64,000 nt of DNA from Candidatus Merdicola faecigallinarum (GTDB taxonomy: Bacteria > Bacillota > Clostridia > TANB77 > CAG-508), in contig DVNH01000006.1 in NCBI GenBank assembly GCA_018714565.1, forward strand, positions 1,277-65,276. Reading direction: 5' to 3'. This document shows, in pieces, positions 1 through 64,000 of this stretch. The position numbers and the translations under genes are program-made. Below the pieces are notes generated by a model. The model had not been told where the DNA came from, searched no databases, and saw nothing but the letters and a program-made list of their open reading frames with translations. Position 1 is the stretch's first letter; the number at the start of each line of letters is the position of its first letter.

Positions 1-791
1 ATTTCTGCATCGTCTAAACGATAAGATTCGAAGAATTCATATTTCCTTCCGGTCATTTTTTCGAAATCCTTTGATACTTCTGCAATTACTTTTTTTGCTC
101 TTTTCATTGCTTCTGCTTGTTGAGCTTTATGTTCAAATAAATAAGCTTGTAAATCTAAAGGACCAATTGCAATTGGTTCATTTCGATTTAGTAGATAATG
201 TTCTGGTTTATAAGTTCCTACAAACTCTTTTACTTTTTCATCTTCTACTAATTCGATATTTTCGATAGAATGAGATGTAATAAAACCATCTTGGCAAACC
301 ATTAAAGGTAGTTTTACATCTGGATGTTCTGCAATACGATGAGCCATTAAAAGGTTATCGTAAGCTTCTTGGTTTGTTTCAGAAAATAACATGATCCATC
401 CAGCATCTCTTACACCCATTGCATCAGAGTGATCACAATGAATATTAAGAGGTCCTGATACAGCACGATTTACTAAAGACATTACAATAGGAAGTCTTAA
501 GCTAGATGCGATATAAATCATTTCCCACATTAAAGATAATCCATTTGCAGATGTTGCTGTCATTGCCCTTACACCTGCTGCTTCTGCACCAATACATGCA
601 CTCATCGCACTATGTTCACTTTCAACAGCAACAAATTCAGTATCTACTGTTCCATTTGCTACAAAAGTTGAGAAATATTGAGGTATTTCAGTAGAAGGAG
701 TAATTGGAAAAGCAGCTACAACATCTGGATTAATTTGTTTCATTGCAATTGCAGCAGCTTCATTACCACTTAAACGTTCTCTAATTCCCAT
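1..791 (-). CDS. porA: 2-oxoacid (pyruvate/ketoisovalerate):ferredoxin oxidoreductase alpha subunit, N-terminal part (gene runs off the left edge)
   Basis: My own minus-strand translation from the ATG at 791-789 reads MGIRERLSGNEAAAIAMKQINPDVVAAFPITPSTEIPQY... and stays open to position 1. The ATG overlaps the TAA of the delta-subunit gene (TAATG). It is absent from the ORF track because no stop lies in the window. It follows the gamma and delta genes in the usual order. Confidence 0.8.
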   Translation of the reverse strand, partial: MGIRERLSGNEAAAIAMKQINPDVVAAFPITPSTEIPQYFSTFVANGTVDTEFVAVESEHSAMSACIGAEAAGVRAMTATSANGLSLMWEMIYIASSLRLPIVMSLVNRAVSGPLNIHCDHSDAMGVRDAGWIMLFSETNQEAYDNLLMAHRIAEHPDVKLPLMVCQDGFITSHSIENIELVEDEKVKEFVGTYKPEHYLLNRNEPIAIGPLDLQAYLFEHKAQQAEAMKRAKKVIAEVSKDFEKMTGRKYEFFESYRLDDAE

Positions 792-1099
792 TATTCAGTT
801 CCCTCCTCTTTCATTGATATTGCATTAAAAGGACATACTTTTGCGCATACGCCACATCCTTTGCAAAAATCATAATTAAAATCTTTTCTTTTTAAATCAT
901 CTTTTCCTACTGGAATTGCATTTTCTGGACATACAGGGAAGCAAAGTCCACATTGTTTGCATTTTTCGCTATCAAATACAGGGCGTACACTTCTCCAGTC
1001 TCCTGTTTTAAAGTTTTTTGCATTTCCAGCTTCATAAATATCTCCACCAGGAGTTAGCTTATCCATAGGAGTTGATACATTAATGTTTACTTCTGACAT
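791..1099 (-). CDS. porD: 2-oxoacid:ferredoxin oxidoreductase delta subunit (2x[4Fe-4S] ferredoxin-like)
   Basis: 102 aa with two CxxCxxCxxxCP motifs (CKQCGLCFPVCP, CKGCGVCAKVCP). It sits between the gamma and alpha subunit genes. Confidence 0.85.
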   Translation of the reverse strand: MSEVNINVSTPMDKLTPGGDIYEAGNAKNFKTGDWRSVRPVFDSEKCKQCGLCFPVCPENAIPVGKDDLKRKDFNYDFCKGCGVCAKVCPFNAISMKEEGTE

Positions 1100-1142
1100 T
1101 TTTTATCTTCCTTTCTTACTTAATATAATTGATCATATCAAG

Positions 1143-1721
1143 CTAGATTTTTTTAACTTGTTTTAAAGCAAGTTCAATTGCTTTCATATTACCATCGATT
1201 ACTTCTGGTTTTTTAGCAAATTTATGCTTAAATGAACCTTCCATATCTTTTAAGAATTCATCATCTTCCATAATATGAGCAACTTTAACAATTGCTGCAA
1301 GCATAGGTGTATTTGGAAAATATTTACCTAATGCTTCTAAAGAAATAGAGCGAGCATCAATTGTATAAATTGATCCTTTATAATCTCCTAATACCCTTTT
1401 TAAATATTCTTCGCTCTTTGTTGTATTAATAACAATTGCGCCAGTTTCTTTTAATCCACTTGTTACATTTACAGATTCTAATAAAGTATCATCAACAACT
1501 ACTACATAATCTGGTTCATAGATATTACTATGAATTGTAATTGGTGTTGTGCTAATACGGTTATAGGCAGTAATAGGTGCACCCATACGTTCAGGACCAT
1601 ATTCTGGAAAACCTTGGATGTACTTACCAGTATTAAATGCTGCATCAGCTAATAATAATGAAGCTGTTTTAGCCCCTTGACCACCTCTACCATGCCATCT
1701 GATTTCAATTAAATTATCCAT
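1143..1721 (-). CDS. porG: 2-oxoacid:ferredoxin oxidoreductase gamma subunit
   Basis: 192 aa. The N-terminus IRWHGRGGQGAKTAS is typical of POR/VOR gamma subunits. An SD (GGAGGGAAA) precedes the ATG. Confidence 0.85.
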   Translation of the reverse strand: MDNLIEIRWHGRGGQGAKTASLLLADAAFNTGKYIQGFPEYGPERMGAPITAYNRISTTPITIHSNIYEPDYVVVVDDTLLESVNVTSGLKETGAIVINTTKSEEYLKRVLGDYKGSIYTIDARSISLEALGKYFPNTPMLAAIVKVAHIMEDDEFLKDMEGSFKHKFAKKPEVIDGNMKAIELALKQVKKI

Positions 1722-1840
1722 GATTTAGAATTTCCCTCCTTATTTTGGTAATCATACTAATATACACATCCAGTATATTCTTAAAACAAGTTGATGTCAA
1801 GAAAAATAAAAAGAATAACCGACCGTACGGAACAGTTAAT

Positions 1841-1985
1841 GCAAAGCAATCTGTACATATGGCGAAGCCACTTTTCTTATTACGCAGGAAATTTCGAAAG
1901 AAATTTCTGGAGTAACAAGGTTAAGTTACCTTAGTCTGTGCGATTGCAAAGCAATCTGTACATATGGCGAAGCCACTTTTCTTAT
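1841..1985 (+). repeat. Intergenic repeat family, locus 1: the 3' 40 nt of a unit followed head-to-tail by a full 105-nt unit
   Basis: The 40-mer GCAAAGCAATCTGTACATATGGCGAAGCCACTTTTCTTAT occurs at both 1841-1880 and 1946-1985. The unit at 1881-1985 contains the hairpin GAAATTTC-GAAA-GAAATTTC (1888-1907). The same unit is seen at five other loci. Confidence 0.9.
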
Positions 1986-2075
1986 AATAAATATTGAGAT
2001 ATAATAGGATGTGATCCTATTTGGAAAAAAATTAAGGTAGGATATGATAATAAAAAGTAAAGATAGGAGTAAAAA

Positions 2076-3332
2076 ATGATAGAAAAGATTGCTGAAAAAA
2101 TAAAGAAAAATGGTGGAAACTTATATTTAGTAGGAGGAGCCATTAGAGATGAGTTATTAGGGAAAACACAGTTTGATGAAGATTATTGCATTACAGGGTT
2201 AACACAGGAAAGATTTAAAGAGTTATTTCCGGAAGCAAAATGGATTGGAAAATCTTTTGGGGTATTTCAATTGGAGAAAAAAGAATTTGCTTTAGCAAGA
2301 AGTGAAATAAAAAAAGGGATAGGTCATACAGAGTTTGATGTAATGTTAGATCCTGAAATCTCTATAGAGGAAGATTTAAGAAGAAGAGATATTACAATTA
2401 ATGCAATTGCAAAAGATATGATTACAGGAGAAATCATTGATCCTTTTGGAGGAAGAGAAGATATTGAGAATAAAAAAATAAGATATATTTCGAATCATTT
2501 TTCAGAAGATCCTTTAAGGGTTTATCGAGTAGCAAGGTTTGCTGCAACATTAGAATTTGATGTAGATGAAAGAACCATAAAAATTATGAAAAATATGAAA
2601 CAAGAACTAAAATCGCTATCAAAAGAAAGAGTTTTTTTGGAGCTTCGTAAAGCATTAATAGCAAAAAAACCATCTATCTTTTTTCGCGTTCTAAAAAAAG
2701 CAGAAGTATTAGATGTGCATTTTAAAGAGATATATGATTTAGTAGGAAGTTTGCAACCAGAAAAATATCATCCCGAAGGGGACAGTTATGAACATACAAT
2801 GCAAGTATTAGATAAAGTGGCAGAATATACGGAAGACGAAACTTTAAGATTTGCAGCCCTTGTGCATGACTTGGGGAAAGGAACAACGCCGAAAGAATCT
2901 TATCCACATCATTATGGACATGATAAAAGAGGAGTAGCACTTGTACAAAACTTAGGAGAACGAATAGGACTACCAAGTAAATGGATAAAGTATGGAAAAG
3001 TTGCGGCAAAAGAACATATGCTAGGCGGGATTTTTAGAAAAATGTCACCAGGGAAGCAAGTTAGCTATATCGAAAGAGTTGAAAAAACGGAAATAGGATT
3101 GGAAGGAATGCAACTAATTGTAAATGCAGATCGAGAAGGAAGAGGAAATTACAAAGAAACAGAGGAGGAAAAGAAAAATAGTCAGTTTTTAGAAATCGGA
3201 AAAGAATGTATCCAAACAATAAATGCAAAAAAGATTATAGAAAAATATGGAAAAATAGAAGGAAAACAATTTGGAGAATTATTACATCAAGAAAGAATTG
3301 CATGGTTGAAACAGAAAAACATTGACTTTTAG
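2076..3332 (+). CDS. cca: CCA-adding tRNA nucleotidyltransferase / poly(A) polymerase family protein with C-terminal HD domain
   Basis: 418 aa with the N-terminal LVGGAIRDELLG nucleotidyltransferase motif, RRDITINA, and HD residues (VHDLGK). An SD is present. Confidence 0.8.
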   Translation: MIEKIAEKIKKNGGNLYLVGGAIRDELLGKTQFDEDYCITGLTQERFKELFPEAKWIGKSFGVFQLEKKEFALARSEIKKGIGHTEFDVMLDPEISIEEDLRRRDITINAIAKDMITGEIIDPFGGREDIENKKIRYISNHFSEDPLRVYRVARFAATLEFDVDERTIKIMKNMKQELKSLSKERVFLELRKALIAKKPSIFFRVLKKAEVLDVHFKEIYDLVGSLQPEKYHPEGDSYEHTMQVLDKVAEYTEDETLRFAALVHDLGKGTTPKESYPHHYGHDKRGVALVQNLGERIGLPSKWIKYGKVAAKEHMLGGIFRKMSPGKQVSYIERVEKTEIGLEGMQLIVNADREGRGNYKETEEEKKNSQFLEIGKECIQTINAKKIIEKYGKIEGKQFGELLHQERIAWLKQKNIDF

Positions 3333-3416
3333 AGCTTTTTCGTATATTATAGTAATGTCAAATTTTATGTTTATAGAAAGTTATTTAAAGAAAATAACTT
3401 CAAGGAGGAAGAGTTT

Positions 3417-4211
3417 ATGGGAGAAGTTATCGTAATAACATCGGGGAAAGGTGGAGTAGGAAAAACAACGACAACAGCTAATTTAGGTTCTGCTTTAGCT
3501 TTAGAAGGAAAAAAGGTAGTATTAGTAGATACAGATATAGGGCTTCGTAACTTAGATGTTGTAATGGGACTAGAAAATAGAATTGTATATGACATTGTAG
3601 ATGTTGTAGAAGAAAAATGTAAATTAAGACAAGCTTTGATTAAAGATAAACGTTTTCAAGAACTTTTCTTATTACCAGCCGCTCAAACAAGAGATAAAAG
3701 TGCAATAACAGAAACACAAATGAAAGAACTAGTAAATAAACTAAAAGAAGAATTTGACTATATTTTAATTGATTGTCCAGCAGGAATTGAACAAGGATTT
3801 AAAAATGCAATTGTAGGTGCAGATCGAGCAATTGTTGTTACAATGGCTGAAATTTCAGCCATTCGTGATGCAGATAGAATTATTGGTTTATTGGAATCCT
3901 CACAAATTAAAAATCCACAATTAGTGGTAAATAAATTAAGACCAGAAATGGTTAAAAGAGGAAAAATGATGGATGTTGACGATATTGTTGATTTATTGTC
4001 AATTGATCTTATTGGTGTTGTACCAGATGATGAATATATTATTACACAAACCAATAAAGGAGAACCAGTTATTTCTAATCGAAAAGCTCCTTCTGGAAAA
4101 GCATATATGGAGATCGCAAAGCGAATCCTTGGAGAAAATATAGAAGTAACAATACCAGGTAGAGAGAAAGGTCTTTTTGCTAAGTTTAAAAGATTATTCG
4201 GAAAAAAATAA
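3417..4211 (+). CDS. minD: Septum site-determining ATPase MinD
   Basis: 264 aa with the deviant Walker A motif SGKGGVGKTT. Full-length MinD-like sequence with a C-terminal amphipathic helix (KGLFAKFKRLFG). Confidence 0.95.
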   Translation: MGEVIVITSGKGGVGKTTTTANLGSALALEGKKVVLVDTDIGLRNLDVVMGLENRIVYDIVDVVEEKCKLRQALIKDKRFQELFLLPAAQTRDKSAITETQMKELVNKLKEEFDYILIDCPAGIEQGFKNAIVGADRAIVVTMAEISAIRDADRIIGLLESSQIKNPQLVVNKLRPEMVKRGKMMDVDDIVDLLSIDLIGVVPDDEYIITQTNKGEPVISNRKAPSGKAYMEIAKRILGENIEVTIPGREKGLFAKFKRLFGKK

Positions 4212-4243
4212 AGGAACAAAATCATAGTGGAGGTTAAGAAAAG

Positions 4244-4720
4244 ATGTTTGAAGGCATTAAGAATTTTTTTAAAAAAATAGCAAAGACAGAAAGCCAAGAT
4301 AATAGTTCAAAAGAAACTGCAAAAGAGAGATTACATTTAGTATTGATGCAAGATCGTGCAAATGTATCTGCAGATTTCTTAGAAATGATGAAACAGGAAA
4401 TCATTGAAGTAATAAAAAAATATATTGATGTAGATGAAAATGCAATCGATGTAAGACTTACAAATAAGACAAATGATGATGGAACAAACGGAGCGCCAGC
4501 TTTGTATGCTAATATTCCAATTATTAGCATTAAGGAAGGATCTAGGGAGTATAGTAAAAAAGAAGAGCAAAGCAAAGTAGAAGAGAAAGTAGAATTAAAA
4601 CAAGAAGAAAAAGTAGATGAAAAAATAAGTCAGGAAGGAAAAGAAGAACAGAATCAAACAGAATCAGAAAAACAAGAAGAGAAAATAGAAGATGTGGAAA
4701 AAGTGGAGGATGTAAAATAA
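4244..4720 (+). CDS. minE: Cell division topological specificity factor MinE with a long Glu/Lys-rich C-terminal extension
   Basis: The first ~95 aa are MinE-like (KERLHLVLMQDR...IEVIKKYI). The remaining ~63 aa are a low-complexity E/K tail. It lies directly after minD. Confidence 0.85.
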   Translation: MFEGIKNFFKKIAKTESQDNSSKETAKERLHLVLMQDRANVSADFLEMMKQEIIEVIKKYIDVDENAIDVRLTNKTNDDGTNGAPALYANIPIISIKEGSREYSKKEEQSKVEEKVELKQEEKVDEKISQEGKEEQNQTESEKQEEKIEDVEKVEDVK

Positions 4721-4744
4721 GAAAAACATAATAGAGGTTAATAA

Positions 4745-5851
4745 ATGAGAAAGAAAATTTTAAAAAATGTAGATTGGGGAATTTTAATATGTAGCATTAT
4801 ATTATGCGTGATAGGAATGATTGCTTTATTCTCTGCTACACAGGAAACGGGCTATAGTGATCTGAAAAAGCAGATGCTTTGGTTTATTGTAAGTATTCCT
4901 GTTATCTTAATTTTGATATTTGTAGATTATGAATTAATTGCTAAAATATCCCCTGTATTTTATGGGATTTTTATCATATTATTAGTTGCTGTATTGTTTA
5001 CAGAACCAATTAATGGAGCAACGAGCTGGTTCGAATTTAAATTTTTCTCATTGCAACCAGCAGAGTTTGCTAAAATTTTTGTTATTTTAACTTTTGCTTT
5101 TGTAATTTGTAAAATACAAAAAAAGGGAAGAAATGAAATTAATAAACCATGGAAATTGCTTGTATCGCTTTTAATTGTAGGAATACCAATTCTATTAATT
5201 ATTAAGCAGCCAGATTATGGAACAGCAGCAGCATATATAGTAGCAATGTTAATGATTTTATTTACTGCAGGAATCGATAAAAAATATATTATTGGCTGTG
5301 TGTTAATAATAGCAATTGCAGTTCCTTTATTATATCAATTTGTGCTACCAGAGCATGCGAAATCAAGAATAAAAATTTTCTTAAATCCGGACTCTGATCC
5401 AAGAGGAGCGGGGTATAATGTAATACAATCCAAACTTGCAATTGGAGCAGGACAACTTACAGGAATGGGAATATTAAAGGGAAATCAAACACAATTAGGA
5501 TTTTTGTATCCAAAGACAACAGATTTTATCTTTTCCGTAATAGGAGAAGAAATGGGATTTGTGGTGGCGGCAGGAGTAATTATTGTTTATGTCATTCTAA
5601 TAACAAAAGCAATTTATGTTGCGAAAACAGCAAAAGACGATTTGGGATCATATATTGCAATGGGAATTGCAGGAATCTTTCTATTTCACATGGTAGAAAA
5701 TATAGGGATGACAATGGGATTACTTCCAATTACAGGAGTTCCTCTACCTTTCGTAAGCTATGGAGGAAGTTCATTATTGACAAATTTCATATTAATTGCA
5801 ATATTATTAAGTATTAGTGGAAGAAGACAAAAAGCAATTTTTATAGAATAG
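4745..5851 (+). CDS. rodA: SEDS-family peptidoglycan polymerase RodA/FtsW
   Basis: 368 aa, multi-TM, with PAEFAK, QPDYGT and LPITGVPLPFVSYGGSS motifs. It is positioned after minDE. Confidence 0.85.
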   Translation: MRKKILKNVDWGILICSIILCVIGMIALFSATQETGYSDLKKQMLWFIVSIPVILILIFVDYELIAKISPVFYGIFIILLVAVLFTEPINGATSWFEFKFFSLQPAEFAKIFVILTFAFVICKIQKKGRNEINKPWKLLVSLLIVGIPILLIIKQPDYGTAAAYIVAMLMILFTAGIDKKYIIGCVLIIAIAVPLLYQFVLPEHAKSRIKIFLNPDSDPRGAGYNVIQSKLAIGAGQLTGMGILKGNQTQLGFLYPKTTDFIFSVIGEEMGFVVAAGVIIVYVILITKAIYVAKTAKDDLGSYIAMGIAGIFLFHMVENIGMTMGLLPITGVPLPFVSYGGSSLLTNFILIAILLSISGRRQKAIFIE

Positions 5852-5861
5852 AGAAGGAAAA

Positions 5862-6839
5862 ATGATGTATATTAAACCATTAAAGATAGGAAGTGTAGAG
5901 TTAAAAAATAATGTACTATTGGCTCCTATGGCAGGAGTAACAGATAAACCATTTCGAATTTTATGCAAAGAACAAGGAGCAGGACTTACGTTCACCGAGA
6001 TGGCAAGTAGTAAGGCAATTTTTTATCAAGATCAGAAAACCAAAAAGCTTTTAGATATAAAAGGAGAATCTGGTCCAATTGGAGTACAAATATTTGGAAG
6101 TAATGTAGAAGCAATGAGAGAGGCTACAAAGTATGTAAATGACTTTGCCGATATTATCGATATTAATATGGGATGTCCAGCACCTAAAGTAGTAAAAAAT
6201 GGGGATGGAAGTAAACTATTATTGGATTTGAAGTTGGCAAGAGAAATTATCAAAAATGTGGTGAAGGTAGCAGAAAAACCAGTTACAGTAAAAATACGTA
6301 AGGGATGGGATGAAGACCATATTGTAGCAGTAGATGCTGCAAAAATGATAGAAGAAGCAGGAGCTGCAGCAATTACAATTCATGGTAGAACAAGAGCAGA
6401 ATTTTATAGTGGGAAAGCAGATTTAGAAATAATAAGAAAAGTAAAAGAATCTGTTTCAATACCTGTAATTGGGAATGGTGATATTTTTGATGAGGAGTCT
6501 GCTGAAAATATGTTTAAGCAGACGGGTGTAGATGGAATTATGTGTGCAAGAGGGACGTTTGGAAATCCTTGGATTTTTCGAGAGATTTTATATTATTTAG
6601 AACATGGAGAAAAATTGCAAAAGCCTAGTAAAGAAGAAAAATTGGAAATGATAAAGAGACATATTCAAATGGAGGTAGAAGAAAAAGGAGAAGAAGTAGC
6701 AATCAAAGAAATGAGAAAACAAGTAAGCTGGTATATTAAAAACTTAAAAAATGCTGCAATGATAAGAGAAAAAATAAATCAAATCTGTAAGGAAAAAGAA
6801 ATGGTACAAGTTTTAACGGAATACTTTGAAAATCAATAG
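5862..6839 (+). CDS. dusB: tRNA-dihydrouridine synthase
   Basis: 325 aa with LAPMAGVTDKPFR, the DINMGCP catalytic Cys region and ITIHGRTR. Confidence 0.9.
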   Translation: MMYIKPLKIGSVELKNNVLLAPMAGVTDKPFRILCKEQGAGLTFTEMASSKAIFYQDQKTKKLLDIKGESGPIGVQIFGSNVEAMREATKYVNDFADIIDINMGCPAPKVVKNGDGSKLLLDLKLAREIIKNVVKVAEKPVTVKIRKGWDEDHIVAVDAAKMIEEAGAAAITIHGRTRAEFYSGKADLEIIRKVKESVSIPVIGNGDIFDEESAENMFKQTGVDGIMCARGTFGNPWIFREILYYLEHGEKLQKPSKEEKLEMIKRHIQMEVEEKGEEVAIKEMRKQVSWYIKNLKNAAMIREKINQICKEKEMVQVLTEYFENQ

Positions 6840-6948
6840 AATATAGTTAAAAAGAATAGAGTTATCTATTCTTTTTTTTCTTTTTGTAAGAGCAAGATTG
6901 AAAAAAGAAAAGATAATAAATTTTTTTCTTATTAGGAGGAAGATGGGG

Positions 6949-7608
6949 ATGGACTTAAAAAAAGCAGAAAAAAAGAAAAGAATAATAGTAGGAAAAACAA
7001 TTTGTTTTCTTATTATTTTATGTCTTATTGGATTTATTATATTTTTTGTGAAAAAAAATGATAAAACGATAAATTTGGGAAATAATAATATTAATCAATC
7101 AGCAAATCAATGTGTTGAAAATATTTTAAATATGAGTTCATACAAGGCAAAAATGGAAGTAACCGTTAAAAGTAATAAAAATACAAATCGATATCAATTA
7201 AACCAGGAATATCGAGAAAATTATGCAAGACAAATAATAGAAGAACCAAGTAATATAAAAGGACTAACGATTACGCAAGAAGAAAATAATCTAAAAATAG
7301 AAAATACAAAGTTAAATTTAACATCTATTTATGAAAATTATACTTATGTAGCAGAGAATCATTTATTTTTAAATTACTTTGTGGAAGATTATAAAAACGC
7401 ACAAAATTCTAATGCAAAAGAAGAAAATGATTTTATTGTTCTAGAAACCGATTGTAGAAATCAAGAAAATAAGTACAATATAAGGAAAAAATTATATCTT
7501 CAAAAAAATACAGGAAAACCTATTAAAATGGAAGTACAAGACATGAACCAAAAAATTAGAGTGTACATATTATATAATGAGATAGAAATAAATGGTACTA
7601 ATTTTTAA
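6949..7608 (+). CDS. Hypothetical membrane-anchored protein (possibly a LolA-like YdcC/GerS-type sporulation protein; weak inference)
   Basis: An ORF with an N-terminal TM helix (ICFLIILCLIGFIIFFV) and a ~190-aa extracytoplasmic domain. I moved the start to the ATG at 6949, 8 nt after AGGAGGA. The family guess rests only on architecture and on the position upstream of mazF. Confidence 0.6.
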   Translation: MDLKKAEKKKRIIVGKTICFLIILCLIGFIIFFVKKNDKTINLGNNNINQSANQCVENILNMSSYKAKMEVTVKSNKNTNRYQLNQEYRENYARQIIEEPSNIKGLTITQEENNLKIENTKLNLTSIYENYTYVAENHLFLNYFVEDYKNAQNSNAKEENDFIVLETDCRNQENKYNIRKKLYLQKNTGKPIKMEVQDMNQKIRVYILYNEIEINGTNF

Positions 7609-7711
7609 AAGATAAAAGAACAATAAAGCAAATATAATTTATTAGAACTATTTTCTTTATCTCGAACTAATATTTAAAATAAAAAACAGACTAATATTAG
7701 GAGTGAAGAAA

Positions 7712-8062
7712 ATGATTATTAAAAGAGGTGACATGTTTTACGCGGATTTAAGCCCAGTGATTGGATCAGAACAAGGAGGAATAAGACCAGTTCTTATTAT
7801 TCAAAATGATATGGGAAATAAATATAGCCCAACAGTAATAGCTGCAGCAATTACCTCGCAAAAATCAAAAAATAAATTGCCAACGCATATTGAAATAAAT
7901 TCAGAAAATAGTGGACTAAAGTCAGATTCTATTGTTTTAACAGAACAAATTCGTACGATTGATAAAAGTAGATTAAGAGAGAAAATAGGGCATATAGACG
8001 ATACTTCTGTTATTCATAAAATTAATAATGCATTAGGGGTTAGCTTTGGATTAGAAGAATAA
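7712..8062 (+). CDS. mazF: MazF/EndoA (PemK family) mRNA interferase toxin
   Basis: MIIKRGDMFYADLSPVIGSEQGGIRPVLIIQNDMGNKYSPTVIAAAITS... is nearly collinear with Bacillus EndoA. The start is set to the ATG at 7712, 8 nt after AGGAG; the track starts at an upstream GTG. Confidence 0.92.
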   Translation: MIIKRGDMFYADLSPVIGSEQGGIRPVLIIQNDMGNKYSPTVIAAAITSQKSKNKLPTHIEINSENSGLKSDSIVLTEQIRTIDKSRLREKIGHIDDTSVIHKINNALGVSFGLEE

Positions 8063-8072
8063 AAATAAAAAA

Positions 8073-8116
8073 TACACTTTAAACGATAGAAAATCAAGGT
8101 TTAAAGTGTATTTTAT
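8073..8116. terminator. Bidirectional intrinsic terminator between mazF and the HD-GYP gene
   Basis: A 12-bp stem, TACACTTTAAAC (8073-8084) pairing with GTTTAAAGTGTA (8099-8110), flanked by an A-run on the left and a T-run on the right. Confidence 0.75.
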
Positions 8117-8128
8117 TGCTAAAAGAAT

Positions 8129-9067
8129 TTAAACACGCAATTTTTTTATAATTTTTATTTCATCGTATAATTGATCAACCATAATTTTTCGAGTGACTAA
8201 AGCTTGTTTATATTCTTCCAGAACGTTTTGATAATTTTCAAAAGTTTCACCATCGGAAAAAAGCATACGCATTCCTTCTTTATAATAACTTATCTTATGC
8301 TCAGAAGTTGCTTGCATCATTTTTTGATGGTAACGATCAATCGTTTCTAAACGTTTAATTTGTTCTTTTAGAAAATCTAAATAACCGATTACGCAGCTAA
8401 TTTCATATTCGGTGTCTTGAATAACTACTTTAAAAAGAGCTCTTACTACTTTTTTATTTAAACGACCAATACGAACACCTTGGGCTGCATTATCTAAGGC
8501 TGCTGTTTTAGGATTAGGCTGAGCGTCTTTGATCAATAATTTTAAGGTTTCAGAAATATGGATATGGGTTTTATATTGTCTCTTAGATACAATAGCATCG
8601 TATTCATCAGCTACTTTTATAATTTGATCTTCATAAGGAATTTGATTTCCTTTTAAACCATCCGGATAACCAGATCCGTCTAGAGCTTCATGATGATATT
8701 TAGGACCTAAGGCATAAGGCCTTAACTTTAGATCATCCATACACATTTTATAACCAATTAAAGTATGTGTTTTCATTATTTCATATTCGCTATCTGTTAA
8801 TCTTTCAGGTTTATTTAAAATTTTTAAAGGAATAAACATTTTTCCAATATCATGTAAATAAGCACAAATTGTGCAATAAGAAATGAAATTTTTACGACAA
8901 TGTAAATATTCACATAATCTACAAACAATGCTTGCTACATTTTCGCTGTGTACACGAGTAAAAGGATCTAAGTTGTCAAGCATTGTTAATTGATAACGCA
9001 TAGTTGCATCAAGATTATATGATTTTAAAGTTGTTTTATCATAAAAATCAAATTGTGGATTTGCCAT
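8129..9067 (-). CDS. HD-GYP domain protein (putative cyclic-di-GMP phosphodiesterase) with a C-terminal helical domain
   Basis: 312 aa with HSENVA, LHDIGKMFIP and the HHEALDGSGYPDGLKG signature. An SD (AAGGAGA) is present. Confidence 0.85.
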   Translation of the reverse strand: MANPQFDFYDKTTLKSYNLDATMRYQLTMLDNLDPFTRVHSENVASIVCRLCEYLHCRKNFISYCTICAYLHDIGKMFIPLKILNKPERLTDSEYEIMKTHTLIGYKMCMDDLKLRPYALGPKYHHEALDGSGYPDGLKGNQIPYEDQIIKVADEYDAIVSKRQYKTHIHISETLKLLIKDAQPNPKTAALDNAAQGVRIGRLNKKVVRALFKVVIQDTEYEISCVIGYLDFLKEQIKRLETIDRYHQKMMQATSEHKISYYKEGMRMLFSDGETFENYQNVLEEYKQALVTRKIMVDQLYDEIKIIKKLRV

Positions 9068-9150
9068 TATTTTCTCCTTCGTATTTATTTAAAGTTCTTT
9101 TGTAATTGTTGAATGCTTATACTTTATCGATTACATTTTTAATGGATTAG

Positions 9151-10042
9151 TTATACTTTTAGCTTTTTTATGTCTTTTAATTCAGCATATAATTTGTTAA
9201 TAATATTGGTTCGAGTGTCTAAAGCTTGTTTGTATTGCAGTAAAATAGAAGAATAATTTTCAAAAGTTTCTCCTTCTGTAAATAACATCTTCATACCCTC
9301 TTTATAATAATTCTGCTTTGATTCGGATTTGGAAGAAGTTGCTTTTTGATTGTATTTATCAACTGTTTCTAAACGTTTAATTTGCTCTTTAATGTAATCA
9401 ATGTAATTATAAGTACAGGAAATTTCATAAAGAGTATCATCAATAACAACGCGAATAAGAGCTTTTACAATACGTGGATTATTTTTTCCGTTATGAGCAT
9501 TTTCGATTAAAATCTTTAAAGTGTCGGTAACACCAATATGAGTTTTATATTGTCTTTTGCTAACGATAGCATCATATTCATCTGCCACTCGAATAATTTG
9601 TGCTTCATATGGAATTGCGAACCCCTTTAATCCGATCTGGATATCCAGTTCCATTTAATGCCTCATGATGACATCTTGGACCAATTGCATAAGGTCTTAA
9701 TTTATCATCATTCAAACACATTTTATATCCAATTGTAGTGTGAGTTTTCATTGTTTCATATTCTTCATCTGTTAATCTAGATGGTTTTTGTAAAATACTT
9801 GGAGGAATAAACATTTTTCCAATATCATGAAGAAAAGCACAAATCGTACAATAAGTAGTAAAGTCTTTTTTACAATGCAGATATTCACATAATCTACAAG
9901 TAATACTTGCTACATTTTCAGAGTGTTTTCTTGTAAAAAGATCTAAAGAATCTAACATATTTAATTGATATCTCATACTAGAATCCAAATTATATGATTT
10001 TAAAACCGTTTTATCATAAAAATCAAATTTTTGCTCAAACAT
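9151..10042 (-). pseudogene. HD-GYP domain paralog interrupted by a +1 frameshift (pseudogene or sequencing error)
   Basis: Two ORFs (9605-10042 and 9151-9654) together are collinear with the neighbouring 312-aa paralog. The coding strand reads CCA GAT C GGA TTA AAG. Removing the C (plus-strand position 9634) restores ...GYPDGLKGFAIPYEAQIIRVADEYD. Confidence 0.85.
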
Positions 10043-10197
10043 TATTTTTCTCCTTTGTAAAATCTAAATTTATCATACCACGAAATAAAACAAAGTTCAA
10101 CCGATATTTCCCCTCTTTTTCGTCTAAATTTGTTGATTTATCTTTTATTTTAAGATATGATAAAAAAAGTACAAAAAGAAAAAAAGGTGATCAAAAG

Positions 10198-13100
10198 ATG
10201 TATTTAAAAAGATTAGAATTACAAGGATTTAAATCCTTTGCAGATAAAACCACATTAGACTTTATGCCAGGGATAACAGCTGTTATTGGTCCAAATGGTT
10301 CTGGGAAAAGTAATATTTCAGATAGTATTCGCTGGGTATTAGGAGAGCAAAGCATGAAGTCATTAAGAGGCTCAAAATCCGAAGATATTATTTTTGCAGG
10401 AACACAAAATAGAAAATCTTTAGGATTTGCAGAAGCTTCTCTTATTTTTGATAACCAGGATGGAAAACTACCAATTGAATATAAAGAAGTAATTGTAACA
10501 AGAAGGATTTATCGTAGTGGAGAATCTGGTTATTATATTAATAAAGTGCCTTGCCGTTTAAAAGATATTCTAGAATTATTTATGGATACTGGAATTGGAA
10601 AAGATGGTTATTCTATTATTGGACAAGGAAAGATTGATGAAATTTTAAGTAATAAATCGGAAGATAGAAGACATATTTTTGAAGAAGCAGCAGGAATTGT
10701 AAAATATAGAGCAAGGAAAGAAGAATCAGAGAAAAAATTAGAACATACGAAATTAAATTTATTAAGAATTAATGACATTATTTCTGAAATAGAAGCAAAT
10801 ATTGAGCCACTAAAATTACAGTCAGAAAAAGCAAAAAAATTCTTAGAATTAAGAGAAGAATTAAAACATATAGAAATTGGTTTATTTATTGAACAAATTG
10901 AAAGTAATAAAGCTAAAATTGAAAATATGATAAAAGACATCGAAACAATGAATTTCTCTTATGAGGAAGAACAAGGAAGACAGCAAAGTCAGACAGCAAA
11001 AAAAGATAATTTAAAAGCAAAAATGGATGCTTTAATGGAAGAAATAGAAAAAATCCAAAACATAGGCTTTGAAAGTAGCAATAAAATAGAAAAAATTAAT
11101 TCAGAAATAAATGTAGCAAGTCAAAAGATTTTAAATCATACCGAAAATCATACTCGATATGAAAAAGAGATTGAAGAATTGAAAGCTAAAATAAAATTGC
11201 TGGAAGATGAGAAAAAACAAAAGTTAGCAAAGAAAGAAAATCTATATCAGAACAAAGAGAAGTTTGAAAAAGAATTAAAAGAGAAAGAAGAAGAAAAGAG
11301 AAAATTAACAGAAAAATTATCAGTAAAGCAATTAGAAATTGAAGAGAAAAAGCAAAAAGTGTTGGATAATATTGACAAAAAATATGAAATTCAAAGTGAA
11401 ATTCAGGCACAAGAACTTACTTATGGAAATTTAGAAAAAAGAGAAAAAGCAATTCAATTTGAAATGCAAACCACAATTTCTGAACTAGATGGATCACGTA
11501 TGAGAAAGTCTGATATTTCTCAAGAATTTACGAAAATAGAAAGTGATAGAAATCAAATTACCAATTCTTTAACGAAAATAAAAGAAGAAAAATCAAAGCA
11601 AAATGAGATTTTGCAAGGTTATGAAAAAAAGATTAACCAAATGAAAGACCAAATTCGAATGAAGGAATCAAGGTTAAGATTTTTACAAGAAACAGAAAAA
11701 GAAAAAGAGGGATATACCAAAAGTGTAAAAGCTTTATTAAATGACTGCGAAAAAATAAAAGAATTAGGAAAAGGAATGCATGGTGTACTTGCCAATATCT
11801 TATCCGTTCCAGCAAAGTATGAAACTGCAATTGAGATGTGCTTAGGAGCAGGTTTACAAAATATTGTAACCGATTCAGAAGAAGAAGCCAAAAGATTAGT
11901 ACAGCACTTAAGAACTCATAATTTAGGAAGAGCTTCTTTTTTACCAATTACCTCTGTAAAAGGAAAAAAATTAGATCGAATTGATAGCAAAGGAATTTCT
12001 GGAGTAATAGGAATTGCTTCTGATTTAGTTCAGTACCAAAAACAATATGATGGAATTATGCAAAATTTATTGGGAAGAACAGTAATCGTAGAAGATATGG
12101 ATACAGGAATAGCTCTTGCTAAAAAAAATAAATATGCTTTTCGTATTGTAACAATAAAAGGAGATATCATTAATGCGTCTGGAGCAATCACAGGAGGATC
12201 TGTGGTACAAAAAACAGTTAATATTTTAGGAAGAAGTAGAGAAATTGAAGAACTAGAAAAAGAAATTACTGTATTAAAAGAAAATTTAGAGAAAGAAGAA
12301 AAAAATCAAGAAAAATATCTAGAAGAGATAGAAGATATTCTAGAAGCAGCAGAATCTTTAGAAAGACAGTTACAAGAAATTGATGTTACTTATGCAACAG
12401 AAAAGCAAAAATTAATTGCGGTAGAAGAAAATGTAGTAAAATTAGAAAATCGATTTGCAAAAATAAAATTAGAATTACAAGAAATTCAAAAACAAAAAGA
12501 AGTATCAATGAAAGAAAAAGAAATTGCAGAGCAAAATATACAAGAACTAAATAAGCAGACAGAAGAATTAAATAGACAGATTGAAGAATTTACTTCCCTA
12601 CATCAAGATGATCAAACAAATTTAGATAATTTGAATTTAGATATTACAAACTTAAAAATTTCAGTCTCTTCTTTTGAAGAAAGTGAAAGTTCTATTCGTG
12701 AAATGGAAGAAATGTTAGAACAGGATATCCAAAATAGTAAAAATAGTATTACAAATAAAGAAAAGCAGATATTACAAATGGAACAAGAAAAAGAAGAATT
12801 GGAAAAACAAATTGTTGATAACCGAAAAGAAATTGAGAGAATAAAAAATGAGGTACAATTAAGTGGAAGTAAAGTGGAAGAACTAAAGAAAAATAGAATT
12901 CAAACCAATCAAGAGATTAATCAATTAGAAGAAGAAATCACAAGTCAATTTAAGAAATTAGAAGAAATTAAAGAACAGATAGTAAAAATAGATGCTAAAA
13001 AAGCTAAAATGGAACAAGAAATGGAAGAAATGATTAATCAAATGTGGGAAGAATATGAGGTAACTCCAAACAATGCAAAAGAGTATGAAAGACCACAAAA

Positions 13101-13746
13101 TATTAATTTAGCACAAAAACAAGTAAATGGTTTAAAAGGTCAAATAAGAGAATTAGGAAGTATTAATATTGATTCGATTGAAGAATATAAACAAACCAAA
13201 GAACGTTATGATTTTATGTGTGAACAAAGATTAGATTTAGAAAATGCAATAACAAAACTAAAAAAAGTAATTCATGATATGACAAATACAATGCAAGAGC
13301 AATTTAAAGAGAAATTTAAACAAATTAATCATAACTTTAATGAGGTATTTAAAGAATTATTTGGTGGGGGAAAAGCAGAATTAATTTTAACAGATGAGAG
13401 TAATATTCTAGAATGTGGAATTGATATTCAGGTGCAACCACCAGGAAAAAAATTACAAAACATGACATTGTTATCTGGAGGAGAAAAAGCATTTACTGCA
13501 ATTGCAATTTTATTTGCGATCCTAAAAATTAATCCAGCGCCATTTTGTGTATTAGATGAGATTGAAGCGGCATTAGACGATGTAAATGTATATCGCTATG
13601 CAGAATATCTAAAAAAATTTGCAAGAGAGACTCAATTTTTAATTATTACCCATAGAAAAGGAACCATGGAGGCAGCAGATACCGTATACGGAGTAACAAT
13701 GGAGGAAAATGGAATTAGTAAATTACTATCAATGAAACTAAAATAA
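10198..13746 (+). CDS. smc: Chromosome partition protein SMC
   Basis: It starts MYLKRLELQGFKSFADKT at the ATG at 10198; the track ORF is extended upstream through non-coding sequence. It has the Walker A motif GPNGSGKSN, long coiled coils, a hinge, and C-terminal LSGGEK and VLDEIEAALD. Confidence 0.95.
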   Translation: MYLKRLELQGFKSFADKTTLDFMPGITAVIGPNGSGKSNISDSIRWVLGEQSMKSLRGSKSEDIIFAGTQNRKSLGFAEASLIFDNQDGKLPIEYKEVIVTRRIYRSGESGYYINKVPCRLKDILELFMDTGIGKDGYSIIGQGKIDEILSNKSEDRRHIFEEAAGIVKYRARKEESEKKLEHTKLNLLRINDIISEIEANIEPLKLQSEKAKKFLELREELKHIEIGLFIEQIESNKAKIENMIKDIETMNFSYEEEQGRQQSQTAKKDNLKAKMDALMEEIEKIQNIGFESSNKIEKINSEINVASQKILNHTENHTRYEKEIEELKAKIKLLEDEKKQKLAKKENLYQNKEKFEKELKEKEEEKRKLTEKLSVKQLEIEEKKQKVLDNIDKKYEIQSEIQAQELTYGNLEKREKAIQFEMQTTISELDGSRMRKSDISQEFTKIESDRNQITNSLTKIKEEKSKQNEILQGYEKKINQMKDQIRMKESRLRFLQETEKEKEGYTKSVKALLNDCEKIKELGKGMHGVLANILSVPAKYETAIEMCLGAGLQNIVTDSEEEAKRLVQHLRTHNLGRASFLPITSVKGKKLDRIDSKGISGVIGIASDLVQYQKQYDGIMQNLLGRTVIVEDMDTGIALAKKNKYAFRIVTIKGDIINASGAITGGSVVQKTVNILGRSREIEELEKEITVLKENLEKEEKNQEKYLEEIEDILEAAESLERQLQEIDVTYATEKQKLIAVEENVVKLENRFAKIKLELQEIQKQKEVSMKEKEIAEQNIQELNKQTEELNRQIEEFTSLHQDDQTNLDNLNLDITNLKISVSSFEESESSIREMEEMLEQDIQNSKNSITNKEKQILQMEQEKEELEKQIVDNRKEIERIKNEVQLSGSKVEELKKNRIQTNQEINQLEEEITSQFKKLEEIKEQIVKIDAKKAKMEQEMEEMINQMWEEYEVTPNNAKEYERPQNINLAQKQVNGLKGQIRELGSINIDSIEEYKQTKERYDFMCEQRLDLENAITKLKKVIHDMTNTMQEQFKEKFKQINHNFNEVFKELFGGGKAELILTDESNILECGIDIQVQPPGKKLQNMTLLSGGEKAFTAIAILFAILKINPAPFCVLDEIEAALDDVNVYRYAEYLKKFARETQFLIITHRKGTMEAADTVYGVTMEENGISKLLSMKLK

Positions 13747-13765
13747 TGAATTCAAAAAACAAAAA

Positions 13766-13786
13766 GGGCCGTCAGAATGACGGCTC
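13766..13786. terminator. GC-rich hairpin terminator shared by smc (+) and the convergent small gene (-)
   Basis: GGGCCGTCA-GAA-TGACGGCTC. It has a long A-run on the left (a U-run for the minus-strand transcript) and a weaker T-rich tail on the right. Confidence 0.75.
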
Positions 13787-13818
13787 TCTTTGCTGGAAAA
13801 AAATCCACTGCCCATCGT

Positions 13819-14034
13819 TTAGGCATCCAGGCAGGACTGCGTGATTGCTTTGATAACAAGAACATACTCGTCGAGTGTTTTTACAAAGTACTCACCATTA
13901 CGGGCTTTGCTTTTTTCTACACCATGTTTCCGCAAAATGCTAATGGCGCTTTCATAGCCCTTTGTGGTTCTGAAAATGAACTCAGAAGAGATTCTTTCCT
14001 CTTTACAACTGAAACGCAGATAATAATTTTCCAT
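13819..14034 (-). CDS. Hypothetical 71-aa protein
   Basis: A strong SD (AAGGAGGT) lies 7 nt upstream of the ATG at 14034. G+C is visibly higher than in the surroundings. I recognised no family. Confidence 0.55.
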   Translation of the reverse strand: MENYYLRFSCKEERISSEFIFRTTKGYESAISILRKHGVEKSKARNGEYFVKTLDEYVLVIKAITQSCLDA

Positions 14035-14103
14035 ATTTTTGTACCTCCTTGGTGTTTTTCAGCTTATATTATATCACAGAGTTACATAACTTTCAAATTT
14101 TGA

Positions 14104-14769
14104 CTAAAAGAAGAATCTAAGAATTCCTATTAAGATAAGCAAGGATCCAGATAAAATATTCCAAAAGGTATCTGGAATAGAATAAGTACTTACTATTTTT
14201 CGTCCTAGAAAAGTTCCAAAAGATAGAAATAAAAGTTGAAAGCTAGAAACGATAAATGGAAAAAGAAAAGTAGAGATTCCAAGCATGCTACTTCCAATTC
14301 CAATACAAAGAGAGTCTATAGAAAGAGCAAAACCTAGATATAATGCTTCTTTACTATCAATACGGTGAGACTGATCAAGATCGGAAGAAATAGGATCACG
14401 AATAATTTGAATGGTAATACCAAAAGATTTTAAGAAAAATTGATAGGTCTTTTGAATGGAAGGAACTTTGGAAAATGAGTGAGGGGAGATGGAATCATTT
14501 TTTCCTTTTTTGATAAGTGTTTCATAAATAATAAAACATCCCATACCAATTAATAAAAAAGTTCCGATTAGATTGGTAATATAAGCTGGAAAGATACGAA
14601 GAAAAAGACTACCAATACAAATGGAAAGCATTGTAATACAAAAAGAAATAAAAAACAAAATGATTTTAGCAATCAGCGAGATCTTTGTTTTTCGAACCCC
14701 ATAAGTAATTCCAATTCCGAACGAATCAATACTAGAAGAAATGGCGAGACCTAAAATTTGTATTAACAT
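14104..14769 (-). CDS. ytaF: Sporulation membrane protein YtaF (MntP-like family)
   Basis: 221 aa and polytopic. The N-terminus LGLAISSSIDSFGIGITYG and the repeated ALSIDSLCIGIG motif are typical of YtaF. Confidence 0.75.
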   Translation of the reverse strand: MLIQILGLAISSSIDSFGIGITYGVRKTKISLIAKIILFFISFCITMLSICIGSLFLRIFPAYITNLIGTFLLIGMGCFIIYETLIKKGKNDSISPHSFSKVPSIQKTYQFFLKSFGITIQIIRDPISSDLDQSHRIDSKEALYLGFALSIDSLCIGIGSSMLGISTFLFPFIVSSFQLLFLSFGTFLGRKIVSTYSIPDTFWNILSGSLLILIGILRFFF

Positions 14770-14889
14770 AAAGCGTCACCTCTTTATATTATATGGAATA
14801 AAAAAAATAAAGTTATTGAAAAGAAAATAATCATAATTTAAAAATGCCTACATATACATTAGTATAACTTGTACAAAGGAGGATTGGAT

Positions 14890-17514
14890 ATGTGGCATAC
14901 GAAAAGTGCAGAAGAGGTAATAAAAGAACTAAAGAGCAATTGGAATTTAGGATTAAGTAAGGAAAATGTGGATATAAGAAGGCAGGAATTTGGTTTCAAT
15001 AAATTAAAAGAAAAACCAAAAGAAAAATTATGGGTAAAGTTTCTAAAGCAGTTCCAAGATTTTATGATTTTGATTTTAATTATTGCCTCCATTATTTCGG
15101 CAGTTGTTAGTTACATAGAAGGAAGTCACGATTACTTTGATTCGATTATTATTATTGCAATTGTAGTATTAAATGCAATTATGGGATTAATTCAAGAAGC
15201 AAAAGCAGAAAAGTCTTTAGAGGCATTGAAAAAAATGTCTGCTCCAGTAGCAAAAGTAAGAAGAAATGGAAATATAGAAATAATAAAAGGGGAGGAAATT
15301 GTTCCGGGAGATATTATTTTATTAGAGGCAGGAAACTATGTACCGGCGGATTGTAGACTTTTAAAAACTTGTGAATTAAAGATAGAAGAATCTAGTTTAA
15401 CAGGAGAAACGAATGGCGTATCAAAAGATGCGAATGCAATTTTAGGAGAGAAATGTTCAATTGGAGATATGATAAATACTGCATTTGGAAGCACGATTGT
15501 AATAGAAGGACATGGAGAAGGAATTGTAACAGAAATTGGAATGGAAACGAAGGTTGGAAGAATTGCTAATATGATCATGACAAATGAAACTCCACAAACT
15601 CCAATTCAAAAAAAGTTAGAAGAAGTTGGAAAGATATTAGGATGGGCATGCTTAGGAATCTGCATTTTTATATTCTTTATAGGTCTTTTAAAACAGATTA
15701 CTCCACTTGAAATGTTTATGACTTCAGTGGGACTTGCTGTAGCTGCTATTCCAGAAGGACTTCCAGCAATTGTGACAATTATGCTGTCCATTGGTGTAAC
15801 AAAGATGGCAAAGAAAAATGCAATTATTCGAAGACTTCCGGCAGTAGAAACACTAGGTAGCAGTCAAATTATTTGTTCAGATAAAACAGGTACATTAACG
15901 CAAAACAAAATGAAAGTACGAAAGATAACTGGAGATGAAAAAAAAGTATTAGAATTTGCAACCCTATGTACGAATTGTGAAGTAAATAAAGAAAATAAAA
16001 TAAATGGAGAAGCAACAGAAGTTTCAATTGCTCGTGCAGCTTTAGAAAAAGGAATACAAAGAAAAGAATTAGAAAAGAATTATCCAAGGGTGGAAGAGAT
16101 TCCTTTTGATTCAAAGAGAAAATTAATGACAACAATTCATCAATTGCCAAATGGGATGTTTCGTATTATTACAAAAGGAGCTCCCGATATCTTGCTAGAT
16201 TCTTGCCAAAAATATGAATATAATAAAAACATTTTTACACTAACAGAAAGTGAAAAAGAAAAGATAAAAAAGCAAAATATAAAAATGGCGGAAGAAGCGC
16301 TTAGAGTGTTAGCAGTTGCTTATCGAGATATAAAAGAAATACCAACAAAAATAGAAGCAAAGGGAATCGAAAGAGAATTGACATTTATAGGGTTAATTGG
16401 AATGATGGATCCGCCAAGAGAAGGGGTAAAAGAAGCAGTTGCAACTTGTAGAAGAGCAGGGATTAAAACAGTAATGATTACAGGGGATCATATTGTAACA
16501 GCAAAGGCAATTGCAAAAGAACTAGGAATTTTAAAAGAAAATGATATGGCAATATCAGGAAAAGAATTGGATCAAATGGATCAAAAATCATTGGAAAGAA
16601 ATATTGTGAAATATTCTGTATTTGCTAGAGTATCACCAGAACATAAAGTTAGAATTGTAACAGCATTTCAGAATATGGGAAAAGTAGTTGCAATGACAGG
16701 AGATGGGGTAAATGATGCTCCAGCACTAAAAAAGGCAGACATTGGAATTGCAATGGGAATTACCGGCACAGATGTAGCGAAAAATGCTGCTGACATGATA
16801 TTAACAGATGATAATTTTACTACAATTGTAGAAGCGGTAAAGCAAGGAAGAAATATTTTTGCTAATATAAAAAAAGCAATACATTTTTTAATTGCAACCA
16901 ATATAGGAGAAATTGTAACAATTTTAGTAGGCTTATTATTAGGAATGAAAACACCATTACTTGCAATTCAGTTATTATGGATTAATTTAGTTACAGATTC
17001 TTTACCTGCAATTGCATTAGGACTAGAACCATTTCAAAAGGAGCTTATGAATCATAAACCAAGAGATATAAAAGAAAGTGTTTTTGCAGATGGGTTATGG
17101 GGAAAAATTATATCGGAAGGAATGATGATAGGATTACTTACGATCATTACCTTTAGTATTGGAAATCATTTTTATGGAATAGAAGTAGCAAGAACAATGG
17201 CTTTTATTAGTTTAGGAATGATTGAATTAATTCATAGTTTTAATATAAAAAGTGAAGAATCCATTTTCAAAATTGGTATTTTTGAAAATAAATATTTATT
17301 GGGAGCATTTTTATTAGGAATGATTTTGCAAATAGGAATTTTATGGATTCCATCTTTTGCGAATATATTTAAACTAGTTCCTTTAAATCAAGTACAATGG
17401 ATATATACGATTCTTATTTCTTGTATGCCAGTTGTAATTATAGAGATACAGAAAAAAGTAAATGAACTTAGATTTGGAAAAGTAGTCTATGAATATAATA
17501 GAAGTAATCTTTAA
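14890..17514 (+). CDS. Cation-transporting P-type ATPase (Ca2+-ATPase-like, P2 type)
   Basis: It has the CSDKTGTLT phosphorylation motif, TGES, MITGD, TGDGVNDAPALKKADIG and 10 TM-like segments. The start is set to the ATG at 14890, after AAGGAGG. Confidence 0.92.
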   Translation: MWHTKSAEEVIKELKSNWNLGLSKENVDIRRQEFGFNKLKEKPKEKLWVKFLKQFQDFMILILIIASIISAVVSYIEGSHDYFDSIIIIAIVVLNAIMGLIQEAKAEKSLEALKKMSAPVAKVRRNGNIEIIKGEEIVPGDIILLEAGNYVPADCRLLKTCELKIEESSLTGETNGVSKDANAILGEKCSIGDMINTAFGSTIVIEGHGEGIVTEIGMETKVGRIANMIMTNETPQTPIQKKLEEVGKILGWACLGICIFIFFIGLLKQITPLEMFMTSVGLAVAAIPEGLPAIVTIMLSIGVTKMAKKNAIIRRLPAVETLGSSQIICSDKTGTLTQNKMKVRKITGDEKKVLEFATLCTNCEVNKENKINGEATEVSIARAALEKGIQRKELEKNYPRVEEIPFDSKRKLMTTIHQLPNGMFRIITKGAPDILLDSCQKYEYNKNIFTLTESEKEKIKKQNIKMAEEALRVLAVAYRDIKEIPTKIEAKGIERELTFIGLIGMMDPPREGVKEAVATCRRAGIKTVMITGDHIVTAKAIAKELGILKENDMAISGKELDQMDQKSLERNIVKYSVFARVSPEHKVRIVTAFQNMGKVVAMTGDGVNDAPALKKADIGIAMGITGTDVAKNAADMILTDDNFTTIVEAVKQGRNIFANIKKAIHFLIATNIGEIVTILVGLLLGMKTPLLAIQLLWINLVTDSLPAIALGLEPFQKELMNHKPRDIKESVFADGLWGKIISEGMMIGLLTIITFSIGNHFYGIEVARTMAFISLGMIELIHSFNIKSEESIFKIGIFENKYLLGAFLLGMILQIGILWIPSFANIFKLVPLNQVQWIYTILISCMPVVIIEIQKKVNELRFGKVVYEYNRSNL

Positions 17515-17598
17515 ACCATCTTGTACAAAAATATTGTTAAAGAATAATAAACTCTATTTATTTTATCAAGAGCAAGTGGGGGAAAAATGTAGATAAAA

Positions 17599-17631
17599 AA
17601 TAGGAAAGTAGATGTCTACTTTCCTATTTTT
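17599..17631. terminator. Bidirectional terminator between the ATPase gene and the surface protein gene
   Basis: AATAGGAAAGTAG-ATGT-CTACTTTCCTATT with A- and T-runs on either side. Confidence 0.8.
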
Positions 17632-17647
17632 GAGATATTAAATCGAA

Positions 17648-18604
17648 TTATTTGTCAATCGTGTGATATTTTTTATATCCATAGATTGCGATTGCTATTA
17701 AAGCAATGATAACAAAAAATATTGTAATTGTAGAACCTGCAGCAGGTAGAATTTTGTTAGGTAAAGTAGGATCTACATTAGGAGTATTAGAAGATGTATT
17801 AGTAGGATCTGTAGTATTTGTAGTATTGGCTGGAATATCTGGTTCTTCTGGTTTGGTTTGTGATTCGAAAGTATAAATCGCACGATCATAGATGGTATTA
17901 GGTGCAGTACGAGATGTTTGATCTAACTTAACCCATACTAAAAAATGTTCAGTACCCGTTAATGTTCCAGTATATTTTGCAATATTATTTTCTGCTACGA
18001 TCCAATTGCTTTCAACATAATTTGGGTAAAGTGCATAAATTGCTTCTTCTCTTTTATCTAGATCTGCCTGATATTGTTTCACAAGATCATTATAAGTAGT
18101 TACGGAATCGTTGTATTCTTTTTGTAATGTCTCATAAGCCTCTTTTAATTTTTCTGTTTCTGGAGCGTCGGGAGCAGACTCTAATGCTGCTTCATAAGCT
18201 TCACGTGCTTTTTGTACTTCATCTTTTTGAAGATCAAGAGCTTCTTTTTTCGTATTTAAGTTTTCTAAATATTCTTTACCTTTTGAGTTTAATTCTTCCA
18301 TCGATGTTTTGATGGTATTAAAAGTAGAGTCCTCTAGAGAGATAAATTGATAAGATAAAGTATAATTAGTACCAACTTTATCCTCATCAATAGTTATTTT
18401 AACTTCACCGTTTGTTGCATAATTTTGAAAAGAGATAACATTATCTGGATCATAATCAGCAGAGGTAGAAGTTAAATTAACATTTTGTGGAGCCTGTAAT
18501 GTAGAAAGCGATGTAAAAGAAGTTTCATCAGAAGCATATGTGGTTAGTGTAATTACAAAACTTAAAATAAAAATAATAAATAAAGACTTTTTTAATTTTT
18601 TCAT
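17648..18604 (-). CDS. Secreted, probably cell-wall-anchored protein with a coiled-coil region and an LPAAG-type sorting signal
   Basis: It has a signal peptide (MKKLKKSLFIIFILSFVITLTTYA). The C-terminus reads LPAAGSTITIFFVIIALIAIAIYGYKKYHTIDK, i.e. motif, hydrophobic stretch and basic tail. Confidence 0.75.
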   Translation of the reverse strand: MKKLKKSLFIIFILSFVITLTTYASDETSFTSLSTLQAPQNVNLTSTSADYDPDNVISFQNYATNGEVKITIDEDKVGTNYTLSYQFISLEDSTFNTIKTSMEELNSKGKEYLENLNTKKEALDLQKDEVQKAREAYEAALESAPDAPETEKLKEAYETLQKEYNDSVTTYNDLVKQYQADLDKREEAIYALYPNYVESNWIVAENNIAKYTGTLTGTEHFLVWVKLDQTSRTAPNTIYDRAIYTFESQTKPEEPDIPANTTNTTDPTNTSSNTPNVDPTLPNKILPAAGSTITIFFVIIALIAIAIYGYKKYHTIDK

Positions 18605-18786
18605 ATGTAATTCTCCTTAATTTGATTTTTTTTCATTATATAATGTCTATTTTAATCTGTAAATAGTTTTTGAATTTATTATATTTGTATTCATAAAATA
18701 AATTTCCCAATGCTTATTTTTAGACATTGGGAAACTAATAATAATGATTCATATTATAGTAGAAATTTGAATAGAGAAACAATATT

Positions 18787-21060
18787 TTAATTTGATTCTA
18801 ACGTAACTTTAATAACAGTTCCCTCTTCTACTGAGGTATTTGGGTTAATATCTTGTTTTGTAACAACTCCAGAGCCTTCTACTTGGATATTTAAATTTTT
18901 AGAAATTAAAGAATTTTTAGCTTGTTCAGCGGTTAATCCTTTTAGATCTGGAACAGCAACAGAAACTTTCGTATCATTTTCTTCCGTGTAAAGCATGATG
19001 ATAGAATCTTTCGATAAAGTAGTTCCTGGAGCTGGTGTTTGGTCTTGAACAAGTAAAGAATTTTTATCCCCAGAAGTTGTAACTTTTACCTGGAAGCCTG
19101 CTTGTTTTAGAACTTTTTCTGCTTCTGTTACTGTTTTATTTCGAATATCTGGAACGGTAATAAATTCACTTGTATTTCCTTCTGTCGTAACAGTTGCTTG
19201 CACATTTTCTGAATTCAAACCAAGATATGGTAAGATTTCAGATAACATTTGTCCGACCACTGGACCACAAATTTGTCCACCTTGATGGCTACCACCTTTT
19301 GGATCATGCAAAGCCATAAGCAAAACAATCTCAGGTTTCTCTGTTGGAGCAATTGCTATATAAGATGCAATATATCCTTCCTCTGGTTTTCCTACAGGAG
19401 GTTCAGACGTTCCTGTTTTTCCACCAATAGAATATCCAGCTACATCAGCACGTCTACCAGAACCATCAGTAACAACAGAACGCATCAAACTTCTCATCCT
19501 CTCAGAAGTAGATTTAGAAATAACTTGTCTAACTTCCACAGGATCTAAGTCAGTAGTCGTGTTTGTTTCTGTATTAATAATTTGTTTTACAACTCTTGGT
19601 TGCATTAAAATGCCATCATTTGCAATAGCAGATACAGCAGTAATTAACTGAATTGGTGTAATATTAATTCTTTGACCAAATGACATGGTAGCAAGTTCAA
19701 CAGGACCAACGTCGTCTAAATCCCAGAAGATACTAGAAGACTCTGAAGGTAAATCAATTCCTGTTTTAGAAAAGAAACCAAATAAACCATAATATTTATA
19801 AAGGGTTTCTGCGCCGATTCTTTTTCCTAGTTGCATAAGAGAAGGATTACAAGACAATTCTAAAGCTTGTCTTAATGTTTTAGGCCCTTTATGCTGCTGA
19901 GACCAACAACTGATCTTTCGATCTGCAACTTGTTCATATCCTTGGCAAATAAAATCATTAGGAACATCTTCGCTCGTAATATTTTCTTCTAAAGCAACTG
20001 CAGCAGTAATTAATTTAAAAGGAGACCCAGGTTCATAGGTACTAGAAACCAAACGATTTCTCCACATTTCAGTAAGAGCTTCTGTTTTTCCAGCTGTATC
20101 AAGAGTATCCCATGTAGCTTTTAGACTTTCATTTGGTTCAAATGGAGTATTTAAATTAAAATCTGGATAACATGCCATTGCTAAAACATCTCCAGTGCTG
20201 GGATCCATGGCAATAACAGTACCACCTTTTGTACATTGATTATCTTCTACAGCTTGTTTTAAATATTTTTCTACGATGGATTGAATATTAACATCAATCG
20301 TTAAAACCAAGTCACTACCATTTTCTACTGGAATATAGGTTTTATCATCATCTGGGATATCATCTTGAAATGCATCTTTAGAAGTAACAATTTTTCCGGG
20401 AGTTCCTGTCAAAATATCATTCCATTTTAATTCCACACCGTGTCTGCCAACATTATCATCGTCACAAAAACCGAGTAGATTAGATGCTAAATTATTATAA
20501 GGATAGGTTCTTTTGGTATCTTCATCAATATTAATTCCAACTGTGATTTTATTATCTTTCATCCAAGTTTGTAACTGATCTACTTTATCCTGATCTACTT
20601 TTTTGATAATGGTTTCGACAGAAGAATCACTATTTACCTTAGCGAATACCTCATCATAATTAAGTCCAAAAATATCAGATAATCCTTTCGCAACAAGTTC
20701 TTTTTTTTCTTTTGTGGAAGCTTCATCTTTTCCAGTTATTTTACTTGGATTTATCGTAATAGTATCTACAACAGAACTAAGTGCTAATGTTTTTCCAGTG
20801 GAATCATAAATCGTTCCTCGCTTTGGGCTAATAATGCGATTTGTTGTTTGTTGTTTATATGCACTTTCTTTTAAAGAAGCACCTTGTACGAATTGTAACC
20901 AAGCAATACGGATACCAAGTGCAAGTAGAATAATGAAAAAAAAGATTAAAAAACCTTTGTATTTTTTTGTTATTGTATTATTTGGCAATTCATTAGTAGA
21001 AGAATTTTTCTGTTCCTTTTGTTTCTTGAAAAAATTTATTTTCTCAAATTTTTTACTCAT
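18787..21060 (-). CDS. Class B penicillin-binding protein (FtsI/SpoVD family) with two C-terminal PASTA domains
   Basis: 757 aa with an N-terminal TM helix, SxxK (GSPFK), SxN (LSCN) and KTGT (GGKTGTS). Two PASTA-like repeats sit at the C-terminus (VPDIRNKTVTEAEKVLKQAG..., VPDLKGLTAEQAKNSL...). Confidence 0.9.
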   Translation of the reverse strand: MSKKFEKINFFKKQKEQKNSSTNELPNNTITKKYKGFLIFFFIILLALGIRIAWLQFVQGASLKESAYKQQTTNRIISPKRGTIYDSTGKTLALSSVVDTITINPSKITGKDEASTKEKKELVAKGLSDIFGLNYDEVFAKVNSDSSVETIIKKVDQDKVDQLQTWMKDNKITVGINIDEDTKRTYPYNNLASNLLGFCDDDNVGRHGVELKWNDILTGTPGKIVTSKDAFQDDIPDDDKTYIPVENGSDLVLTIDVNIQSIVEKYLKQAVEDNQCTKGGTVIAMDPSTGDVLAMACYPDFNLNTPFEPNESLKATWDTLDTAGKTEALTEMWRNRLVSSTYEPGSPFKLITAAVALEENITSEDVPNDFICQGYEQVADRKISCWSQQHKGPKTLRQALELSCNPSLMQLGKRIGAETLYKYYGLFGFFSKTGIDLPSESSSIFWDLDDVGPVELATMSFGQRINITPIQLITAVSAIANDGILMQPRVVKQIINTETNTTTDLDPVEVRQVISKSTSERMRSLMRSVVTDGSGRRADVAGYSIGGKTGTSEPPVGKPEEGYIASYIAIAPTEKPEIVLLMALHDPKGGSHQGGQICGPVVGQMLSEILPYLGLNSENVQATVTTEGNTSEFITVPDIRNKTVTEAEKVLKQAGFQVKVTTSGDKNSLLVQDQTPAPGTTLSKDSIIMLYTEENDTKVSVAVPDLKGLTAEQAKNSLISKNLNIQVEGSGVVTKQDINPNTSVEEGTVIKVTLESN

Positions 21061-21201
21061 ATATCCTCACTCTTTTGTATTTATTTTTTTGTACATTTTA
21101 TCCTAAAAAATAGCAAAAATCAAGGAAAATTATAGTATTTACAAAATGGACAAAAAAAGATATAATAAATAAGAATATAGAAAGGGAAAAGGAAAGAAAA
21201 A

Positions 21202-22062
21202 ATGAATCTTTATCAAGAAACAAAAAAATTGATGAGGCAATATGAAATAACAGCAAAAAAAGATTTGGGGCAAAACTTCTTGATTGATGAAGAGGTAATT
21301 CATGATATTATTCATTCTGCTGACATAAAAAAAGAAGATCTTGTAATTGAGATTGGACCAGGTTTAGGAACACTTACTGAAAAATTATTAGAAAATGCAG
21401 GAAAGGTAGTTTGTATTGAATTAGATAAAGATATGCTAACAATTTTAAGACAAAGATTTCAAGCAGAAAAAAAGATAGAAATGATTCATGCAGATATTCT
21501 TAAATTTAATTTAAAAGAAAAAATAAAAGAAGAAAAAGAAAATAAAGAAATAAAAAGTATAAAGATTGTTGCAAATTTACCATATTACATTACGACACCA
21601 ATTATTATGAAGCTATTAGAAGAAAAGTTAGATATTCAAAGTATTACTGTAATGATCCAAAAAGAAGTAGCAGATCGTTTATCCGAAATTCCTGGAGGAA
21701 AACATACCGGTGCAATCACTTATACGATGTATTATTATGCAATTACAAGTAAAGTAAGAACTGTTCCACATACTTCTTTTATTCCAGAACCAGATGTAGA
21801 GTCAGAAGTAATACATATTCAATTACGTAATAGTCCTGCAGTCAAGGTGCAAGACGAAAAGAAATTTTTTGAAATTGTAAAATATGCTTTTATGCAGAGA
21901 AGAAAAACATTGCTAAATGCTTTAGGTAATACAAATAGAATAGACAAGGAAAAGCTAAAAAATATATTAAAAGAAATGAATTTAAATGAAAAAGTAAGAG
22001 GAGAAAATTTAAGTATTGAGCAATATGCAGAATTAGTAAATAAGTTAGAAACAATAGATTAA
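21202..22062 (+). CDS. rsmA: 16S rRNA (adenine1518/1519-N6)-dimethyltransferase
   Basis: 286 aa with LGQNFL, EIGPGLGTLT and NLPYYITTPI. Confidence 0.92.
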   Translation: MNLYQETKKLMRQYEITAKKDLGQNFLIDEEVIHDIIHSADIKKEDLVIEIGPGLGTLTEKLLENAGKVVCIELDKDMLTILRQRFQAEKKIEMIHADILKFNLKEKIKEEKENKEIKSIKIVANLPYYITTPIIMKLLEEKLDIQSITVMIQKEVADRLSEIPGGKHTGAITYTMYYYAITSKVRTVPHTSFIPEPDVESEVIHIQLRNSPAVKVQDEKKFFEIVKYAFMQRRKTLLNALGNTNRIDKEKLKNILKEMNLNEKVRGENLSIEQYAELVNKLETID

Positions 22063-22156
22063 TTTTTGCTAAAAAATAAAAAAAAGAAGTAAAAAATGTT
22101 TTCAAAAAAGGAAACAAATGTTATAATAGAAATGCATATTAAATGAGGAGGAGTAT

Positions 22157-22930
22157 ATGAATCAAATTTTGATTACAGAGAAATTGTATATTACACCAGA
22201 GTTAAAAAAGAAAAAGAAATTATATCGTTTCGAATTTTTTCTTTCTGTTTTTTTGATTTGTGTGTTATTTTCCTATTACATATATGCAGAATACGACAAG
22301 ATGAAAGGTGAGGAAGTTTCTCAAGATATATTAGCTGATACGAATATTGTAGCAAAACCAGAAAGTGATGATACAACAATTCGAACCAAAGACAATGTAT
22401 TATTAGTAGTATTAGATGAAGAAACTCAAATAGCAGAAGCAGATCAAGAACAATTACTACAAGAAAATCAAACAGATAGACCATCACCAGAAATAAAAAC
22501 AACAAAATCAGGAACACAATATTCAGCAGTTGCAACAGTAAGTATTCCTAAATTAGGAATTAAATATCCGGTATTATCAGAAACGACGGATGAATTACTA
22601 AAAATATCACCAACGAGATTTTGGGGCCCATTAGAAGATAAGGGGTCAAATGATGCAAATGAGGTAGGAAATTTTTGTATTGTAGGACATAACTATCGAA
22701 ATAAACGTTTCTTTAGTAAAGTTCCTACTTTGGAAAATGGAGACATTATAGAAATTACAGATTTAACAGGAAGAACGTTAAAATACATGGTATATAGTAA
22801 ATATGAAGTTGTACCAGAGGATGTAAGTTGTACATCTCAAAAAACAAACGGAAAAAAAGAAGTGACATTAATTACATGTACCGATGATAGTAAACATAGA
22901 GTAATTGTAAAAGCAACAGAGGTATTATAA
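22157..22930 (+). CDS. Sortase family transpeptidase
   Basis: It has an N-terminal TM anchor, the catalytic His (CIVGHN), Cys (TLITC) and a downstream Arg (HRVIV). Confidence 0.85.
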   Translation: MNQILITEKLYITPELKKKKKLYRFEFFLSVFLICVLFSYYIYAEYDKMKGEEVSQDILADTNIVAKPESDDTTIRTKDNVLLVVLDEETQIAEADQEQLLQENQTDRPSPEIKTTKSGTQYSAVATVSIPKLGIKYPVLSETTDELLKISPTRFWGPLEDKGSNDANEVGNFCIVGHNYRNKRFFSKVPTLENGDIIEITDLTGRTLKYMVYSKYEVVPEDVSCTSQKTNGKKEVTLITCTDDSKHRVIVKATEVL

Positions 22931-22931
22931 G

Positions 22932-23120
22932 ATGGAATATAAAATTGGAGATATCGTTAGAACAAAAAAACAACACCCATGTGGAAGCAAATTATGGGAG
23001 ATTACAAGAGTAGGTGTTGATTTTAAATTAAAATGTTTAGGCTGTGGGCATGTCATTATGATAGAAAGGCAAAAAGCCCTAAAAATGATTACCAAAAAGA
23101 TGGAAAAGAATGACGAATAG
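22932..23120 (+). CDS. DUF951 family small protein (YyzM-like)
   Basis: 62 aa with GDIV..KK.HPCGS..WEI.RVG.D..LKC..CGH, characteristic of DUF951. It is followed by a hairpin plus T-run at 23108-23137. Confidence 0.75.
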   Translation: MEYKIGDIVRTKKQHPCGSKLWEITRVGVDFKLKCLGCGHVIMIERQKALKMITKKMEKNDE

Positions 23121-23341
23121 AAGGTCATTCTTTTTTTATCTAAAAATATTAATATGTTAACTAATTAACATAAAAACTATTGGAAGATAGAGAAAAATGT
23201 GGTATAATCTTAGAAGCTTGTTAACAATAGATTATTTTTGTTATAAAAGTAATCGCTTTTTTTATTACAGAAAGGATGATGTAAAAAAATTAAAAAAGAG
23301 CAACTCGTTAACCAGATTTTTAGAAAAGAAAGGATCCAATA

Positions 23342-24670
23342 TTGAAGCAAGTAATCTTTTATGCAGTAACAGAGGCAGGAAAGCAAATCTTAATTGGTTA
23401 TGGGTGGAATCAATCCGATATCACTGTGATACTTCCAGAAAATGTTACTTTGAGGATTTCCGATAATGAGGATTTTTTTCATACATTGGAAATCATGAAA
23501 CAATTTTTAAAACAAAGGATTGAACTTGATGTAACAATGGGAGAAGAAGAAATTCGGATTCAAGAGAAGGTAAAAAAAGAGGAAGAAGATGATAAAATTG
23601 ACGGAGGAGAGAATGTCACCGAAGAAGAGAAAAAAGAAGTAGCATCAGATCCTTCCAAAAGTAAGAAAGTAAACGACTTATCAGAATCCAAGCCCTTAGC
23701 TCGAGGAGTTTTGACAGAGATGGTTCAGAAGGCTTTCTTAAGTAATCCAGAAAAGAGTTATACAAAGGTAGAATTGGCAAAAGAGCTGCAGGTAAAACTG
23801 AGTTCGTTATCTTCTATATTTTATAACTTGGAACAAAGAGGAGTCATCCAGAGAATTGAACGGGGAAAATATCAGCTGGTTTTTCAGAGAAATGAAAAGG
23901 AATCAGATGAAAAAACAACTGACTCAGAAGAAAATCCCCAAAATGATGGAAAAAACCTAAATATAAGAGAAATAGGTGAGGACACCCAGTCGGAAGATGA
24001 CTTAAAAAAAGAAGTCATAACGATGATTTCAAAATTAACCGGTAAAGATACTACACAAGATGTAGCAGCGGAGACTAAGGAAGGAATCCCACAGAAAGCA
24101 ACTTCGGAAGAAAGGCCAAAAGAAGAAACTTCACAGGAAGTGGCTTCGGAAGGGGAAACAAAAGGAATAACTTCGCAGGAAACAACTTCCAAAGAAGAAA
24201 CGAAAGGAGATGCTTTACAGGAAAATACATCTTCTAAAGGATTACAGGAAAAAGAATCCAAAAAAGAAACTAAAAAAGTTTTTGCACCAAATCCAAAAGA
24301 AGAGATGATAAAGGAATTTTTGGAAAATTATCAAGGGTTTGTAGATTATATTTTAACAAGAAAAACATTTATGGTTAAATCAGCCAAAAGAAGATTTTCT
24401 GAACAAGAGGTTGTGGATGTAATTAAAGCTTTTGATAATGAGGTAATTCATTATCATCCATCTCAGGAGGGGATATATTTCGTATCCCCAAAATGGAGAG
24501 TGTGGTATTATTTGCTGAAAAAGAATTCTGCGGAAGAAGAAGGCACAATACAATATGATCTGCAATTAACGCAAAAAGAGACAACAAAAGCAATTACACA
24601 AGCGATGCAAGAAAATCTTATTCGAGATGTAACTGGCAAGAAAGATCGGTTCGAGAAGTATTCTATTTAA
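23342..24670 (+). CDS. Hypothetical protein with a central winged-helix-like segment and acidic low-complexity linkers
   Basis: A 442-aa ORF with a TTG start. It has a wHTH-like stretch (YTKVELAKELQVKLSSLSSIFYNLEQRGVIQRIERGKYQL) and TSQE/ETKG repeats. G+C is visibly higher than in the neighbours. Confidence 0.6.
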   Translation: MKQVIFYAVTEAGKQILIGYGWNQSDITVILPENVTLRISDNEDFFHTLEIMKQFLKQRIELDVTMGEEEIRIQEKVKKEEEDDKIDGGENVTEEEKKEVASDPSKSKKVNDLSESKPLARGVLTEMVQKAFLSNPEKSYTKVELAKELQVKLSSLSSIFYNLEQRGVIQRIERGKYQLVFQRNEKESDEKTTDSEENPQNDGKNLNIREIGEDTQSEDDLKKEVITMISKLTGKDTTQDVAAETKEGIPQKATSEERPKEETSQEVASEGETKGITSQETTSKEETKGDALQENTSSKGLQEKESKKETKKVFAPNPKEEMIKEFLENYQGFVDYILTRKTFMVKSAKRRFSEQEVVDVIKAFDNEVIHYHPSQEGIYFVSPKWRVWYYLLKKNSAEEEGTIQYDLQLTQKETTKAITQAMQENLIRDVTGKKDRFEKYSI

Positions 24671-24695
24671 TGAACAAATCAAAAAAAGTAATAAA

Positions 24696-24725
24696 CCCCA
24701 GGTTAGGAGAGTCTCCTGCCTGGGG
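24696..24725 (+). terminator. Terminator hairpin after the 442-aa gene
   Basis: CCCCAGG...CCTGGGG stem with an inner GGAGA/TCTCC, followed by a T-rich tail. Confidence 0.7.
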
Positions 24726-24773
24726 AAGTTTCTTTAGTATATAGGATTGCGAAACCACGTTTCTTCTAAAGGC

Positions 24774-25367
24774 TTATAAAGAATTAATTACTTTAGAATG
24801 AATAATATTCCAAATAGTTTCATTATATATTTTACGCTCAGAAGAAAACGGAAAAATAAGATTTTCTTCTGAGAAATGAAAAGCCTTTTTTATCTCTAAA
24901 ATAGCAGCATCTACTTTAGTTGGAGCAATTTTGTCTGCTTTATTAGCGATACAAATAAAAGGAAGATGACTATTTATAATATATTCATACATTAATTTAT
25001 CATTGGAAGTAGGCATATGTCGGATATCAACTAGAAAAAGAATTAATTTAATTTCTTTTCGTTGAAATAGATATTCTTCAATAAATTTACCTACTTGTTC
25101 TTGTTCTTTTTTAGACATTTTACTATAACCATAACCAGGTAAATCAACGAAATAGAAAGTATCATCCATATTATAGAAATTTAGTTGTCTTGTTTTTCCA
25201 GGTTCGCTACTAGTTCTAGCTAATTTTTTTCTTTGAATCATTGTATTAATAAAACTAGATTTTCCGACATTTGATTTTCCAACTAAAACAATTTCTGGTA
25301 ATCCTCTATTAGGATATTGACTTGGTTTTACAGCAGATATTTCAAATTTTGGATTTTTTACAATCAT
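24774..25367 (-). CDS. engB: Ribosome biogenesis GTPase EngB/YsxC
   Basis: G1 motif GKSNVGKSSFIN, plus DLPGYG and NKADK. The start is set to the ATG at 25367, after AAGGAGA; the track ORF starts 9 codons upstream. Confidence 0.9.
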   Translation of the reverse strand: MIVKNPKFEISAVKPSQYPNRGLPEIVLVGKSNVGKSSFINTMIQRKKLARTSSEPGKTRQLNFYNMDDTFYFVDLPGYGYSKMSKKEQEQVGKFIEEYLFQRKEIKLILFLVDIRHMPTSNDKLMYEYIINSHLPFICIANKADKIAPTKVDAAILEIKKAFHFSEENLIFPFSSERKIYNETIWNIIHSKVINSL

Positions 25368-25549
25368 AAAAATTCTCCTTATTCTCATTTTCATCTTATT
25401 TTAACATATAAATATGAACTTTTCAAATAGAAAACAGCTGTAGTAGCATAAAAAGAAAGCTATTCTCAATCCGAAGATTAAGAAAGCTCTCTTTTTTGTA
25501 ACTCTTGTAAGTTGTATTATGGTAACAGTTTACGTGTTTCTAAAATATT

Positions 25550-26914
<1,365 letters not shown>

Positions 26915-27077
26915 TCAGTTTCGAAAAATTTTCTAAAAATCATGAGTTACCATAAAAACTTACACAAAAATTATACTATATAAATAATAGAAAAGCAACT
27001 AAATTAAAGAAGAAACCAAAAATAGCATTATAGATCTTTAGAATAACTCTACGATTTATAATGCTATTTTTACATTG

Positions 27078-28367
27078 TTATTTCTTTTTTGGTTCTATTT
27101 TTTCAAGACCACCCATATATGGTCTTAGTACCTCTGGAATTGTAATACTACCATCTGGATTATAGTGATTTTCTAGTAAAGCAATTAACATACGAGGTGG
27201 GGCAACTACGGTATTATTTAAGGTATGGGCAAAATAGTTTCCTTTCTCCCCTTTGATGCGAATTCCTAAACGTCTTGCTTGTGCGTCTGTTAAGTTAGAA
27301 CAGCTACCAACTTCAAAATATTTTTGTTGTCTTGGACTCCAAGCTTCTACGTCCACACTTTTGGCTTTTAAATCTGCTAAATCTCCACTACAACATTCCA
27401 AAGTACGAACAGGAATATCCATACTTCTAAATAATTCCACTGTGTAAGACCACATTTTCTCGTACCAATTCCAACTATCTTCAGGTTCACAAACAACAAT
27501 CATTTCTTGTTTTTCAAATTGATGAATTCGGTAAACACCACGTTCTTCGATACCATGAGCACCTTTTTCTTTTCGGAAACAAGGAGAATAAGAAGTCATT
27601 GTATATGGCATGTCCTCTTTTTTTAGAATTTGATCTTTAAACTTTCCAATCATAGAATGTTCACTAGTACCAATTAGATATAGATCTTCTCCTTCAATTT
27701 TATACATCATAGCATCCATTTCTTCAAAACTCATAACTCCAGTTACAACATCTGAACGAATCATGTAAGGAGGGATACAATAAGTAAAACCTTTTTGAAT
27801 CATAAAATCTCTAGCATAAGTTAAAACAGCAGAATGAAGTCTTGCAATATTTCCAGTTAAATAGTAAAAACCATTTCCTGCAACTCTTCTTGCACTGTCT
27901 AAATCAAGACCATCAAGAGATTCCATAATTTCACCATGATAAGGAATTTCATAATCTGGAACAACTGGATCTCCATATTTTTTTACTTCCACATTTTTAC
28001 TATCATCTTCTCCAATAGGAACAGATTCATGCATGATATTAGGTATTTTCATCATACGTATTTTAATTTCATTTGCATATTGCTTTTCTAATTCTTCATT
28101 CTGAATTAATTCTTCATTTAATTTCTGAACTTCTAATTTTTTTTCTTCTGCTTCTTCTTTTTTTCCATCTTTCATAAGCATTCCAATTTCAGAACTTAAT
28201 GTTTTTCTTTTATTTCTTAGTTCATCTCCATGAAGTTGCGCGCTACGATTTTTCTTATCTAGTTCGATCACTTCATCCACTAGAATAAGTTTGTGATCTT
28301 GAAATTTTTTTCGAATGTTTTCTTTTACCATTTCAGGATTTTCTCTTATTAATTTAATATCGATCAT
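27078..28367 (-). CDS. serS: Seryl-tRNA synthetase
   Basis: 429 aa with an N-terminal coiled-coil arm and class II motifs (FRKEKGAHG, GSCSNLTDAQARR). It is preceded by a Ser T-box leader. Confidence 0.95.
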   Translation of the reverse strand: MIDIKLIRENPEMVKENIRKKFQDHKLILVDEVIELDKKNRSAQLHGDELRNKRKTLSSEIGMLMKDGKKEEAEEKKLEVQKLNEELIQNEELEKQYANEIKIRMMKIPNIMHESVPIGEDDSKNVEVKKYGDPVVPDYEIPYHGEIMESLDGLDLDSARRVAGNGFYYLTGNIARLHSAVLTYARDFMIQKGFTYCIPPYMIRSDVVTGVMSFEEMDAMMYKIEGEDLYLIGTSEHSMIGKFKDQILKKEDMPYTMTSYSPCFRKEKGAHGIEERGVYRIHQFEKQEMIVVCEPEDSWNWYEKMWSYTVELFRSMDIPVRTLECCSGDLADLKAKSVDVEAWSPRQQKYFEVGSCSNLTDAQARRLGIRIKGEKGNYFAHTLNNTVVAPPRMLIALLENHYNPDGSITIPEVLRPYMGGLEKIEPKKK

Positions 28368-28397
28368 TAGATTACCTCCTTATAAATTATTAACTAA

Positions 28398-28640
28398 TTC
28401 AAAAAACGCCCTTATATATAAAATATAAGGACGAATGGTCTAAAATCCGCGGTACCACCTTATGTCACAAGTAAAATAACAAGTGCGCTTTAAAAGTAGT
28501 AATAACCAACTACCAACCGGTTTAGTTTTCACTAACAGCTTTAAGAGTAGATTCATACTAATTATTTATTTACTTCCACCAACCGTAAACTCTCTATAAA
28601 AATAATTTAATATTACTAATCTCTTATCGAACGCTTTTTT
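28398..28640 (-). promoter_or_regulatory. T-box riboswitch leader (serine specifier UCU) with terminator/antiterminator
   Basis: The minus strand shows a stem I start (GCGTTCGATAAGAG) and an AGAGAG box. The specifier loop reads GAA-UCU-A (plus-strand 28549-28551). The T-box sequence AAGGTGGTACCGCGG is at plus-strand 28447-28461. The terminator CGTCCTTATAT...ATATAAGGGCG is followed by TTTTTT. Confidence 0.9.
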
Positions 28641-28661
28641 TCTATGCTATTTAGTCTAACA

Positions 28662-28812
28662 CATAAGTAAGAAAAACGCAAGAAAAATCTGATGATTTTT
28701 CCTACGAAAGAAGAAAAGTAGCTTCGCCAAATGTACAGATTGCTTTGCAATCGCACACTTAAGGTGACTTAATCTAGTTACTCCAGAAAAATGATTTTTC
28801 TGGAGTAATAAA
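28662..28812 (-). repeat. Intergenic repeat family, locus 3: a full unit (28711-28812) plus an adjoining shortened unit, reverse orientation
   Basis: The reverse complement of 28711-28812 aligns with the unit at 1881-1985 (…GTGCGATTGCAAAGCAATCTGTACATTTGGCGAAGCTACTTTTCTT). Its hairpin has a different sequence: CTCCAGAAAAAT-G-ATTTTTCTGGAG (28781-28805). A second hairpin, GAAAAATC-TGAT-GATTTTTC, is at 28682-28701. Confidence 0.85.
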
Positions 28813-28934
28813 AAAAGTCGAAAATAGTCGACATAATTGGAAAAATATGCTATAATTATTATGATAAATTTGTTAATCCCCAAGGGGTTTATTTATAGAT
28901 GGCTTACAAACTTTGACATTAAAGGAGGGCAATT

Positions 28935-29639
28935 ATGACAGTAGCAACTCAAGACCTGGGGAGAATAGAAGATAGAAATATGTTCTTAACCCAGAATCCA
29001 AGCCAATTTTTAGAGCGGAGGCTTGCTATTTTATATGGAGTAAATTCCATGGCAATTCGCGCTTTAGAATTGGTAAAAGAGGAGATGTGTTTGGAGAAAG
29101 GGTTTGCACGCGACAACGGGACAGATTATTATAATCACTGTGTCGATGTGGCTAATACGCTCATCTCTTTTTGTATCAAAGATGAAGATACCATTTGTGC
29201 AGCATTACTTCATGACATCATTGAAGATGTCAAGGGATATAATGAACTCGTGATTAGTAAGATGTTTAATCCAAATATTGCGAGGTTGGTAATGCTTGTA
29301 ACAAAAGAGCATGGTGTAGACTATAAGCAGGAAGAGAAAATACGAGAGTATCTGGATCATATCATGGAAGACAGGGAAGCTTCTGTTATTAAAACAGCAG
29401 ACAGAATGCACAATATGATGACATTAGAAGAAAAGAGTTTTAAATCTCGCTATGCAAAGGCGATGGAAACAAAGAAATATTATCTTCCGTTTTTCAAAGA
29501 GTGCAGGTACCGGTATCCAAGATATGAGAATCTTTTCTATGCCGCAAGGTCTCAGATTGAGCCCTTAATCTTTCATATCGAAAGTTTTTATGGAGAGATT
29601 GTAAGGTTAAAAAACGAATTAAAGAAAAAGACCGCATAG
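28935..29639 (+). CDS. HD-domain protein, RelA/SpoT-type (p)ppGpp hydrolase domain only (small alarmone hydrolase-like)
   Basis: 234 aa with H..VDVA, LLHDIIEDV and IKTADRMHNM, the HD/ED/D pattern of SpoT-type hydrolase domains. No synthetase domain is present. It has a strong SD. Confidence 0.7.
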   Translation: MTVATQDLGRIEDRNMFLTQNPSQFLERRLAILYGVNSMAIRALELVKEEMCLEKGFARDNGTDYYNHCVDVANTLISFCIKDEDTICAALLHDIIEDVKGYNELVISKMFNPNIARLVMLVTKEHGVDYKQEEKIREYLDHIMEDREASVIKTADRMHNMMTLEEKSFKSRYAKAMETKKYYLPFFKECRYRYPRYENLFYAARSQIEPLIFHIESFYGEIVRLKNELKKKTA

Positions 29640-29872
29640 TAAGGCTAAGAAGTAGCAGAAAGGAAAAAATGTTTTTTTATTTATTAAAAAAGTTTGTGAG
29701 CCGAAAAGGACGAAGTGATTTATTGCTTTGTCCTTTTTCTTTGGTATTGGGGGGACGAAGCATATGAAATATTTACTTTTTTCGACAAAAACAAGAAAAT
29801 CAATTGTGAAATAGAAAATGCTTTGATATAATCTAACTAATGTCTTAATATATATAATTAGGAGGAAATCAT

Positions 29873-30358
29873 ATGGAAGAAAAAAAGACTTGTGCTGATT
29901 TAAAAGTAACAGAAGAAATGAAAGAACTATTAGAAAAATATCATCATAATAAAGATGAATTAATTCAAATTCTAAATGAAGTTCAAGAAAAATATGGATA
30001 TATTCCAAAACAAGCGCAATTAGAGATTTCAGAAAACCTAAAAATACCAATGGCAGAAATTTATGGAGTTATCACATTTTATTCACGTTTTACATTAAAA
30101 CCAAAAGGAAAATATGCAATTTCTGTTTGTTTAGGAACAGCATGTTTTGTAAAAGGATCACAAAAAATTATGGACCGCTTAAAAGAAAGATTGGGAATTG
30201 AACCGGGACAAACGACAGAAGATGGAAAGTTTTCATTAGATGAAACGAGATGTGTGGGAGCTTGTGGTTTGGCTCCAGTATTTACAATCAATAATGAGGT
30301 GTATGGAAAAGCAACGATTAAACAATTAGATCAAGTTTTAGATGAATTAATGAAATAA
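29873..30358 (+). CDS. hydC: NuoE-like [2Fe-2S] subunit of a multimeric [FeFe]-hydrogenase (HydC/HndA type)
   Basis: 161 aa with Cys ligands in CLGTACFVKG and CVGACGLAPV. It is the first gene of the hydCBA cluster. Confidence 0.85.
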   Translation: MEEKKTCADLKVTEEMKELLEKYHHNKDELIQILNEVQEKYGYIPKQAQLEISENLKIPMAEIYGVITFYSRFTLKPKGKYAISVCLGTACFVKGSQKIMDRLKERLGIEPGQTTEDGKFSLDETRCVGACGLAPVFTINNEVYGKATIKQLDQVLDELMK

Positions 30359-30452
30359 AATAGTCAAGGAACCAATAGAGTAATCTAAAAATTTTAACTA
30401 AATGAAAAGATGGCAAAAATGAATAAGAAATAAAAGTCTAAGGAGGTAAAAT

Positions 30453-32312
30453 GTGAAAACAATAAACGAAATAGAAGAAATAAGGAGTAAAAAAAGAAAA
30501 GAATTAGACTTAAGAGTAAATACCAAAAGTGATACAAGAGAAAAACATATCTTAGTATGCCACGGCACAGGATGTACTTCCTCAAAATCGGAGAAGATAT
30601 TAGAAAATTTTAAAAAGATTATTGAAGAAAAGAAAATTGAAAATGTAAGAGTAATAAAGACAGGATGTTTTGGATTGTGTGCAAAAGGTCCAATTGTTAT
30701 TATAAGACCGGAAGATACTTTCTATGCAATGGTAACACCAGACGATTGTGAAGAAATTATACAAACACATATTGTAGAAGGAAATAAAGTAGAAAGATTA
30801 CTTTGTAAGGATATTGACGGAAGCGTAGTAGATCGATTAGATGAATTGACCTTTTATAAGAAACAAAAAAGAATTGCTTTGAAAAATTGTGGTGTAATTA
30901 ATCCCGAAGAAATTGATGAATATATTGCTTTTGATGGATATAAAGCATTAGAAAAAGTATTAAAGAAAATGACGCCAGAAGAAGTAATTGAAGTTATGAA
31001 AAATTCTGGACTAAGAGGACGTGGGGGAGCAGGATTTCCAACAGGAAAGAAATGGGAACTTACGAGATCTTATGAAGCAGATCAAAAATATGTGGTATGT
31101 AATGCAGATGAGGGAGATCCAGGAGCATTTATGGATCGTAGCATTTTGGAAGGGGATCCTCATAGTGTTTTAGAAGCAATGGAGATTGCAGCTTATACCA
31201 TAGGAGCAACAAAGGGATATATTTATGTTAGAGCAGAATATCCAATTGCAGTAAAAAGATTACAAATTGCAATCAACCAAGCAAGAGAATATGGATTATT
31301 GGGAAATCATATTTTAGGAACAGATTTTTGTTTTGATATTGAAATTCGATTAGGAGCTGGAGCCTTTGTTTGCGGAGAGGAAACAGCATTACTAGAATCC
31401 ATTGAAGGGAAAAGAGGGCAACCTAGGGTAAAACCACCATATCCAGCGGAAAGTGGACTATGGGGAAAACCAACTTTAATTAATAATGTGGAGACCTATG
31501 CAAATGTAGCACAAATTATTTTAAATGGTGCAGAATGGTTTTCTTCTATTGGAACAGCAACATCAAAAGGAACAAAAGTATTTGCATTAGGTGGGAATGT
31601 AAATAATATCGGATTAGTAGAAGTTCCGATGGGAACGACATTAAGAGAAATTGTGTATGATATTGGTGGAGGAATACCAAATAAAAGAGAATTTAAGGCA
31701 GCGCAAACAGGAGGACCATCTGGAGGTTGTATACCAAAAGAGCATTTAGATACTCCGATTGATTATGAATCTTTAAAAACGATTGGATCTATGATGGGAT
31801 CTGGTGGATTAATTGTAATGGATGATACAAAATGCATGGTTTGCTTAGCAAAATTTTATCTAGAATTTACAGTAAGCGAAAGTTGTGGAAAATGTACTCC
31901 TTGTAGAATTGGAACCAAGAGAATGTTAGAATTATTAGAAAAGCTATGTTCCGGAGAAGGTTCTGAATTAGATATCTATAAATTAGAAAAATTAGCAGTA
32001 AATATACAAAAAGCAAGCATTTGCGGACTAGGACAAAGTGCTCCAAATCCAGTACTAAGTACATTAAAATATTTCAGAGAAGAATTTAGACAACATGCAG
32101 TAGAAAAAGAATGTAAAACTTTAGAGTGTAAAGCAATGGCAAAAATAACAATCGATGAGGAAAAATGTAAAGGTTGTGGACTTTGTCAGAAACATTGTCC
32201 AGTACAAGCAATTGAAGGAGAGGCAAGAGAAAAAAGAGTAATCAATCAAGACAAGTGTATTAAATGTGGAACGTGTATTCAAGCATGCCCATTTAAGGCA
32301 ATCGGAAATTAA
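30453..32312 (+). CDS. hydB: NuoF-like NAD(P)H-binding flavoprotein subunit of a multimeric [FeFe]-hydrogenase (HydB/HndC type)
   Basis: 619 aa with an N-terminal thioredoxin-like 2Fe-2S module and GRGGAGFPTGKKW. It also has the SLBB/4Fe-4S region (ESCGKCTPCR) and two C-terminal CxxCxxCxxxCP motifs. It starts at a GTG after AGGAGG. Confidence 0.9.
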   Translation: MKTINEIEEIRSKKRKELDLRVNTKSDTREKHILVCHGTGCTSSKSEKILENFKKIIEEKKIENVRVIKTGCFGLCAKGPIVIIRPEDTFYAMVTPDDCEEIIQTHIVEGNKVERLLCKDIDGSVVDRLDELTFYKKQKRIALKNCGVINPEEIDEYIAFDGYKALEKVLKKMTPEEVIEVMKNSGLRGRGGAGFPTGKKWELTRSYEADQKYVVCNADEGDPGAFMDRSILEGDPHSVLEAMEIAAYTIGATKGYIYVRAEYPIAVKRLQIAINQAREYGLLGNHILGTDFCFDIEIRLGAGAFVCGEETALLESIEGKRGQPRVKPPYPAESGLWGKPTLINNVETYANVAQIILNGAEWFSSIGTATSKGTKVFALGGNVNNIGLVEVPMGTTLREIVYDIGGGIPNKREFKAAQTGGPSGGCIPKEHLDTPIDYESLKTIGSMMGSGGLIVMDDTKCMVCLAKFYLEFTVSESCGKCTPCRIGTKRMLELLEKLCSGEGSELDIYKLEKLAVNIQKASICGLGQSAPNPVLSTLKYFREEFRQHAVEKECKTLECKAMAKITIDEEKCKGCGLCQKHCPVQAIEGEAREKRVINQDKCIKCGTCIQACPFKAIGN

Positions 32313-32327
32313 AGGGAGGGAAAATAA

Positions 32328-34080
32328 ATGGAAGAAAATTTAGTAACGTTAACAATTGATGGTGTTCAAGTAAAAGCACCAAAAGGAACAACAATATTGG
32401 AAGCGGCAAAACTAGCAGGAATTGATATCCCAACCTTATGCTTTTTAAAAGAGATAAATGAAGTGGGAGATTGCAGGATGTGTATTGTAGAAGTAGAAGG
32501 AAGAAGAGGATTTGCAACATCATGTATCCAAACGGTTGAAGAAGGAATGGTAGTACATACACATACTCCAAGTGTTTTAGAAGCAAGACATTTAATACTA
32601 GACTTAATTATATCCAACCATTCAAAAGATTGTTTAACTTGTACACGCTCTCGGAAATTGTGAGCTACAATCTCTAGCAGTAAAATTTAATGTATTACAA
32701 GTAGAATTTCCAGGGGAAAGAACAGAACACAAAATAGATGATTTATCTCCTTCTATTGTAAGAGATTTCAATAAATGTATTCTTTGTAGAAGATGTGTAG
32801 CAGCATGTAAGAATGTACAAAAAATTGGTGCAATTGATTGTATTAATCGTGGATTTGAATCCTGTATTTCAACAGTAGGAGATCATAGTTTAAATGATGT
32901 AAATTGTACTTTTTGTGGTCAATGTATTGAAGCCTGTCCAACAGGAGCACTACATGAAAAAGAAACAATTGATGATGTATGGGTAAAATTAAAGGATCCA
33001 GATTCTTATGTTATTGTTCAAACAGCTCCAGCAGTTAGAGTAGCACTTGGGGAAGAATTTGGAATGGAGATTGGAACCAATGTGGCAGGAAAGATGGTAA
33101 GTGCGCTAAAACGATTGGGATTTGATAAAGTATTTGATACCAATACGGGAGCAGATTTTACAATTATGGAAGAAGCCAGTGAATTAATCGAAAGATTAGA
33201 AAAGAAAGATCATTTACCAATGATTACTTCTTGTTCTCCAGGATGGGTAAAATATATCGAAATGAATTATCCAGAGTTATTACCACATTTATCAAGTTGT
33301 AAATCACCACACCAAATGTTTGGAGCAATTCTAAAAACATATTTTGCAGAAAAAGAAGGAATAGATCCTAGAAAAATTTATGTAGTATCTGTTATGCCAT
33401 GTATTGCCAAGAAATTTGAAAGAGGAAGACCAGAAATGAAAGAAGATGGTCTTTATGATGTAGATAATGTTATTACAACAAGGGAGCTTTCACGTATGAT
33501 AAAACAAGCAAACATTGAATTTACAAAATTAGGAGATACTGCATTTGATAATCCAATGGGAGAGGCAACAGGAGCTGCTGCAATCTTTGGAACTACTGGA
33601 GGAGTAATGGAAGCAGCATTAAGAACAGCACAGGATGTATTAACCGGAGAAGATTTAGAAAAAATAGATTTTAAACAAGTAAGAGGAGAAGAAGGGATAA
33701 AAAGAGCAACCGTAAATATTGCAGGAAATGATTTAAATGTAGTAGCAGCAAGCGGACTTTCTAATGCAAGACAGATATTAGAAGAAATAAAAAATGGAAC
33801 AGCAAATTATCAATTTGTAGAAATTATGGCTTGCCCAGGCGGATGCATTATGGGTGGAGGGCAGCCAATTAAAAGCTCAAAAATCAGAAGAGAGGTAGAT
33901 GTAAGAAAATTAAGAGCAGATGCACTTTATACCATTGATGAAAGAAGTACCATTCGAAAATCACATGAAAATCCAATTCTAAAGAAAATATATAAAGATT
34001 ATTTAGGTGCTCCAGGAGGAGAAAAAGCTCATAAGTTGTTACATACACATTATGTAGAAAGAGATAAGTATCATATATAG
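32328..34080 (+). pseudogene. hydA: [FeFe]-hydrogenase catalytic subunit HydA, reading frame broken by a +1 insertion near 32652 (pseudogene or sequencing error)
   Basis: Frame 1 (32328-32663) encodes the 2Fe-2S N-terminus up to ...DCLTCTRS. Deleting the C at 32652 continues with GNCELQSLAV..., then two 4Fe-4S motifs and the H-cluster domain in the frame of ORF 33064-34080. H-cluster motifs are MPCIAKKFE and EIMACPGGCIMGGGQP. The first motif reads TSCSPGW rather than TSCCPxW. Confidence 0.88.
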
Positions 34081-34168
34081 AGAAGAAAAACGCATTTTTC
34101 GAAATTTTGTTTGACATTCGTTTGTTTGTATGATAGGATAATAAAAAAATAGAAAAGGGCGTGATTGT

Positions 34169-34816
34169 TTGAAAAAGGATAGAAGCGATTTAAATAAAAG
34201 AGAAAGAGCAATTCTAAGTTTTATAGAGAAGCAAATAAATGCTTTTGGATATCCACCATCAGTAAGAGAGATAGGAAAGGCAGTAGGTTTAAGTTCAACA
34301 GCAACAGTACATGGATATTTAGCAAAACTAGAACAAAAAGGATATATTCGTAAAGAATCACAAAAAGGAAGAACTTTAAGATTAATCAAAGGATCAGATA
34401 AAAGAGTAGATCCAGAGCCAAAAGATTTTTATAATGGAAAAGAGATGGTAGAAGTTCCTGTTATTGGAAAAATTACAGCAGGGGCACCAATTTTGGCTGT
34501 AGAAAATGTAACAGACACATTCCCAATTCCTATCGATTTTGTTGGAAATTGTGAAAGCTTTATGCTTACCGTAAGAGGAGAAAGTATGATTGAAGCGGGA
34601 ATATTAGATGGAGATTATATTTTAGTAAAAAAACAAAATCATGCAAATAATGGAGAAATTGTAGTTGCTTTAATTGGAGATGAAGCAACAGTAAAAACAT
34701 TTTATAAAGAGAAAGATCATATTCGTTTACAACCAGAAAATAGCACAATGGATCCAATTATTGTTCCAGACTGTAATATACTTGGAAAAGTAGCTGGTGT
34801 TTTTAGAAAAATGTAA
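34169..34816 (+). CDS. lexA: LexA repressor
   Basis: 215 aa with the N-terminal wHTH ([34 protein letters not shown]) and the S24 peptidase Ser (GESM) and Lys (VKTF). It uses a TTG start. Confidence 0.92.
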
Positions 34817-34943
34817 GCAGAAATAAGAGAAAGAATCCAAAAAGAACTTCAATAATAGTTGAAGTTCTTTTTGGATAGAAAAAATCATTTTTAGAATAAT
34901 ATTTTTACTTTTATAAAATAATAAATTTATAGAGGTGAAAAGA

Positions 34944-35138
34944 ATGGAAAATGATCAAAAACAGAGAAATAAAAAAGAAAAAGAGATAAAAGTAGCACAA
35001 GAGGAAGTAGAAGATGCTACAGAATATGGAGAATTTGTTTGTTCCTATTTTGCATGGAAGACATTAGAAGAACAAAAAGAAAAAGCGAAAAAATTAGAAA
35101 AAATAACGCAACCAAAGAAAGAAAATGATATAATATAA
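34944..35138 (+). CDS. Hypothetical small charged protein (64 aa)
   Basis: The ATG at 34944 follows AGAGGTGA. The protein is K/E-rich and I recognised no family. Confidence 0.4.
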   Translation: MENDQKQRNKKEKEIKVAQEEVEDATEYGEFVCSYFAWKTLEEQKEKAKKLEKITQPKKENDII

Positions 35139-35178
35139 TTAGCCAAGATAGTACAGGCCAAGAAAGGAGTGAAAATAC

Positions 35179-35283
35179 ATGAAACAGAAAATGAGTATAA
35201 TAGGAAGCATACTTATATCTTCATTAAAAGTGGTAGGATTTTATGCTGTCTTATCGTATGCATTTATATGGGCATGTAAGTAA
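35179..35283 (+). CDS. Hypothetical 34-aa hydrophobic peptide (MKQKMSIIGSILISSLKVVGFYAVLSYAFIWACK)
   Basis: It is not in the ORF track because it is too short. A good SD (GAAAGGAGTG) lies 8 nt before the ATG. It has a single TM-like helix and is immediately followed by a strong GC hairpin. Confidence 0.5.
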   Translation: MKQKMSIIGSILISSLKVVGFYAVLSYAFIWACK

Positions 35284-35300
35284 CTCGAAAATTAAGCAAT

Positions 35301-35325
35301 CCCCCATGCTAGTCTAGCATGGGGG
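35301..35325 (+). terminator. Hairpin after the 34-aa ORF
   Basis: CCCCCATGCTAG-T-CTAGCATGGGGG, a perfect palindrome followed by ACTTTT. Confidence 0.65.
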
Positions 35326-35355
35326 ACTTTTAATGTACAGAAAAAAAATTATCTG

Positions 35356-35468
35356 CTTTTTTATTACGTAGGAAATTTCGAAAGAAATTTCTGGAGCAAC
35401 AAGGTTAAGTTACCTTAAGTGTGTGATTGTAAAGCAATCTGTACATGTGGTGAAGCCACTTTTCTTAT
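35356..35468 (+). repeat. Intergenic repeat family, locus 2: one full unit (35365-35468) preceded by a CTTTTTTAT junction
   Basis: TACGTAGGAAATTTCGAAAGAAATTTCTGGAGCAACAAGGTTAAGTTACCTTAAGTGTGTGATTGTAAAGCAATCTGTACATGTGGTGAAGCCACTTTTCTTAT is near-identical to 1881-1985. Its last bases overlap the stop codon of the convergent ABC gene. Confidence 0.9.
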
Positions 35469-37186
35469 TGAGAAGAAAATTGACTATAATATAAATCATA
35501 ATATTTTTTATGTTGTTTTAATAGAGAATCATGTGTTCCTTCCTCTACGATTTTTCCATTTTCCATTACTAAAATACGGTCCGCATTCCTTATCGTAGAT
35601 AAACGATGAGCAATTACAAGAGAAGTAGAATGGTCCATCAATGAATGAAATGCTTTTTGAATCTTATCTTCTGTAATTAGATCAATATTACTTGTTGCTT
35701 CATCTAAAATTAAGATGGGAGGATGAAGTAGCATGATACGGGCAATATTTATTAGTTGGATTTCACCAGGAGATAACATATCTACATTAGAAATATAGGT
35801 ATCATATCCATTAGGCAATCTTTGAATAAAAGAATCTGCATGTGCTTTTTTTGCTGCTGCTTCCATCTCTTCTTGTGATACGTTTTCTTTTCCATAAGTA
35901 ATATTTTCGCGAATGGTTCCAGTAAAGAGTTTTGTGTCTTGTAATACAAGACCAATATTTTTTCTAAGAAAATCTCTAGGCATATTATGAATAGAAATAC
36001 CATCGATAGAAATTTCGCCTTGTTGAATATCATAAAAACGTAATAATAAGTTAATTAATGTGGTCTTTCCAGATCCTGTTTTTCCAACAATTGCAATTTT
36101 TTCTCCTTTTTGAACAGATAGATTAAGATGAGAAATTAAAGTTTCTTGACCAGGGTAACCAAAGGTAACATCTTTAAATTCAATATATCCATTAAAGGAA
36201 CGAATTGGCAATGATCTTTCTTCATTTTTTTCTTCCGTTTCACCAAGAAAAGTAGCAATACGTTTTGCAGACGCGATAGCAGACTGGATATCGGAAATTA
36301 CAGAAGTGATTTCGTGGAATGGTCTAGTAAATGCAGTAATATACATTAAAAAACTAGAGAGTTCTCCAATTGTAAGTTTGCTAATCATAATTAAATAAAT
36401 ACCTATCATACCGATAGAAAGATAAGACAAATTTGATACAAAACGAATACATGGATTCGTTAAGGATGAGTAAAAATAAGCTTTTAAGCTAACTGTGTGA
36501 AATTTGTGATTAATTTTATCAAAACTTTCTTCGGCGATTGTTTCATAATTAAAAATTTGAAATGTTTTTTGACCAGATAAAATCTGCTCGGTATATCCAT
36601 TTAAAGAAGATAAAATATCTGCTCTTTGTTTAAAGAATTTTTTTGTTTTTTGTGTAATAAATTTAGAAATATAGTACATAATTGGCGCAACAATGACAAA
36701 AAGTAGAGTCATAATGAAATTCATTTTTAGCATAAGAATCAAAGAGAAAAGAATTGTACTAATTCCAGTTGTAATTTTAGAAAAACTTTGTAAAAAACCA
36801 GTAATAAATTGGTCTGTATCTAATGTGAATTGTTGAATAATACTCCCACTTTGGGTTTTATCTAAATAAGAAAGTGGTAAGCGATTTAATTTTTGAAAAA
36901 GATCTGAACGAATTTCCTTTGACATTTTAGCAGAAAAGTTTGTAAGAATATAGTTTAACAGACTGTCTGTAAAAAAGGAAAAAATATAAATACAAACTAA
37001 AATAAGTAAATATGTTAGTAAAGTTTCCCAAGAGCCTTCTAAAATATGATCAATTGTAACTCCAACATAAATAGGAGCAAAAATACGAAGCAAAGAAGAA
37101 ACAAAAGAAAACAAGATAAGAATAATAAGTAAAAATCGTTTTCGAAATAGATATTTCGATAAAAAAGAAATAATATTTGTTTTCAA
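35465..37186 (-). CDS. ABC exporter, fused permease/ATPase half-transporter (subunit with a degenerate signature motif)
   Basis: 573 aa with 6 TM segments plus an NBD. It has Walker A GKTGSGKTT and Walker B ILILDEATS, and the signature reads LSPGEIQ instead of LSGGQ. The TTG start lies 7 nt after AAAGGAGGT. Confidence 0.9.
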   Translation of the reverse strand: MKTNIISFLSKYLFRKRFLLIILILFSFVSSLLRIFAPIYVGVTIDHILEGSWETLLTYLLILVCIYIFSFFTDSLLNYILTNFSAKMSKEIRSDLFQKLNRLPLSYLDKTQSGSIIQQFTLDTDQFITGFLQSFSKITTGISTILFSLILMLKMNFIMTLLFVIVAPIMYYISKFITQKTKKFFKQRADILSSLNGYTEQILSGQKTFQIFNYETIAEESFDKINHKFHTVSLKAYFYSSLTNPCIRFVSNLSYLSIGMIGIYLIMISKLTIGELSSFLMYITAFTRPFHEITSVISDIQSAIASAKRIATFLGETEEKNEERSLPIRSFNGYIEFKDVTFGYPGQETLISHLNLSVQKGEKIAIVGKTGSGKTTLINLLLRFYDIQQGEISIDGISIHNMPRDFLRKNIGLVLQDTKLFTGTIRENITYGKENVSQEEMEAAAKKAHADSFIQRLPNGYDTYISNVDMLSPGEIQLINIARIMLLHPPILILDEATSNIDLITEDKIQKAFHSLMDHSTSLVIAHRLSTIRNADRILVMENGKIVEEGTHDSLLKQHKKYYDLYYSQFSSQ

Positions 37187-38932
37187 TTAAGAAACCTCCT
37201 TTGTTTGCATTTTATAAATCATTTGATAAATTGGCGATATTTTCAATAAAGTAGAATGATCACCAATGGATTCAATTTTTCCTTCATCCCATACTAAAAT
37301 TTGATCGCAAGTGGAAATAGTAGAAATTTTTTGTGAGGAAATGAAGGTAGTAATCTTTTTTTCTTTAATATAGCTAAAAATATTTTTCAAAATAAAAGAT
37401 TCTGTGGCAAAATCTAAAGAAGAAGTAGTATCGTCCAAAATGAGAATTTTAGGATCTCCAATAAATGCGCGAGCAATCGAAAGACGCTGTCTTTGACCTC
37501 CAGATAAATTAGTAGCATTTGGTTCTAAGGTATGCTCGATATTATCTGGAAATTGAAAAACAAAATCATAACAATCTGATTGTTTTAAAGCAAATGAAAG
37601 ATCTTCTTCCAATTCTGGATGTCCAAGTAGGATATTATTTTTTATGCTATTAGATAAAAAACTAGGATTTTGGTCAATAAATCGAACGATATTCTTTAAA
37701 TATTTTAAATTATATTCTTTGATAGGGTGTCCAAACAAAAGAAGATCTCCAGAGGAAATATCATAGGTTCGATTAAGTAAATTTAAAAAAGTGGATTTTC
37801 CGGATCCTGTTAAACCAATTAATCCAATTACTTGTCCCGGTTTTATTGAAAGATTTATGTTTTTAATGAAAGGATGATCCTCGTCATGCGAAAAAGATAC
37901 GTTTTTAAATTCAATTATATTTTCAAAAGATGGTTGAAGAGGAACATCTTTTGAACTAGAAGAAATAAAACTAAGATTTCCACCGTTAAAAACTGGTTTT
38001 TCGTTTAAGATTTCTAGAACTCTTTCTTTTGAAGCGAAGGCTTTGGTGTAGATTACAATTAAATTAGAAAGTACTACTACAGAAAGAAGAATTTGTGTAA
38101 TATAATTAATAATAGCGATTAAATCACCCTGTGATAAATTACCAGAAAGTAAATGGAAATGTCCTATATACAAAACAAATAAAATAGCAATATCTAAAAT
38201 AAAAGTAGAGATCGGATTAAAAAGTCCAGAAATAAAATTTGCAAATTTTGATAAAGATGCAATTTGCATATTAACATGATCCAATTTCTTTTTTTCTTTG
38301 CTTTGTGAAACAAGGCTTCGAATTAGTCGAATATTACTTAAATTTTCTTTTATTTGTAGAGCCATCTTATCTAATTTTTGATTTGCTTTTTTATGTAATT
38401 TAGAAGAGGATTTGCTAATCAACAAAATGCAAAAAGCTAAAGCAAAAATAAAACAAAGTAAAACAAATGCCAATGTTTGATCAAAATAAAAAATCATAAT
38501 AAAAGAACCGATACAAACAAAAGGAACACGAATGACTAAACGAATGAACATAGCGACAGCAGTCTCTAAATTAGTAACATCAAAAATAATACGATTAACA
38601 AGACTAGAAGATCCGAATTGCTTTGTTTGTTTTGATGATAATTTCAGAGAATGTGAAAATAGTTCTTTACGTAATTTAAAAGCAAAACCTTGAGACGTTT
38701 TGGCAGCGAAAAATTGTGCAAGAATGGCAGCAAGGCATCCTATCATAATTAAAAACAACATAAAGATTCCTCTTTGAATTAATTGAGAAGAACTTAGAAA
38801 AGAAAGTTTATTTAAAGAATCCGCAATAAAAAACGGAAGAAAAATTTCAATAATAGCTTCCAATAATTTTAAGAAAGGACCTAAAAAAAGTTCTTTTTTA
38901 TATTCTGATAAAAAATGAAGTAGTGTTTTCAA
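37187..38932 (-). CDS. ABC exporter, fused permease/ATPase half-transporter (subunit lacking the catalytic Glu)
   Basis: 581 aa with Walker A GLTGSGKST and signature LSGGQRQR. Walker B reads ILILDDTTS, with Asp in place of the catalytic Glu. This pattern is typical of heterodimeric exporters with one degenerate ATP site (BmrCD/LmrCD type). Confidence 0.9.
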   Translation of the reverse strand: MKTLLHFLSEYKKELFLGPFLKLLEAIIEIFLPFFIADSLNKLSFLSSSQLIQRGIFMLFLIMIGCLAAILAQFFAAKTSQGFAFKLRKELFSHSLKLSSKQTKQFGSSSLVNRIIFDVTNLETAVAMFIRLVIRVPFVCIGSFIMIFYFDQTLAFVLLCFIFALAFCILLISKSSSKLHKKANQKLDKMALQIKENLSNIRLIRSLVSQSKEKKKLDHVNMQIASLSKFANFISGLFNPISTFILDIAILFVLYIGHFHLLSGNLSQGDLIAIINYITQILLSVVVLSNLIVIYTKAFASKERVLEILNEKPVFNGGNLSFISSSSKDVPLQPSFENIIEFKNVSFSHDEDHPFIKNINLSIKPGQVIGLIGLTGSGKSTFLNLLNRTYDISSGDLLLFGHPIKEYNLKYLKNIVRFIDQNPSFLSNSIKNNILLGHPELEEDLSFALKQSDCYDFVFQFPDNIEHTLEPNATNLSGGQRQRLSIARAFIGDPKILILDDTTSSLDFATESFILKNIFSYIKEKKITTFISSQKISTISTCDQILVWDEGKIESIGDHSTLLKISPIYQMIYKMQTKEVS

Positions 38933-39163
38933 AATATTCCTCCTAAGTGTTTTTTTGAGATTATATCATAAGATAGAAAAAAAGAAATGAAAAAAATGTA
39001 AAATATAGAATGAAAAGTAACAGAGAAAAAATAATACAAAATTAGAAAAAATAGAAGCAAAAAAGGAAAAAGAGTAAGAAAGGAAAGATAGAAAAATGAT
39101 TGCGGAAATGCGGAAAACGTGATATAGTATATAGTATCTTTTTTAATAAGGAGGAGGATTTTT

Positions 39164-41749
39164 TTGAAAGGAACAAAAAATAAAATAAGCTTCATACCAA
39201 TGATAATTATATTAATGTTATTTGTTCAAATGATAATACCAATTACGATATATGCTTCTCCAGAAACGATGGTAAAAACTACGGGTACAATGAATATATC
39301 CTTAAGAAGAAATACAAATAATCAAAATCAGGTCGATGTAGTAGCAATGGATACAACTTATGAAATTGAAGAACTTAAATACGTGAAAAAAGAAACAGGA
39401 GCAGTAGATGTTTCCTATTTTGAAGAGGCACATTCTGATATTATAGACTTTAAAATTAAACCAGCTTCCAAAATAGAAACTTCTTTTGAATTATCAGGTT
39501 ACGGAACTTATACGGTATATGCAAAAAATAGTAAAGGTGATCGTTTCTTAAGTTCGATTACGATTGCAAATCCAGAGGATGCACCGGATATCATTGTAAA
39601 GAAAAAAGAAGATCAAAAATTAACAATTCAAGTTCAAGTAAAAAGCAATAAATATCAAATTGAAGAAATAAAAATAGCAAGAAAAGAAAATGTGCAAGAC
39701 ACAATTGACTTTTCAAAAGAAGGAGAAGAAATCGAATTTGTGAAAAGCAAAAATGTAAGCTTTTCTTATACAGCAACACAAGCTGGAATTTATGTGATTT
39801 ATGCAAAAGATTCACAGAAAAATGCTATGAAATTAACAACCTATATTTATGATGAATTTCCAATCCAAGCAGAAGTGTCAGATGCAGAAGAGGGGAGTAG
39901 AAAAGTAACAATAGAAGCAACAGATTCAATTTGTGATATTGTGAAAATAAAAGTAGCACTAAAATCAGAAATTAATGATATAAATGATTTTCAAACAAAA
40001 GGAACAGAACTTGATATTAAAAAAGGAAAAAATGTCGAATTATCATATTCTGCACCAAAAGATGGAACTTATAAATTTTACATTGAAGACGAAGCAGGAT
40101 TTAAAAAAATGGTAGAAAAAAGGATTGCCAAAGATGCTTATGTAACAATTAATGTAGAGCAAGTAAAAGACAATCCAAAAAAGGTAACAATAACAGCAGA
40201 AAATAAATTAGCAGATATTGTGCTTATGAAAGTAAAAATCGGGGATAACTTAACAATTGAAGATGTAAAACAAACAGGAACAGAAATAAAAATTACCAAA
40301 GGAAAGAAAGTAACAGCATCTTACGAAGTAGAACAAAATTGTACTTTAAATGTATATATAAAAGATGAAGAAGATTATGGCGCAATGGTTCGAAAAACAA
40401 TTACTGGAATTAATAATCCAGAAGATACAACAAAGCCTACAATAACAGGGGTTCAAAATAATGGCATTTATGCAAATGATGTAACACCAGTAGTAAAAGA
40501 TGAACATTTAAAAGAAGTGATTGTAAAAAAAGATCAAAAGCAAATTTCTTATCAAAATGGAGCAAAGCTTTCAGAAGAAGGAAAATATGAAATTACAGCC
40601 ATAGATGAAGCAGGAAATAAAACAGTAGTATCTTTTATTATCGATAAAACAGCGCCAAGCATTACAGAAACAATTTCAGAACCAGTAAATGGAGTCGTTA
40701 CTGTAAAAGTGCTTTCGCAAGATAATTTAACTCAGATAGAAACAATCAAAGCAGCAACAGGAAAATATGATGTAGATTACTTCCAAAATAATGGTCATGC
40801 ACTTGCAATTTCAAAAATAGGAAAAACAGCAGAAGGAGAATTTAAAATTATTGCAAATGGAACATATACCATATATGCTGAAGATATGGCCGGGAATAAG
40901 AAAGTAAAAACAATTGAAATTACAACAATTGAGCAAGAGCATGATACAGAAAAACCACAAATTACTTATACAAAAAAATTAGAAGAGGATAAAGTAAATG
41001 TTGAAATCAGTGTTGTAGATAATCAATCTGAAATTAAAACAATAAAAGCAGCTGGAGGAAAACAGGACTTAGAGTATTTTGAATCCCAAGGTCAAGCATT
41101 AGAAATAAAGAAAGAAGGAGTAAAGGCAAGTGCTTCTTTCTATGCAAAAACAAATGGAATCTATACTATTTACGCAGAAGATATGGCTGGAAATAAAGAA
41201 ATGATAGAAGTAGAAGTTACAGAAATAGGACAGGGAGAACAAGAAGATAAAGAAAAACCAGAAATTATAGGAGTAGAAGATGGAAAAATATATGAAGATT
41301 CTGTAACACCACTTGTGAAAGATGAACATTTGACAGAAGTAATTTTGAAAAAAGATAATCAAATTGTAGAGAATTATCAAAATGGAGATACCATATCAGA
41401 AGAAGGAAGTTATGAATTAACGGCAAGAGATGAATCTGGAAATGAAACAACGGTAAAATTTACAATTAAAAAAGAAGAAAAACCAGGCGACGGAAATCAG
41501 GATCCTGATGATGGCGAAAATAATGATGGTAATAATACAGATGGCAATGGAACAAATAATAATGGAAATAATAATTCATCTGATAATGGAAACCAAAGTA
41601 CAATTTTAGGAAATGGAAATAAGGATACAAGTACAACAAATCAAATAATACCAAAAGCTGGAAGAACTGGCGTAATTTTAATTGTAGCTATTCTAGGATT
41701 AAGTGTATTTGCAATCATTTCTTATATTCGTTATCGAAAAATTAAATAA
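39164..41749 (+). CDS. Large cell-surface protein with tandem beta-rich repeat domains and an IPKAG-type sorting signal
   Basis: 861 aa with a signal peptide. It has six ~95-aa repeats of one type (…YT(I/V)YA(K/E)D…) and two of a second type (KP.I.GV..G.IY...VTP.VKDEHL.EV...KD). An N/G-rich linker follows, and the C-terminus reads IPKAGRTGVILIVAILGLSVFAIISYIRYRKIK. Confidence 0.85.
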   Translation: MKGTKNKISFIPMIIILMLFVQMIIPITIYASPETMVKTTGTMNISLRRNTNNQNQVDVVAMDTTYEIEELKYVKKETGAVDVSYFEEAHSDIIDFKIKPASKIETSFELSGYGTYTVYAKNSKGDRFLSSITIANPEDAPDIIVKKKEDQKLTIQVQVKSNKYQIEEIKIARKENVQDTIDFSKEGEEIEFVKSKNVSFSYTATQAGIYVIYAKDSQKNAMKLTTYIYDEFPIQAEVSDAEEGSRKVTIEATDSICDIVKIKVALKSEINDINDFQTKGTELDIKKGKNVELSYSAPKDGTYKFYIEDEAGFKKMVEKRIAKDAYVTINVEQVKDNPKKVTITAENKLADIVLMKVKIGDNLTIEDVKQTGTEIKITKGKKVTASYEVEQNCTLNVYIKDEEDYGAMVRKTITGINNPEDTTKPTITGVQNNGIYANDVTPVVKDEHLKEVIVKKDQKQISYQNGAKLSEEGKYEITAIDEAGNKTVVSFIIDKTAPSITETISEPVNGVVTVKVLSQDNLTQIETIKAATGKYDVDYFQNNGHALAISKIGKTAEGEFKIIANGTYTIYAEDMAGNKKVKTIEITTIEQEHDTEKPQITYTKKLEEDKVNVEISVVDNQSEIKTIKAAGGKQDLEYFESQGQALEIKKEGVKASASFYAKTNGIYTIYAEDMAGNKEMIEVEVTEIGQGEQEDKEKPEIIGVEDGKIYEDSVTPLVKDEHLTEVILKKDNQIVENYQNGDTISEEGSYELTARDESGNETTVKFTIKKEEKPGDGNQDPDDGENNDGNNTDGNGTNNNGNNNSSDNGNQSTILGNGNKDTSTTNQIIPKAGRTGVILIVAILGLSVFAIISYIRYRKIK

Positions 41750-41918
41750 AGCGATAAAGTGAGAAAAATAAAAGAAAAATGGACCTAGCTTATAAAAAAT
41801 TAAGATGGGTTCATTTTTTTGATAGAAGTAAGTTCTACTTTATTCTTAAAAAATAAAAATCTAGTGGAAGAGAAGGAAAAAATAGGATATAATAAAAACG
41901 AAAAATAGAAAGGAGAGT

Positions 41919-42872
41919 ATGAGAAAATCATACAAAAAATTTATGGTAAAAGAATTGGAATTTATTTCATCTACAAAACAAACGATAAAGGGAAGAGAAT
42001 GGAAAGATGAAAGTAGAAAAGAATATAAGGGAATTGTACAAATTGTTCATGGAATGCAAGAACATATAGGACGTTATGAAGATTTTGCAACCTTTCTTGC
42101 AAAACAAGGATATATTGTCGTTGCGCATGATCAATTAGGGCATGGAAAAACAGCAAAACAAAAGAATGAATATGGATTTTTTGCACCAAAAAACGGGTGG
42201 CAATATTTGGTAGACGATGTGCATTTGCTATATAAACAGGAAAAAGAAAAATATCCAGAAATTCCATATTTCATTTTTGGACATAGTATGGGATCTCTAA
42301 TTGTGAGAACTTATTTAATTCGATATCAGGATAAATTAGAAGGAGCAATTTTATCTGGGACAAGTGGACAGAAAAGTCTTTTAAGAACAGGGATTCTTTT
42401 AACAAAATTGTTAAAAGTGTTTAAAGGTCAAAAATATAAAAGTGAATTAATGGAATATTTAGTTACAGGATCATTTAATCGAAAATTTAAACCAAATGAA
42501 ACTAACGTTGATTGGATTTCTAGAGATAAAGATACAATTCAATTTTATTTGAAAGATGAAGATAATGGAAAGAAGTTTACCTTACAAGCGTATGAAGATT
42601 TGTTAAAAGGAACTCTATTTTTAAGTAAACAAAAAAATATCAATAAGACACAAGATATTCCAATTGTATTATTTTCTGGAGATAAAGATCCAGTAGGAGA
42701 AAATGCAAAAGGAGTTATACGAGTTTATCATATGTTAGAAAAAGCAAATCTACAGGATGTAACAATAAGATTGTTCAAAGATGGAAGACATGAGATGTTA
42801 CATGAAATTAATAAAGAAGAAGTATATCGATTTATTTTAAATTGGATCGAAAAAAGAATCAAAGTGTTATAA
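41919..42872 (+). CDS. Alpha/beta hydrolase (lysophospholipase / monoacylglycerol lipase-like)
   Basis: 317 aa with the nucleophile elbow GHSMGS and an HG..EH..RY N-terminal pattern. Confidence 0.75.
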   Translation: MRKSYKKFMVKELEFISSTKQTIKGREWKDESRKEYKGIVQIVHGMQEHIGRYEDFATFLAKQGYIVVAHDQLGHGKTAKQKNEYGFFAPKNGWQYLVDDVHLLYKQEKEKYPEIPYFIFGHSMGSLIVRTYLIRYQDKLEGAILSGTSGQKSLLRTGILLTKLLKVFKGQKYKSELMEYLVTGSFNRKFKPNETNVDWISRDKDTIQFYLKDEDNGKKFTLQAYEDLLKGTLFLSKQKNINKTQDIPIVLFSGDKDPVGENAKGVIRVYHMLEKANLQDVTIRLFKDGRHEMLHEINKEEVYRFILNWIEKRIKVL

Positions 42873-42907
42873 TATTTTAAAAATTTAGTAAAAATAGGAG
42901 GAAAGAA

Positions 42908-43258
42908 ATGAAAGTATTATTAATCGGTTATCCAAAATGTTCTACTTGTAAAAATGCAAGTAAATTTTTAGAAGAGAAGAAGATAGAATATGAGTATCGA
43001 AACATTGTAGAGGAATGCCCAAAAAAGGAAGAGTTAAAAATATGGATAAAACAAAGTGGATATCCAATTAGAAAGTTTTTTAATACAAGTGGGAACGTAT
43101 ATAAAAGTTTAAATTTAAAAGAGAAGATGGAACATTTATCGGATGAGGAAAAACTAGATTTACTTTCTTCAAATGGAATGCTAATAAAAAGACCAATTTT
43201 AATTAATGGAGATCAAGTTTTAGTAGGTTTTAAAAAGGAAGAATGGGAGAAAATTTAA
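42908..43258 (+). CDS. ArsC/Spx family protein (YffB-like, CxxC)
   Basis: 116 aa with N-terminal YPKCSTCKNA, and KRPIL..G..VLVGF at the C-terminus. Confidence 0.75.
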   Translation: MKVLLIGYPKCSTCKNASKFLEEKKIEYEYRNIVEECPKKEELKIWIKQSGYPIRKFFNTSGNVYKSLNLKEKMEHLSDEEKLDLLSSNGMLIKRPILINGDQVLVGFKKEEWEKI

Positions 43259-43259
43259 T

Positions 43260-44012
43260 ATGAAAGCATTGATTACGGGAGCTTCCTCCGGAATTGGAAG
43301 AGATATAGCAAAAGTACTTAGTAAAAAAGGATATGAATTAATTCTAGTTGCACGAGATAAAGAAAAACTGGAAAAGGTAGAATCAGAAATTGAGACAAAG
43401 GTTAGAAGCATTCTTCTAGACTTAAGTGTAGAAGAAAATTGTAAAAAACTATATGAAGAAGTAAAAGAAGAAAATATTGATTTATTAATTAATAATGCGG
43501 GATTTGGAGTGTATGGAAAATTTACGGATACAGAGTTAGAGAAAGAAGTAAATATGATTCACACCAATATAATTGCAGTGCATATTTTATTAAAATTATT
43601 TTTGAAAGACATGAAAAAAAGAAATCATGGACAAATTTTAAATGTAGCATCGTCAGCTGGTTTTATGCCAGGTCCACTAATGAGTGCATATTATGCATCA
43701 AAAGCCTATATTATAAGGATATCAGAAGGAATAAGAGAAGAATTAAAAAAAGAACACTCAAAAGTAAGTTTAAGTGTTTTGTGTCCAGGTCCTGTTAGAA
43801 CTAATTTTAATAAAGTTGCAGGAGTTAATTTTGGATTGCATTCTTTAAGTAGTAATTATGTAGCAAATTATACCGTAAGAAAATTAGAAAAAAGAAAATT
43901 TATGATTATTCCAGGATTATTGATGAAAATAATTCATGTAGGTACTAAGATTTTTCCTAACAATATTATAAGTAAATTATCTTATAAAATTAATTATACA
44001 AAGAAAAGCTAG
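43260..44012 (+). CDS. Short-chain dehydrogenase/reductase (SDR) family oxidoreductase
   Basis: 250 aa with TGASSGIG, NNAG and YxxxK (YYASKAY). Confidence 0.85.
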   Translation: MKALITGASSGIGRDIAKVLSKKGYELILVARDKEKLEKVESEIETKVRSILLDLSVEENCKKLYEEVKEENIDLLINNAGFGVYGKFTDTELEKEVNMIHTNIIAVHILLKLFLKDMKKRNHGQILNVASSAGFMPGPLMSAYYASKAYIIRISEGIREELKKEHSKVSLSVLCPGPVRTNFNKVAGVNFGLHSLSSNYVANYTVRKLEKRKFMIIPGLLMKIIHVGTKIFPNNIISKLSYKINYTKKS

Positions 44013-44027
44013 AGGATTAATATAAAA

Positions 44028-44567
44028 ATGGAAAAAGTAGAGGAAAAAATAGAATATCAAATTATAAGAAAACAAATCAAAAATTTATATATTAGAATAA
44101 AGGATGGCAGAGTAATGATAAGTGCACCTAGATCTTGCAAAGAATCAGAGATTCTACAACTGTTAGAGAAAAAGAAAAGATGGATTCAAAAAGCAATAGA
44201 AGAATCAAAAGTAAGAAAAAAAATAGAAGAAAGAAAATATACGAAAGAAGAAATACAAAGGTTTCAAATTAAATTAAATGAGTTATTAGAGAGGTATATA
44301 AAAAAGATGAATTTATATCCACAAAAAGTGAGGATACGAAATATTAAATATGCATGGGGAAGTTGTTCCTCTAAGAAAAATATAACATTTAATGCAAAAT
44401 TAATTGACAAAGATGAAAGATTTGTGGAATATGTAGTTGTACATGAACTTTGCCATCTAAAGTATATGAATCATTCTAAATATTTTTGGAAACTTGTTTC
44501 AGAATATATACCAAATTATAAAGAATATCGAACATTAGGAAAAGAAAATAGAAATCCCTCCGATTAA
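44028..44567 (+). CDS. YgjP-like (DUF45) zinc metallopeptidase
   Basis: 179 aa with the HELCHL zinc motif near the C-terminus and WGSCS upstream of it. Confidence 0.7.
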   Translation: MEKVEEKIEYQIIRKQIKNLYIRIKDGRVMISAPRSCKESEILQLLEKKKRWIQKAIEESKVRKKIEERKYTKEEIQRFQIKLNELLERYIKKMNLYPQKVRIRNIKYAWGSCSSKKNITFNAKLIDKDERFVEYVVVHELCHLKYMNHSKYFWKLVSEYIPNYKEYRTLGKENRNPSD

Positions 44568-44608
44568 TTTTAGATTAAATAGGAGGGATTTAGTATTAAA
44601 TTATTAAG

Positions 44609-45844
44609 TTAAAATTTAATTATTTCAGAATAAGTTTGAATTGCATAAGAATCTGTCATGCCGGAAATATAAGTAATAATTGCTTTATAGTAATCTTCTT
44701 TTTTATCCATATGATATAATATTCTATTTTTTAAATGTTCTCTTGTTTCATTTAAATCCCAATAATTTGAAATCCAATCAGAAAATTCCAAAATTAAATT
44801 TGGGTAATATTTTTCTAATTTTTTTAACTCTTTTGGTGTTTCTTTTCCCGCATATGCATTTTTTAGTAATTGGTAGATATTAGATAATATCAAAGAGAAA
44901 TATTCGATGGATGGAGATAATTTTGGATTTCTATAAATATTTTTGTAATTAAAATCTTTTAAATTCTGAATCGTTTGGAATGTTTTTTCAGAGAAACTTA
45001 AACCATTTTCCAAATTAGAGTTTACACATACGTCATAAATTAAATCACTAATAATGTTTGCATTATTTATTTTTTTCGATTTTGGATATTCAAGTAAATC
45101 ATATAGTTCATTTAGATTTTGATCTAGAATTCCAGTAGAAATAGCATCTTTAATATCTCTACCTAAATAAGCGATTTTATCTGAGATTTTTACAACACAT
45201 CCTTCCCAGGTATAAGGTGCATATTGATTAGGTGTTTGATAATCAGAAGTAAGATCAATAAAATTACTTCTAGGTTTTAAACCATTTTCATCAATTTCAC
45301 CACAGTGAGAAATAATACCGTCACGTACTGCATAAGTAAGATTTAAATTTTGCTTACAATTTTCAGTGTCTTCTAATAATTCTACATCATCTACGATGGT
45401 AAGCCCATTTCGCTCATGCCAAAAGGATTCACCGAAATCTTCTTTAGCAAATTGATTTAAGATTTTTTCACCTTGATGACCAAAGGGGCTATGACCAATA
45501 TCATGTGCAATGGAAATAGCTCTTGTTAAATTAGTATTTAAACCAAGAGCTTTTGCAATTGTGTAACTTGTAGCTTCTACATTATATACATGTTCAAGTC
45601 TAGTACAAATATGGTCATTTTTTGGAGAAAAGAATACTTGCGTTTTATGTTTTAAACGTCGAAAAGCATTACAATAAATGATACGATTATAATCCCTTTC
45701 GAAATCAGAACGAATATCATGAGGTCTTTTGTAGATTGGATGAATTCTAGAAAGCATATTTTGCCAGTATGGGTGTGTTTCATTTGCACTTACTTGATTA
45801 AATAATTCTTTCATATAATTTATATTTCTTGTATAAAAATACAA
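44609..45844 (-). CDS. dGTP triphosphohydrolase-like HD-domain protein
   Basis: It has FERDYNRIIYCNAFRRLKHKTQVF and AHDIGHSPFGHQGE motifs. The start is uncertain: either the TTG at 45844, which abuts the SD, or the ATG at 45814. Confidence 0.85.
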   Translation of the reverse strand: MYFYTRNINYMKELFNQVSANETHPYWQNMLSRIHPIYKRPHDIRSDFERDYNRIIYCNAFRRLKHKTQVFFSPKNDHICTRLEHVYNVEATSYTIAKALGLNTNLTRAISIAHDIGHSPFGHQGEKILNQFAKEDFGESFWHERNGLTIVDDVELLEDTENCKQNLNLTYAVRDGIISHCGEIDENGLKPRSNFIDLTSDYQTPNQYAPYTWEGCVVKISDKIAYLGRDIKDAISTGILDQNLNELYDLLEYPKSKKINNANIISDLIYDVCVNSNLENGLSFSEKTFQTIQNLKDFNYKNIYRNPKLSPSIEYFSLILSNIYQLLKNAYAGKETPKELKKLEKYYPNLILEFSDWISNYWDLNETREHLKNRILYHMDKKEDYYKAIITYISGMTDSYAIQTYSEIIKF

Positions 45845-46022
45845 GCTCCTTTCTTTTTTCTTTTATTGTAAATGGAAAAAAAGAAGAAAGCAAGAAAAAA
45901 ATAAAAAAACGTAAAAGGAAAAGAAAAACAAAGAAAAATTATAAAAGAAAGAAAAAATATTATAAAAAACTTAAAATAATTAAAATGTAAACTAAAATAA
46001 AACAAAATGAAAAGATAAAAAT

Positions 46023-46050
46023 TTGAAAAATTTTCCTAATATGGTATAAT
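46023..46050 (+). promoter_or_regulatory. Near-consensus sigma-A promoter with an extended -10
   Basis: TTGAAA (46023-46028), a 16-nt spacer, then TGgTATAAT (46042-46050). No coding start follows it for ~600 nt. Confidence 0.7.
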
Positions 46051-46056
46051 AACAAT

Positions 46057-46621
46057 GGTGGTGCATTATTCTAGTCATATTATCTACTATGAGGGTGGGG
46101 CTAAAAATCCACTAAAGGGCACATCGATGAAGTTTCTTGTTTATGCGCGAAATGCCAGTTTTGTGTGTATTCAGGGAGTAAAGAAATTAGGGGAATATAT
46201 AATGGCATATATAGGATCCCTCATTTCGCGGAGACTTAAAAGTAGGACTTTTAAGTATAACCTATGTTGAGTGCCAAGACACAAAATACATAGTGTAGCC
46301 TGTCTTGAGTGATTATATTGGGATTAATTTTTGTGAATTGATTATTTTGGCCAAAATATTTAATTCTTTTGGATTATGAAATTATGATTGCAAAAAAGAC
46401 TAATAGTAGGGTGTAATGTGAAAAGGAAAACTTCTAGAATGTTTGCTTAAACGATAAGCATGGAAGTTTAAGGATTAAGGTACGGATTTAAGTGGCGATC
46501 TGGTGTCTACAATTTTGTAGATGTTCTTTTTAAATGGAAACAGCCAAGCAGTAATGTAGGGTAGAGAATAGAGAAATTCAACCAGACCTAAACCGTAAAA
46601 TTTACTTAAACTTTTACCACC
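46057..46621 (+). ncRNA. Candidate large structured non-coding RNA (~565 nt; OLE-like by size and gene context, unverified)
   Basis: There is no SD-preceded ORF here. The region is GC-richer than its flanks. Hand-found helices: 46091-95/46218-22; 46146-53/46223-30; 46234-43/46247-56 (10 bp); 46275-81/46301-07; 46446-52/46466-72; 46506-11/46516-21. There is also a 16-nt palindrome at 46343-58 and a possible closing pair GGTGGT 46057-62 / ACCACC 46616-21. Confidence 0.5.
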
Positions 46622-46660
46622 TATAAAAATAAAAATGAAGAATATAATCAATAATAGAAT

Positions 46661-47263
46661 ATGAATAAAAGCTTAAGGAGAGAAATAAAATATATGGCAA
46701 AGGGAGAAAAAGAAAAGAAAAAAAGTAATGCAGATGTAAAATGGATTGTATCTGTTTTTATTTCTACTTTTTTACTATCCATTCTTTTTTCATTTATTTC
46801 AACAAATGCAATTTCAAATTTGGGATTAATACCAGCAATTTTAATATTAGTTTTAGTTATTTTAGTAGGAATTGGATTCGATATTGTAGGGGTTGCGGTT
46901 ACGGTAGCAAATGAGCACGAATTTCACGCAAAAGCAACAAAGAAAGTAAAAGGATCAAAAACTTCTATTCAGTTGATTCGTAACTCAGCGAAAGTTGCCA
47001 ATATTTGTGCTGATGTTATTGGAGATATTTGTGGAGTATTAAGTGGTGCAATTTCTGCATTAGTTACAATGAAAATCACAGAAACATTTGGACTAAATTT
47101 TGACTTACAATTTATTATAAGCGCGGTGGTTGCATCTTTAACCGTAAGTGGAAAGGCTTTAGGAAAAGGCGTTGCTCAAAAGAATTCAACTAAAATTGTT
47201 CATGTAGTAGGTGGAGTGCTAAACAAATTCGAACATAACAAAGAAGAAAAATCGAAAAAATAA
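46661..47263 (+). CDS. Small four-TM membrane protein with a basic loop (OapA-like by architecture and position; family not verified)
   Basis: 200 aa, or 189 aa if it starts at the ATG at 46694 after AAGGAG. It has four hydrophobic helices and an internally repeated G.DI.GV motif (GFDIVGVAV / IGDICGVLSGA). The central loop is Lys-rich (HAKATKKVKGSKTS). Confidence 0.7.
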   Translation: MNKSLRREIKYMAKGEKEKKKSNADVKWIVSVFISTFLLSILFSFISTNAISNLGLIPAILILVLVILVGIGFDIVGVAVTVANEHEFHAKATKKVKGSKTSIQLIRNSAKVANICADVIGDICGVLSGAISALVTMKITETFGLNFDLQFIISAVVASLTVSGKALGKGVAQKNSTKIVHVVGGVLNKFEHNKEEKSKK

Positions 47264-47381
47264 TAAAACGTGAGAAAAAGAAAGAAAAAGAAAGATAATA
47301 TCTTAAATTAAAAAAAACAAACCGAAAATGATTAAAAATGGAGCTTGCTTTTGAGTGTGAGCTCTTTATAATAGAATTATA

Positions 47382-47404
47382 GGTCAAAGAAAGTCAAAGT
47401 CAAA
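47382..47404 (+). promoter_or_regulatory. CtsR operator (direct heptad repeats) overlapping the ctsR promoter region
   Basis: GGTCAAAgaaAGTCAAAGTCAAA sits immediately downstream of TATAAT (47367-47372). It matches the known (A/G)GTCAAA-NAN-(A/G)GTCAAA CtsR box. Confidence 0.88.
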
Positions 47405-47431
47405 ACGTAAAAAAGAAAAGAGGCGAAGCTA

Positions 47432-47881
47432 ATGAGAATGTCAGATATTATAGAAGATTTTATCAAGGATTTATTAAAAGAAGAGGATGAGCTAGAAATA
47501 CAAAGAAATGAATTAGCAGAGCATTTTAACTGTGTTCCTTCTCAAATTAATTACGTAATTGCAACAAGATTTAAACCATCACAGGGATATTATGTAGAAA
47601 GTAAAAGAGGTGGAGGTGGTCACATTAAAATAAAAAAGATTAATGTAACCAAAAGTAATTTATTAATGCATACAATTACAAGTATAGGAAACAGTATTAC
47701 AGCAGGAGAAGTGGATATTTTTATTAGCAATTTTTTATCTTATGGCATAATAGACGAAACACAAGCGAAACTATTAAAAGTTGCAACAAGTGATAATGTA
47801 CTTACAATTCCACAAGAGATAAAAGATGAAGTCAGAGCAAATATTTTTAAAAATATGCTACTTAATTTAGTAGAGGATTAA
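47432..47881 (+). CDS. ctsR: Class III stress gene repressor CtsR
   Basis: 149 aa with SDIIE.FIK, the HTH region CVPSQINYVIATRF and the glycine loop KRGGGGHIKI. Confidence 0.95.
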   Translation: MRMSDIIEDFIKDLLKEEDELEIQRNELAEHFNCVPSQINYVIATRFKPSQGYYVESKRGGGGHIKIKKINVTKSNLLMHTITSIGNSITAGEVDIFISNFLSYGIIDETQAKLLKVATSDNVLTIPQEIKDEVRANIFKNMLLNLVED

Positions 47882-47899
47882 AATAAGGAGGTAATTATT

Positions 47900-48460
47900 A
47901 TGAAATGTCAAAATTGCGGAAAAAATGAAGCAAATGTAAGATATACACAAATTGTAAATGGAAATAAAATAGAAATGAACTTATGTGAGAATTGTGCGAG
48001 AGAATTAGGAATTGATCGTTCTTTGCATTTTGATATGGCAATGGATATTCCAAGTTTTTTTGGTAACTTTTTTCATGAATATGATGATTTTAATTTACTA
48101 CCAAGTTTTCAAACAAAAGTGCAAGAAAGCTGTGATCACTGCGGTATGACATATAACGATTTTGTAAACACAGGAAGACTAGGATGCATTCATTGTTATG
48201 ATATTTTTTCTGATCGATTAGATCCAATTTTAAAAAATATTCAAGGAAGTAATAGACATATAGGAAGAAAAGGAAAAGTATTAGATAGTAGTATCGTAGA
48301 AAATATGGAAAAACAAAAAGAAAAAGTAGAGAAGCAAAATAAAGAAGTAAATAAAATAGAAACATTAAAACGAGAATTAAAACAAGCAATTAAAGAAGAA
48401 AGATATGAAGATGCAGCTAAATTAAGAGATGAAATTAATGGATTAGAAAATAACAAATAA
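47900..48460 (+). CDS. mcsA: McsA (zinc-finger / UVR-domain activator of McsB)
   Basis: 186 aa with N-terminal CQNCG...CENC pairs, a second CDHCG...CIHC pair and a C-terminal UVR motif (ERYEDAAKLRDEI). Confidence 0.9.
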   Translation: MKCQNCGKNEANVRYTQIVNGNKIEMNLCENCARELGIDRSLHFDMAMDIPSFFGNFFHEYDDFNLLPSFQTKVQESCDHCGMTYNDFVNTGRLGCIHCYDIFSDRLDPILKNIQGSNRHIGRKGKVLDSSIVENMEKQKEKVEKQNKEVNKIETLKRELKQAIKEERYEDAAKLRDEINGLENNK

Positions 48461-48475
48461 AAGGAGGCAAAAAGA

Positions 48476-49495
48476 ATGTTAAATTGGTATTTGCAAAGCG
48501 GAAAAGAATCAGATGTAGTAATTAGTTCTAGAGTAAGGCTAGCTAGAAATTTAGCAGAATTTCCTTTTGAAACAAAATGTTCTAAGGAAGATCTAAGAAA
48601 AATTGAACAGAAAATAGAGGAAGCCACTCCTCAAATTGGTTATCATTTAAAATATTTAAGATTACGTGATATGGATGATATTACGAAAATGAGTTTAGTA
48701 GAAAAAAGGTTAATTAGTCCAGAATTTGTATCGGATAAAAGTGAAAACAGAGGAATCCTATTAAATGATGATGAAAATATTTCTATTATGATAAATGAAG
48801 AAGATCATTTAAGAATACAAGTATTTGCTTCTGGATTAGAAATCGAGAATTTATTAAATCTAGCAATAGAAATTGATGAAAAAATTGGAGAAATGTTACC
48901 ATATGCTTATAGTGAAAAATATGGTTTTTTAACAAGCTGTCCAACCGATGCAGGAACGGCAATGAGAGCTTCCGTTATGGTACATTTACCAGCACTTACT
49001 CAAACAGGAAATATTCGAAAATTATTAGAAGTTGTTAGTAATTTTGGTATGAATATAAGAGGAATTTATGGAGAAGGAAGTAAAGCAATTGGAAATATGT
49101 ATCAAATTTCGAATAAACAATCCTTAGGAATTTCAGAAAAAGAGATTATAAAAAATATCAAATTAGTAACGGATAAAATTATTGAACAAGAGCGTTTAGC
49201 AAGAAAATATTTAGGAAAAAACAGTATAGAATTAGAAGACTATGTATATAGAGAGTATGGAAAATTAATTAATTGCAGAAAAATTTCATGGGAAGAATGT
49301 AAAGAATTACTATCTGCAGTAAAATTAGGAACAGACTTAGGTGTTATTAGAGAACTTACAGATTTAAAAGTAAATAAAATCGATTTATACAGTAAACCTG
49401 CAAATTTACAAAAATATTTAGGGAAACAATATGATAGTTATGATAGAGATATTAAAAGAGCAGAAGTAATAAAACAGATTGTACAAGAAGTATAA
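48476..49495 (+). CDS. mcsB: Protein arginine kinase McsB
   Basis: 339 aa with a phosphagen-kinase-like domain (NEEDHLRIQ, SCPTDAGTAMRAS). It lies between mcsA and clpC. Confidence 0.93.
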   Translation: MLNWYLQSGKESDVVISSRVRLARNLAEFPFETKCSKEDLRKIEQKIEEATPQIGYHLKYLRLRDMDDITKMSLVEKRLISPEFVSDKSENRGILLNDDENISIMINEEDHLRIQVFASGLEIENLLNLAIEIDEKIGEMLPYAYSEKYGFLTSCPTDAGTAMRASVMVHLPALTQTGNIRKLLEVVSNFGMNIRGIYGEGSKAIGNMYQISNKQSLGISEKEIIKNIKLVTDKIIEQERLARKYLGKNSIELEDYVYREYGKLINCRKISWEECKELLSAVKLGTDLGVIRELTDLKVNKIDLYSKPANLQKYLGKQYDSYDRDIKRAEVIKQIVQEV

Positions 49496-49515
49496 AAGAA
49501 AGGAAGGGAGAGAAT

Positions 49516-51984
49516 ATGACATATAAATTTACTAATAGTGCGCAAAAGGTAATTCAAATTGCAAGTGAAATTGCAACAGAACTTGGACATAGTTATATTG
49601 GAACAGAACATATATTATATGGATTAGCAAGAGAAGATAGTGGCGTTGCAAGTAAAGTATTAGAAAAACAAGAGATTACTTGTGAAAATATATTAGAAGA
49701 AATTGAAAGCTTAGTAGGGAGAGATGAACCTGCTATGGATCCAACAGTGGGATTTACACCAAGAACCAAAAGAGTAATTGAAAATGCATTCCGTGAAGCA
49801 AGAAAATTAGGAGTAGAATATATTGGAACAGAACACCTATTAATCGGAATTATGAGAGAAGCAGATAGCATTGCAGTAAGAATTATGCTTGACTTAGGAG
49901 TAAACCCACAAAAATTATATAATGAATTAGTAAAAGTAATTAATGATGAAGAAGAGTTTGGAACGAATACAAGAAGTTCCTCTGAAAAGAACAAAGGAAG
50001 CTATAATTCAACACCAACATTAAATCAGTTTGGAACTGATTTAACGAAACAAGCAGAAGCTGGAAAATTGGACCCAATTATCGGAAGAAAAACAGAAATT
50101 GAAAGGGTAATCCAAATCTTATCAAGAAGAACAAAAAACAATCCTTGTCTAATTGGTGAACCTGGTGTCGGAAAAACTGCAGTAGTAGAAGGGTTAGCAG
50201 AAAAAATCGTGTCAGGAGATGTTCCAGAAGTATTAAAGAATAAAAGAGTCGTAACGGTAGATATCTCAAGTATGGTAGCAGGAGCAAAATATAGAGGAGA
50301 TTTTGAAGAAAGAATTAAAAAATCTTTGAATGAGGTAAAAAAAGCAGGAGATGTAATACTATTTATTGACGAGATTCATACGATTGTAGGAGCAGGATCC
50401 GCAGAAGGGGCAATTGATGCGGCAAATATTTTAAAACCAATGCTAGCAAGAGGAGAAATTCAATTAATTGGTGCAACTACTTTAAATGAATACCGAAAAT
50501 ATATCGAGAAAGATGCTGCTTTAGAAAGACGTTTTAGTACGGTTATGGTGCAAGAGCCAAAAGTAGAAGATACAATTCAAATCTTAACAGGAATTCGTGA
50601 TAAATATGAGGCACATCATAATGTAAAGATTCCAGATGAAACGATCAAAGCTGCAGTAGAATTATCAGTAAGATATATTAATGATCGTTTTTTACCAGAT
50701 AAAGCCATTGATCTAATTGATGAAGCTGCTTCTAAAGTTCGTTTAAAAACATATTCAGAACCAGATGGAATAAAAGAACTACAAGATAAAATAAGAGATA
50801 TAGATCAAGAAAAAGAAGATGCAATTAAGGTTCAAAAATTTGAAAAAGCTGCAAAATTAAGAGATGAAGTAAAGGCTTTAAAAGAAAAATTAGAAAAAGA
50901 AAACGAAAAATGGAATCAGAAAAAATCAAAATCAATTATTACCTTAACAGAAGAAGATATTGCAGAAGTAATTGCTAGTTGGACAGGAATTCCAGTTGCT
51001 AAAATTACACAAGATGAAAATAAAAAACTAAGAGATTTGGAGAAAAACTTACACAAAAGAGTAATTGGACAAAACGAGGCAGTGGAGGCTGTAAGCAAAG
51101 CAATCAGAAGAGGAAGAGTTGGACTAAAAGATCCGAAAAGACCAATTGGTTCTTTCTTATTCTTAGGACCAACAGGAGTAGGTAAAACAGAATTAGCAAA
51201 AGCAATTTCAGAAAGTCTTTTTGGTGATGAAAATGCAATGATACGAGTAGATATGTCGGAATATATGGAATCACATTCCGTATCGAAATTAATAGGGTCG
51301 CCTCCAGGATATGTAGGATTCGATGATGGTGGTCAACTAACAGAAAAAATAAGAAGAAAACCATATGCTGTGATACTATTTGATGAAATTGAAAAAGCAC
51401 ATCCTGATGTAATGAATATGTTATTACAAATTTTGGAAGACGGTAGATTAACAGATAATCAAGGTCGTACCGTTAATTTTAAAAATACAGTAATTATTAT
51501 GACATCTAATGTAGGAGCAAGACTAATTACAGATAAAAATACATTAGGATTTTCAAGCCAAGAAGCAGATAAAAAAGAAGAAGCAGATTATGAAAAAATT
51601 AAAAAAGACGTGATGGCAGAATTGAAGAAACAATTTAGACCTGAATTTCTAAATCGTATTGATGAAATCATCGTATTCCATAAACTAACCGATTCTGAAA
51701 TTGAGCAAATTATTGATATTATGTTAAAAGAAGTAGCAATAAGACTAAAAGCACAAAATATTTCAATTTCTTTTGACAAAAGTGTAAAAGAATTAATTGC
51801 AAAGAAGGGTGTAGACAAAAATTTTGGAGCAAGACCATTAAGAAGATCAATTCAAAATTTAGTAGAAGATAAAATTGCAGAAGAAATTTTAGATGGAAAT
51901 CTAAAAGCAGGGGATGAAGCAAAAGTAACAGCAAAAGAAGATGAAATTTTAATAAAAACCAAAAAACTAGAAGCAAAGGAATAA
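49516..51984 (+). CDS. clpC: ATP-dependent Clp protease ATP-binding subunit ClpC
   Basis: 822 aa with Clp_N repeats, two AAA+ modules (GEPGVGKT, GPTGVGKT) and a UVR linker (FEKAAKLRDE). Confidence 0.96.
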   Translation: MTYKFTNSAQKVIQIASEIATELGHSYIGTEHILYGLAREDSGVASKVLEKQEITCENILEEIESLVGRDEPAMDPTVGFTPRTKRVIENAFREARKLGVEYIGTEHLLIGIMREADSIAVRIMLDLGVNPQKLYNELVKVINDEEEFGTNTRSSSEKNKGSYNSTPTLNQFGTDLTKQAEAGKLDPIIGRKTEIERVIQILSRRTKNNPCLIGEPGVGKTAVVEGLAEKIVSGDVPEVLKNKRVVTVDISSMVAGAKYRGDFEERIKKSLNEVKKAGDVILFIDEIHTIVGAGSAEGAIDAANILKPMLARGEIQLIGATTLNEYRKYIEKDAALERRFSTVMVQEPKVEDTIQILTGIRDKYEAHHNVKIPDETIKAAVELSVRYINDRFLPDKAIDLIDEAASKVRLKTYSEPDGIKELQDKIRDIDQEKEDAIKVQKFEKAAKLRDEVKALKEKLEKENEKWNQKKSKSIITLTEEDIAEVIASWTGIPVAKITQDENKKLRDLEKNLHKRVIGQNEAVEAVSKAIRRGRVGLKDPKRPIGSFLFLGPTGVGKTELAKAISESLFGDENAMIRVDMSEYMESHSVSKLIGSPPGYVGFDDGGQLTEKIRRKPYAVILFDEIEKAHPDVMNMLLQILEDGRLTDNQGRTVNFKNTVIIMTSNVGARLITDKNTLGFSSQEADKKEEADYEKIKKDVMAELKKQFRPEFLNRIDEIIVFHKLTDSEIEQIIDIMLKEVAIRLKAQNISISFDKSVKELIAKKGVDKNFGARPLRRSIQNLVEDKIAEEILDGNLKAGDEAKVTAKEDEILIKTKKLEAKE

Positions 51985-52146
51985 TAAAATGGTAGATAGA
52001 AATTTACAAAAAATTGAAAAAATTATGTAAATATGCTATAATATATATGTTACGAGTTGGCATTGTTGCAAAATGGTTGATATTTGATGTTATTCCTATA
52101 TAAATGATACCAAAAGCAACAGAGTGATAGACAAAGGAGAAAAAAG

Positions 52147-52440
52147 ATGAAAAAAATGGTGAAAGTCGAAAAACAAAAAGATGGTAGATGGGTAGCAGAA
52201 GATGGAACAATCGTAGGACGGGAAATAGAGCTGCAGACTGGAACTATCATTCTTGAAAATGAAGCAGGAGAACAGAAAATGGCGATCTATGGAACGATCA
52301 TCAATGATGTGTTCAATGCTTTTTGTACAGGAAGTTCTTGCGGAGCGCAGTGCGTACTGGCAGGCAAAGGAGCTTGCAGGTATAACCGAAAGATTGCAGA
52401 TGATGCAGGATATTATCTGTTGATGGAGGAAAGTGAATAA
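52147..52440 (+). CDS. Hypothetical 97-aa protein with a C-x4-C-x3-C-x6-C cluster
   Basis: It has a good SD (AAAGGAGAAAAAAG) and its own promoter-like TTGAAA...TATAAT upstream. G+C is visibly higher than in the surroundings. The Cys cluster is FCTGSSCGAQCVLAGKGAC. I recognised no family. Confidence 0.55.
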   Translation: MKKMVKVEKQKDGRWVAEDGTIVGREIELQTGTIILENEAGEQKMAIYGTIINDVFNAFCTGSSCGAQCVLAGKGACRYNRKIADDAGYYLLMEESE

Positions 52441-52458
52441 CATATCAACCAATAATTG

Positions 52459-52490
52459 GAGGGATCAGATTTATTCTGATCCCTCTTTTC
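52459..52490 (+). terminator. Intrinsic terminator of the 97-aa gene
   Basis: GAGGGATCAGA-TTTAT-TCTGATCCCTC followed by TTTTCCTATTTT. Confidence 0.8.
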
Positions 52491-52500
52491 CTATTTTCTG

Positions 52501-52554
52501 TAACAATAAGGTTAAGTTGCCTTAATTTGTGTGATTGCGAAGCACTTTTCATAT
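52501..52554 (+). repeat. Intergenic repeat family, locus 4: an internally deleted unit fused behind a terminator
   Basis: TAACAATAAGGTTAAGTTGCCTTAATTTGTGTGATTGCGAAGCACTTTTCATAT matches the family core, but lacks the ~22 nt between the two GC(A/G)AAGC motifs. Confidence 0.75.
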
Positions 52555-52556
52555 TG

Positions 52557-53414
52557 CTAAATAGGATTTACATGAATAATGGTATGATAAATGTTTTCTA
52601 GTTTATTAATATCTTTTTCTAGATGATCTGCTAATTCATGACTTTTAAAGGTAGACATATTACCATCTACATAAATAGTAAGAGTTACAACATATTGATA
52701 GCCAACTGGAGTAGAAGAAATAGGATCTACTTTTTGGATTTCTTTATATCCATGAGCTAAATCATAAATTAATTTAGTTGTATTTTCATCTAAAGAAATG
52801 TCCATTAAAATATTATAGCTCTCAATAAAAATTTTGACCCCGGTAAAGGCAATCCATAAAGAAATTCCGATACCAACTATACCATCAATCCAGTAAATAC
52901 CAAATAAACTAGCTAAAATAGAAATAAGTGTAAAAGTGGTGACAATACAATCATTACGATGATCTTTCATATTGGCTTTTACTAAAATGTTATTATATTT
53001 TTTTACAATAGAATGTGAGTATAGGTATAAAGTAAGTTTTATTATAATTGTAATAATGCAAACAAGGACTAAGAACCAAGAAAAAATAAATTCATTTCTA
53101 TTAATTAAACTGGAAACAGAATCAATTAATAATTTAATAGAAACTAATATCATAGATAAGCTAATTAAAAAGGAAAAAATATATTCCGCTTTTCCATGTC
53201 CAAAGTTATGTGTTTTATCACTTGGTTCACTTGATATTTTATTTCCAATAAAAGTCATAAGAGAAGCAAATATATCGCTTGCACTATTGGCTGCATCTGC
53301 GATCATAGATTGACTATGAGATAAAAATCCAATGATTGCTTTTATAATTAACAAAAAAATATTTCCGATGATTCCAAATAAGCTAACTCTTTTTGCACTT
53401 TGATATCGATCCAT
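52557..53414 (-). CDS. Cation diffusion facilitator (CDF) family metal efflux transporter
   Basis: 285 aa with six TM segments, the HSQSMIADAANSASD signature in TM2 and a C-terminal cytoplasmic domain. Confidence 0.88.
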   Translation of the reverse strand: MDRYQSAKRVSLFGIIGNIFLLIIKAIIGFLSHSQSMIADAANSASDIFASLMTFIGNKISSEPSDKTHNFGHGKAEYIFSFLISLSMILVSIKLLIDSVSSLINRNEFIFSWFLVLVCIITIIIKLTLYLYSHSIVKKYNNILVKANMKDHRNDCIVTTFTLISILASLFGIYWIDGIVGIGISLWIAFTGVKIFIESYNILMDISLDENTTKLIYDLAHGYKEIQKVDPISSTPVGYQYVVTLTIYVDGNMSTFKSHELADHLEKDINKLENIYHTIIHVNPI

Positions 53415-53553
53415 ATAAATTCCTCTCTTTCATATTAAATCATTATTATATCATAAAGAAAAAAATTATGTATGTTTTTTATAAAAAAATAAGATAAAAT
53501 TGAAAATAAATAAGCATCATGGTATAATGCCAAAAAAGTAAAGGAGAAAGAGT

Positions 53554-54102
53554 ATGAAAGAAAATAAAAATCCAATTGTAACAATAGAAATGGAAAAGGA
53601 AGGAATAATAAAAATAGAATTATTTCCAGATAAAGCAAAGGAAACAGTGAATAATTTTATTTATTTAATTCAGCAAAAATTTTATGATGGTTTAATTTTT
53701 CATAGGACAATACCAGGTTTCATGGCACAAGGGGGAGATCCAGAAGGAACAGGAACTGGAGGACCTGGATATCATATAAAAGGGGAATTTAGTGAAAATG
53801 GAATCGAAAATACAATTTCACATGTAAGAGGAGCTGTTTCTATGGCAAGAAGTATGTTGCCAGACAGTGCCGGTTCTCAGTTTTTTATTGTAACGGATGA
53901 TTCAGAATTTTTAGATGGAAAATACGCTGCTTTTGGAATGGTAATAGAAGGAATGGACGCTGTTGACAAAATCGTAAAGTCAAGAGTAATAACAAGAAGT
54001 AGCTTTGGAGGAGGAAAAGATAGACCAGTAGAGCCACCAGTTATGAAAAAGGTAACAGTAGAAACATTTGGAGTTAATTATCCAGATCCAATTAAATTAT
54101 AA
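53554..54102 (+). CDS. ppiB: Cyclophilin-type peptidyl-prolyl cis-trans isomerase
   Basis: 182 aa with FHRTIPGFMAQGGDP and SAGSQFFI. Confidence 0.93.
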   Translation: MKENKNPIVTIEMEKEGIIKIELFPDKAKETVNNFIYLIQQKFYDGLIFHRTIPGFMAQGGDPEGTGTGGPGYHIKGEFSENGIENTISHVRGAVSMARSMLPDSAGSQFFIVTDDSEFLDGKYAAFGMVIEGMDAVDKIVKSRVITRSSFGGGKDRPVEPPVMKKVTVETFGVNYPDPIKL

Positions 54103-54223
54103 AAATAGGAAGCGAAACTGAAAATATGGAAAAATAGTCATTTATCTTCGAAAAACGACAAAATATTGCAATATATAAGGGAATATGCTATAATAGAAAC
54201 GATTACTAAAGAGGGTGGTATAG

Positions 54224-54592
54224 GTGACGGCATTATTAATACTAGTATATCTATTAATAATGATCATATTTTCATTAATTGCATTCGCAGTAATGCAAAT
54301 TAAATTAGCAGGGTTAACCGTAAAAGATTTTTGGAGCTTTATAGAAGCAAACCAAAGTTTAGATAAATTGTATCGAATATCAAAAAGATATGAACATATG
54401 ACTCAACAAGAACAGGTAATATTTTTAAAGGAAGCAGAAAAATTATTTCGAGCTTTTGAAAAAGTACCTAATGTATTATGGGAAGAGGAATATCCTAAAT
54501 ATTCTGATGTATTGGATGCATATAAAAATGTAAAAATATTAAGATGGACAACGATAAATGAAAATAAAGTAACTTCGAAAAAAGGTAGTTAA
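54224..54592 (+). CDS. Hypothetical membrane-anchored protein
   Basis: 122 aa with a GTG start after AGAGGGTGG and one N-terminal TM helix. No family recognised. Confidence 0.5.
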   Translation: MTALLILVYLLIMIIFSLIAFAVMQIKLAGLTVKDFWSFIEANQSLDKLYRISKRYEHMTQQEQVIFLKEAEKLFRAFEKVPNVLWEEEYPKYSDVLDAYKNVKILRWTTINENKVTSKKGS

Positions 54593-54654
54593 GGAAAAAT
54601 CATAACTATCTTTTTTTTATTGCATAAAGTTTATTATTTAAGAATATAATATAG

Positions 54655-54723
54655 AAAGAAAAAGTGGCTTCACCTAGGAGAAACTAAGGAAATTTAAGTC
54701 TTATTTTTCAGAAAACGCATAAT
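54655..54723 (-). repeat. Intergenic repeat family, locus 5: a short degenerate unit, reverse orientation
   Basis: The plus strand AAGAAAAAGTGGCTTCACC...ACTAAGGAAATTTAAGTCTT...GAAAACGCATAAT matches both ends and the ACTAAGG-AACTTAA core of the reverse-complemented family unit. The central part is missing. Confidence 0.6.
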
Positions 54724-54757
54724 AGAAAATAACAATTTTTGTAAGGTAGGAGAAAAT

Positions 54758-55900
54758 ATGAAGGTAAGATATTTTGATCATGCAGCAACTACTCCAGTAA
54801 GAGAAGAAGTATTAAAAGAGATGCTGCCCTATTTTGAAGTGGAATATGGAAATGCTTCTTCGATGTATGTATTAGGAAGAAGAGCAAAAAAAGCAATGGA
54901 TATAGCAAGACAAAGAGTTGCAAACTCAATTGGAGCAAAGCCAAGAGAGATTTATTTTACATCTTGTGGAAGCGAAAGTGATAATTTAGCAATCAAGGGA
55001 ATTATGAGAGCGAATAGATTAAAGGGAAAACATATGATTACTAGTAAGATAGAACATCCGGCTGTTTTACATACATGTCAAGCTTTAGAAAAAGAGGGAT
55101 ATCAGGTTACTTACTTGAATGTAGATTCAGATGGAATGATTTCATTAGAGGAACTAGAAAGAGCAATTACAAAAGAAACTGTTATGATTAGTATTATGTT
55201 TGCGAATAACGAGATAGGTACCATACAGCCAATTCGCGCAATAGGGAAAATAGCAAAAAAACATCAAATATTTTTTCACACAGATAGTGTGCAAGCCATA
55301 GGAAATGTAAGAATTAATGTAGAAGAATTAAATATTGATTTACTTTCGATGTCGGCACATAAATTTTATGGTCCAAAAGGAGTAGGAGCACTATATGCAA
55401 AAGATGGAGTTCCTTTTGATAAAATTCAAGATGGAGGACATCAAGAGAGAGATAAAAGAGCAGGAACAGAAAATGTAGCAGAAATAGTGGGGCTAGGAAA
55501 AGCAATAGAACTTTCTTATCGAGATTTTGAAACATATAATAAAAAATTAATAGAATTAAGGGAATATTATTTTAAGAGAATCGTACAAGAAATCGAAAAT
55601 GTTAAAATAAATGGACATAAAACTTTAAGACTTCCTGGAAATGCAAATGTTTCTTTTCCAGGGATAGAAGGAGAAGAATTATTATTTAAATTAGATCAAA
55701 GAGGAATATGTGCATCGAGTGGATCTGCATGTAGTACAGGGGCACAAAATCCTTCTCATGTTTTATTAGCCATTGGTCTTCATCAAGAGTTATCACAGGG
55801 AACTTTAAGAACAACATTTGGAGAAAATAATACGAAAGAAGACGTAGACTATTTAGTAGATTCCTTGAAAGAGATTATACAAAATAAAAAAGATCAATAA
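54758..55900 (+). CDS. nifS: Cysteine desulfurase (NifS/IscS class)
   Basis: 380 aa with the PLP lysine in SAHKFYGPKG and the active-site loop SSGSACS. Confidence 0.92.
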   Translation: MKVRYFDHAATTPVREEVLKEMLPYFEVEYGNASSMYVLGRRAKKAMDIARQRVANSIGAKPREIYFTSCGSESDNLAIKGIMRANRLKGKHMITSKIEHPAVLHTCQALEKEGYQVTYLNVDSDGMISLEELERAITKETVMISIMFANNEIGTIQPIRAIGKIAKKHQIFFHTDSVQAIGNVRINVEELNIDLLSMSAHKFYGPKGVGALYAKDGVPFDKIQDGGHQERDKRAGTENVAEIVGLGKAIELSYRDFETYNKKLIELREYYFKRIVQEIENVKINGHKTLRLPGNANVSFPGIEGEELLFKLDQRGICASSGSACSTGAQNPSHVLLAIGLHQELSQGTLRTTFGENNTKEDVDYLVDSLKEIIQNKKDQ

Positions 55901-55920
55901 AAAATATATTGATCAAGATA

Positions 55921-55956
55921 AAAAAACTCTAATCACTTAAGTGATTAGAGTTTTTT
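55921..55956. terminator. Bidirectional terminator between nifS and the SPFH gene
   Basis: AAAAAA-CTCTAATCAC-TTAA-GTGATTAGAG-TTTTTT. Confidence 0.85.
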
Positions 55957-55977
55957 CTATCTCATTAGGAATGGTTC

Positions 55978-56895
55978 TTATTTTCCTTCTTTTTTATCTT
56001 TTAACATTTCAGCAGCAGCTCCTAAACTACTTAAAGCTGTAGTTGCGTCAAAAGGAATAAATACTTTATTAGCATCTCCTTTAGCAACTTCTTCTAAGGC
56101 TTCTAATGATTTTAATTGAACAAGCTTTTCATCAGGATCTGCTTTCTTAATTGCTTCATAAACCATTTGTACTTCTTTTGCTTTGGCCTGAGCAATTGCT
56201 TCAATTGCTTCTGCTTCACCCGCAGCTCTTCTAATTTGTGCTTCACGATCTGCTTCTGCTTCTAAAATAGCAGCTTGTTTTTTACCTTCAGCAAGAGTGA
56301 TTGCAGATTGTCTTTCACCTTCTGCTTGAAGGATTAAAGCTCTTTTATTTCTTTCAGCATTCATTTGTTTCTCCATTGCATCACGGATATCAGCAGGAGG
56401 ATTAATGTCTTTTATTTCAACACGATCAATTTTACATCCCCATTTATCTGTTGCTTCATCTAAGATAACTCTTAATCTTTGATTAATCGCATCTCTAGAA
56501 CTAAATGTTTCATCTAAATCCATCTTACCAACAATATCACGAATAGTAGTAATTGCTAAATATTCAATACCTTTCTTTAAAGATTGAATTTCATATACAG
56601 CCTTTGCAGGATCAGTAATTTGATAGAATACAACAGTATCAATTGTAATTGTTACATTATCTTTTGTAATAACTCCTTGTGGTGGAATATCCATTGTTTG
56701 TTGCTTTAAACTTACAACACTACGAACATGATCAAAAAAAGGGATAATGATTGTAAGTCCAGCATCTGCAACTTTATGAAATTTACCAAGTCTTTCAATA
56801 ATATATACTTCAGATTGTTTTACTACTTTAATTGTTTTATATGCAATAATAACAATAATTGCAAGCATAATAATTAAAAAGATAACTCCTCCCAT
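55978..56895 (-). CDS. SPFH/band-7 (stomatin-like) membrane protein
   Basis: 305 aa with an N-terminal TM helix, an SPFH domain (IIERLGKF...TKDNV) and an Ala/Glu-rich coiled coil. Confidence 0.9.
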   Translation of the reverse strand: MGGVIFLIIMLAIIVIIAYKTIKVVKQSEVYIIERLGKFHKVADAGLTIIIPFFDHVRSVVSLKQQTMDIPPQGVITKDNVTITIDTVVFYQITDPAKAVYEIQSLKKGIEYLAITTIRDIVGKMDLDETFSSRDAINQRLRVILDEATDKWGCKIDRVEIKDINPPADIRDAMEKQMNAERNKRALILQAEGERQSAITLAEGKKQAAILEAEADREAQIRRAAGEAEAIEAIAQAKAKEVQMVYEAIKKADPDEKLVQLKSLEALEEVAKGDANKVFIPFDATTALSSLGAAAEMLKDKKEGK

Positions 56896-56916
56896 TTTTA
56901 ATAATCCTCCTTTAAA

Positions 56917-57381
56917 TTAATCTAATTTATTTTCTATTATACTATTTTGATTTTTTTCAATAAGTTTTACGCAAGCTTTTACGCCATCTAAGGAAGAAAT
57001 TTCTACCTCTGATCCTTTTGCAATAATTTCATCTCCTAATGTTTTAGCAGACCAAACTTCTCCGTCTACTTTTATTTGTCCAGTACCTGTAATGGAATTA
57101 ATTTCTTCCAATACAATTGCTTTTTTTCCAATAATAGAATAAGCATTGGTTGGAAGTGTTTTTTGTTTGTTAATATATTTATCTACTAGTGGTTTTGTAA
57201 AATATAATAGTAAACAAGAGGATGCAATAAATACAATAAGCTGTATGATAATGCTATCTGTAATTAAACTTGTAACAGTAGCAAATAAAGCACCTATTGC
57301 TAACCAAAAAACTAAAAAACCTGTTGTAATTATTTCCAAAATAAAAAGTACTCCAGAAATAATTAACCAGACTTGCCACAT
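56917..57381 (-). CDS. NfeD family membrane protein (partner of the SPFH protein)
   Basis: Start set to the ATG at 57381, 9 nt after AGGAGG. It has three TM helices plus a C-terminal OB-fold-like domain (GTGQIKVDGEVWSAK). It is in an operon with the SPFH gene. Confidence 0.85.
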   Translation of the reverse strand: MWQVWLIISGVLFILEIITTGFLVFWLAIGALFATVTSLITDSIIIQLIVFIASSCLLLYFTKPLVDKYINKQKTLPTNAYSIIGKKAIVLEEINSITGTGQIKVDGEVWSAKTLGDEIIAKGSEVEISSLDGVKACVKLIEKNQNSIIENKLD

Positions 57382-57460
57382 AGATACATTCCTCCTTATA
57401 CACAATCTACTAATATTATACTACAAAATCTGGAAAAAGTAAAGAGAAGCTTAGAAAAAA

Positions 57461-57528
57461 GAGGGAAAGAGGGACGGTCATAAAAATCCCTTTTTTTAGG
57501 GATTTTTATGACCGTCCCTCTTTCCCTC
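57461..57528. repeat. 31-bp perfect inverted repeat with a T6 centre
   Basis: GAGGGAAAGAGGGACGGTCATAAAAATCCCT (57461-57491), TTTTTT, then AGGGATTTTTATGACCGTCCCTCTTTCCCTC (57498-57528). It sits between the divergent nfeD and GH18 genes. Confidence 0.95.
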
Positions 57529-57641
57529 ACTCGAAGAAAACTTATAAAAAATAAACAAGAAAGGTTTGCTAAATAATTCTTTTATGATATGATTATACTA
57601 ATTTTAAAAAAAGAAAATGAAAAGAATAAAGGAGATAAAAC

Positions 57642-59354
57642 ATGAGCAAAAGAATGAAAGAAACAAAAGTAAATCGTAAGTGGAAGATTATTATAGGAGT
57701 AGTGATTGCCGTATTTCTTATTGCAATCATTGGTTTTATTATTTATATTGCACCAAACTATAGAAAAAGTAGTTTAGAAGGAAAAACAAATTTAATTATT
57801 AATAATAATAACGTAACAGAAAAACTAAAACATGATATTTATATGGACGAAAATAATGTAATATTCTTATCTTTTGATGATATTCAAAATTATTTTGACA
57901 AATATATCGAATATGACCAATCAAGTAAAAGATTAATTACTACATATGAAGATAAATTAGCCGTAATAATAGCTGGCGAAAATACAATGAACGTAAATGG
58001 AAAAGAAGAGAATTTAGAATCGTCTGTATTTGAAAAAGATGGAGAACTATACTTACCATTTTCAGAAATGAGTAAAAAAGTATATAATGCAGAATTAGAA
58101 TATATTCCAGAAACTAAGAAAATTGTTGTTACGTCAGATGGAAGAGAAGTAAAGGAAGTAACAGCAAATAAAAAAGTGAATTTAAAATATAAACCTACTA
58201 ATTTTTCTAGAACATTAGAAAAGATAGAGGAGTATGAAAATTTAACATATATTTCTGAATCAGAAAATTGGGTAAAAGTAAGAGTAAAAAATGGTAAAAT
58301 TGGTTATGTAAAAAGAAAAGAAGTATCTAATCCAGAAATTGTACAAGAAGCAAAAAAAGACGAAACAAGAATAGACGGAAAAGTAAATTTATTCTGGGAT
58401 TATTTTTCTATTAGTGCAGATGCACCAAATAGAAATGGAGAAAAATATGAAGGAGTAAATGTAGTCGCACCTACATTCTTTACCTTAGTAAAAGATGGAG
58501 ATGGTGAAGTTAGAGATAATGTAGGACAAGCCGGAGAAGAATATATTAAATGGGCAAAAGAAAATGGATATGAGATATGGGCTGTAGTATCCAATACAGA
58601 TGAAAGAAATATGATGGAAACAACTTCAAAAATCATGAATGATTATGAATTAAGAGAAAATTTAATTCATAATATTGTAACCTTGGCTGAAGAATATGAT
58701 ATTGATGGAATTAATATTGATTTTGAAAATATGAAAAAAGAAGATAAAGATTTATTTTCAAGATTTATTATTGAACTAACTCCTAGATTAAAACATTTAG
58801 GAAAAACTGTTTCAGTAGATGTAACTGCACCAGATGGATCGGATACATGGTCACTATGTTTTGATCGTAATGTAATTGGACATGTGGCAGATTATTTGAT
58901 TTTTATGGCATATGATCAACACGGAAACGGAACAGATGCGGGGACAACTGCTGGATACGATTGGGTTGAGCTTAATGTAAAGAAATTTTTAAACCAAGAA
59001 GGCGTAAATTTTGATAAAATTATATTAGGAATTCCTTTATATACAAGATTATGGAGAGAAAAAGATGGAGAAGTAACAAGTAGAACAGTTAGTATAAAAG
59101 ATATTTCAGAAGTATTACCAGATGATGTAACTCCAACATGGAATGAAGAGTTAAAACAATACTATGTGGAATACGAAAATAATGGACAAGTATGCAAAAT
59201 GTGGTTAGAGGAAGAAAATTCAATAAGAGAAAAAATAAAATTAGCAAACGAATATAAATTAGCAGGAATTGCATTTTGGGAAAAAGATCGTGAACCAGAG
59301 GGAGAAGAATTCTGGAGACAGGTATCAGATGAGTTACATCAAGAGAATTCGTAA
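57642..59354 (+). CDS. Glycoside hydrolase family 18 protein (YaaH/YdhD-like spore peptidoglycan hydrolase type) with an N-terminal membrane anchor
   Basis: 570 aa with a TM anchor, a copper-amine-oxidase-N-like/SH3-like N-terminal region and the GH18 catalytic motif DGINIDFE. Confidence 0.8.
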   Translation: MSKRMKETKVNRKWKIIIGVVIAVFLIAIIGFIIYIAPNYRKSSLEGKTNLIINNNNVTEKLKHDIYMDENNVIFLSFDDIQNYFDKYIEYDQSSKRLITTYEDKLAVIIAGENTMNVNGKEENLESSVFEKDGELYLPFSEMSKKVYNAELEYIPETKKIVVTSDGREVKEVTANKKVNLKYKPTNFSRTLEKIEEYENLTYISESENWVKVRVKNGKIGYVKRKEVSNPEIVQEAKKDETRIDGKVNLFWDYFSISADAPNRNGEKYEGVNVVAPTFFTLVKDGDGEVRDNVGQAGEEYIKWAKENGYEIWAVVSNTDERNMMETTSKIMNDYELRENLIHNIVTLAEEYDIDGINIDFENMKKEDKDLFSRFIIELTPRLKHLGKTVSVDVTAPDGSDTWSLCFDRNVIGHVADYLIFMAYDQHGNGTDAGTTAGYDWVELNVKKFLNQEGVNFDKIILGIPLYTRLWREKDGEVTSRTVSIKDISEVLPDDVTPTWNEELKQYYVEYENNGQVCKMWLEEENSIREKIKLANEYKLAGIAFWEKDREPEGEEFWRQVSDELHQENS

Positions 59355-59360
59355 TAAAAG

Positions 59361-59420
59361 AAACACCTTTTTCATATAAATATAAGACAAGATATATTTA
59401 TATGAAGAAGGTGTTTTTTT
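59361..59420 (+). terminator. Very long terminator hairpin after the GH18 gene
   Basis: 24-nt arms at 59361-59384 and 59393-59416, fully paired at the RNA level (one U-G). The loop is 8 nt and is followed by TTTT. Confidence 0.85.
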
Positions 59421-59433
59421 GGAAATTGGTTAC

Positions 59434-60315
59434 ATGATGGAAATTAATAAAGAAGATGGAATAAAAAAGAAAATACAGTATATGCTATTTAACATATTTA
59501 CAAAAGAGAAAGTACAAAGAATAGAAAACAAATGGATAGTAGAGATACGAAATCAGGAGAAAGGGAAGAAGATAGAAAGTTTAGATGTATTATTAAAAAA
59601 GTATAGAATAGAAACTTTAGTATTAGAAGAAAAATTAAATAAAAATCAAGAATTCAAAAATAAACTGTATTCTAAAGGTTATACGATATTAAATGGAAAA
59701 AAATTCATGAAATATGGAATCATTAAAATATTAGACTTTATTAGTAAACAAATGGAAATTCTAGTAAAGGAACAAGATGTTAGTATATTAATAAATGATA
59801 TGGGAAGGATAGAGGAATATTATATAGAAGAAATTGCAAAGATTGTAAGAAGTGTAACAATTATAACAAATCATACCAATAAATTTCGTATCGTAGAAGA
59901 AAAATTATATGACGAATTTGGAATTGTATTAAATATTAATAATAATAAAAGAAAAGGATTAGCAAAAGCAAAAGTAATTATTAATTTTGATTTTCCAGAA
60001 GAGCTTATAAAACAATATCGTATTGCAAGAAATGCGGTTATCGTAAATTTAGAGCAAAATTTAGCAATAACGAGTAAACGATTTGAAGGAATTTTAATTA
60101 ATGATTGGAAGGTAAGTTTTAAAGAAGAAAGATTGAATGATATACCAAAGAAAGGAGCGTTTAATCCAAACTATCTTTATGAAAGTGAATTAATCCAAAT
60201 TCCTTTCATTGCAAAAGTAGAAGAAAAAATGAAAAAAGACCAAATAGAAATTAATTATTTAATTGGAAAAAATGGAAAAATTTCAAAGCAAGAATTCGAA
60301 TTAGTAAAAAAATAA
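59434..60315 (+). CDS. Hypothetical protein (about 293 aa)
   Basis: A long ORF in AT-rich DNA. The TTG start in the track lies inside the preceding terminator T-run, so I prefer the ATG at 59434. There is no clear SD and I recognised no family. Confidence 0.5.
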   Translation: MMEINKEDGIKKKIQYMLFNIFTKEKVQRIENKWIVEIRNQEKGKKIESLDVLLKKYRIETLVLEEKLNKNQEFKNKLYSKGYTILNGKKFMKYGIIKILDFISKQMEILVKEQDVSILINDMGRIEEYYIEEIAKIVRSVTIITNHTNKFRIVEEKLYDEFGIVLNINNNKRKGLAKAKVIINFDFPEELIKQYRIARNAVIVNLEQNLAITSKRFEGILINDWKVSFKEERLNDIPKKGAFNPNYLYESELIQIPFIAKVEEKMKKDQIEINYLIGKNGKISKQEFELVKK

Positions 60316-60418
60316 AATTAATACTTGACAAATGTAAAATATTATCTTAATATAGGTAAGAATTAAGAAAACCTTCGTTCTGTCGAAAGGAAAATTACCA
60401 AAAGAGGAGGAATACACG

Positions 60419-60895
60419 ATGGGAGATAAGGAAATATTATTAACACAAGAAGGTTATGATAAAATTGAAAATGAATTAGAATATTTAAAAACAGAGAAAA
60501 GAGCAGAGATTGCAGAACGTATTAAAGTGGCTTTAGGATTCGGAGATTTATCAGAAAATTCTGAATATGACGAGGCCAAAAATGCACAAGCTGCAAACGA
60601 AGATAAAATATTAGAATTAGAAGCAAAATTAAGATATGCTAAAATTATTGATGAATCTGAAATTGATACTAAAACAGTTCAAATTGGAAATATCGTAAAA
60701 GTATATGATATGGAATTTGAAGAAGAAGTAGAATATACAATTGTAGGATCAACAGAAGTAAATCTTGCAGAAAATAAAATTTCAAATGAATCACCAATTG
60801 GTGCTGCTTTACTTGGAAAGAAGAAAAATGAAATTGTAACAGTAAATGCACCAGCAGGTATTATGAAATTTAAAATTTTATCAATAAAAAAATAG
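60419..60895 (+). CDS. greA: Transcription elongation factor GreA
   Basis: 158 aa with LT.EG...[17 protein letters not shown] and the C-terminal [15 protein letters not shown]. Confidence 0.95.
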
Positions 60896-61046
60896 GAGAA
60901 AAAGGGGATAAACGATGTAAAAAAGAATAGTTATCCCCTTTTTGTTTGTTTTTATTGAAAAATAAGGAAAAGTTATGGTAAAATAAATTGTATTTCAGGT
61001 ATAAATCAATCCTAAAAAGAATATACATGTATAGGGGGTTGATTTT

Positions 61047-61253
61047 ATGGAATATGCAAAAGATAAAATTTTTGATATACATTATAATGAAAAGAAAAAT
61101 ACATTAGTATTAGGAAAAGAAAGGACAAGCTTTTTTTCAAGAATTTTTAAAACACATAAATTGATAAAAATTATTATTATGCTTACTGTAATTTTAAGTA
61201 TTGCAAATATTTTATGTATTTATAATTTTTTTTCGATCTTATCGAAAATATAG
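61047..61253 (+). CDS. Hypothetical small membrane protein
   Basis: 68 aa with an SD (TAGGGGG) and a C-terminal TM helix. Confidence 0.45.
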   Translation: MEYAKDKIFDIHYNEKKNTLVLGKERTSFFSRIFKTHKLIKIIIMLTVILSIANILCIYNFFSILSKI

Positions 61254-61272
61254 TAATAAAAGGGAGAAGTAA

Positions 61273-62130
61273 ATGGAAGTAGCAAATAAATGGAAAGATT
61301 ATAAAATAATTGATATGGCAAATGGAGAAAAGTTAGAAGAGTGGGGAAATATAAGGTTAATAAGACCAGATCCTCAAATTATATGGAAACATAAAGAAAA
61401 TCCAAAAGAATGGAAAACAGCAATGGCTAGATACCAAAGAAGTAAAACAGGGGGAGGAAATTGGGAATATTATAAACAAATTCCTAAAAACTGGAAGGTA
61501 ACATATAAAAATTTAACTTTTAATATAAAGCCAATGGGATTTAAACATACTGGTCTATTTCCAGAGCAAGCGGTAAATTGGGATTGGATGATCGAAAAAA
61601 TAAGAAATAGCAAAAAAGAAATAAAGGTGCTAAATTTATTTGCATATACAGGAGGAGCAACTGTGGCTTGTTTATCAGCAGGTGCATCGGTATGCCATGT
61701 GGACAGCTCGAAAGGAATGGTTACATGGGCAAAAGAGAATGTTATTTCTTCCCACTTAGAAAAAAGACCGGTAAGATTTATTGTTGACGACGTTGTAAAA
61801 TTTGTACAAAGAGAAATTCGAAGAGGACATAAATATGATGCTATCATTATGGATCCTCCTTCTTATGGAAGAGGAGCAAATGGTGAAGTATGGCAGTTTG
61901 AAAACCAAATTAATGATTTAGTAGAATTATGTACACAAGTATTAGAAGAGAACCCTCTGTTTTTCTTAATTAATTCCTATACTACAGGAATTTCCTCAAA
62001 AGTATTAGAAAATATATTAAGAATTCAAATTCAGAAAAAGGGAAAATTTAACTCAGGAGAAATTGGTCTTCCAATGGAAAATTCAAAAATAGTATTACCA
62101 TGTGGAATTTATGGTCGTTGGGAGGCATAA
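61273..62130 (+). CDS. Class I SAM-dependent methyltransferase (RlmI/RlmK-like rRNA methyltransferase fold)
   Basis: 285 aa with FPEQ, the SAM motif LNLFAYTGG and DPPSYG. Confidence 0.75.
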   Translation: MEVANKWKDYKIIDMANGEKLEEWGNIRLIRPDPQIIWKHKENPKEWKTAMARYQRSKTGGGNWEYYKQIPKNWKVTYKNLTFNIKPMGFKHTGLFPEQAVNWDWMIEKIRNSKKEIKVLNLFAYTGGATVACLSAGASVCHVDSSKGMVTWAKENVISSHLEKRPVRFIVDDVVKFVQREIRRGHKYDAIIMDPPSYGRGANGEVWQFENQINDLVELCTQVLEENPLFFLINSYTTGISSKVLENILRIQIQKKGKFNSGEIGLPMENSKIVLPCGIYGRWEA

Positions 62131-62132
62131 AA

Positions 62133-62822
62133 ATGGAGAAATTAAAAGTAATTTACGAAGATAATCATGTAATTGTAGTAGAAAAGCCTGTTAATATTCC
62201 ATCACAGGGAGATAAAACAGGAGATGTAGATATGCTAACCATTATAAAAGAATATTTAAAAGAAAAGTATCAAAAACCAGGAGATGCCTATTTAGGATTA
62301 GTACATAGGCTAGATAGACCAACCGGTGGAGTAATGGTATTTGCCAAAACTTCAAAAGCGGCAGCAAGATTAAGCGAGCAAGTAAGGGAAAAGCAAATAC
62401 ATAAAAAATATTTATGTATTGTAGATGGAAAATTAGAAAAAGAAGAAGATCGCTGGACTGATTTTTTGCAAAAGAATGAGAAAACCAATACGAGTAAAGT
62501 AGTAAGTAAAACAGCTAAATATGCAAAAGAAGCTATTTTAGAATACAAAGTATTAAAATATGAAGAAGAGATCAATTTGTCTGTAGTAGAAGTGGATCTT
62601 TATACAGGAAGACATCATCAAATTCGTGTTCAATTTGCTTCAAGAGGACATAGTCTTTATGGAGATCAAAAATATGGAACAAGAGGAAGAGGAAAACAAT
62701 TAGCTTTATGGGCATATGAATTAAGTTTCGTTCATCCAACTACAAAAGAACAATTGGTGTTTCATTCCATACCAGAAAAAACAAAATCGTGGAAAATATT
62801 AGAAGGAATTATTGAAGATTAA
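62133..62822 (+). CDS. RluA-family pseudouridine synthase
   Basis: Start set to the ATG at 62133, after GGAGG. It has the catalytic motif HRLDRPTGGVMVFAK and HQIRVQ. Confidence 0.88.
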   Translation: MEKLKVIYEDNHVIVVEKPVNIPSQGDKTGDVDMLTIIKEYLKEKYQKPGDAYLGLVHRLDRPTGGVMVFAKTSKAAARLSEQVREKQIHKKYLCIVDGKLEKEEDRWTDFLQKNEKTNTSKVVSKTAKYAKEAILEYKVLKYEEEINLSVVEVDLYTGRHHQIRVQFASRGHSLYGDQKYGTRGRGKQLALWAYELSFVHPTTKEQLVFHSIPEKTKSWKILEGIIED

Positions 62823-63017
62823 ATTCAATAATTTCTTTTTTTGCTCCAAGCTAGAGATGTTTATAATAAATATTAAGAATAACTTTATGAAAATAGTAAA
62901 ATATTATATGAAAAAATAGAAGGCGAAATATGTCATAAAAAAAGATCAATTTGTATTTATTTTATATTTTTTATAGAAATAAAAGGTAAGATAATTTACA
63001 GAAGGAAGTTAGAGAAA

Positions 63018-63644
63018 ATGGTAGATAAAATATGTAATTGGTTAGTAAAAAAAATGCAAAAATCTATGCCAGATATTGATGAGGAAAAAGCAGAAATCAT
63101 TAATTATGGACTTCAAAATTTAATTGGAGAATTGCCGAAATTTTTTATTCTAATTATAATAGCTTATTTATTAGGGATTGGAAATCTAACAATATTATCC
63201 TTCTTCATTATATTACCCTATAGAGCAGTATCAGGAGGTTTTCATTTACATACACATTTAGGATGTATAATATGTACAACTTGTATGTATTGTGGAAATG
63301 TATTGTTAAGCCAATATATTACAATAGAACCATTTACACTTAGAATTGCTTTAGTAGGAGTGGTATGGCTATTTGGAATGTTTATGATAAAACTATATGC
63401 ACCGGCAGACACAGAAAATGTTCCAATATTAAGAAAAAAGGATAGAAAGAAAAAGCAAATTTTATCCTATATTATTTTAACAATTAGTCTTAGTCTTTCT
63501 TTAATCATAAAGGATCATATTATTTCTAATATGATTATATTCGGAATGCTAATTCAAACCATAACAATTACAAGATTTGCTTACAAAATAACGAAAAATA
63601 AATATGGTTATGAACTATATGAAAGTGGAGAATTAGTATTATAG
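63018..63644 (+). CDS. agrB: Accessory gene regulator protein B (AgrB, AgrD-processing membrane peptidase)
   Basis: 208 aa and polytopic. It has RAVSGGFHLHTHLGC, with the catalytic His and Cys spaced as in AgrB. It is followed by an agrD-like ORF. Confidence 0.85.
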   Translation: MVDKICNWLVKKMQKSMPDIDEEKAEIINYGLQNLIGELPKFFILIIIAYLLGIGNLTILSFFIILPYRAVSGGFHLHTHLGCIICTTCMYCGNVLLSQYITIEPFTLRIALVGVVWLFGMFMIKLYAPADTENVPILRKKDRKKKQILSYIILTISLSLSLIIKDHIISNMIIFGMLIQTITITRFAYKITKNKYGYELYESGELVL

Positions 63645-63721
63645 GTTTGACTAATAACAAGATTTTATACTGGCCAGAAAAATCTGTTGTTAAATAAGAA
63701 AAAAAGAAGGGAGAAGATATT

Positions 63722-63841
63722 ATGTTAAAAATGTTAGCAAAAATGGCAGAAAAATATGCAAAAGCAACAAACACAGCGTGCATTATATTTGGATTAATCC
63801 ATCAACCAAAAATGCCAAAATCTTTAATTAAAAAAGATTAA
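63722..63841 (+). CDS. agrD: AgrD autoinducing-peptide precursor (39 aa: MLKMLAKMAEKYAKATNTACIIFGLIHQPKMPKSLIKKD)
   Basis: It is not in the ORF track because it is too short. The SD (AAGGGAGAAG) lies 7 nt upstream. It has an N-terminal amphipathic helix, a single Cys in the core, and a C-terminal HQPxxPKSL tail like clostridial AgrD. Confidence 0.8.
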   Translation: MLKMLAKMAEKYAKATNTACIIFGLIHQPKMPKSLIKKD

Positions 63842-63906
63842 AAATGAATAACTCAAAATTACAGCAAACGAATCGAGTTAAAATAAAAAAATAAAAACGA
63901 CGACAT

Positions 63907-63934
63907 AAAAATAGAGCAAGAGCTCTATTTTTTT
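63907..63934 (+). terminator. Terminator after agrD
   Basis: ATAGAGC-AAGA-GCTCTAT followed by a T-run. A second hairpin at 63946-63987 probably serves a convergent gene beyond the window. Confidence 0.75.
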
Positions 63935-64000
63935 GAATAAACAAAGAACCTCACAAATGATAAAAATATTTGTGAGGTTCTTTTAATTAGATTCATAAAA

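Follow-up and report, generated by a model that had tools for sequence, protein, structure and literature searches.

A hairpin-rich, non-coding intergenic repeat family of uncultured human-gut Clostridia that lies 3' of T-tracts

Results

A repeat family in the window

We identified an undescribed family of hairpin-rich, non-coding, intergenic repeats of about 105-115 nt in several uncultured human-gut Clostridia. These are probably selfish, non-autonomous, MITE-like interspersed repeats belonging to one clade of uncultured gut Clostridia. The unit has a fixed order, starting at its 5' end with a long A/T-rich hairpin (H1), followed by a weak hairpin (H2), a 10-bp hairpin (H3), a weak 4-bp hairpin (H4) and the T-rich end CTTTTCTTAT. 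In the 64-kb window, that is, the whole stretch of DNA that was analyzed, repeat finding, blastn and nhmmer recovered four solid copies (c1 to c4), together with a probable (c5) and a marginal one (c6):

1840-1880, + strand: c1, 5'-truncated unit, the 3' 41 nt (3' half of H3, H4 and CTTTTCTTAT)
1881-1985, + strand: c1, full unit, H1 to H4 and CTTTTCTTAT
35365-35468, + strand: c2, solo full unit (E = 2e-28, 91% identical)
28711-28817, - strand: c3, full unit (nhmmer E = 8e-27)
28662-28710, - strand: c3, mini-unit or stub of 49 nt, H1-type hairpin and T-tract only
about 52494-52556, + strand: c4, short-form copy (E = 2e-10)
54655-54723, - strand: c5, probable degenerate short-form copy, found by blastn with c4
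24726-24767, + strand: c6, possible 3' fragment, marginal (E = 0.05 by blastn against c4, 0.36 with the HMM)

A 40-nt probe taken from the unit matched at 1881 without mismatches and at 35365 with 2 mismatches, while none was expected by chance (100 shuffles). The original prediction, made on these letters alone, had proposed six loci. The sequence that it gave for 1881-1985 is exactly that of the window, and we recovered its copy at 35365-35468, its reverse-complement copy at 28711-28812 with the short neighbor at 28662-28710, and its internally deleted copy at about 52501-52554. Only these four loci are solid; the one at 54655-54723 is probable, as it was seen only with c4 as query (blastn E = 0.001, 74% over 58 nt) and reached only E = 0.8 against the family HMM, and the fragment proposed at 24745-24767, which lies directly after a terminator hairpin, is marginal. 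That no copy carries an ORF was confirmed, and no called gene of the window had a transposase Pfam match, as had been stated. The claim that all copies are strictly intergenic is nearly right, the exception being c2, whose last 4 nt overlap the TAA stop of an ABC-transporter gene (35465-37186, - strand).

The copies differ in their setting. The c1 locus is a tandem array with a 105-nt period (about 1.4 copies), and its first member, the truncated unit, covers HMM positions 75-118 (E = 5e-12); the same layout of a 5'-truncated unit followed by a full one was also present in L057, L062 and L020. In the full unit of c1, positions 1880-1895 pair with 1900-1915 (H1), 1918-1921 with 1928-1931 (H2), 1938-1947 with 1951-1961 (H3) and 1965-1968 with 1972-1975 (H4), and CTTTTCTTAT occupies 1976-1985. 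The solo unit c2 lies between convergent genes and is preceded by the T-tract GCTTTTTTAT (35355-35364), its presumed target; its H4 and T-tract were flagged as terminator-like, and the TTA with which it ends supplies, on the opposite strand, the TAA stop of the ABC transporter. Read on its own strand, c3 shows a small hairpin, then the T-tract TTTTTTTAT (28808-28832), then the unit, whose H1 is a perfect 14-bp stem (TTACTCCAGAAAAA/TTTTTCTGGAGTAA). The stub next to it consists of the hairpin CGTAGGAAAAATC-ATCA-GATTTTTCTTGCG fused directly to TTTTTCTTAC, scores as intrinsic-terminator-like and sits immediately upstream of the serS T-box leader (28424-28640). The short form c4 is devoid of H1 and has a fusion of H3 with H4 (GATTGC-GAAGCAC); the terminator of an upstream 97-aa gene precedes it, the stop of a convergent cation-efflux gene abuts it, and it was also found in L066 and in strains L035-L041.

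The family occurs at many loci and in several species

By exact-pattern scans we found the family in 15 stretches from 8 species-level MAGs of gut "uncultured Clostridia" and in 33 stretches of human-gut metagenomes, so that the copies of the window are not the only ones; both scans used exact patterns derived from the element, and these counts are therefore lower bounds. For the same reason, the apparent conservation of the H3 region in the first scan, and of the H2 region and the first H3 bases in the second, is forced by the patterns. E-values went down to 1e-35 at dozens of unrelated loci from independent assemblies and species. In one assembly (ERZ826242), 8 pattern matches fell on 5 contigs of equal coverage. 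Carriers included long contigs such as the polished long-read contig L003, and ten contigs ended inside the repeat (L005, L012, L019, L028-L034); the ends inside c2 are those of seven Logan contigs. Blastn against PLSDB (72,556 plasmids) returned no copy, and none was found among phage and viral (IMG/VR) sequences; hence, nothing points to plasmids or phages as a vehicle.

These observations bear on the simplest alternative, that of a local minisatellite or an assembly artefact arising from chance low-complexity matches or chimeric joins. The c1 locus is indeed VNTR-like, and three contigs (L051, L056, L068) have swapped flanks and are possibly chimeric assemblies. Nevertheless, this reading is already refuted by the occurrence of the family at many loci in multiple species, on long contigs and against a chance expectation of none, and we give it practically no weight.

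The hairpins are conserved and the unit is modular

The predicted pairing was found in 91% of cells compared with 86.7% in shuffled alignments (0/500 as high) and with 32-47% in slid controls. Double, compensatory changes affected 10 pairs, of which 9 were within H1. Individual copies can be strongly structured (z = -8.2 for c3), and the two strands of the unit fold about equally well. The 5' module of the unit comprises H1 and H2, and the 3' end reads ...GCCACTTTTCTTAT; the variable part of the family is the 3' module, of which alternative versions exist, and truncated, fused and module-swapped variants are common. The small hairpin and CTTTTCTTAT at the 3' end resemble the unit's own target.

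We found no terminal inverted repeats in the unit (comparison of the ends of the window copies gave a 6/11 match) and no REP-type GTAG/CGTC tag in its 105-115 nt, which are AT-rich and form four different hairpins. At the gathering threshold, Rfam assigned only OLE and T-box in the whole window and no family to the repeat, and Rfam scans by E-value of c1 and of L009, which carries type 2 and type 1 units, returned nothing credible. No paper in the literature searched contained any of four exact strings of the unit, and reviews of bacterial MITEs contained no Clostridial equivalent. These searches agree with the original prediction, which did not recognize the sequence as a named family.

Units follow a T-tract ending in TTAT

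Alignment of the 5' flanks of 30 solo copies revealed six positions each occupied by T in 25-30 copies, then A, then T; 22 of the flanks have TTTAT as their last letters, and 26 have TTAT. This T-tract frequently belongs to an unrelated terminator hairpin, whose U-tract it forms, or comes right after the 3' end of a tRNA. A hairpin of -6 kcal/mol or lower ended just before the tract in 18/33 solo copies compared with 103/600 random positions (Fisher p = 3e-6). No conserved promoter was found 5' of the unit, where the flank is an unrelated terminator or T-tract. An outward promoter in the 3' end of the unit was also considered and rejected, the consensus scan being no better than shuffles.

Both sides of the unit usually read TTAT, and a fixed TTAT duplication on insertion is formally possible. 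Nonetheless, no target-site duplication was detected among the solo copies: in 9/30 one end departed from TTAT, and the other end never had the same variant.

Concerning gene context, 11/35 copies lay between convergent genes compared with 35/279 background gene pairs (p = 0.006), and in 14 copies no more than 15 nt separated the 3' end from the stop codon of a gene running the other way. Orientation with respect to the neighboring genes was random (23 vs 18), and copies were found in every context, including antisense between genes. Two belong to tRNA operons, in which they come straight after the 3' end of a tRNA, and some tRNA-operon copies end 3 nt before the next tRNA. Another lies directly upstream of an RBS, leaving no space for a promoter.

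Filled and empty sites and variable arrays

All-against-all comparison of the flanks of the fetched loci uncovered two orthologous sites that are filled in some genomes and empty in others (L064/L052 vs L017; L018 at 3377-3510 vs L045). Both empty sites already carry the T-tract, present once. These pairs are cross-species comparisons at 76-80% identity with blurred 3' junctions, and the differences may reflect precise deletion. L009 carries a heterologous tandem of a type-2 and a type-1 unit, joined at CTTTTCTTAT|TGTAT.

Within the window's species, we surveyed strains by means of contigs encoding four window proteins and one 99% variant. The c1 array contains 1, 2 or 3 full units depending on the strain, giving POR-cca intergenic lengths of 354 nt (L001/L004), 459 nt (L002) and 564 nt (L003), a variation that recombination alone can explain. 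On the other hand, no strain-level empty site was seen at c2-c6, which were fixed in every strain examined; hence there is no sign of recent transposition at these loci. For c2, the next homologue of the ABC transporter is only 59% identical, too far for an empty-site alignment. We also considered an asymmetry toward 5' truncation as a sign of a reverse-transcription-type process and rejected it, since the tally (about seven 5'-truncated copies vs two 3'-truncated ones and four 5'-only stubs following full units) gave no clear asymmetry.

Search for a mobilizing enzyme

No transposase was found beside any copy in the window and the fetched loci, and in these about 0.8 Mb we saw no related autonomous IS with the same ends. 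Some strains (L001/L004) have a strain-variable Y1_Tnp gene about 1.6 kb before the window start, flanked by AGGGACGGTC..AAAATCCCT palindromes that are different from the unit. When the protein was searched by tblastn against all loci, only L001 and L004 matched, and the fetched DNA contained no cognate TnpA element sharing the end hairpins of the unit. As a separate observation, the 3'-truncated copy of L070 is followed by ORFs that, by translation, resemble an unknown 522-aa protein and a metallo-beta-lactamase-type (RNase J-like) protein.

The Y1_Tnp gene raises the alternative of an IS200/IS605 or RAYT-type palindrome-associated element, whose Y1 (HUH) enzyme would move single-stranded DNA via subterminal hairpins to a position 3' of TTAT without duplication. 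Such an element would agree with ends that are neither inverted nor associated with a co-varying duplication, with motif conservation limited to the 5' side, with hairpins near both ends that show compensatory changes, and with the presence of the gene in some strains of the same species. An excess of G.T over A.C cells on the sense strand (75 vs 21) also points this way, but it is confined to three columns. Moreover, members of the IS200/IS605 family typically show a bias toward the lagging-strand template, and their LE and RE hairpins are usually alike. Here the sense strand coincided with the G-rich strand in 12 copies and with the other in 10 (p = 0.83), with replication direction judged by local GC skew, a proxy only, and H1 is unlike H3 and H4. 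Considering in addition that the local Y1_Tnp gene has a different flanking palindrome and accompanies no copy, we regard this origin as unlikely, while keeping it in mind.

The conserved hairpins could instead reflect selection on a transcript, the repeat being a functional structured RNA (a multi-copy sRNA or a 3'-UTR or operon-spacer element) dispersed by gene-family duplication. The significance of the structure and the covariation in H1 are compatible with this, and the copies in tRNA operons and right before an RBS must be co-transcribed, as the analogous repeats bcr1 and BOX are transcribed (PMC3184786, PMC3049150). Against it stand the lack of a conserved promoter in a 5' flank made of unrelated terminators and T-tracts, the random orientation and unrestricted context of the copies, the frequency of their truncated, fused and swapped variants, the weakness of H2 and H4, the absence of an Rfam match and the nearly equal folding of the two strands, which together render a selected RNA improbable. 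A host-beneficial terminator or insulator cassette, spread or kept because it prevents read-through from one convergent gene into the other and into regulated leaders, would fit the enrichment between convergent genes, the terminator-like scores of H4 with its T-tract and of the H1-only stub, and the position of that stub just upstream of the serS T-box leader; SPRITE has been interpreted in this way (PMC3049150). Yet H4 has only 4 bp, and most copies would be redundant as terminators because they are downstream of an existing intact one. Furthermore, efficient termination by the copies in tRNA operons or before the RBS would silence the downstream gene, and purifying selection on selfish insertions gives the same convergent enrichment (PMC3049150). 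We consider such a cassette very improbable.

Discussion

A selfish, non-autonomous repeat is the explanation that we favor for this family. We propose that the unit would be inserted by a trans-acting enzyme, always in the same orientation and directly on the 3' side of a T-tract whose last letters are TTTAT or TTAT. The target tracts would mostly be the U-tract of an intrinsic terminator, a post-tRNA spacer or the complement of a gene end of the type "TAA + A-run." The 3' end of the unit, a hairpin and a T-tract ending in TTAT, would copy the target; because of this copying, the upstream terminator would be left intact and an antisense stop regenerated. Insertion would also create a fresh target, at which further units of the same or a different subfamily could land head-to-tail, and unequal recombination or slippage between adjacent units would then alter array length between strains. 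We infer that transposition is active, that an enzyme of this nature carries it out and that self-targeting is the origin of the arrays. We think that the element is largely neutral to its host and at most a weak terminator or insulator.

The same features might even define a distinct mobility class, strand-specific, with neither inverted termini nor target duplication, homing to a "hairpin + T-tract" signal at terminators and tRNA ends and carrying a 3' end that rebuilds this signal. Because of that rebuilding, the element would be harmless to terminators and antisense stops and would nest into arrays on itself. An unrecognized enzyme could move it, or it could travel as RNA or as a single strand, with priming at the T-tracts of terminators. 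We put this forward as a doubtful, speculative extension.

The repeat is best read as an undescribed family of a kind of element that is known already and whose closest relatives in kind are SPRITE and bcr1. SPRITE, described in 2011 in pneumococcus and S. mitis, consists of one 18-bp duplex and a long U-tract, with AAAA/TTTT termini (PMC3049150). Like SPRITE, our unit is about 105 nt long, AT-rich and non-coding, with a hairpin and T-rich tract closing it, and lies near gene 3' ends with an enrichment between convergent genes; a target duplication could not be demonstrated, and no partner IS was seen in the DNA examined. The confinement to a narrow clade is also similar, and so, probably, are the tens of copies per genome, our own counts being lower bounds from scans. 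It is set apart by its description, as it has four hairpins, the terminal one of only 4 bp, a strict 5' TTTAT T-tract rule, alternative 3' modules and whole-unit tandem arrays, and its hosts are Clostridia instead of streptococci.

The original work on the bcr1 repeats is reportedly that of Okstad in 2004 and Kristoffersen in 2011. As summarized in three papers, bcr1 is a group A bcr repeat of about 155 bp, specific to the B. cereus group, with TTTAT thought to be duplicated on insertion (PMC6542083, PMC6199540, PMC3184786). The likeness, which is in kind only, is to a Firmicute repeat of intergenic DNA whose borders carry TTTAT motifs, whose stem-loops show compensatory changes, of which partial copies are numerous, and whose mobility is deduced from non-conserved locations with no known enzyme. 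Our unit differs from bcr1 by description, given its 105-115 nt, its gut Clostridia hosts and its two ends, which do not co-vary, and the bcr1 descriptions consulted mention neither whole-unit tandem arrays nor adjacency to terminators. The blastn search of PLSDB, devoid of matches, is a weak check on this separation, the presence of bcr1 in those plasmids being unconfirmed.

Further from the unit are other systems. The BOX element of S. pneumoniae has boxA and boxC inverted termini and target duplications, and only its boxB is repeated (PMC3049150, PMC3184786). Our repeat shares with BOX a modular, highly structured make-up, the variable number of a module, internal in BOX, and an occasional position beside T-box leaders; unlike BOX, it is repeated whole and head-to-tail, and its variable part is the 3' module. 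With the palindrome-associated elements (PATEs) of IS200/IS605 and with REP/RAYT it has in common the lack of inverted termini, hairpin-rich ends, a one-sided short conserved motif and a host species with Y1_Tnp, from which it differs by the absence of replication-strand bias and by the local Y1_Tnp gene, which is flanked by another palindrome and not by unit copies. REPs are GC-rich imperfect palindromes of 20-40 nt with a GTAG or CGTC tag; our unit is much longer, more AT-rich and without such tags. What it shares with a classical MITE is a small size, the lack of coding capacity and a dispersal in multiple copies (4-6 of them in 64 kb), but it has no terminal inverted repeats and no demonstrated target-site duplication. 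Bacterial group II introns of class C choose sites just past the stem-loop and T-tract of an intrinsic terminator and enter them in a single orientation. The likeness to them is limited to this landing site: intron domains and a reverse transcriptase are absent from the unit, and Rfam gave no intron match. The original assignment to REP/BOX/RUP/MITE-type unnamed repeats is supported by multiple non-coding copies, at non-orthologous sites and with presence/absence at orthologous ones, with the corrections that the repeat is not strictly REP-like and is without the inverted termini and target duplications of a classical MITE.

In practical terms, short-read assemblies of these gut Clostridia are broken up by the repeat, as seen for ten contigs in a small sample, and rearrangements or chimeric joins may occur through it. 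Strain typing gains a marker in the 105-nt array that lies upstream of cca (2076-3332), with its 1, 2 or 3 full units. For annotation, the hairpins and T-tracts of the unit should not be taken as independent terminators or small-RNA genes. The family is a Clostridial addition to a small, little-understood set of repeats in Firmicutes, to which SPRITE and bcr1 belong and whose members have neither inverted termini nor known transposases, and its very clean 5' rule, together with a 3' end that mimics the target, provides a testable handle on how such elements may choose harmless sites.

Copies of the repeat in the window

The unit is a real, previously undescribed small interspersed repeat family of uncultured gut Clostridia. 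The sequence originally quoted for 1881-1985 matches the window text, and the copies were recovered by repeat finding, blastn and a profile HMM.

Copies of the unit in the window
c1: 1840-1985 (+), recovered by repeat finding, blastn and profile HMM
c2: 35365-35468 (+), 91% identical
c3: 28711-28812 (-), plus a 49-nt stub at 28662-28710
c4: about 52494-52556 (+), short-form copy
c5: 54655-54723 (-), probable; matched only with the short-form c4 as query (E = 0.001)
c6: 24726-24767, doubtful; marginal matches (E = 0.05 and 0.36)

The original prediction claimed six loci, of which four (c1-c4) are solid, with c5 probable and c6 doubtful. A 40-nt unit probe matched at 1881 and 35365 only (shuffle expectation, 0). 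Directly before 1881-1985 lies a second copy of the unit's last 41 nt (1840-1880), and the c1 locus is an array with a period of 105 nt and about 1.4 units. The copies are intergenic, as had been described, with the exception of c2, whose terminal TTA falls within a gene end as the complement of the TAA stop of an ABC-transporter gene (35465-37186, -). All called genes of the window are free of transposase domains, also as predicted. In the window a copy occurs about every 11-16 kb, and in the contigs of the metagenome assembly ERZ826242 the density is 1 per 26 kb or higher, which, by extrapolation, would correspond to tens or low hundreds of copies per genome.

Anatomy, fold and subfamilies

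Layout of the unit on the sense strand, from an alignment of 35 non-redundant full-length copies
5' flank: T-tract (TTTTTTAT)
H1: A/T-rich hairpin of 16 pairs, with outer helix (TTAC/GTAA, TTGC/GCAA or TATAT/ATATA) and inner helix (GGAAAAATC/GATTTTTCC or GGAAATTTC/GAAATTTCT); in c1, 1880-1895 pairs with 1900-1915
H2: weak hairpin of 3-4 bp within AACAAGGTTAAGTTACCT; in c1, 1918-1921 pairs with 1928-1931
H3: GTGCGATTGC-RAA-GCAATC(T)GYAC, 10 bp; in c1, 1938-1947 pairs with 1951-1961
H4: TGGC-GAA-GCCA, 4 bp; in c1, 1965-1968 pairs with 1972-1975
3' end: CTTTTCTTAT; in c1, T-rich end at 1976-1985

Standard pairs occupy 91.0% of cells versus 86.7% in column shuffles (0/500 as high), and drop to 32-47% when partners are slid as a control. 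Double-sided changes were found in 10 pairs, 9 of them in H1, and the covariation score was 0.181 versus 0.106 in the control (0/500). The invariance of H3 says little, because H3 was partly fixed by the search patterns. Folded singly, copies are more stable than their shuffles on either strand (z between -3.1 and -8.2). On the sense strand, 75 G.T cells stand against 21 A.C cells, but three columns give most of this excess, leaving a weak case that only one strand is functional.

The unit is modular. An internal loss (AAAGCAATCTGTACATnTGGC) that fuses H3 and H4 into one short hairpin is common to c4, c5 and c6, which therefore form a short-form subfamily, while exact loss of H1 is recurrent (c4 and the loci L020a and L042 from other assemblies). 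Type-2 copies keep H1 and H2 and have the H3/H4 module of the ordinary, type-1 unit swapped for a different module of 60-70 nt that still ends ..GCAAAATGCCTTTCTTAT; in the copy at locus L008 the H1 loop carries an insertion and the 3' module is yet another one.

Type-2 copies in fetched loci
L007: 3667-3790
L009: 5207-5323
L018: 3377-3510

The c3 stub is H1 fused straight to TTTTTCTTAC; it scores as intrinsic-terminator-like and is positioned just upstream of the serS T-box leader (28424-28640, -; 101 bits), which precedes serS (27078-28367). With this H1-only stub about 20 nt upstream of the leader, repeat-derived sequence must overlap or directly adjoin the serS promoter, for which TTGCGT-17-TAGACT (with TG extension) was picked out by eye as a candidate. 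In one strain (L026 10714-10944) an extra 76-aa DUF1653 ORF is called directly upstream of serS, and the HD_4-serS interval exceeds that of other strains by 234 nt.

Target site and gene context

Among 30 solo copies, that is, units not in tandem, six positions of the 5' flank are each T in 25-30, followed by A in 29 and then T in 28; the last bases before the unit read TTTAT in 22 copies and TTAT in 26. A hairpin of -6 kcal/mol or lower, of unrelated sequence and ending just before the T-tract, was found at 18/33 solo copies as compared with 103/600 random positions (p = 3e-6), and in those 18 the element starts at the exact end of the terminator U-tract. Two copies lie in tRNA operons, each directly 3' of a tRNA. 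In other copies the T-tract lies opposite an A-rich stretch that precedes an RBS or follows a TAA stop.

Copies in tRNA operons
L011: tRNA-Ser, unit, tRNA-Ser
L050: tRNA-Asp, unit, tRNA-Phe; the next tRNA begins 3 nt past the unit

The element's 3' end is constant (CTTAT in 25/30), and in 14/45 copies it lies 15 nt or less from the stop codon of an opposite-strand gene; several of these 14, including c2, provide the stop codon. Of the 35 classifiable copies, 11 lie between convergent genes, as compared with 35 convergent pairs among the 279 gene pairs of this DNA (p = 0.006). The unit shows no preferred orientation, be it relative to the gene upstream (23 same, 18 opposite) or to the local GC skew (12 versus 10).

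Insertion sites and arrays

At two orthologous sites one lineage carries the unit and another lacks it, the empty-site species being 76-80% identical to the filled-site species. Loci L064 and L052 have a terminator hairpin and T-tract in common with L017, and the full unit follows in L064/L052 only. L018 and L045 are collinear over 2.7 kb, with a common flank ending ..TTATTTATTA, except for the type-2 unit of L018, which replaces 10 nt of L045. Since in both pairs the T-tract is already in the empty site, it is target and not element. In nine solo copies with one end deviating from TTAT the opposite end never deviates in the same way; thus these nine comparisons gave no sign of variable target duplication, and the terminal TTAT is the element's own.

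L009 has a head-to-tail tandem of a type-2 and then a type-1 unit (junction ..TGCTTTTCTTAT|TGTATAAG..). Two different subfamilies being adjacent, slippage is ruled out as origin of this tandem, which points to a second insertion at a target kept or recreated by the first. The POR-cca intergenic region around c1 measures 354, 459 or 564 nt by strain: behind a shared 41-nt truncated unit come 1, 2 or 3 full units, which differ by one SNP. Such variation is accounted for by unequal recombination or slippage. The other window copies have the same size in every strain retrieved; as only array length varies, present-day variation in the window's species is array expansion and contraction, not new transposition. 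The spacer from clpC to the next, 97-aa gene is 42 nt longer in one strain (L040 8389-8594, window about 51984-52147).

The MAG BRZ_V_bin74 (L019 4004-5880 versus window 1143-3332) keeps the POR gamma-subunit gene and promoter at 78% nucleotide identity; its neighbour is a 363-aa gene and not the 418-aa cca (PolyA_pol/HD domains), and the repeat array is absent at this locus. The c1 site is therefore not syntenic across species.

Distribution

Both collection scans used exact patterns drawn from the element itself. A 22-mer from H3 matched 15 stretches in 8 species-representative MAGs, all labelled uncultured Clostridia or Clostridium from gut samples, and an H2-anchored pattern matched 33 stretches in metagenome contigs, so the window copies are not the only ones. 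The source is human gut in all six metagenome records that name it, many others naming none. ERZ826242 alone has 8 matches on 5 contigs of equal coverage. Searches of 72,556 plasmids, 50,697 phage genomes and IMG/VR gave no copy. The window's species is common in public assemblies (cca protein, 2076-3332, in 63 collection blocks) and isolated (best non-self ABC-transporter homologue, 59% identical).

Short-read assemblies typically break within multi-copy repeats, and 10 contigs in our small sample end within the unit (L005, L012, L019, L028-L034). Near-identical copies with swapped flanks (L051 1115-1229, L056 4162-4276, L068 14135-14249) read A-unit-B in one assembly and A-unit-C and D-unit-B in another; either dispersed copies have recombined, or the assemblies are chimeric at the repeat. 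A 1.3-kb block around one copy is 99.7% identical (L010 6611-7921, L018 921-2231) between MAGs representing different species, BRZ_HE_bin18 and BRZ_V_bin74, which suggests recent transfer, mis-binning or cross-assembly.

A second repeat family and OLE RNA

Between the NfeD and GH18 genes, 57461-57528 is a perfect palindrome with 31-nt arms (GAGGGAAAGAGGGACGGTCATAAAAATCCCT and its complement). It belongs to a second repeat family that has no relation to the 105-nt unit. The palindrome's core (AGGGACGGTC..AAAATCCCT) recurs in inverted orientation on both sides of a 257-aa Y1_Tnp gene (PF01797, E = 1.3e-10) that some strains carry about 1.6 kb before the window start. Together, gene and palindromes resemble a RAYT accompanied by REP/REPIN-like repeats. 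The gene is absent from L003, which has an ordinary terminator at that place, and L002 has a 2.9-kb insert with a resolvase fragment instead.

Palindrome core around the Y1_Tnp gene
L001: 5216-5260 and 6513-6565
L004: 74-118 and 1371-1417

The window also encodes a full-length OLE (ornate large extremophilic) RNA (46042-46636, +; 357.6 bits versus a gathering score of 50), followed by a 200-aa ORF (46661-47263) without Pfam match that could, by position, be the membrane protein usually associated with OLE. OLE in a human-gut Clostridia MAG lineage may itself be of interest.

Mechanism and relation to known elements

The best-supported account is that the unit is a non-autonomous mobile repeat. 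Its insertion would be directional, immediately 3' of a T-tract with TTTAT or TTAT at the end, and the element's own 3' end (a small hairpin and CTTTTCTTAT) would mimic that target. Such insertion would leave upstream terminators intact and regenerate antisense stop codons, the target ATAAA becoming, in frame, ATAAG at the element end, as traced for c2; copies would consequently build up at gene ends and form homologous and heterologous tandems. Single-strand (Y1/HUH) transposition is consistent with the missing inverted termini and duplication, with a motif on one side only and with hairpins at the ends, but not with the lack of strand bias, and the sole Y1_Tnp gene seen has the unrelated palindrome at its flanks. 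A general role as terminator or insulator is unlikely, as an existing terminator precedes most copies and some lie in tRNA operons or right ahead of an RBS, places in which an efficient terminator would be detrimental. Likewise, the unit is unlikely to be an independent small-RNA gene, considering that the promoter is not conserved and that orientation and context are unconstrained. That this mobile repeat represents a distinct terminator-homing mobility class is improbable, and nothing observed requires a new kind of mechanism.

The unit matched no Rfam family, and four of its sequence strings gave no match in the literature searched, in line with the original remark that it was not recognised as a named family. 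Of the proposed REP/BOX/RUP/MITE-type likeness, the modularity common to BOX and the unit holds, while the inverted-termini and duplication tests for a classical MITE failed, as did the defining tests for REP/RAYT. Closest in kind is SPRITE of S. pneumoniae, which is about 105 bp, terminator-like, located near gene 3' ends and enriched between convergent genes, without duplication or IS partner (PMC3049150). In the B. cereus group, bcr1 is bordered by TTTAT, its stems show compensatory changes, partial copies of it are numerous, and no enzyme is known to move it (PMC6542083, PMC6199540, PMC3184786). By architecture the unit is not a member of SPRITE, bcr1 or BOX, and by sequence it is probably none either, the first two being compared through their descriptions. 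With its cleaner-than-usual target rule, target-mimicking end and strain-variable arrays, the unit is useful both as a model and as a marker for typing.

Follow-up and report, generated by a model that had tools for sequence, protein, structure and literature searches.

In the window (the whole stretch of DNA analyzed, 64,000 nucleotides long), the region between a dGTPase-like gene and the ctsR operon is almost certainly a two-gene unit composed of an OLE RNA gene and oapA. OLE (ornate, large, extremophilic) RNA is a large folded bacterial RNA located at the cell membrane. Known since 2006 and present in Rfam, it has been recorded in over 2,800 Bacillota genomes, among them those of reduced-genome gut clades that carry this shortened form; the stretch described here is an ordinary copy of this already described RNA and not a new find, and the locus matters little as a discovery. 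Any account of how the particle works rests on the literature. An OLE RNA followed by oapA was also the leading idea of the original prediction, and it is borne out by a full-length match to the Rfam model, a fold that covaries among 75 relatives, the presence of a DxxxD motif in the protein, and the homology of this protein with ORFs linked to other OLE RNAs.

The Rfam OLE model (RF01071) matches positions 46042–46636 of the plus strand with 357.6 bits, against a gathering score of 50 (E-value 1.9e−101), and does so end to end (model positions 1–616 of 616). Within this match, the predicted body of the RNA runs over ~565 nt from the 5′ to the 3′ strand of helix P1 (46057–46621). Among the 4227 Rfam families searched with both gathering and E ≤ 1 thresholds, OLE alone matches the region. 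Classic OLE RNAs reach 495–554 bits with the same model and close relatives of this RNA 307–365 bits; its score, far under that of the classic RNAs, makes it a divergent member of the family. The blocks written in upper case in the Rfam consensus are identical in this RNA, and the alignment of 75 sequences, all of them close relatives, contains ~230 invariant columns, near-invariant nucleotides at about a quarter of positions being a hallmark of OLE RNA. As initially noticed, the segment is richer in G+C than its A-rich flanks (34.3% vs. 15–16% in the immediate flanks and 30% window-wide). The 80 closest loci belong to MAGs of gut or rumen Clostridia, Clostridium sp., Clostridiaceae, Lachnospiraceae, Eubacteriales, Erysipelotrichaceae, or an uncultured bacterium, and the window also encodes CtsR/McsB/ClpC, a PASTA-domain PBP, and a T-box serS; these relatives and this gene content place the host among the anaerobic or extremophilic Bacillota, in which OLE RNAs occur.

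We examined the structure on 75 homologous RNAs with the consensus OLE fold, using slid structures and 500 shuffles as controls. Over the 153 pairs of the fold, 89.5% of cells are paired, versus 36–50% in the slid controls. The covariation among relatives that the original prediction had proposed to look for is found in the form of compensatory (double) changes at 78 of the 153 pairs, and none of the 500 shuffles reaches any of the measures. The 5′ strands of the long-range helices P1, P2, P3.1, and P3, whose names we assigned by inference from the description in PMC12265935, are located at 46057–46090 on the plus strand, as are all the elements described below. These four helices are 90.7% paired (32–48% in slid controls) with double changes in 15 of 27 pairs. 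P1 (46057–62 with 46616–21) is 100% paired, with exchanges between GC and AU at two pairs; P3.1 (46075–82 with 46414–21) and P3 (46084–90 with 46403–09) also covary, the latter at 7 of 7 pairs, and P2 (46069–74 with 46434–39) is invariant. In the literature, the stem formed by P3 and P3.1 has been proposed to span the membrane. Eight helices had initially been drawn by hand, and half of them are real: the closing helix 46057–62/46616–21 is P1, with the covariation just described, and the hairpin at 46234–56, the pairing 46506–11/46516–21, and the 16-nt palindrome at 46343–58 agree with the Rfam structure, in which they are P7, P13, and the tip of P9, respectively. The other four (46091–95/46218–22, 46146–53/46223–30, 46275–81/46301–07, and 46446–52/46466–72) conflict with the consensus fold and their covariation among the 75 relatives does not rise above that of shuffles, the last one being moreover broken in most of these sequences. 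P2, P3, and P3.1 had been overlooked.

Downstream of these 5′ strands, the P4 hairpin (46094–46113) exposes an A-rich loop, GCUAAAAA (46100–07), which is invariant in 75 of 75 sequences, and is followed by the highly conserved joining region J4a/5, AAAGGGCACAUCGAUGAAG (46114–46132), identical to the Rfam consensus. In H. halodurans, J4a/5 and J5/6 can refold into a k-turn bound by OapC/YbxF (PMC9723947), and by likeness J4a/5 could have the same k-turn-forming role here. The next block (46133–46227) consists of P5/P5.1 (46133–78), with the loop GCCA (46154–57), and P6/P6.1 (46183–227), with the loop AUGGCA (46202–07); the P5.1 and P6.1 loops are complementary through GCCA and UGGC (46203–06), the bases involved are invariant, and helices 3–5 covary. 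P7 (46235–46255) is an 8-bp hairpin of 21 nt in which 27 model positions are reduced to 3 nt, in a region whose length is highly variable among relatives. P8 (46262–93) is placed as in the Rfam structure; pairing in its upper part is poor in this clade, at 62% of cells. The long P9 arm (46302–400) carries the self-complementary loop UGGCCA (46348–53), whose central GGCC (46349–52) is nearly invariant among the 75 relatives. We rejected a family-wide alternative pairing between CAAGAC in the P8 loop and GUCUUG in the 5′ strand of P9. In a survey of 156 OLE RNAs with locatable anchors, in which diverse loci and close relatives were pooled, 57 have a loop match, 46 of these at the P8-loop position as in the window, and none of the 40 diverse OLE RNAs inspected individually has a CAAGAC match at that position; the pairing is clade-specific or coincidental. 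In the 3′ domain (46443–46615), helices 16–22 are 81–100% paired and mostly covary. This domain comprises a hairpin (46443–61), the long-range helices 46462–72/46605–15, 46481–85/46593–97, and 46499–504/46581–86 (P12.2), then P13 (46506–21), P14 (46522–29/46563–70), and P14.1 (46543–62), which has kept its GNRA loop, GUAA (46551–54).

P13 is a 6-bp stem (UCUACA-AUUU-UGUAGA) with seven model positions deleted; its loop is AUUU, and it has neither the GNRA tetraloop nor the bulge that OapB requires on this helix (PMC7936274), which implies that the primary OapB site is absent. This site is typical of full-length OLE RNAs but is also missing from variants 1 and 2 (PMC11332333), and its absence is therefore compatible with OLE membership. 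By eye, the first 40 residues of the window's small non-overlapping ORFs revealed no obvious candidate for an oapB (KOW) or OapC (L7Ae) gene. The RNA is part of a divergent branch from gut Clostridia, in which P7 is short and P13 is devoid of GNRA loop and bulge. This form resembles "variant 1" as published by Fernando and Breaker 2024, a variant found most often in TANB77, an order of uncultured gut bacteria, and defined by non-truncated sequences of 310–390 Infernal bits, shorter P7, P8, and P9, and a missing OapB site (PMC11332333). The score obtained here with the Rfam 15 model falls within this 310–390 band, for which the authors had used another covariance model. P7 is shortened, the tip of P13 lacks the nucleotides that bind OapB, and the relatives, which are uncultured gut Clostridia, have A+T-rich genomes. 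In contrast with variant 1, neither P8 nor P9 is shortened relative to the Rfam consensus, to which both align without deletions. With the full-length OLE RNAs of H. halodurans, Clostridium acetobutylicum, and C. botulinum, the RNA shares a size of ~600 nt, the helix order from P1 to P14.1, the invariant blocks (the CUAAAAA loop, AAAGGGCACAUCGAUGAAG, GGAUUAAGGU, and GACCUAA), the dimerization loops, an oapA gene immediately downstream, and an anaerobic Bacillota host. It differs from them by its lower score, its reduced P7, and its simplified P13, but also by its flanking genes, a dGTPase-like gene and the ctsR operon instead of isoprenoid and DNA-repair genes, and by a dedicated promoter at its 5′ end, whereas the H. 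halodurans RNA lies within a long polycistronic transcript (PMC12265935).

The gene that follows, oapA (46661–47263, plus strand), encodes 200 aa from its first ATG, although the true start is probably the ATG at 46694 (189 aa), 13 nt past the GGAG at 46677–80. A homology search with its product returned 3192 homologs. By tblastn, it is 31–50% identical (E-values from 1e−20 to 1e−43) to the ORF following OLE in most of 120 diverse Bacillota loci, taken from among the matches listed and counted where enough downstream sequence was available; Lederbergia lenta, Aeribacillus pallidus, Alkaliphilus transvaalensis, and Clostridium tepidum are examples of such OLE-linked homologs. In nearly all of these loci with enough downstream sequence, the oapA homolog starts ~600–700 nt past the OLE 5′ motif. 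The DxxxD motif, distinctive of OapA (PMC11332333), is present as D118-V-I-G-D122 and was found in 91 of 91 aligned OLE-linked proteins, among which D74, D118, D122, K165, and K169 are invariant. The small protein with four TM helices, an internal duplication, and a Lys-rich loop that had initially been described is recognizable in the hydropathy profile, which displays four hydrophobic segments (~27–48, 55–83, 112–136, and 147–165), and in the repetition of DIxGV at D74 and D122. The N-terminus, the central loop, and the C-terminus are Lys-rich, the loop at 84–112 containing seven Lys/Arg, and these segments are presumed to be cytoplasmic. An AlphaFold2 model (pLDDT 72.7) is helical throughout and does not by itself resolve the four segments. 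The only match of the 200-aa protein in a PDB sequence search, LolE, was dismissed as due to chance, as was a fragment of RNase P within oapA, the sole other Rfam match at E ≤ 1.

Judged by its sequence, this protein is OapA, the membrane partner of OLE RNA: it comes directly after OLE, has four predicted TM helices and DxxxD, carries conserved Lys residues on its presumed cytoplasmic face, resembles the OLE-linked ORFs of Bacilli and Clostridia to the extent given above, and shows no difference of note from these ORFs, including those of Bacillaceae other than H. halodurans. Its distant sequence and fold resemblance to the membrane domain of the CNNM/CorB/MpfA Mg2+ transporters (PF01595; PDB 7M1T, 7M1U) is of the kind already published for OapA (PMC11332333). 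The top Foldseek match of the above model, the archaeal CNNM protein MtCorB (7m1t_B), is weak (probability 0.97, E-value 0.23, TM 0.39), and CNNM PF01595 is the most frequent sub-threshold Pfam match, found in 36 of 37 homologs with a best E-value of 3e−5. With default thresholds, neither Pfam nor NCBIfam gives a match for the window protein itself. It does not belong to the CNNM/CorB/MpfA family; it obtains 10.6 bits against a Pfam threshold of 28.4 and has four helices instead of three, DxxxD, and neither CBS nor CorC domains.

The RNA and oapA also behave as a unit in related genomes. In 78 of 80 loci from related gut Clostridia, the same RNA immediately precedes the same gene, the upstream sequence being missing in the remaining two, so that the pair is maintained in every relative with upstream sequence while flanking genes change. 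The near-consensus promoter initially proposed at 46023–46050 (plus strand) was confirmed as the top plus-strand promoter match of the region. It is of sigma-A type, with a −35 box TTGAAA (46023–28), a 16-nt spacer, and an extended −10 box TGgTATAAT (46042–50), and matches the consensus at 11 of 12 positions in addition to the TG. Its position is kept among relatives, as a TTGnAA −35 box and a TATAAT −10 box are found in ~75 of them with constant spacing to the conserved GATGGTGCA start. Transcription is predicted to start at ~46057, where helix P1 begins.

Other interpretations of the region were considered. The original prediction had left room for another large RNA class or for something new, and had envisaged that a conserved small ORF might explain the conservation. 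ROOL, GOLLD, the raiA motif, and HEARO are likewise large non-coding RNAs of bacteria that are highly structured and whose function is unknown or understood only in part, and the size and visible helices of the segment, though nothing more, would suit a class of this kind, be it one of these four or an unknown one. However, when the covariance models were searched as initially suggested, OLE was the family that matched, and none of the four others did, even at E ≤ 1; nor does an oapA-like gene accompany any of these four. As for a protein-coding gene, the claim that no credible CDS lies between the dGTPase-like gene (44609–45844, minus strand) and ORF 46661 holds: the 71-aa ORF at 46055–46270 is intact in just one of 75 homologous regions, and the longest ORF in the homologous RNAs has a median of 33 codons. 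Both possibilities are thus already refuted by the Rfam search and the ORF survey, and we give them virtually no chance of being correct. It is also very improbable that the region is a mere long cis-acting 5′ leader, riboswitch-like or attenuator, controlling the translation or transcription of oapA without being a stand-alone RNA. Such a leader would fit with the RNA and oapA being on the same strand, with a promoter found only 5′ of the RNA, and with the lack of an intrinsic terminator between them, which had been noted initially and was verified by a scan of 45800–47500. On the other hand, the RNA is a full-length member of the OLE family, which is known as the component of a ribonucleoprotein particle with mutant phenotypes of its own (PMC9723947, PMC11332333), no terminator or anti-terminator element is apparent in either the covarying fold or the terminator scan, and ~70 unstructured A/U-rich nucleotides separate P1 from the start of oapA.

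An OLE RNA gene with its oapA is thus the interpretation we retain, and a particle can be proposed by analogy with H. halodurans, C. acetobutylicum, and C. botulinum. The sigma-A promoter would start transcription at ~46057, and the following ~565 nt would fold as OLE from P1 to P14.1; oapA, which follows without a terminator, would be produced as a predicted four-helix membrane protein. The RNA would be abundant and would bind an OapA dimer, and we infer that OapA tethers it to the membrane here as well. It may itself dimerize, as the dimerization-loop sequences are all present: GCUAAAAA in P4, GCCA/UGGC in P5.1/P6.1, and GGCC in P9. In cryo-EM models, the A-rich P4 loop is a dimerization contact and the P5.1 and P6.1 loops form kissing-loop contacts between the two RNAs of the dimer, the published dimer also having a P9–P9 kissing contact via a palindromic loop (PMC12265935). 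The particle would help the cell to cope with cold, short-chain alcohols, excess Mg2+, and poor carbon sources, and OapB would probably not be needed at its primary site in this copy, as published for variant 1 OLE RNAs. The locus provides a clean example of a self-contained OLE–oapA unit, with its own conserved promoter, a predicted start at the first base of P1, and a P13 without OapB site, and compact variants of this sort could help to define the minimal functional OLE particle.

The neighborhood had been described as atypical, and ctsR, mcsB, and clpC are indeed absent from the retrieved stretch of the 120 diverse OLE loci taken from among the matches listed. OLE–oapA lies next to the ctsR operon in 6 of the 80 close relatives, which are the nearest six (L001, L012, L014, L016, L018, and L043). 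In this sub-clade, a promoter-driven OLE–oapA unit devoid of OapB site could have been placed directly upstream of ctsR-mcsA-mcsB-clpC such that read-through, in the absence of a strong terminator, co-expresses the membrane OLE particle and the class III heat-shock protease system; if true, this would tie OLE physically and genetically to protein quality control, a connection so far undescribed, but we regard it as unlikely. The same low likelihood applies to a functional coupling with the class III heat-shock operon in general, by read-through into ctsR-mcsA-mcsB-clpC or by shared control. The gap between oapA and ctsR is just 168 nt, both genes are on the same strand with no strong terminator between them, their order is common to the six nearest relatives, and in H. 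halodurans the OLE particle serves in the stress response (PMC11332333, PMC12265935). However, other genes, mostly a short-chain dehydrogenase, are found downstream in 74 of the 80 relatives, the diverse loci do not have this arrangement, and ctsR has an exact CtsR operator (47382–98) and a plausible promoter of its own; moreover, a 9-bp hairpin after oapA (GGAGCUUGC/GUGAGCUCU, 47340–65), followed by UUUAUAAU, could be a weak terminator (47340–47372, plus strand). The adjacency, which occurs in a small sub-clade only, looks incidental given that ctsR is equipped with a separate operator, and is weak evidence for a functional link, and the ctsR-mcsA-mcsB-clpC operon is most likely a separately controlled neighbor. 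For research on OLE in the stress response, the adjacency provides a minor lead. The hairpin of the candidate terminator is seen in both the MFE and the centroid folds; the terminator scan had not listed this candidate, which overlaps the probable promoter of ctsR.

Scanning the whole window with Rfam 15 returned two matches, a T-box leader and an ornate, large, extremophilic (OLE) RNA (RF01071), the latter at 46042-46636 (+) and covering model positions 1-616 of 616 with 357.6 bits (E-value 1.9e-101; gathering score 50 bits). The leading reading of the original prediction, an OLE RNA followed by the gene of OLE-associated protein A (oapA), was borne out by this full-length match, by the covariation of the fold and by the homology of the downstream protein to OapA. 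The other large RNA classes considered, ROOL, GOLLD, raiA and HEARO, gave no match in a second scan at a permissive threshold restricted to 45800-47400, whose sole extra match was a chance fragment of the Plasmodium RNase P model within the ORF downstream of the RNA. The RNA class to which the feature belongs is well described and, along with its shortened form, has already been reported from the same clade.

By searching for relatives of the 200-aa protein encoded downstream (46661-47263, +), with one genome per species, we obtained 80 loci sharing 63-78% protein identity with the window and titled as uncultured gut or rumen Clostridia, Clostridium (one locus being from Clostridium sp. CAG:440), Clostridiaceae, Lachnospiraceae, Eubacteriales, Erysipelotrichaceae MAGs or uncultured bacterium. 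An RNA homolog was identified by nhmmer directly upstream of the protein gene in 78 of them, the remaining two having too little upstream sequence. The Rfam consensus structure was transferred, via the window's row, to an alignment (A1) of 75 full-length copies, and covariation was assessed on 153 pairs (the Rfam structure plus P1) with five measures and 500 shuffles. Standard pairs occupy 89.5% of cells, versus 36-50% in slid controls (3' partners displaced by 1-3 columns), 78 of the 153 pairs show changes on both sides, and none of the 500 shuffles attained any of the five measures; the OLE fold thus covaries among these relatives. No pairing is given for the 5' 53 positions in the Rfam structure line. 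A search of this end for long-range helices described in the literature found four, all on the plus strand: P1 (46057-62 with 46616-21), the invariant P2 (46069-74 with 46434-39), P3.1 (46075-82 with 46414-21) and P3 (46084-90 with 46403-09), all seven pairs of which covary. Together they are 90.7% paired, versus 32-48% in slid controls, with double changes in 15 of 27 pairs. Among close relatives, insertions concentrate at the tips of P7 (A1 columns 217-274; up to ~55 extra nt) and P13 (columns 582-604; ~20 nt), for example in loci L024, L037, L064, L007 and L019, the remaining RNA being nearly invariant.

Four of the eight helices originally drawn by hand belong to this consensus: P1, which covaries, corresponds to the proposed closing helix, the hairpin at 46234-56 is P7, the helix at 46506-21 is P13 and the 16-nt palindrome forms the tip of P9. 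The four others clash with the consensus fold and give a signal no greater than invariant sequence yields. One of these, 46275-81 with 46301-07, joins the P8 loop CAAGAC to GUCUUG at the base of P9 and is kept in the clade. A matching loop sequence occurs in 57 of 156 OLE RNAs with locatable anchors (46 of the 57 at the window's P8-loop position, a distribution in keeping with this clade). We rejected this pairing as a feature of the OLE family because none of 40 diverse OLE RNAs inspected one by one shows the match at that position; the pairing is a coincidence or else an alternative specific to the clade. The P8 loop also repeats the P9 3'-strand sequence (AAGAC, 46396-400) and might compete for the P9 5' strand GUCUUG.

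The 200-aa protein has no Pfam or NCBIfam match at normal thresholds, and 3192 relatives were found in a large protein search. Its relationship to OapA was examined at 120 diverse OLE loci, among the matches listed, fetched by the conserved OLE 5' motif and including Lederbergia lenta, Aeribacillus pallidus, Virgibacillus, Alkaliphilus transvaalensis, Clostridium tepidum and Caloranaerobacter. Where the downstream sequence is long enough, a homolog starts ~600-700 nt past the motif on the same strand at nearly all loci (31-50% identity, E-values 1e-20 to 1e-43). D74, D118, D122, K165 and K169 are invariant in 91 aligned OLE-linked proteins, all 91 of which carry the DxxxD motif (D118-V-I-G-D122 in the window) named as OapA's distinctive feature by Fernando and Breaker (PMC11332333). 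Hydropathy gives four membrane segments, matching the small four-helix membrane protein originally described, and the termini and central loop are rich in Lys. The AlphaFold2 model (pLDDT 72.7) is all-helical, the four segments not being resolved by the model itself. Its top PDB match, the archaeal CNNM protein MtCorB (7m1t), is weak (E 0.23, TM 0.39), and the profile most often matched below threshold is Pfam CNNM (PF01595; 36 of 37 homologs); both agree with published work that relates OapA distantly to CNNM/MpfA. On the evidence of its sequence, the ORF following the OLE RNA is a bona fide oapA. Its true start is probably ATG 46694, 13 nt past a GGAG, giving a 189-aa protein; homologs of 176-185 aa, numerous among the 3192 relatives, are consistent with this shorter form. 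Four loci of the OLE-motif search (L134, L147, L150 and L182) are in MAGs that carry Actinomycetota or Deltaproteobacteria labels, with an oapA homolog downstream in all except L147, whose contig is too short for assessment; they fit the published view that non-Bacillota OLE matches are binning errors or horizontal transfers.

When scored with this Rfam model, the window's clade reaches 307-365 bits, compared with 495-554 for classic OLE RNAs. Relative to RF01071, P7 is cut to a 21-nt hairpin (3 nt in place of 27 model positions), and P13 is a 6-bp stem with an AUUU loop, devoid of the GNRA tetraloop and single-base bulge that OapB requires there (PMC7936274). The P14.1 GNRA loop (GUAA) is retained, and the J4a/5 block, which contributes to the OapC k-turn (PMC9723947), is identical to the Rfam consensus. 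The variant 1 OLE RNAs of Fernando and Breaker score 310-390 bits with those authors' own model, have shortened P7-P9, lack the OapB site and are commonest in the gut order TANB77, most members of which are without OapB and OapC (PMC11332333). The window's RNA, at 357.6 bits with the Rfam model, shares the short P7 and the missing OapB site; unlike in variant 1, its P8 and P9 are not shortened, which makes its membership of this class probable rather than certain.

The near-consensus promoter originally noticed, TTGAAA-16-TGgTATAAT (46023-46050, +), ranks first among plus-strand matches in the region, and a TTGnAA -35 and a TATAAT -10 box recur in ~75 related loci at constant spacing from the conserved RNA start GATGGTGCA. 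Since the -10 box ends at 46050, transcription would be expected to start at ~46057, the first base of P1. The impression of a GC-richer segment without credible CDS also held: G+C is 34.3% in the RNA body versus 15-16% in the immediate flanks, and the sole sizeable ORF within the RNA (46055-46270) is intact in 1 of 75 homologous regions. The 178 nt separating the divergent dGTPase-like gene from the promoter (45845-46022) have an extreme composition, with 16% G+C and, on the plus strand, 62% A, and consist of runs such as AAAGAAGAAAGCAAGAAAAAAAATAAAAAAA.

This dGTPase-like HD protein gene (44609-45844, -) flanks the OLE RNA upstream, while oapA is followed on the plus strand by ctsR (47432-47881) and the genes for a McsA-like UVR protein, McsB arginine kinase and ClpC. 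An exact CtsR operator, GGTCAAAGAAAGTCAAA (47382-98, +), the sole match in the window, lies 34 nt ahead of ctsR, with a likely ctsR promoter, TTGCTT-16-TATAAT (47345-72, +), just upstream; ctsR-mcsA-mcsB-clpC (47432-51984) is a classic autoregulated class III heat-shock operon. The sole mildly novel reading of the locus would couple OLE-oapA functionally to this operon, for example by read-through. As originally noted, no intrinsic terminator precedes the ORF after the RNA, a scan of 45800-47500 finding no terminator-like site; a 9-bp hairpin at 47340-65 is a candidate weak terminator. The operon follows oapA in 6 of the 80 relatives (L001, L012, L014, L016, L018 and L043), which are the window's nearest by OLE nhmmer score; in most of the others a short-chain dehydrogenase gene lies downstream, and the dGTPase gene is ~2 kb upstream. 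The neighborhood, already recognized as atypical, has no counterpart at the 120 listed diverse OLE loci, where ctsR, mcsB and clpC are absent from all stretches examined. We regard such coupling as very improbable: OLE and oapA form the conserved unit, next to which one sub-clade most likely acquired the heat-shock operon, under regulation of its own.

In the mode of action that we propose for OLE-oapA, the conserved promoter would drive the covarying OLE RNA, adjoining a bona fide oapA. From the literature, the RNA would dimerize, an OapA dimer would bind it and hold it at the membrane, which P3 possibly spans, and the particle would aid adaptation to cold, alcohols, excess Mg2+ and poor carbon sources (PMC12265935, PMC11332333, PMC9723947, PMC7936274). 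The dimerization loops are conserved, namely the P4 loop GCUAAAAA, P5.1 GCCA, complementary to P6.1 UGGC, and the palindromic P9 GGCC.

Elsewhere in the window, ion-homeostasis and membrane genes lie at 52557-53414 (-), 14869-17514 (+) and 55978-57405 (-), comprising a cation-diffusion facilitator, a P-type cation ATPase and an SPFH/NfeD pair. Clustering with OLE has been reported for metal-ion homeostasis genes, among others; we give the present ones no weight because they are 5-30 kb away. A MazF/PemK-type toxin gene is found at 7703-8062 (+; PF02452, E-value 2e-34). The T-box leader (RF00230; 28424-28640, -; 101.2 bits versus a gathering score of 93) has a seryl-tRNA synthetase gene (27078-28367, -) directly downstream and is an ordinary tRNA-sensing leader.
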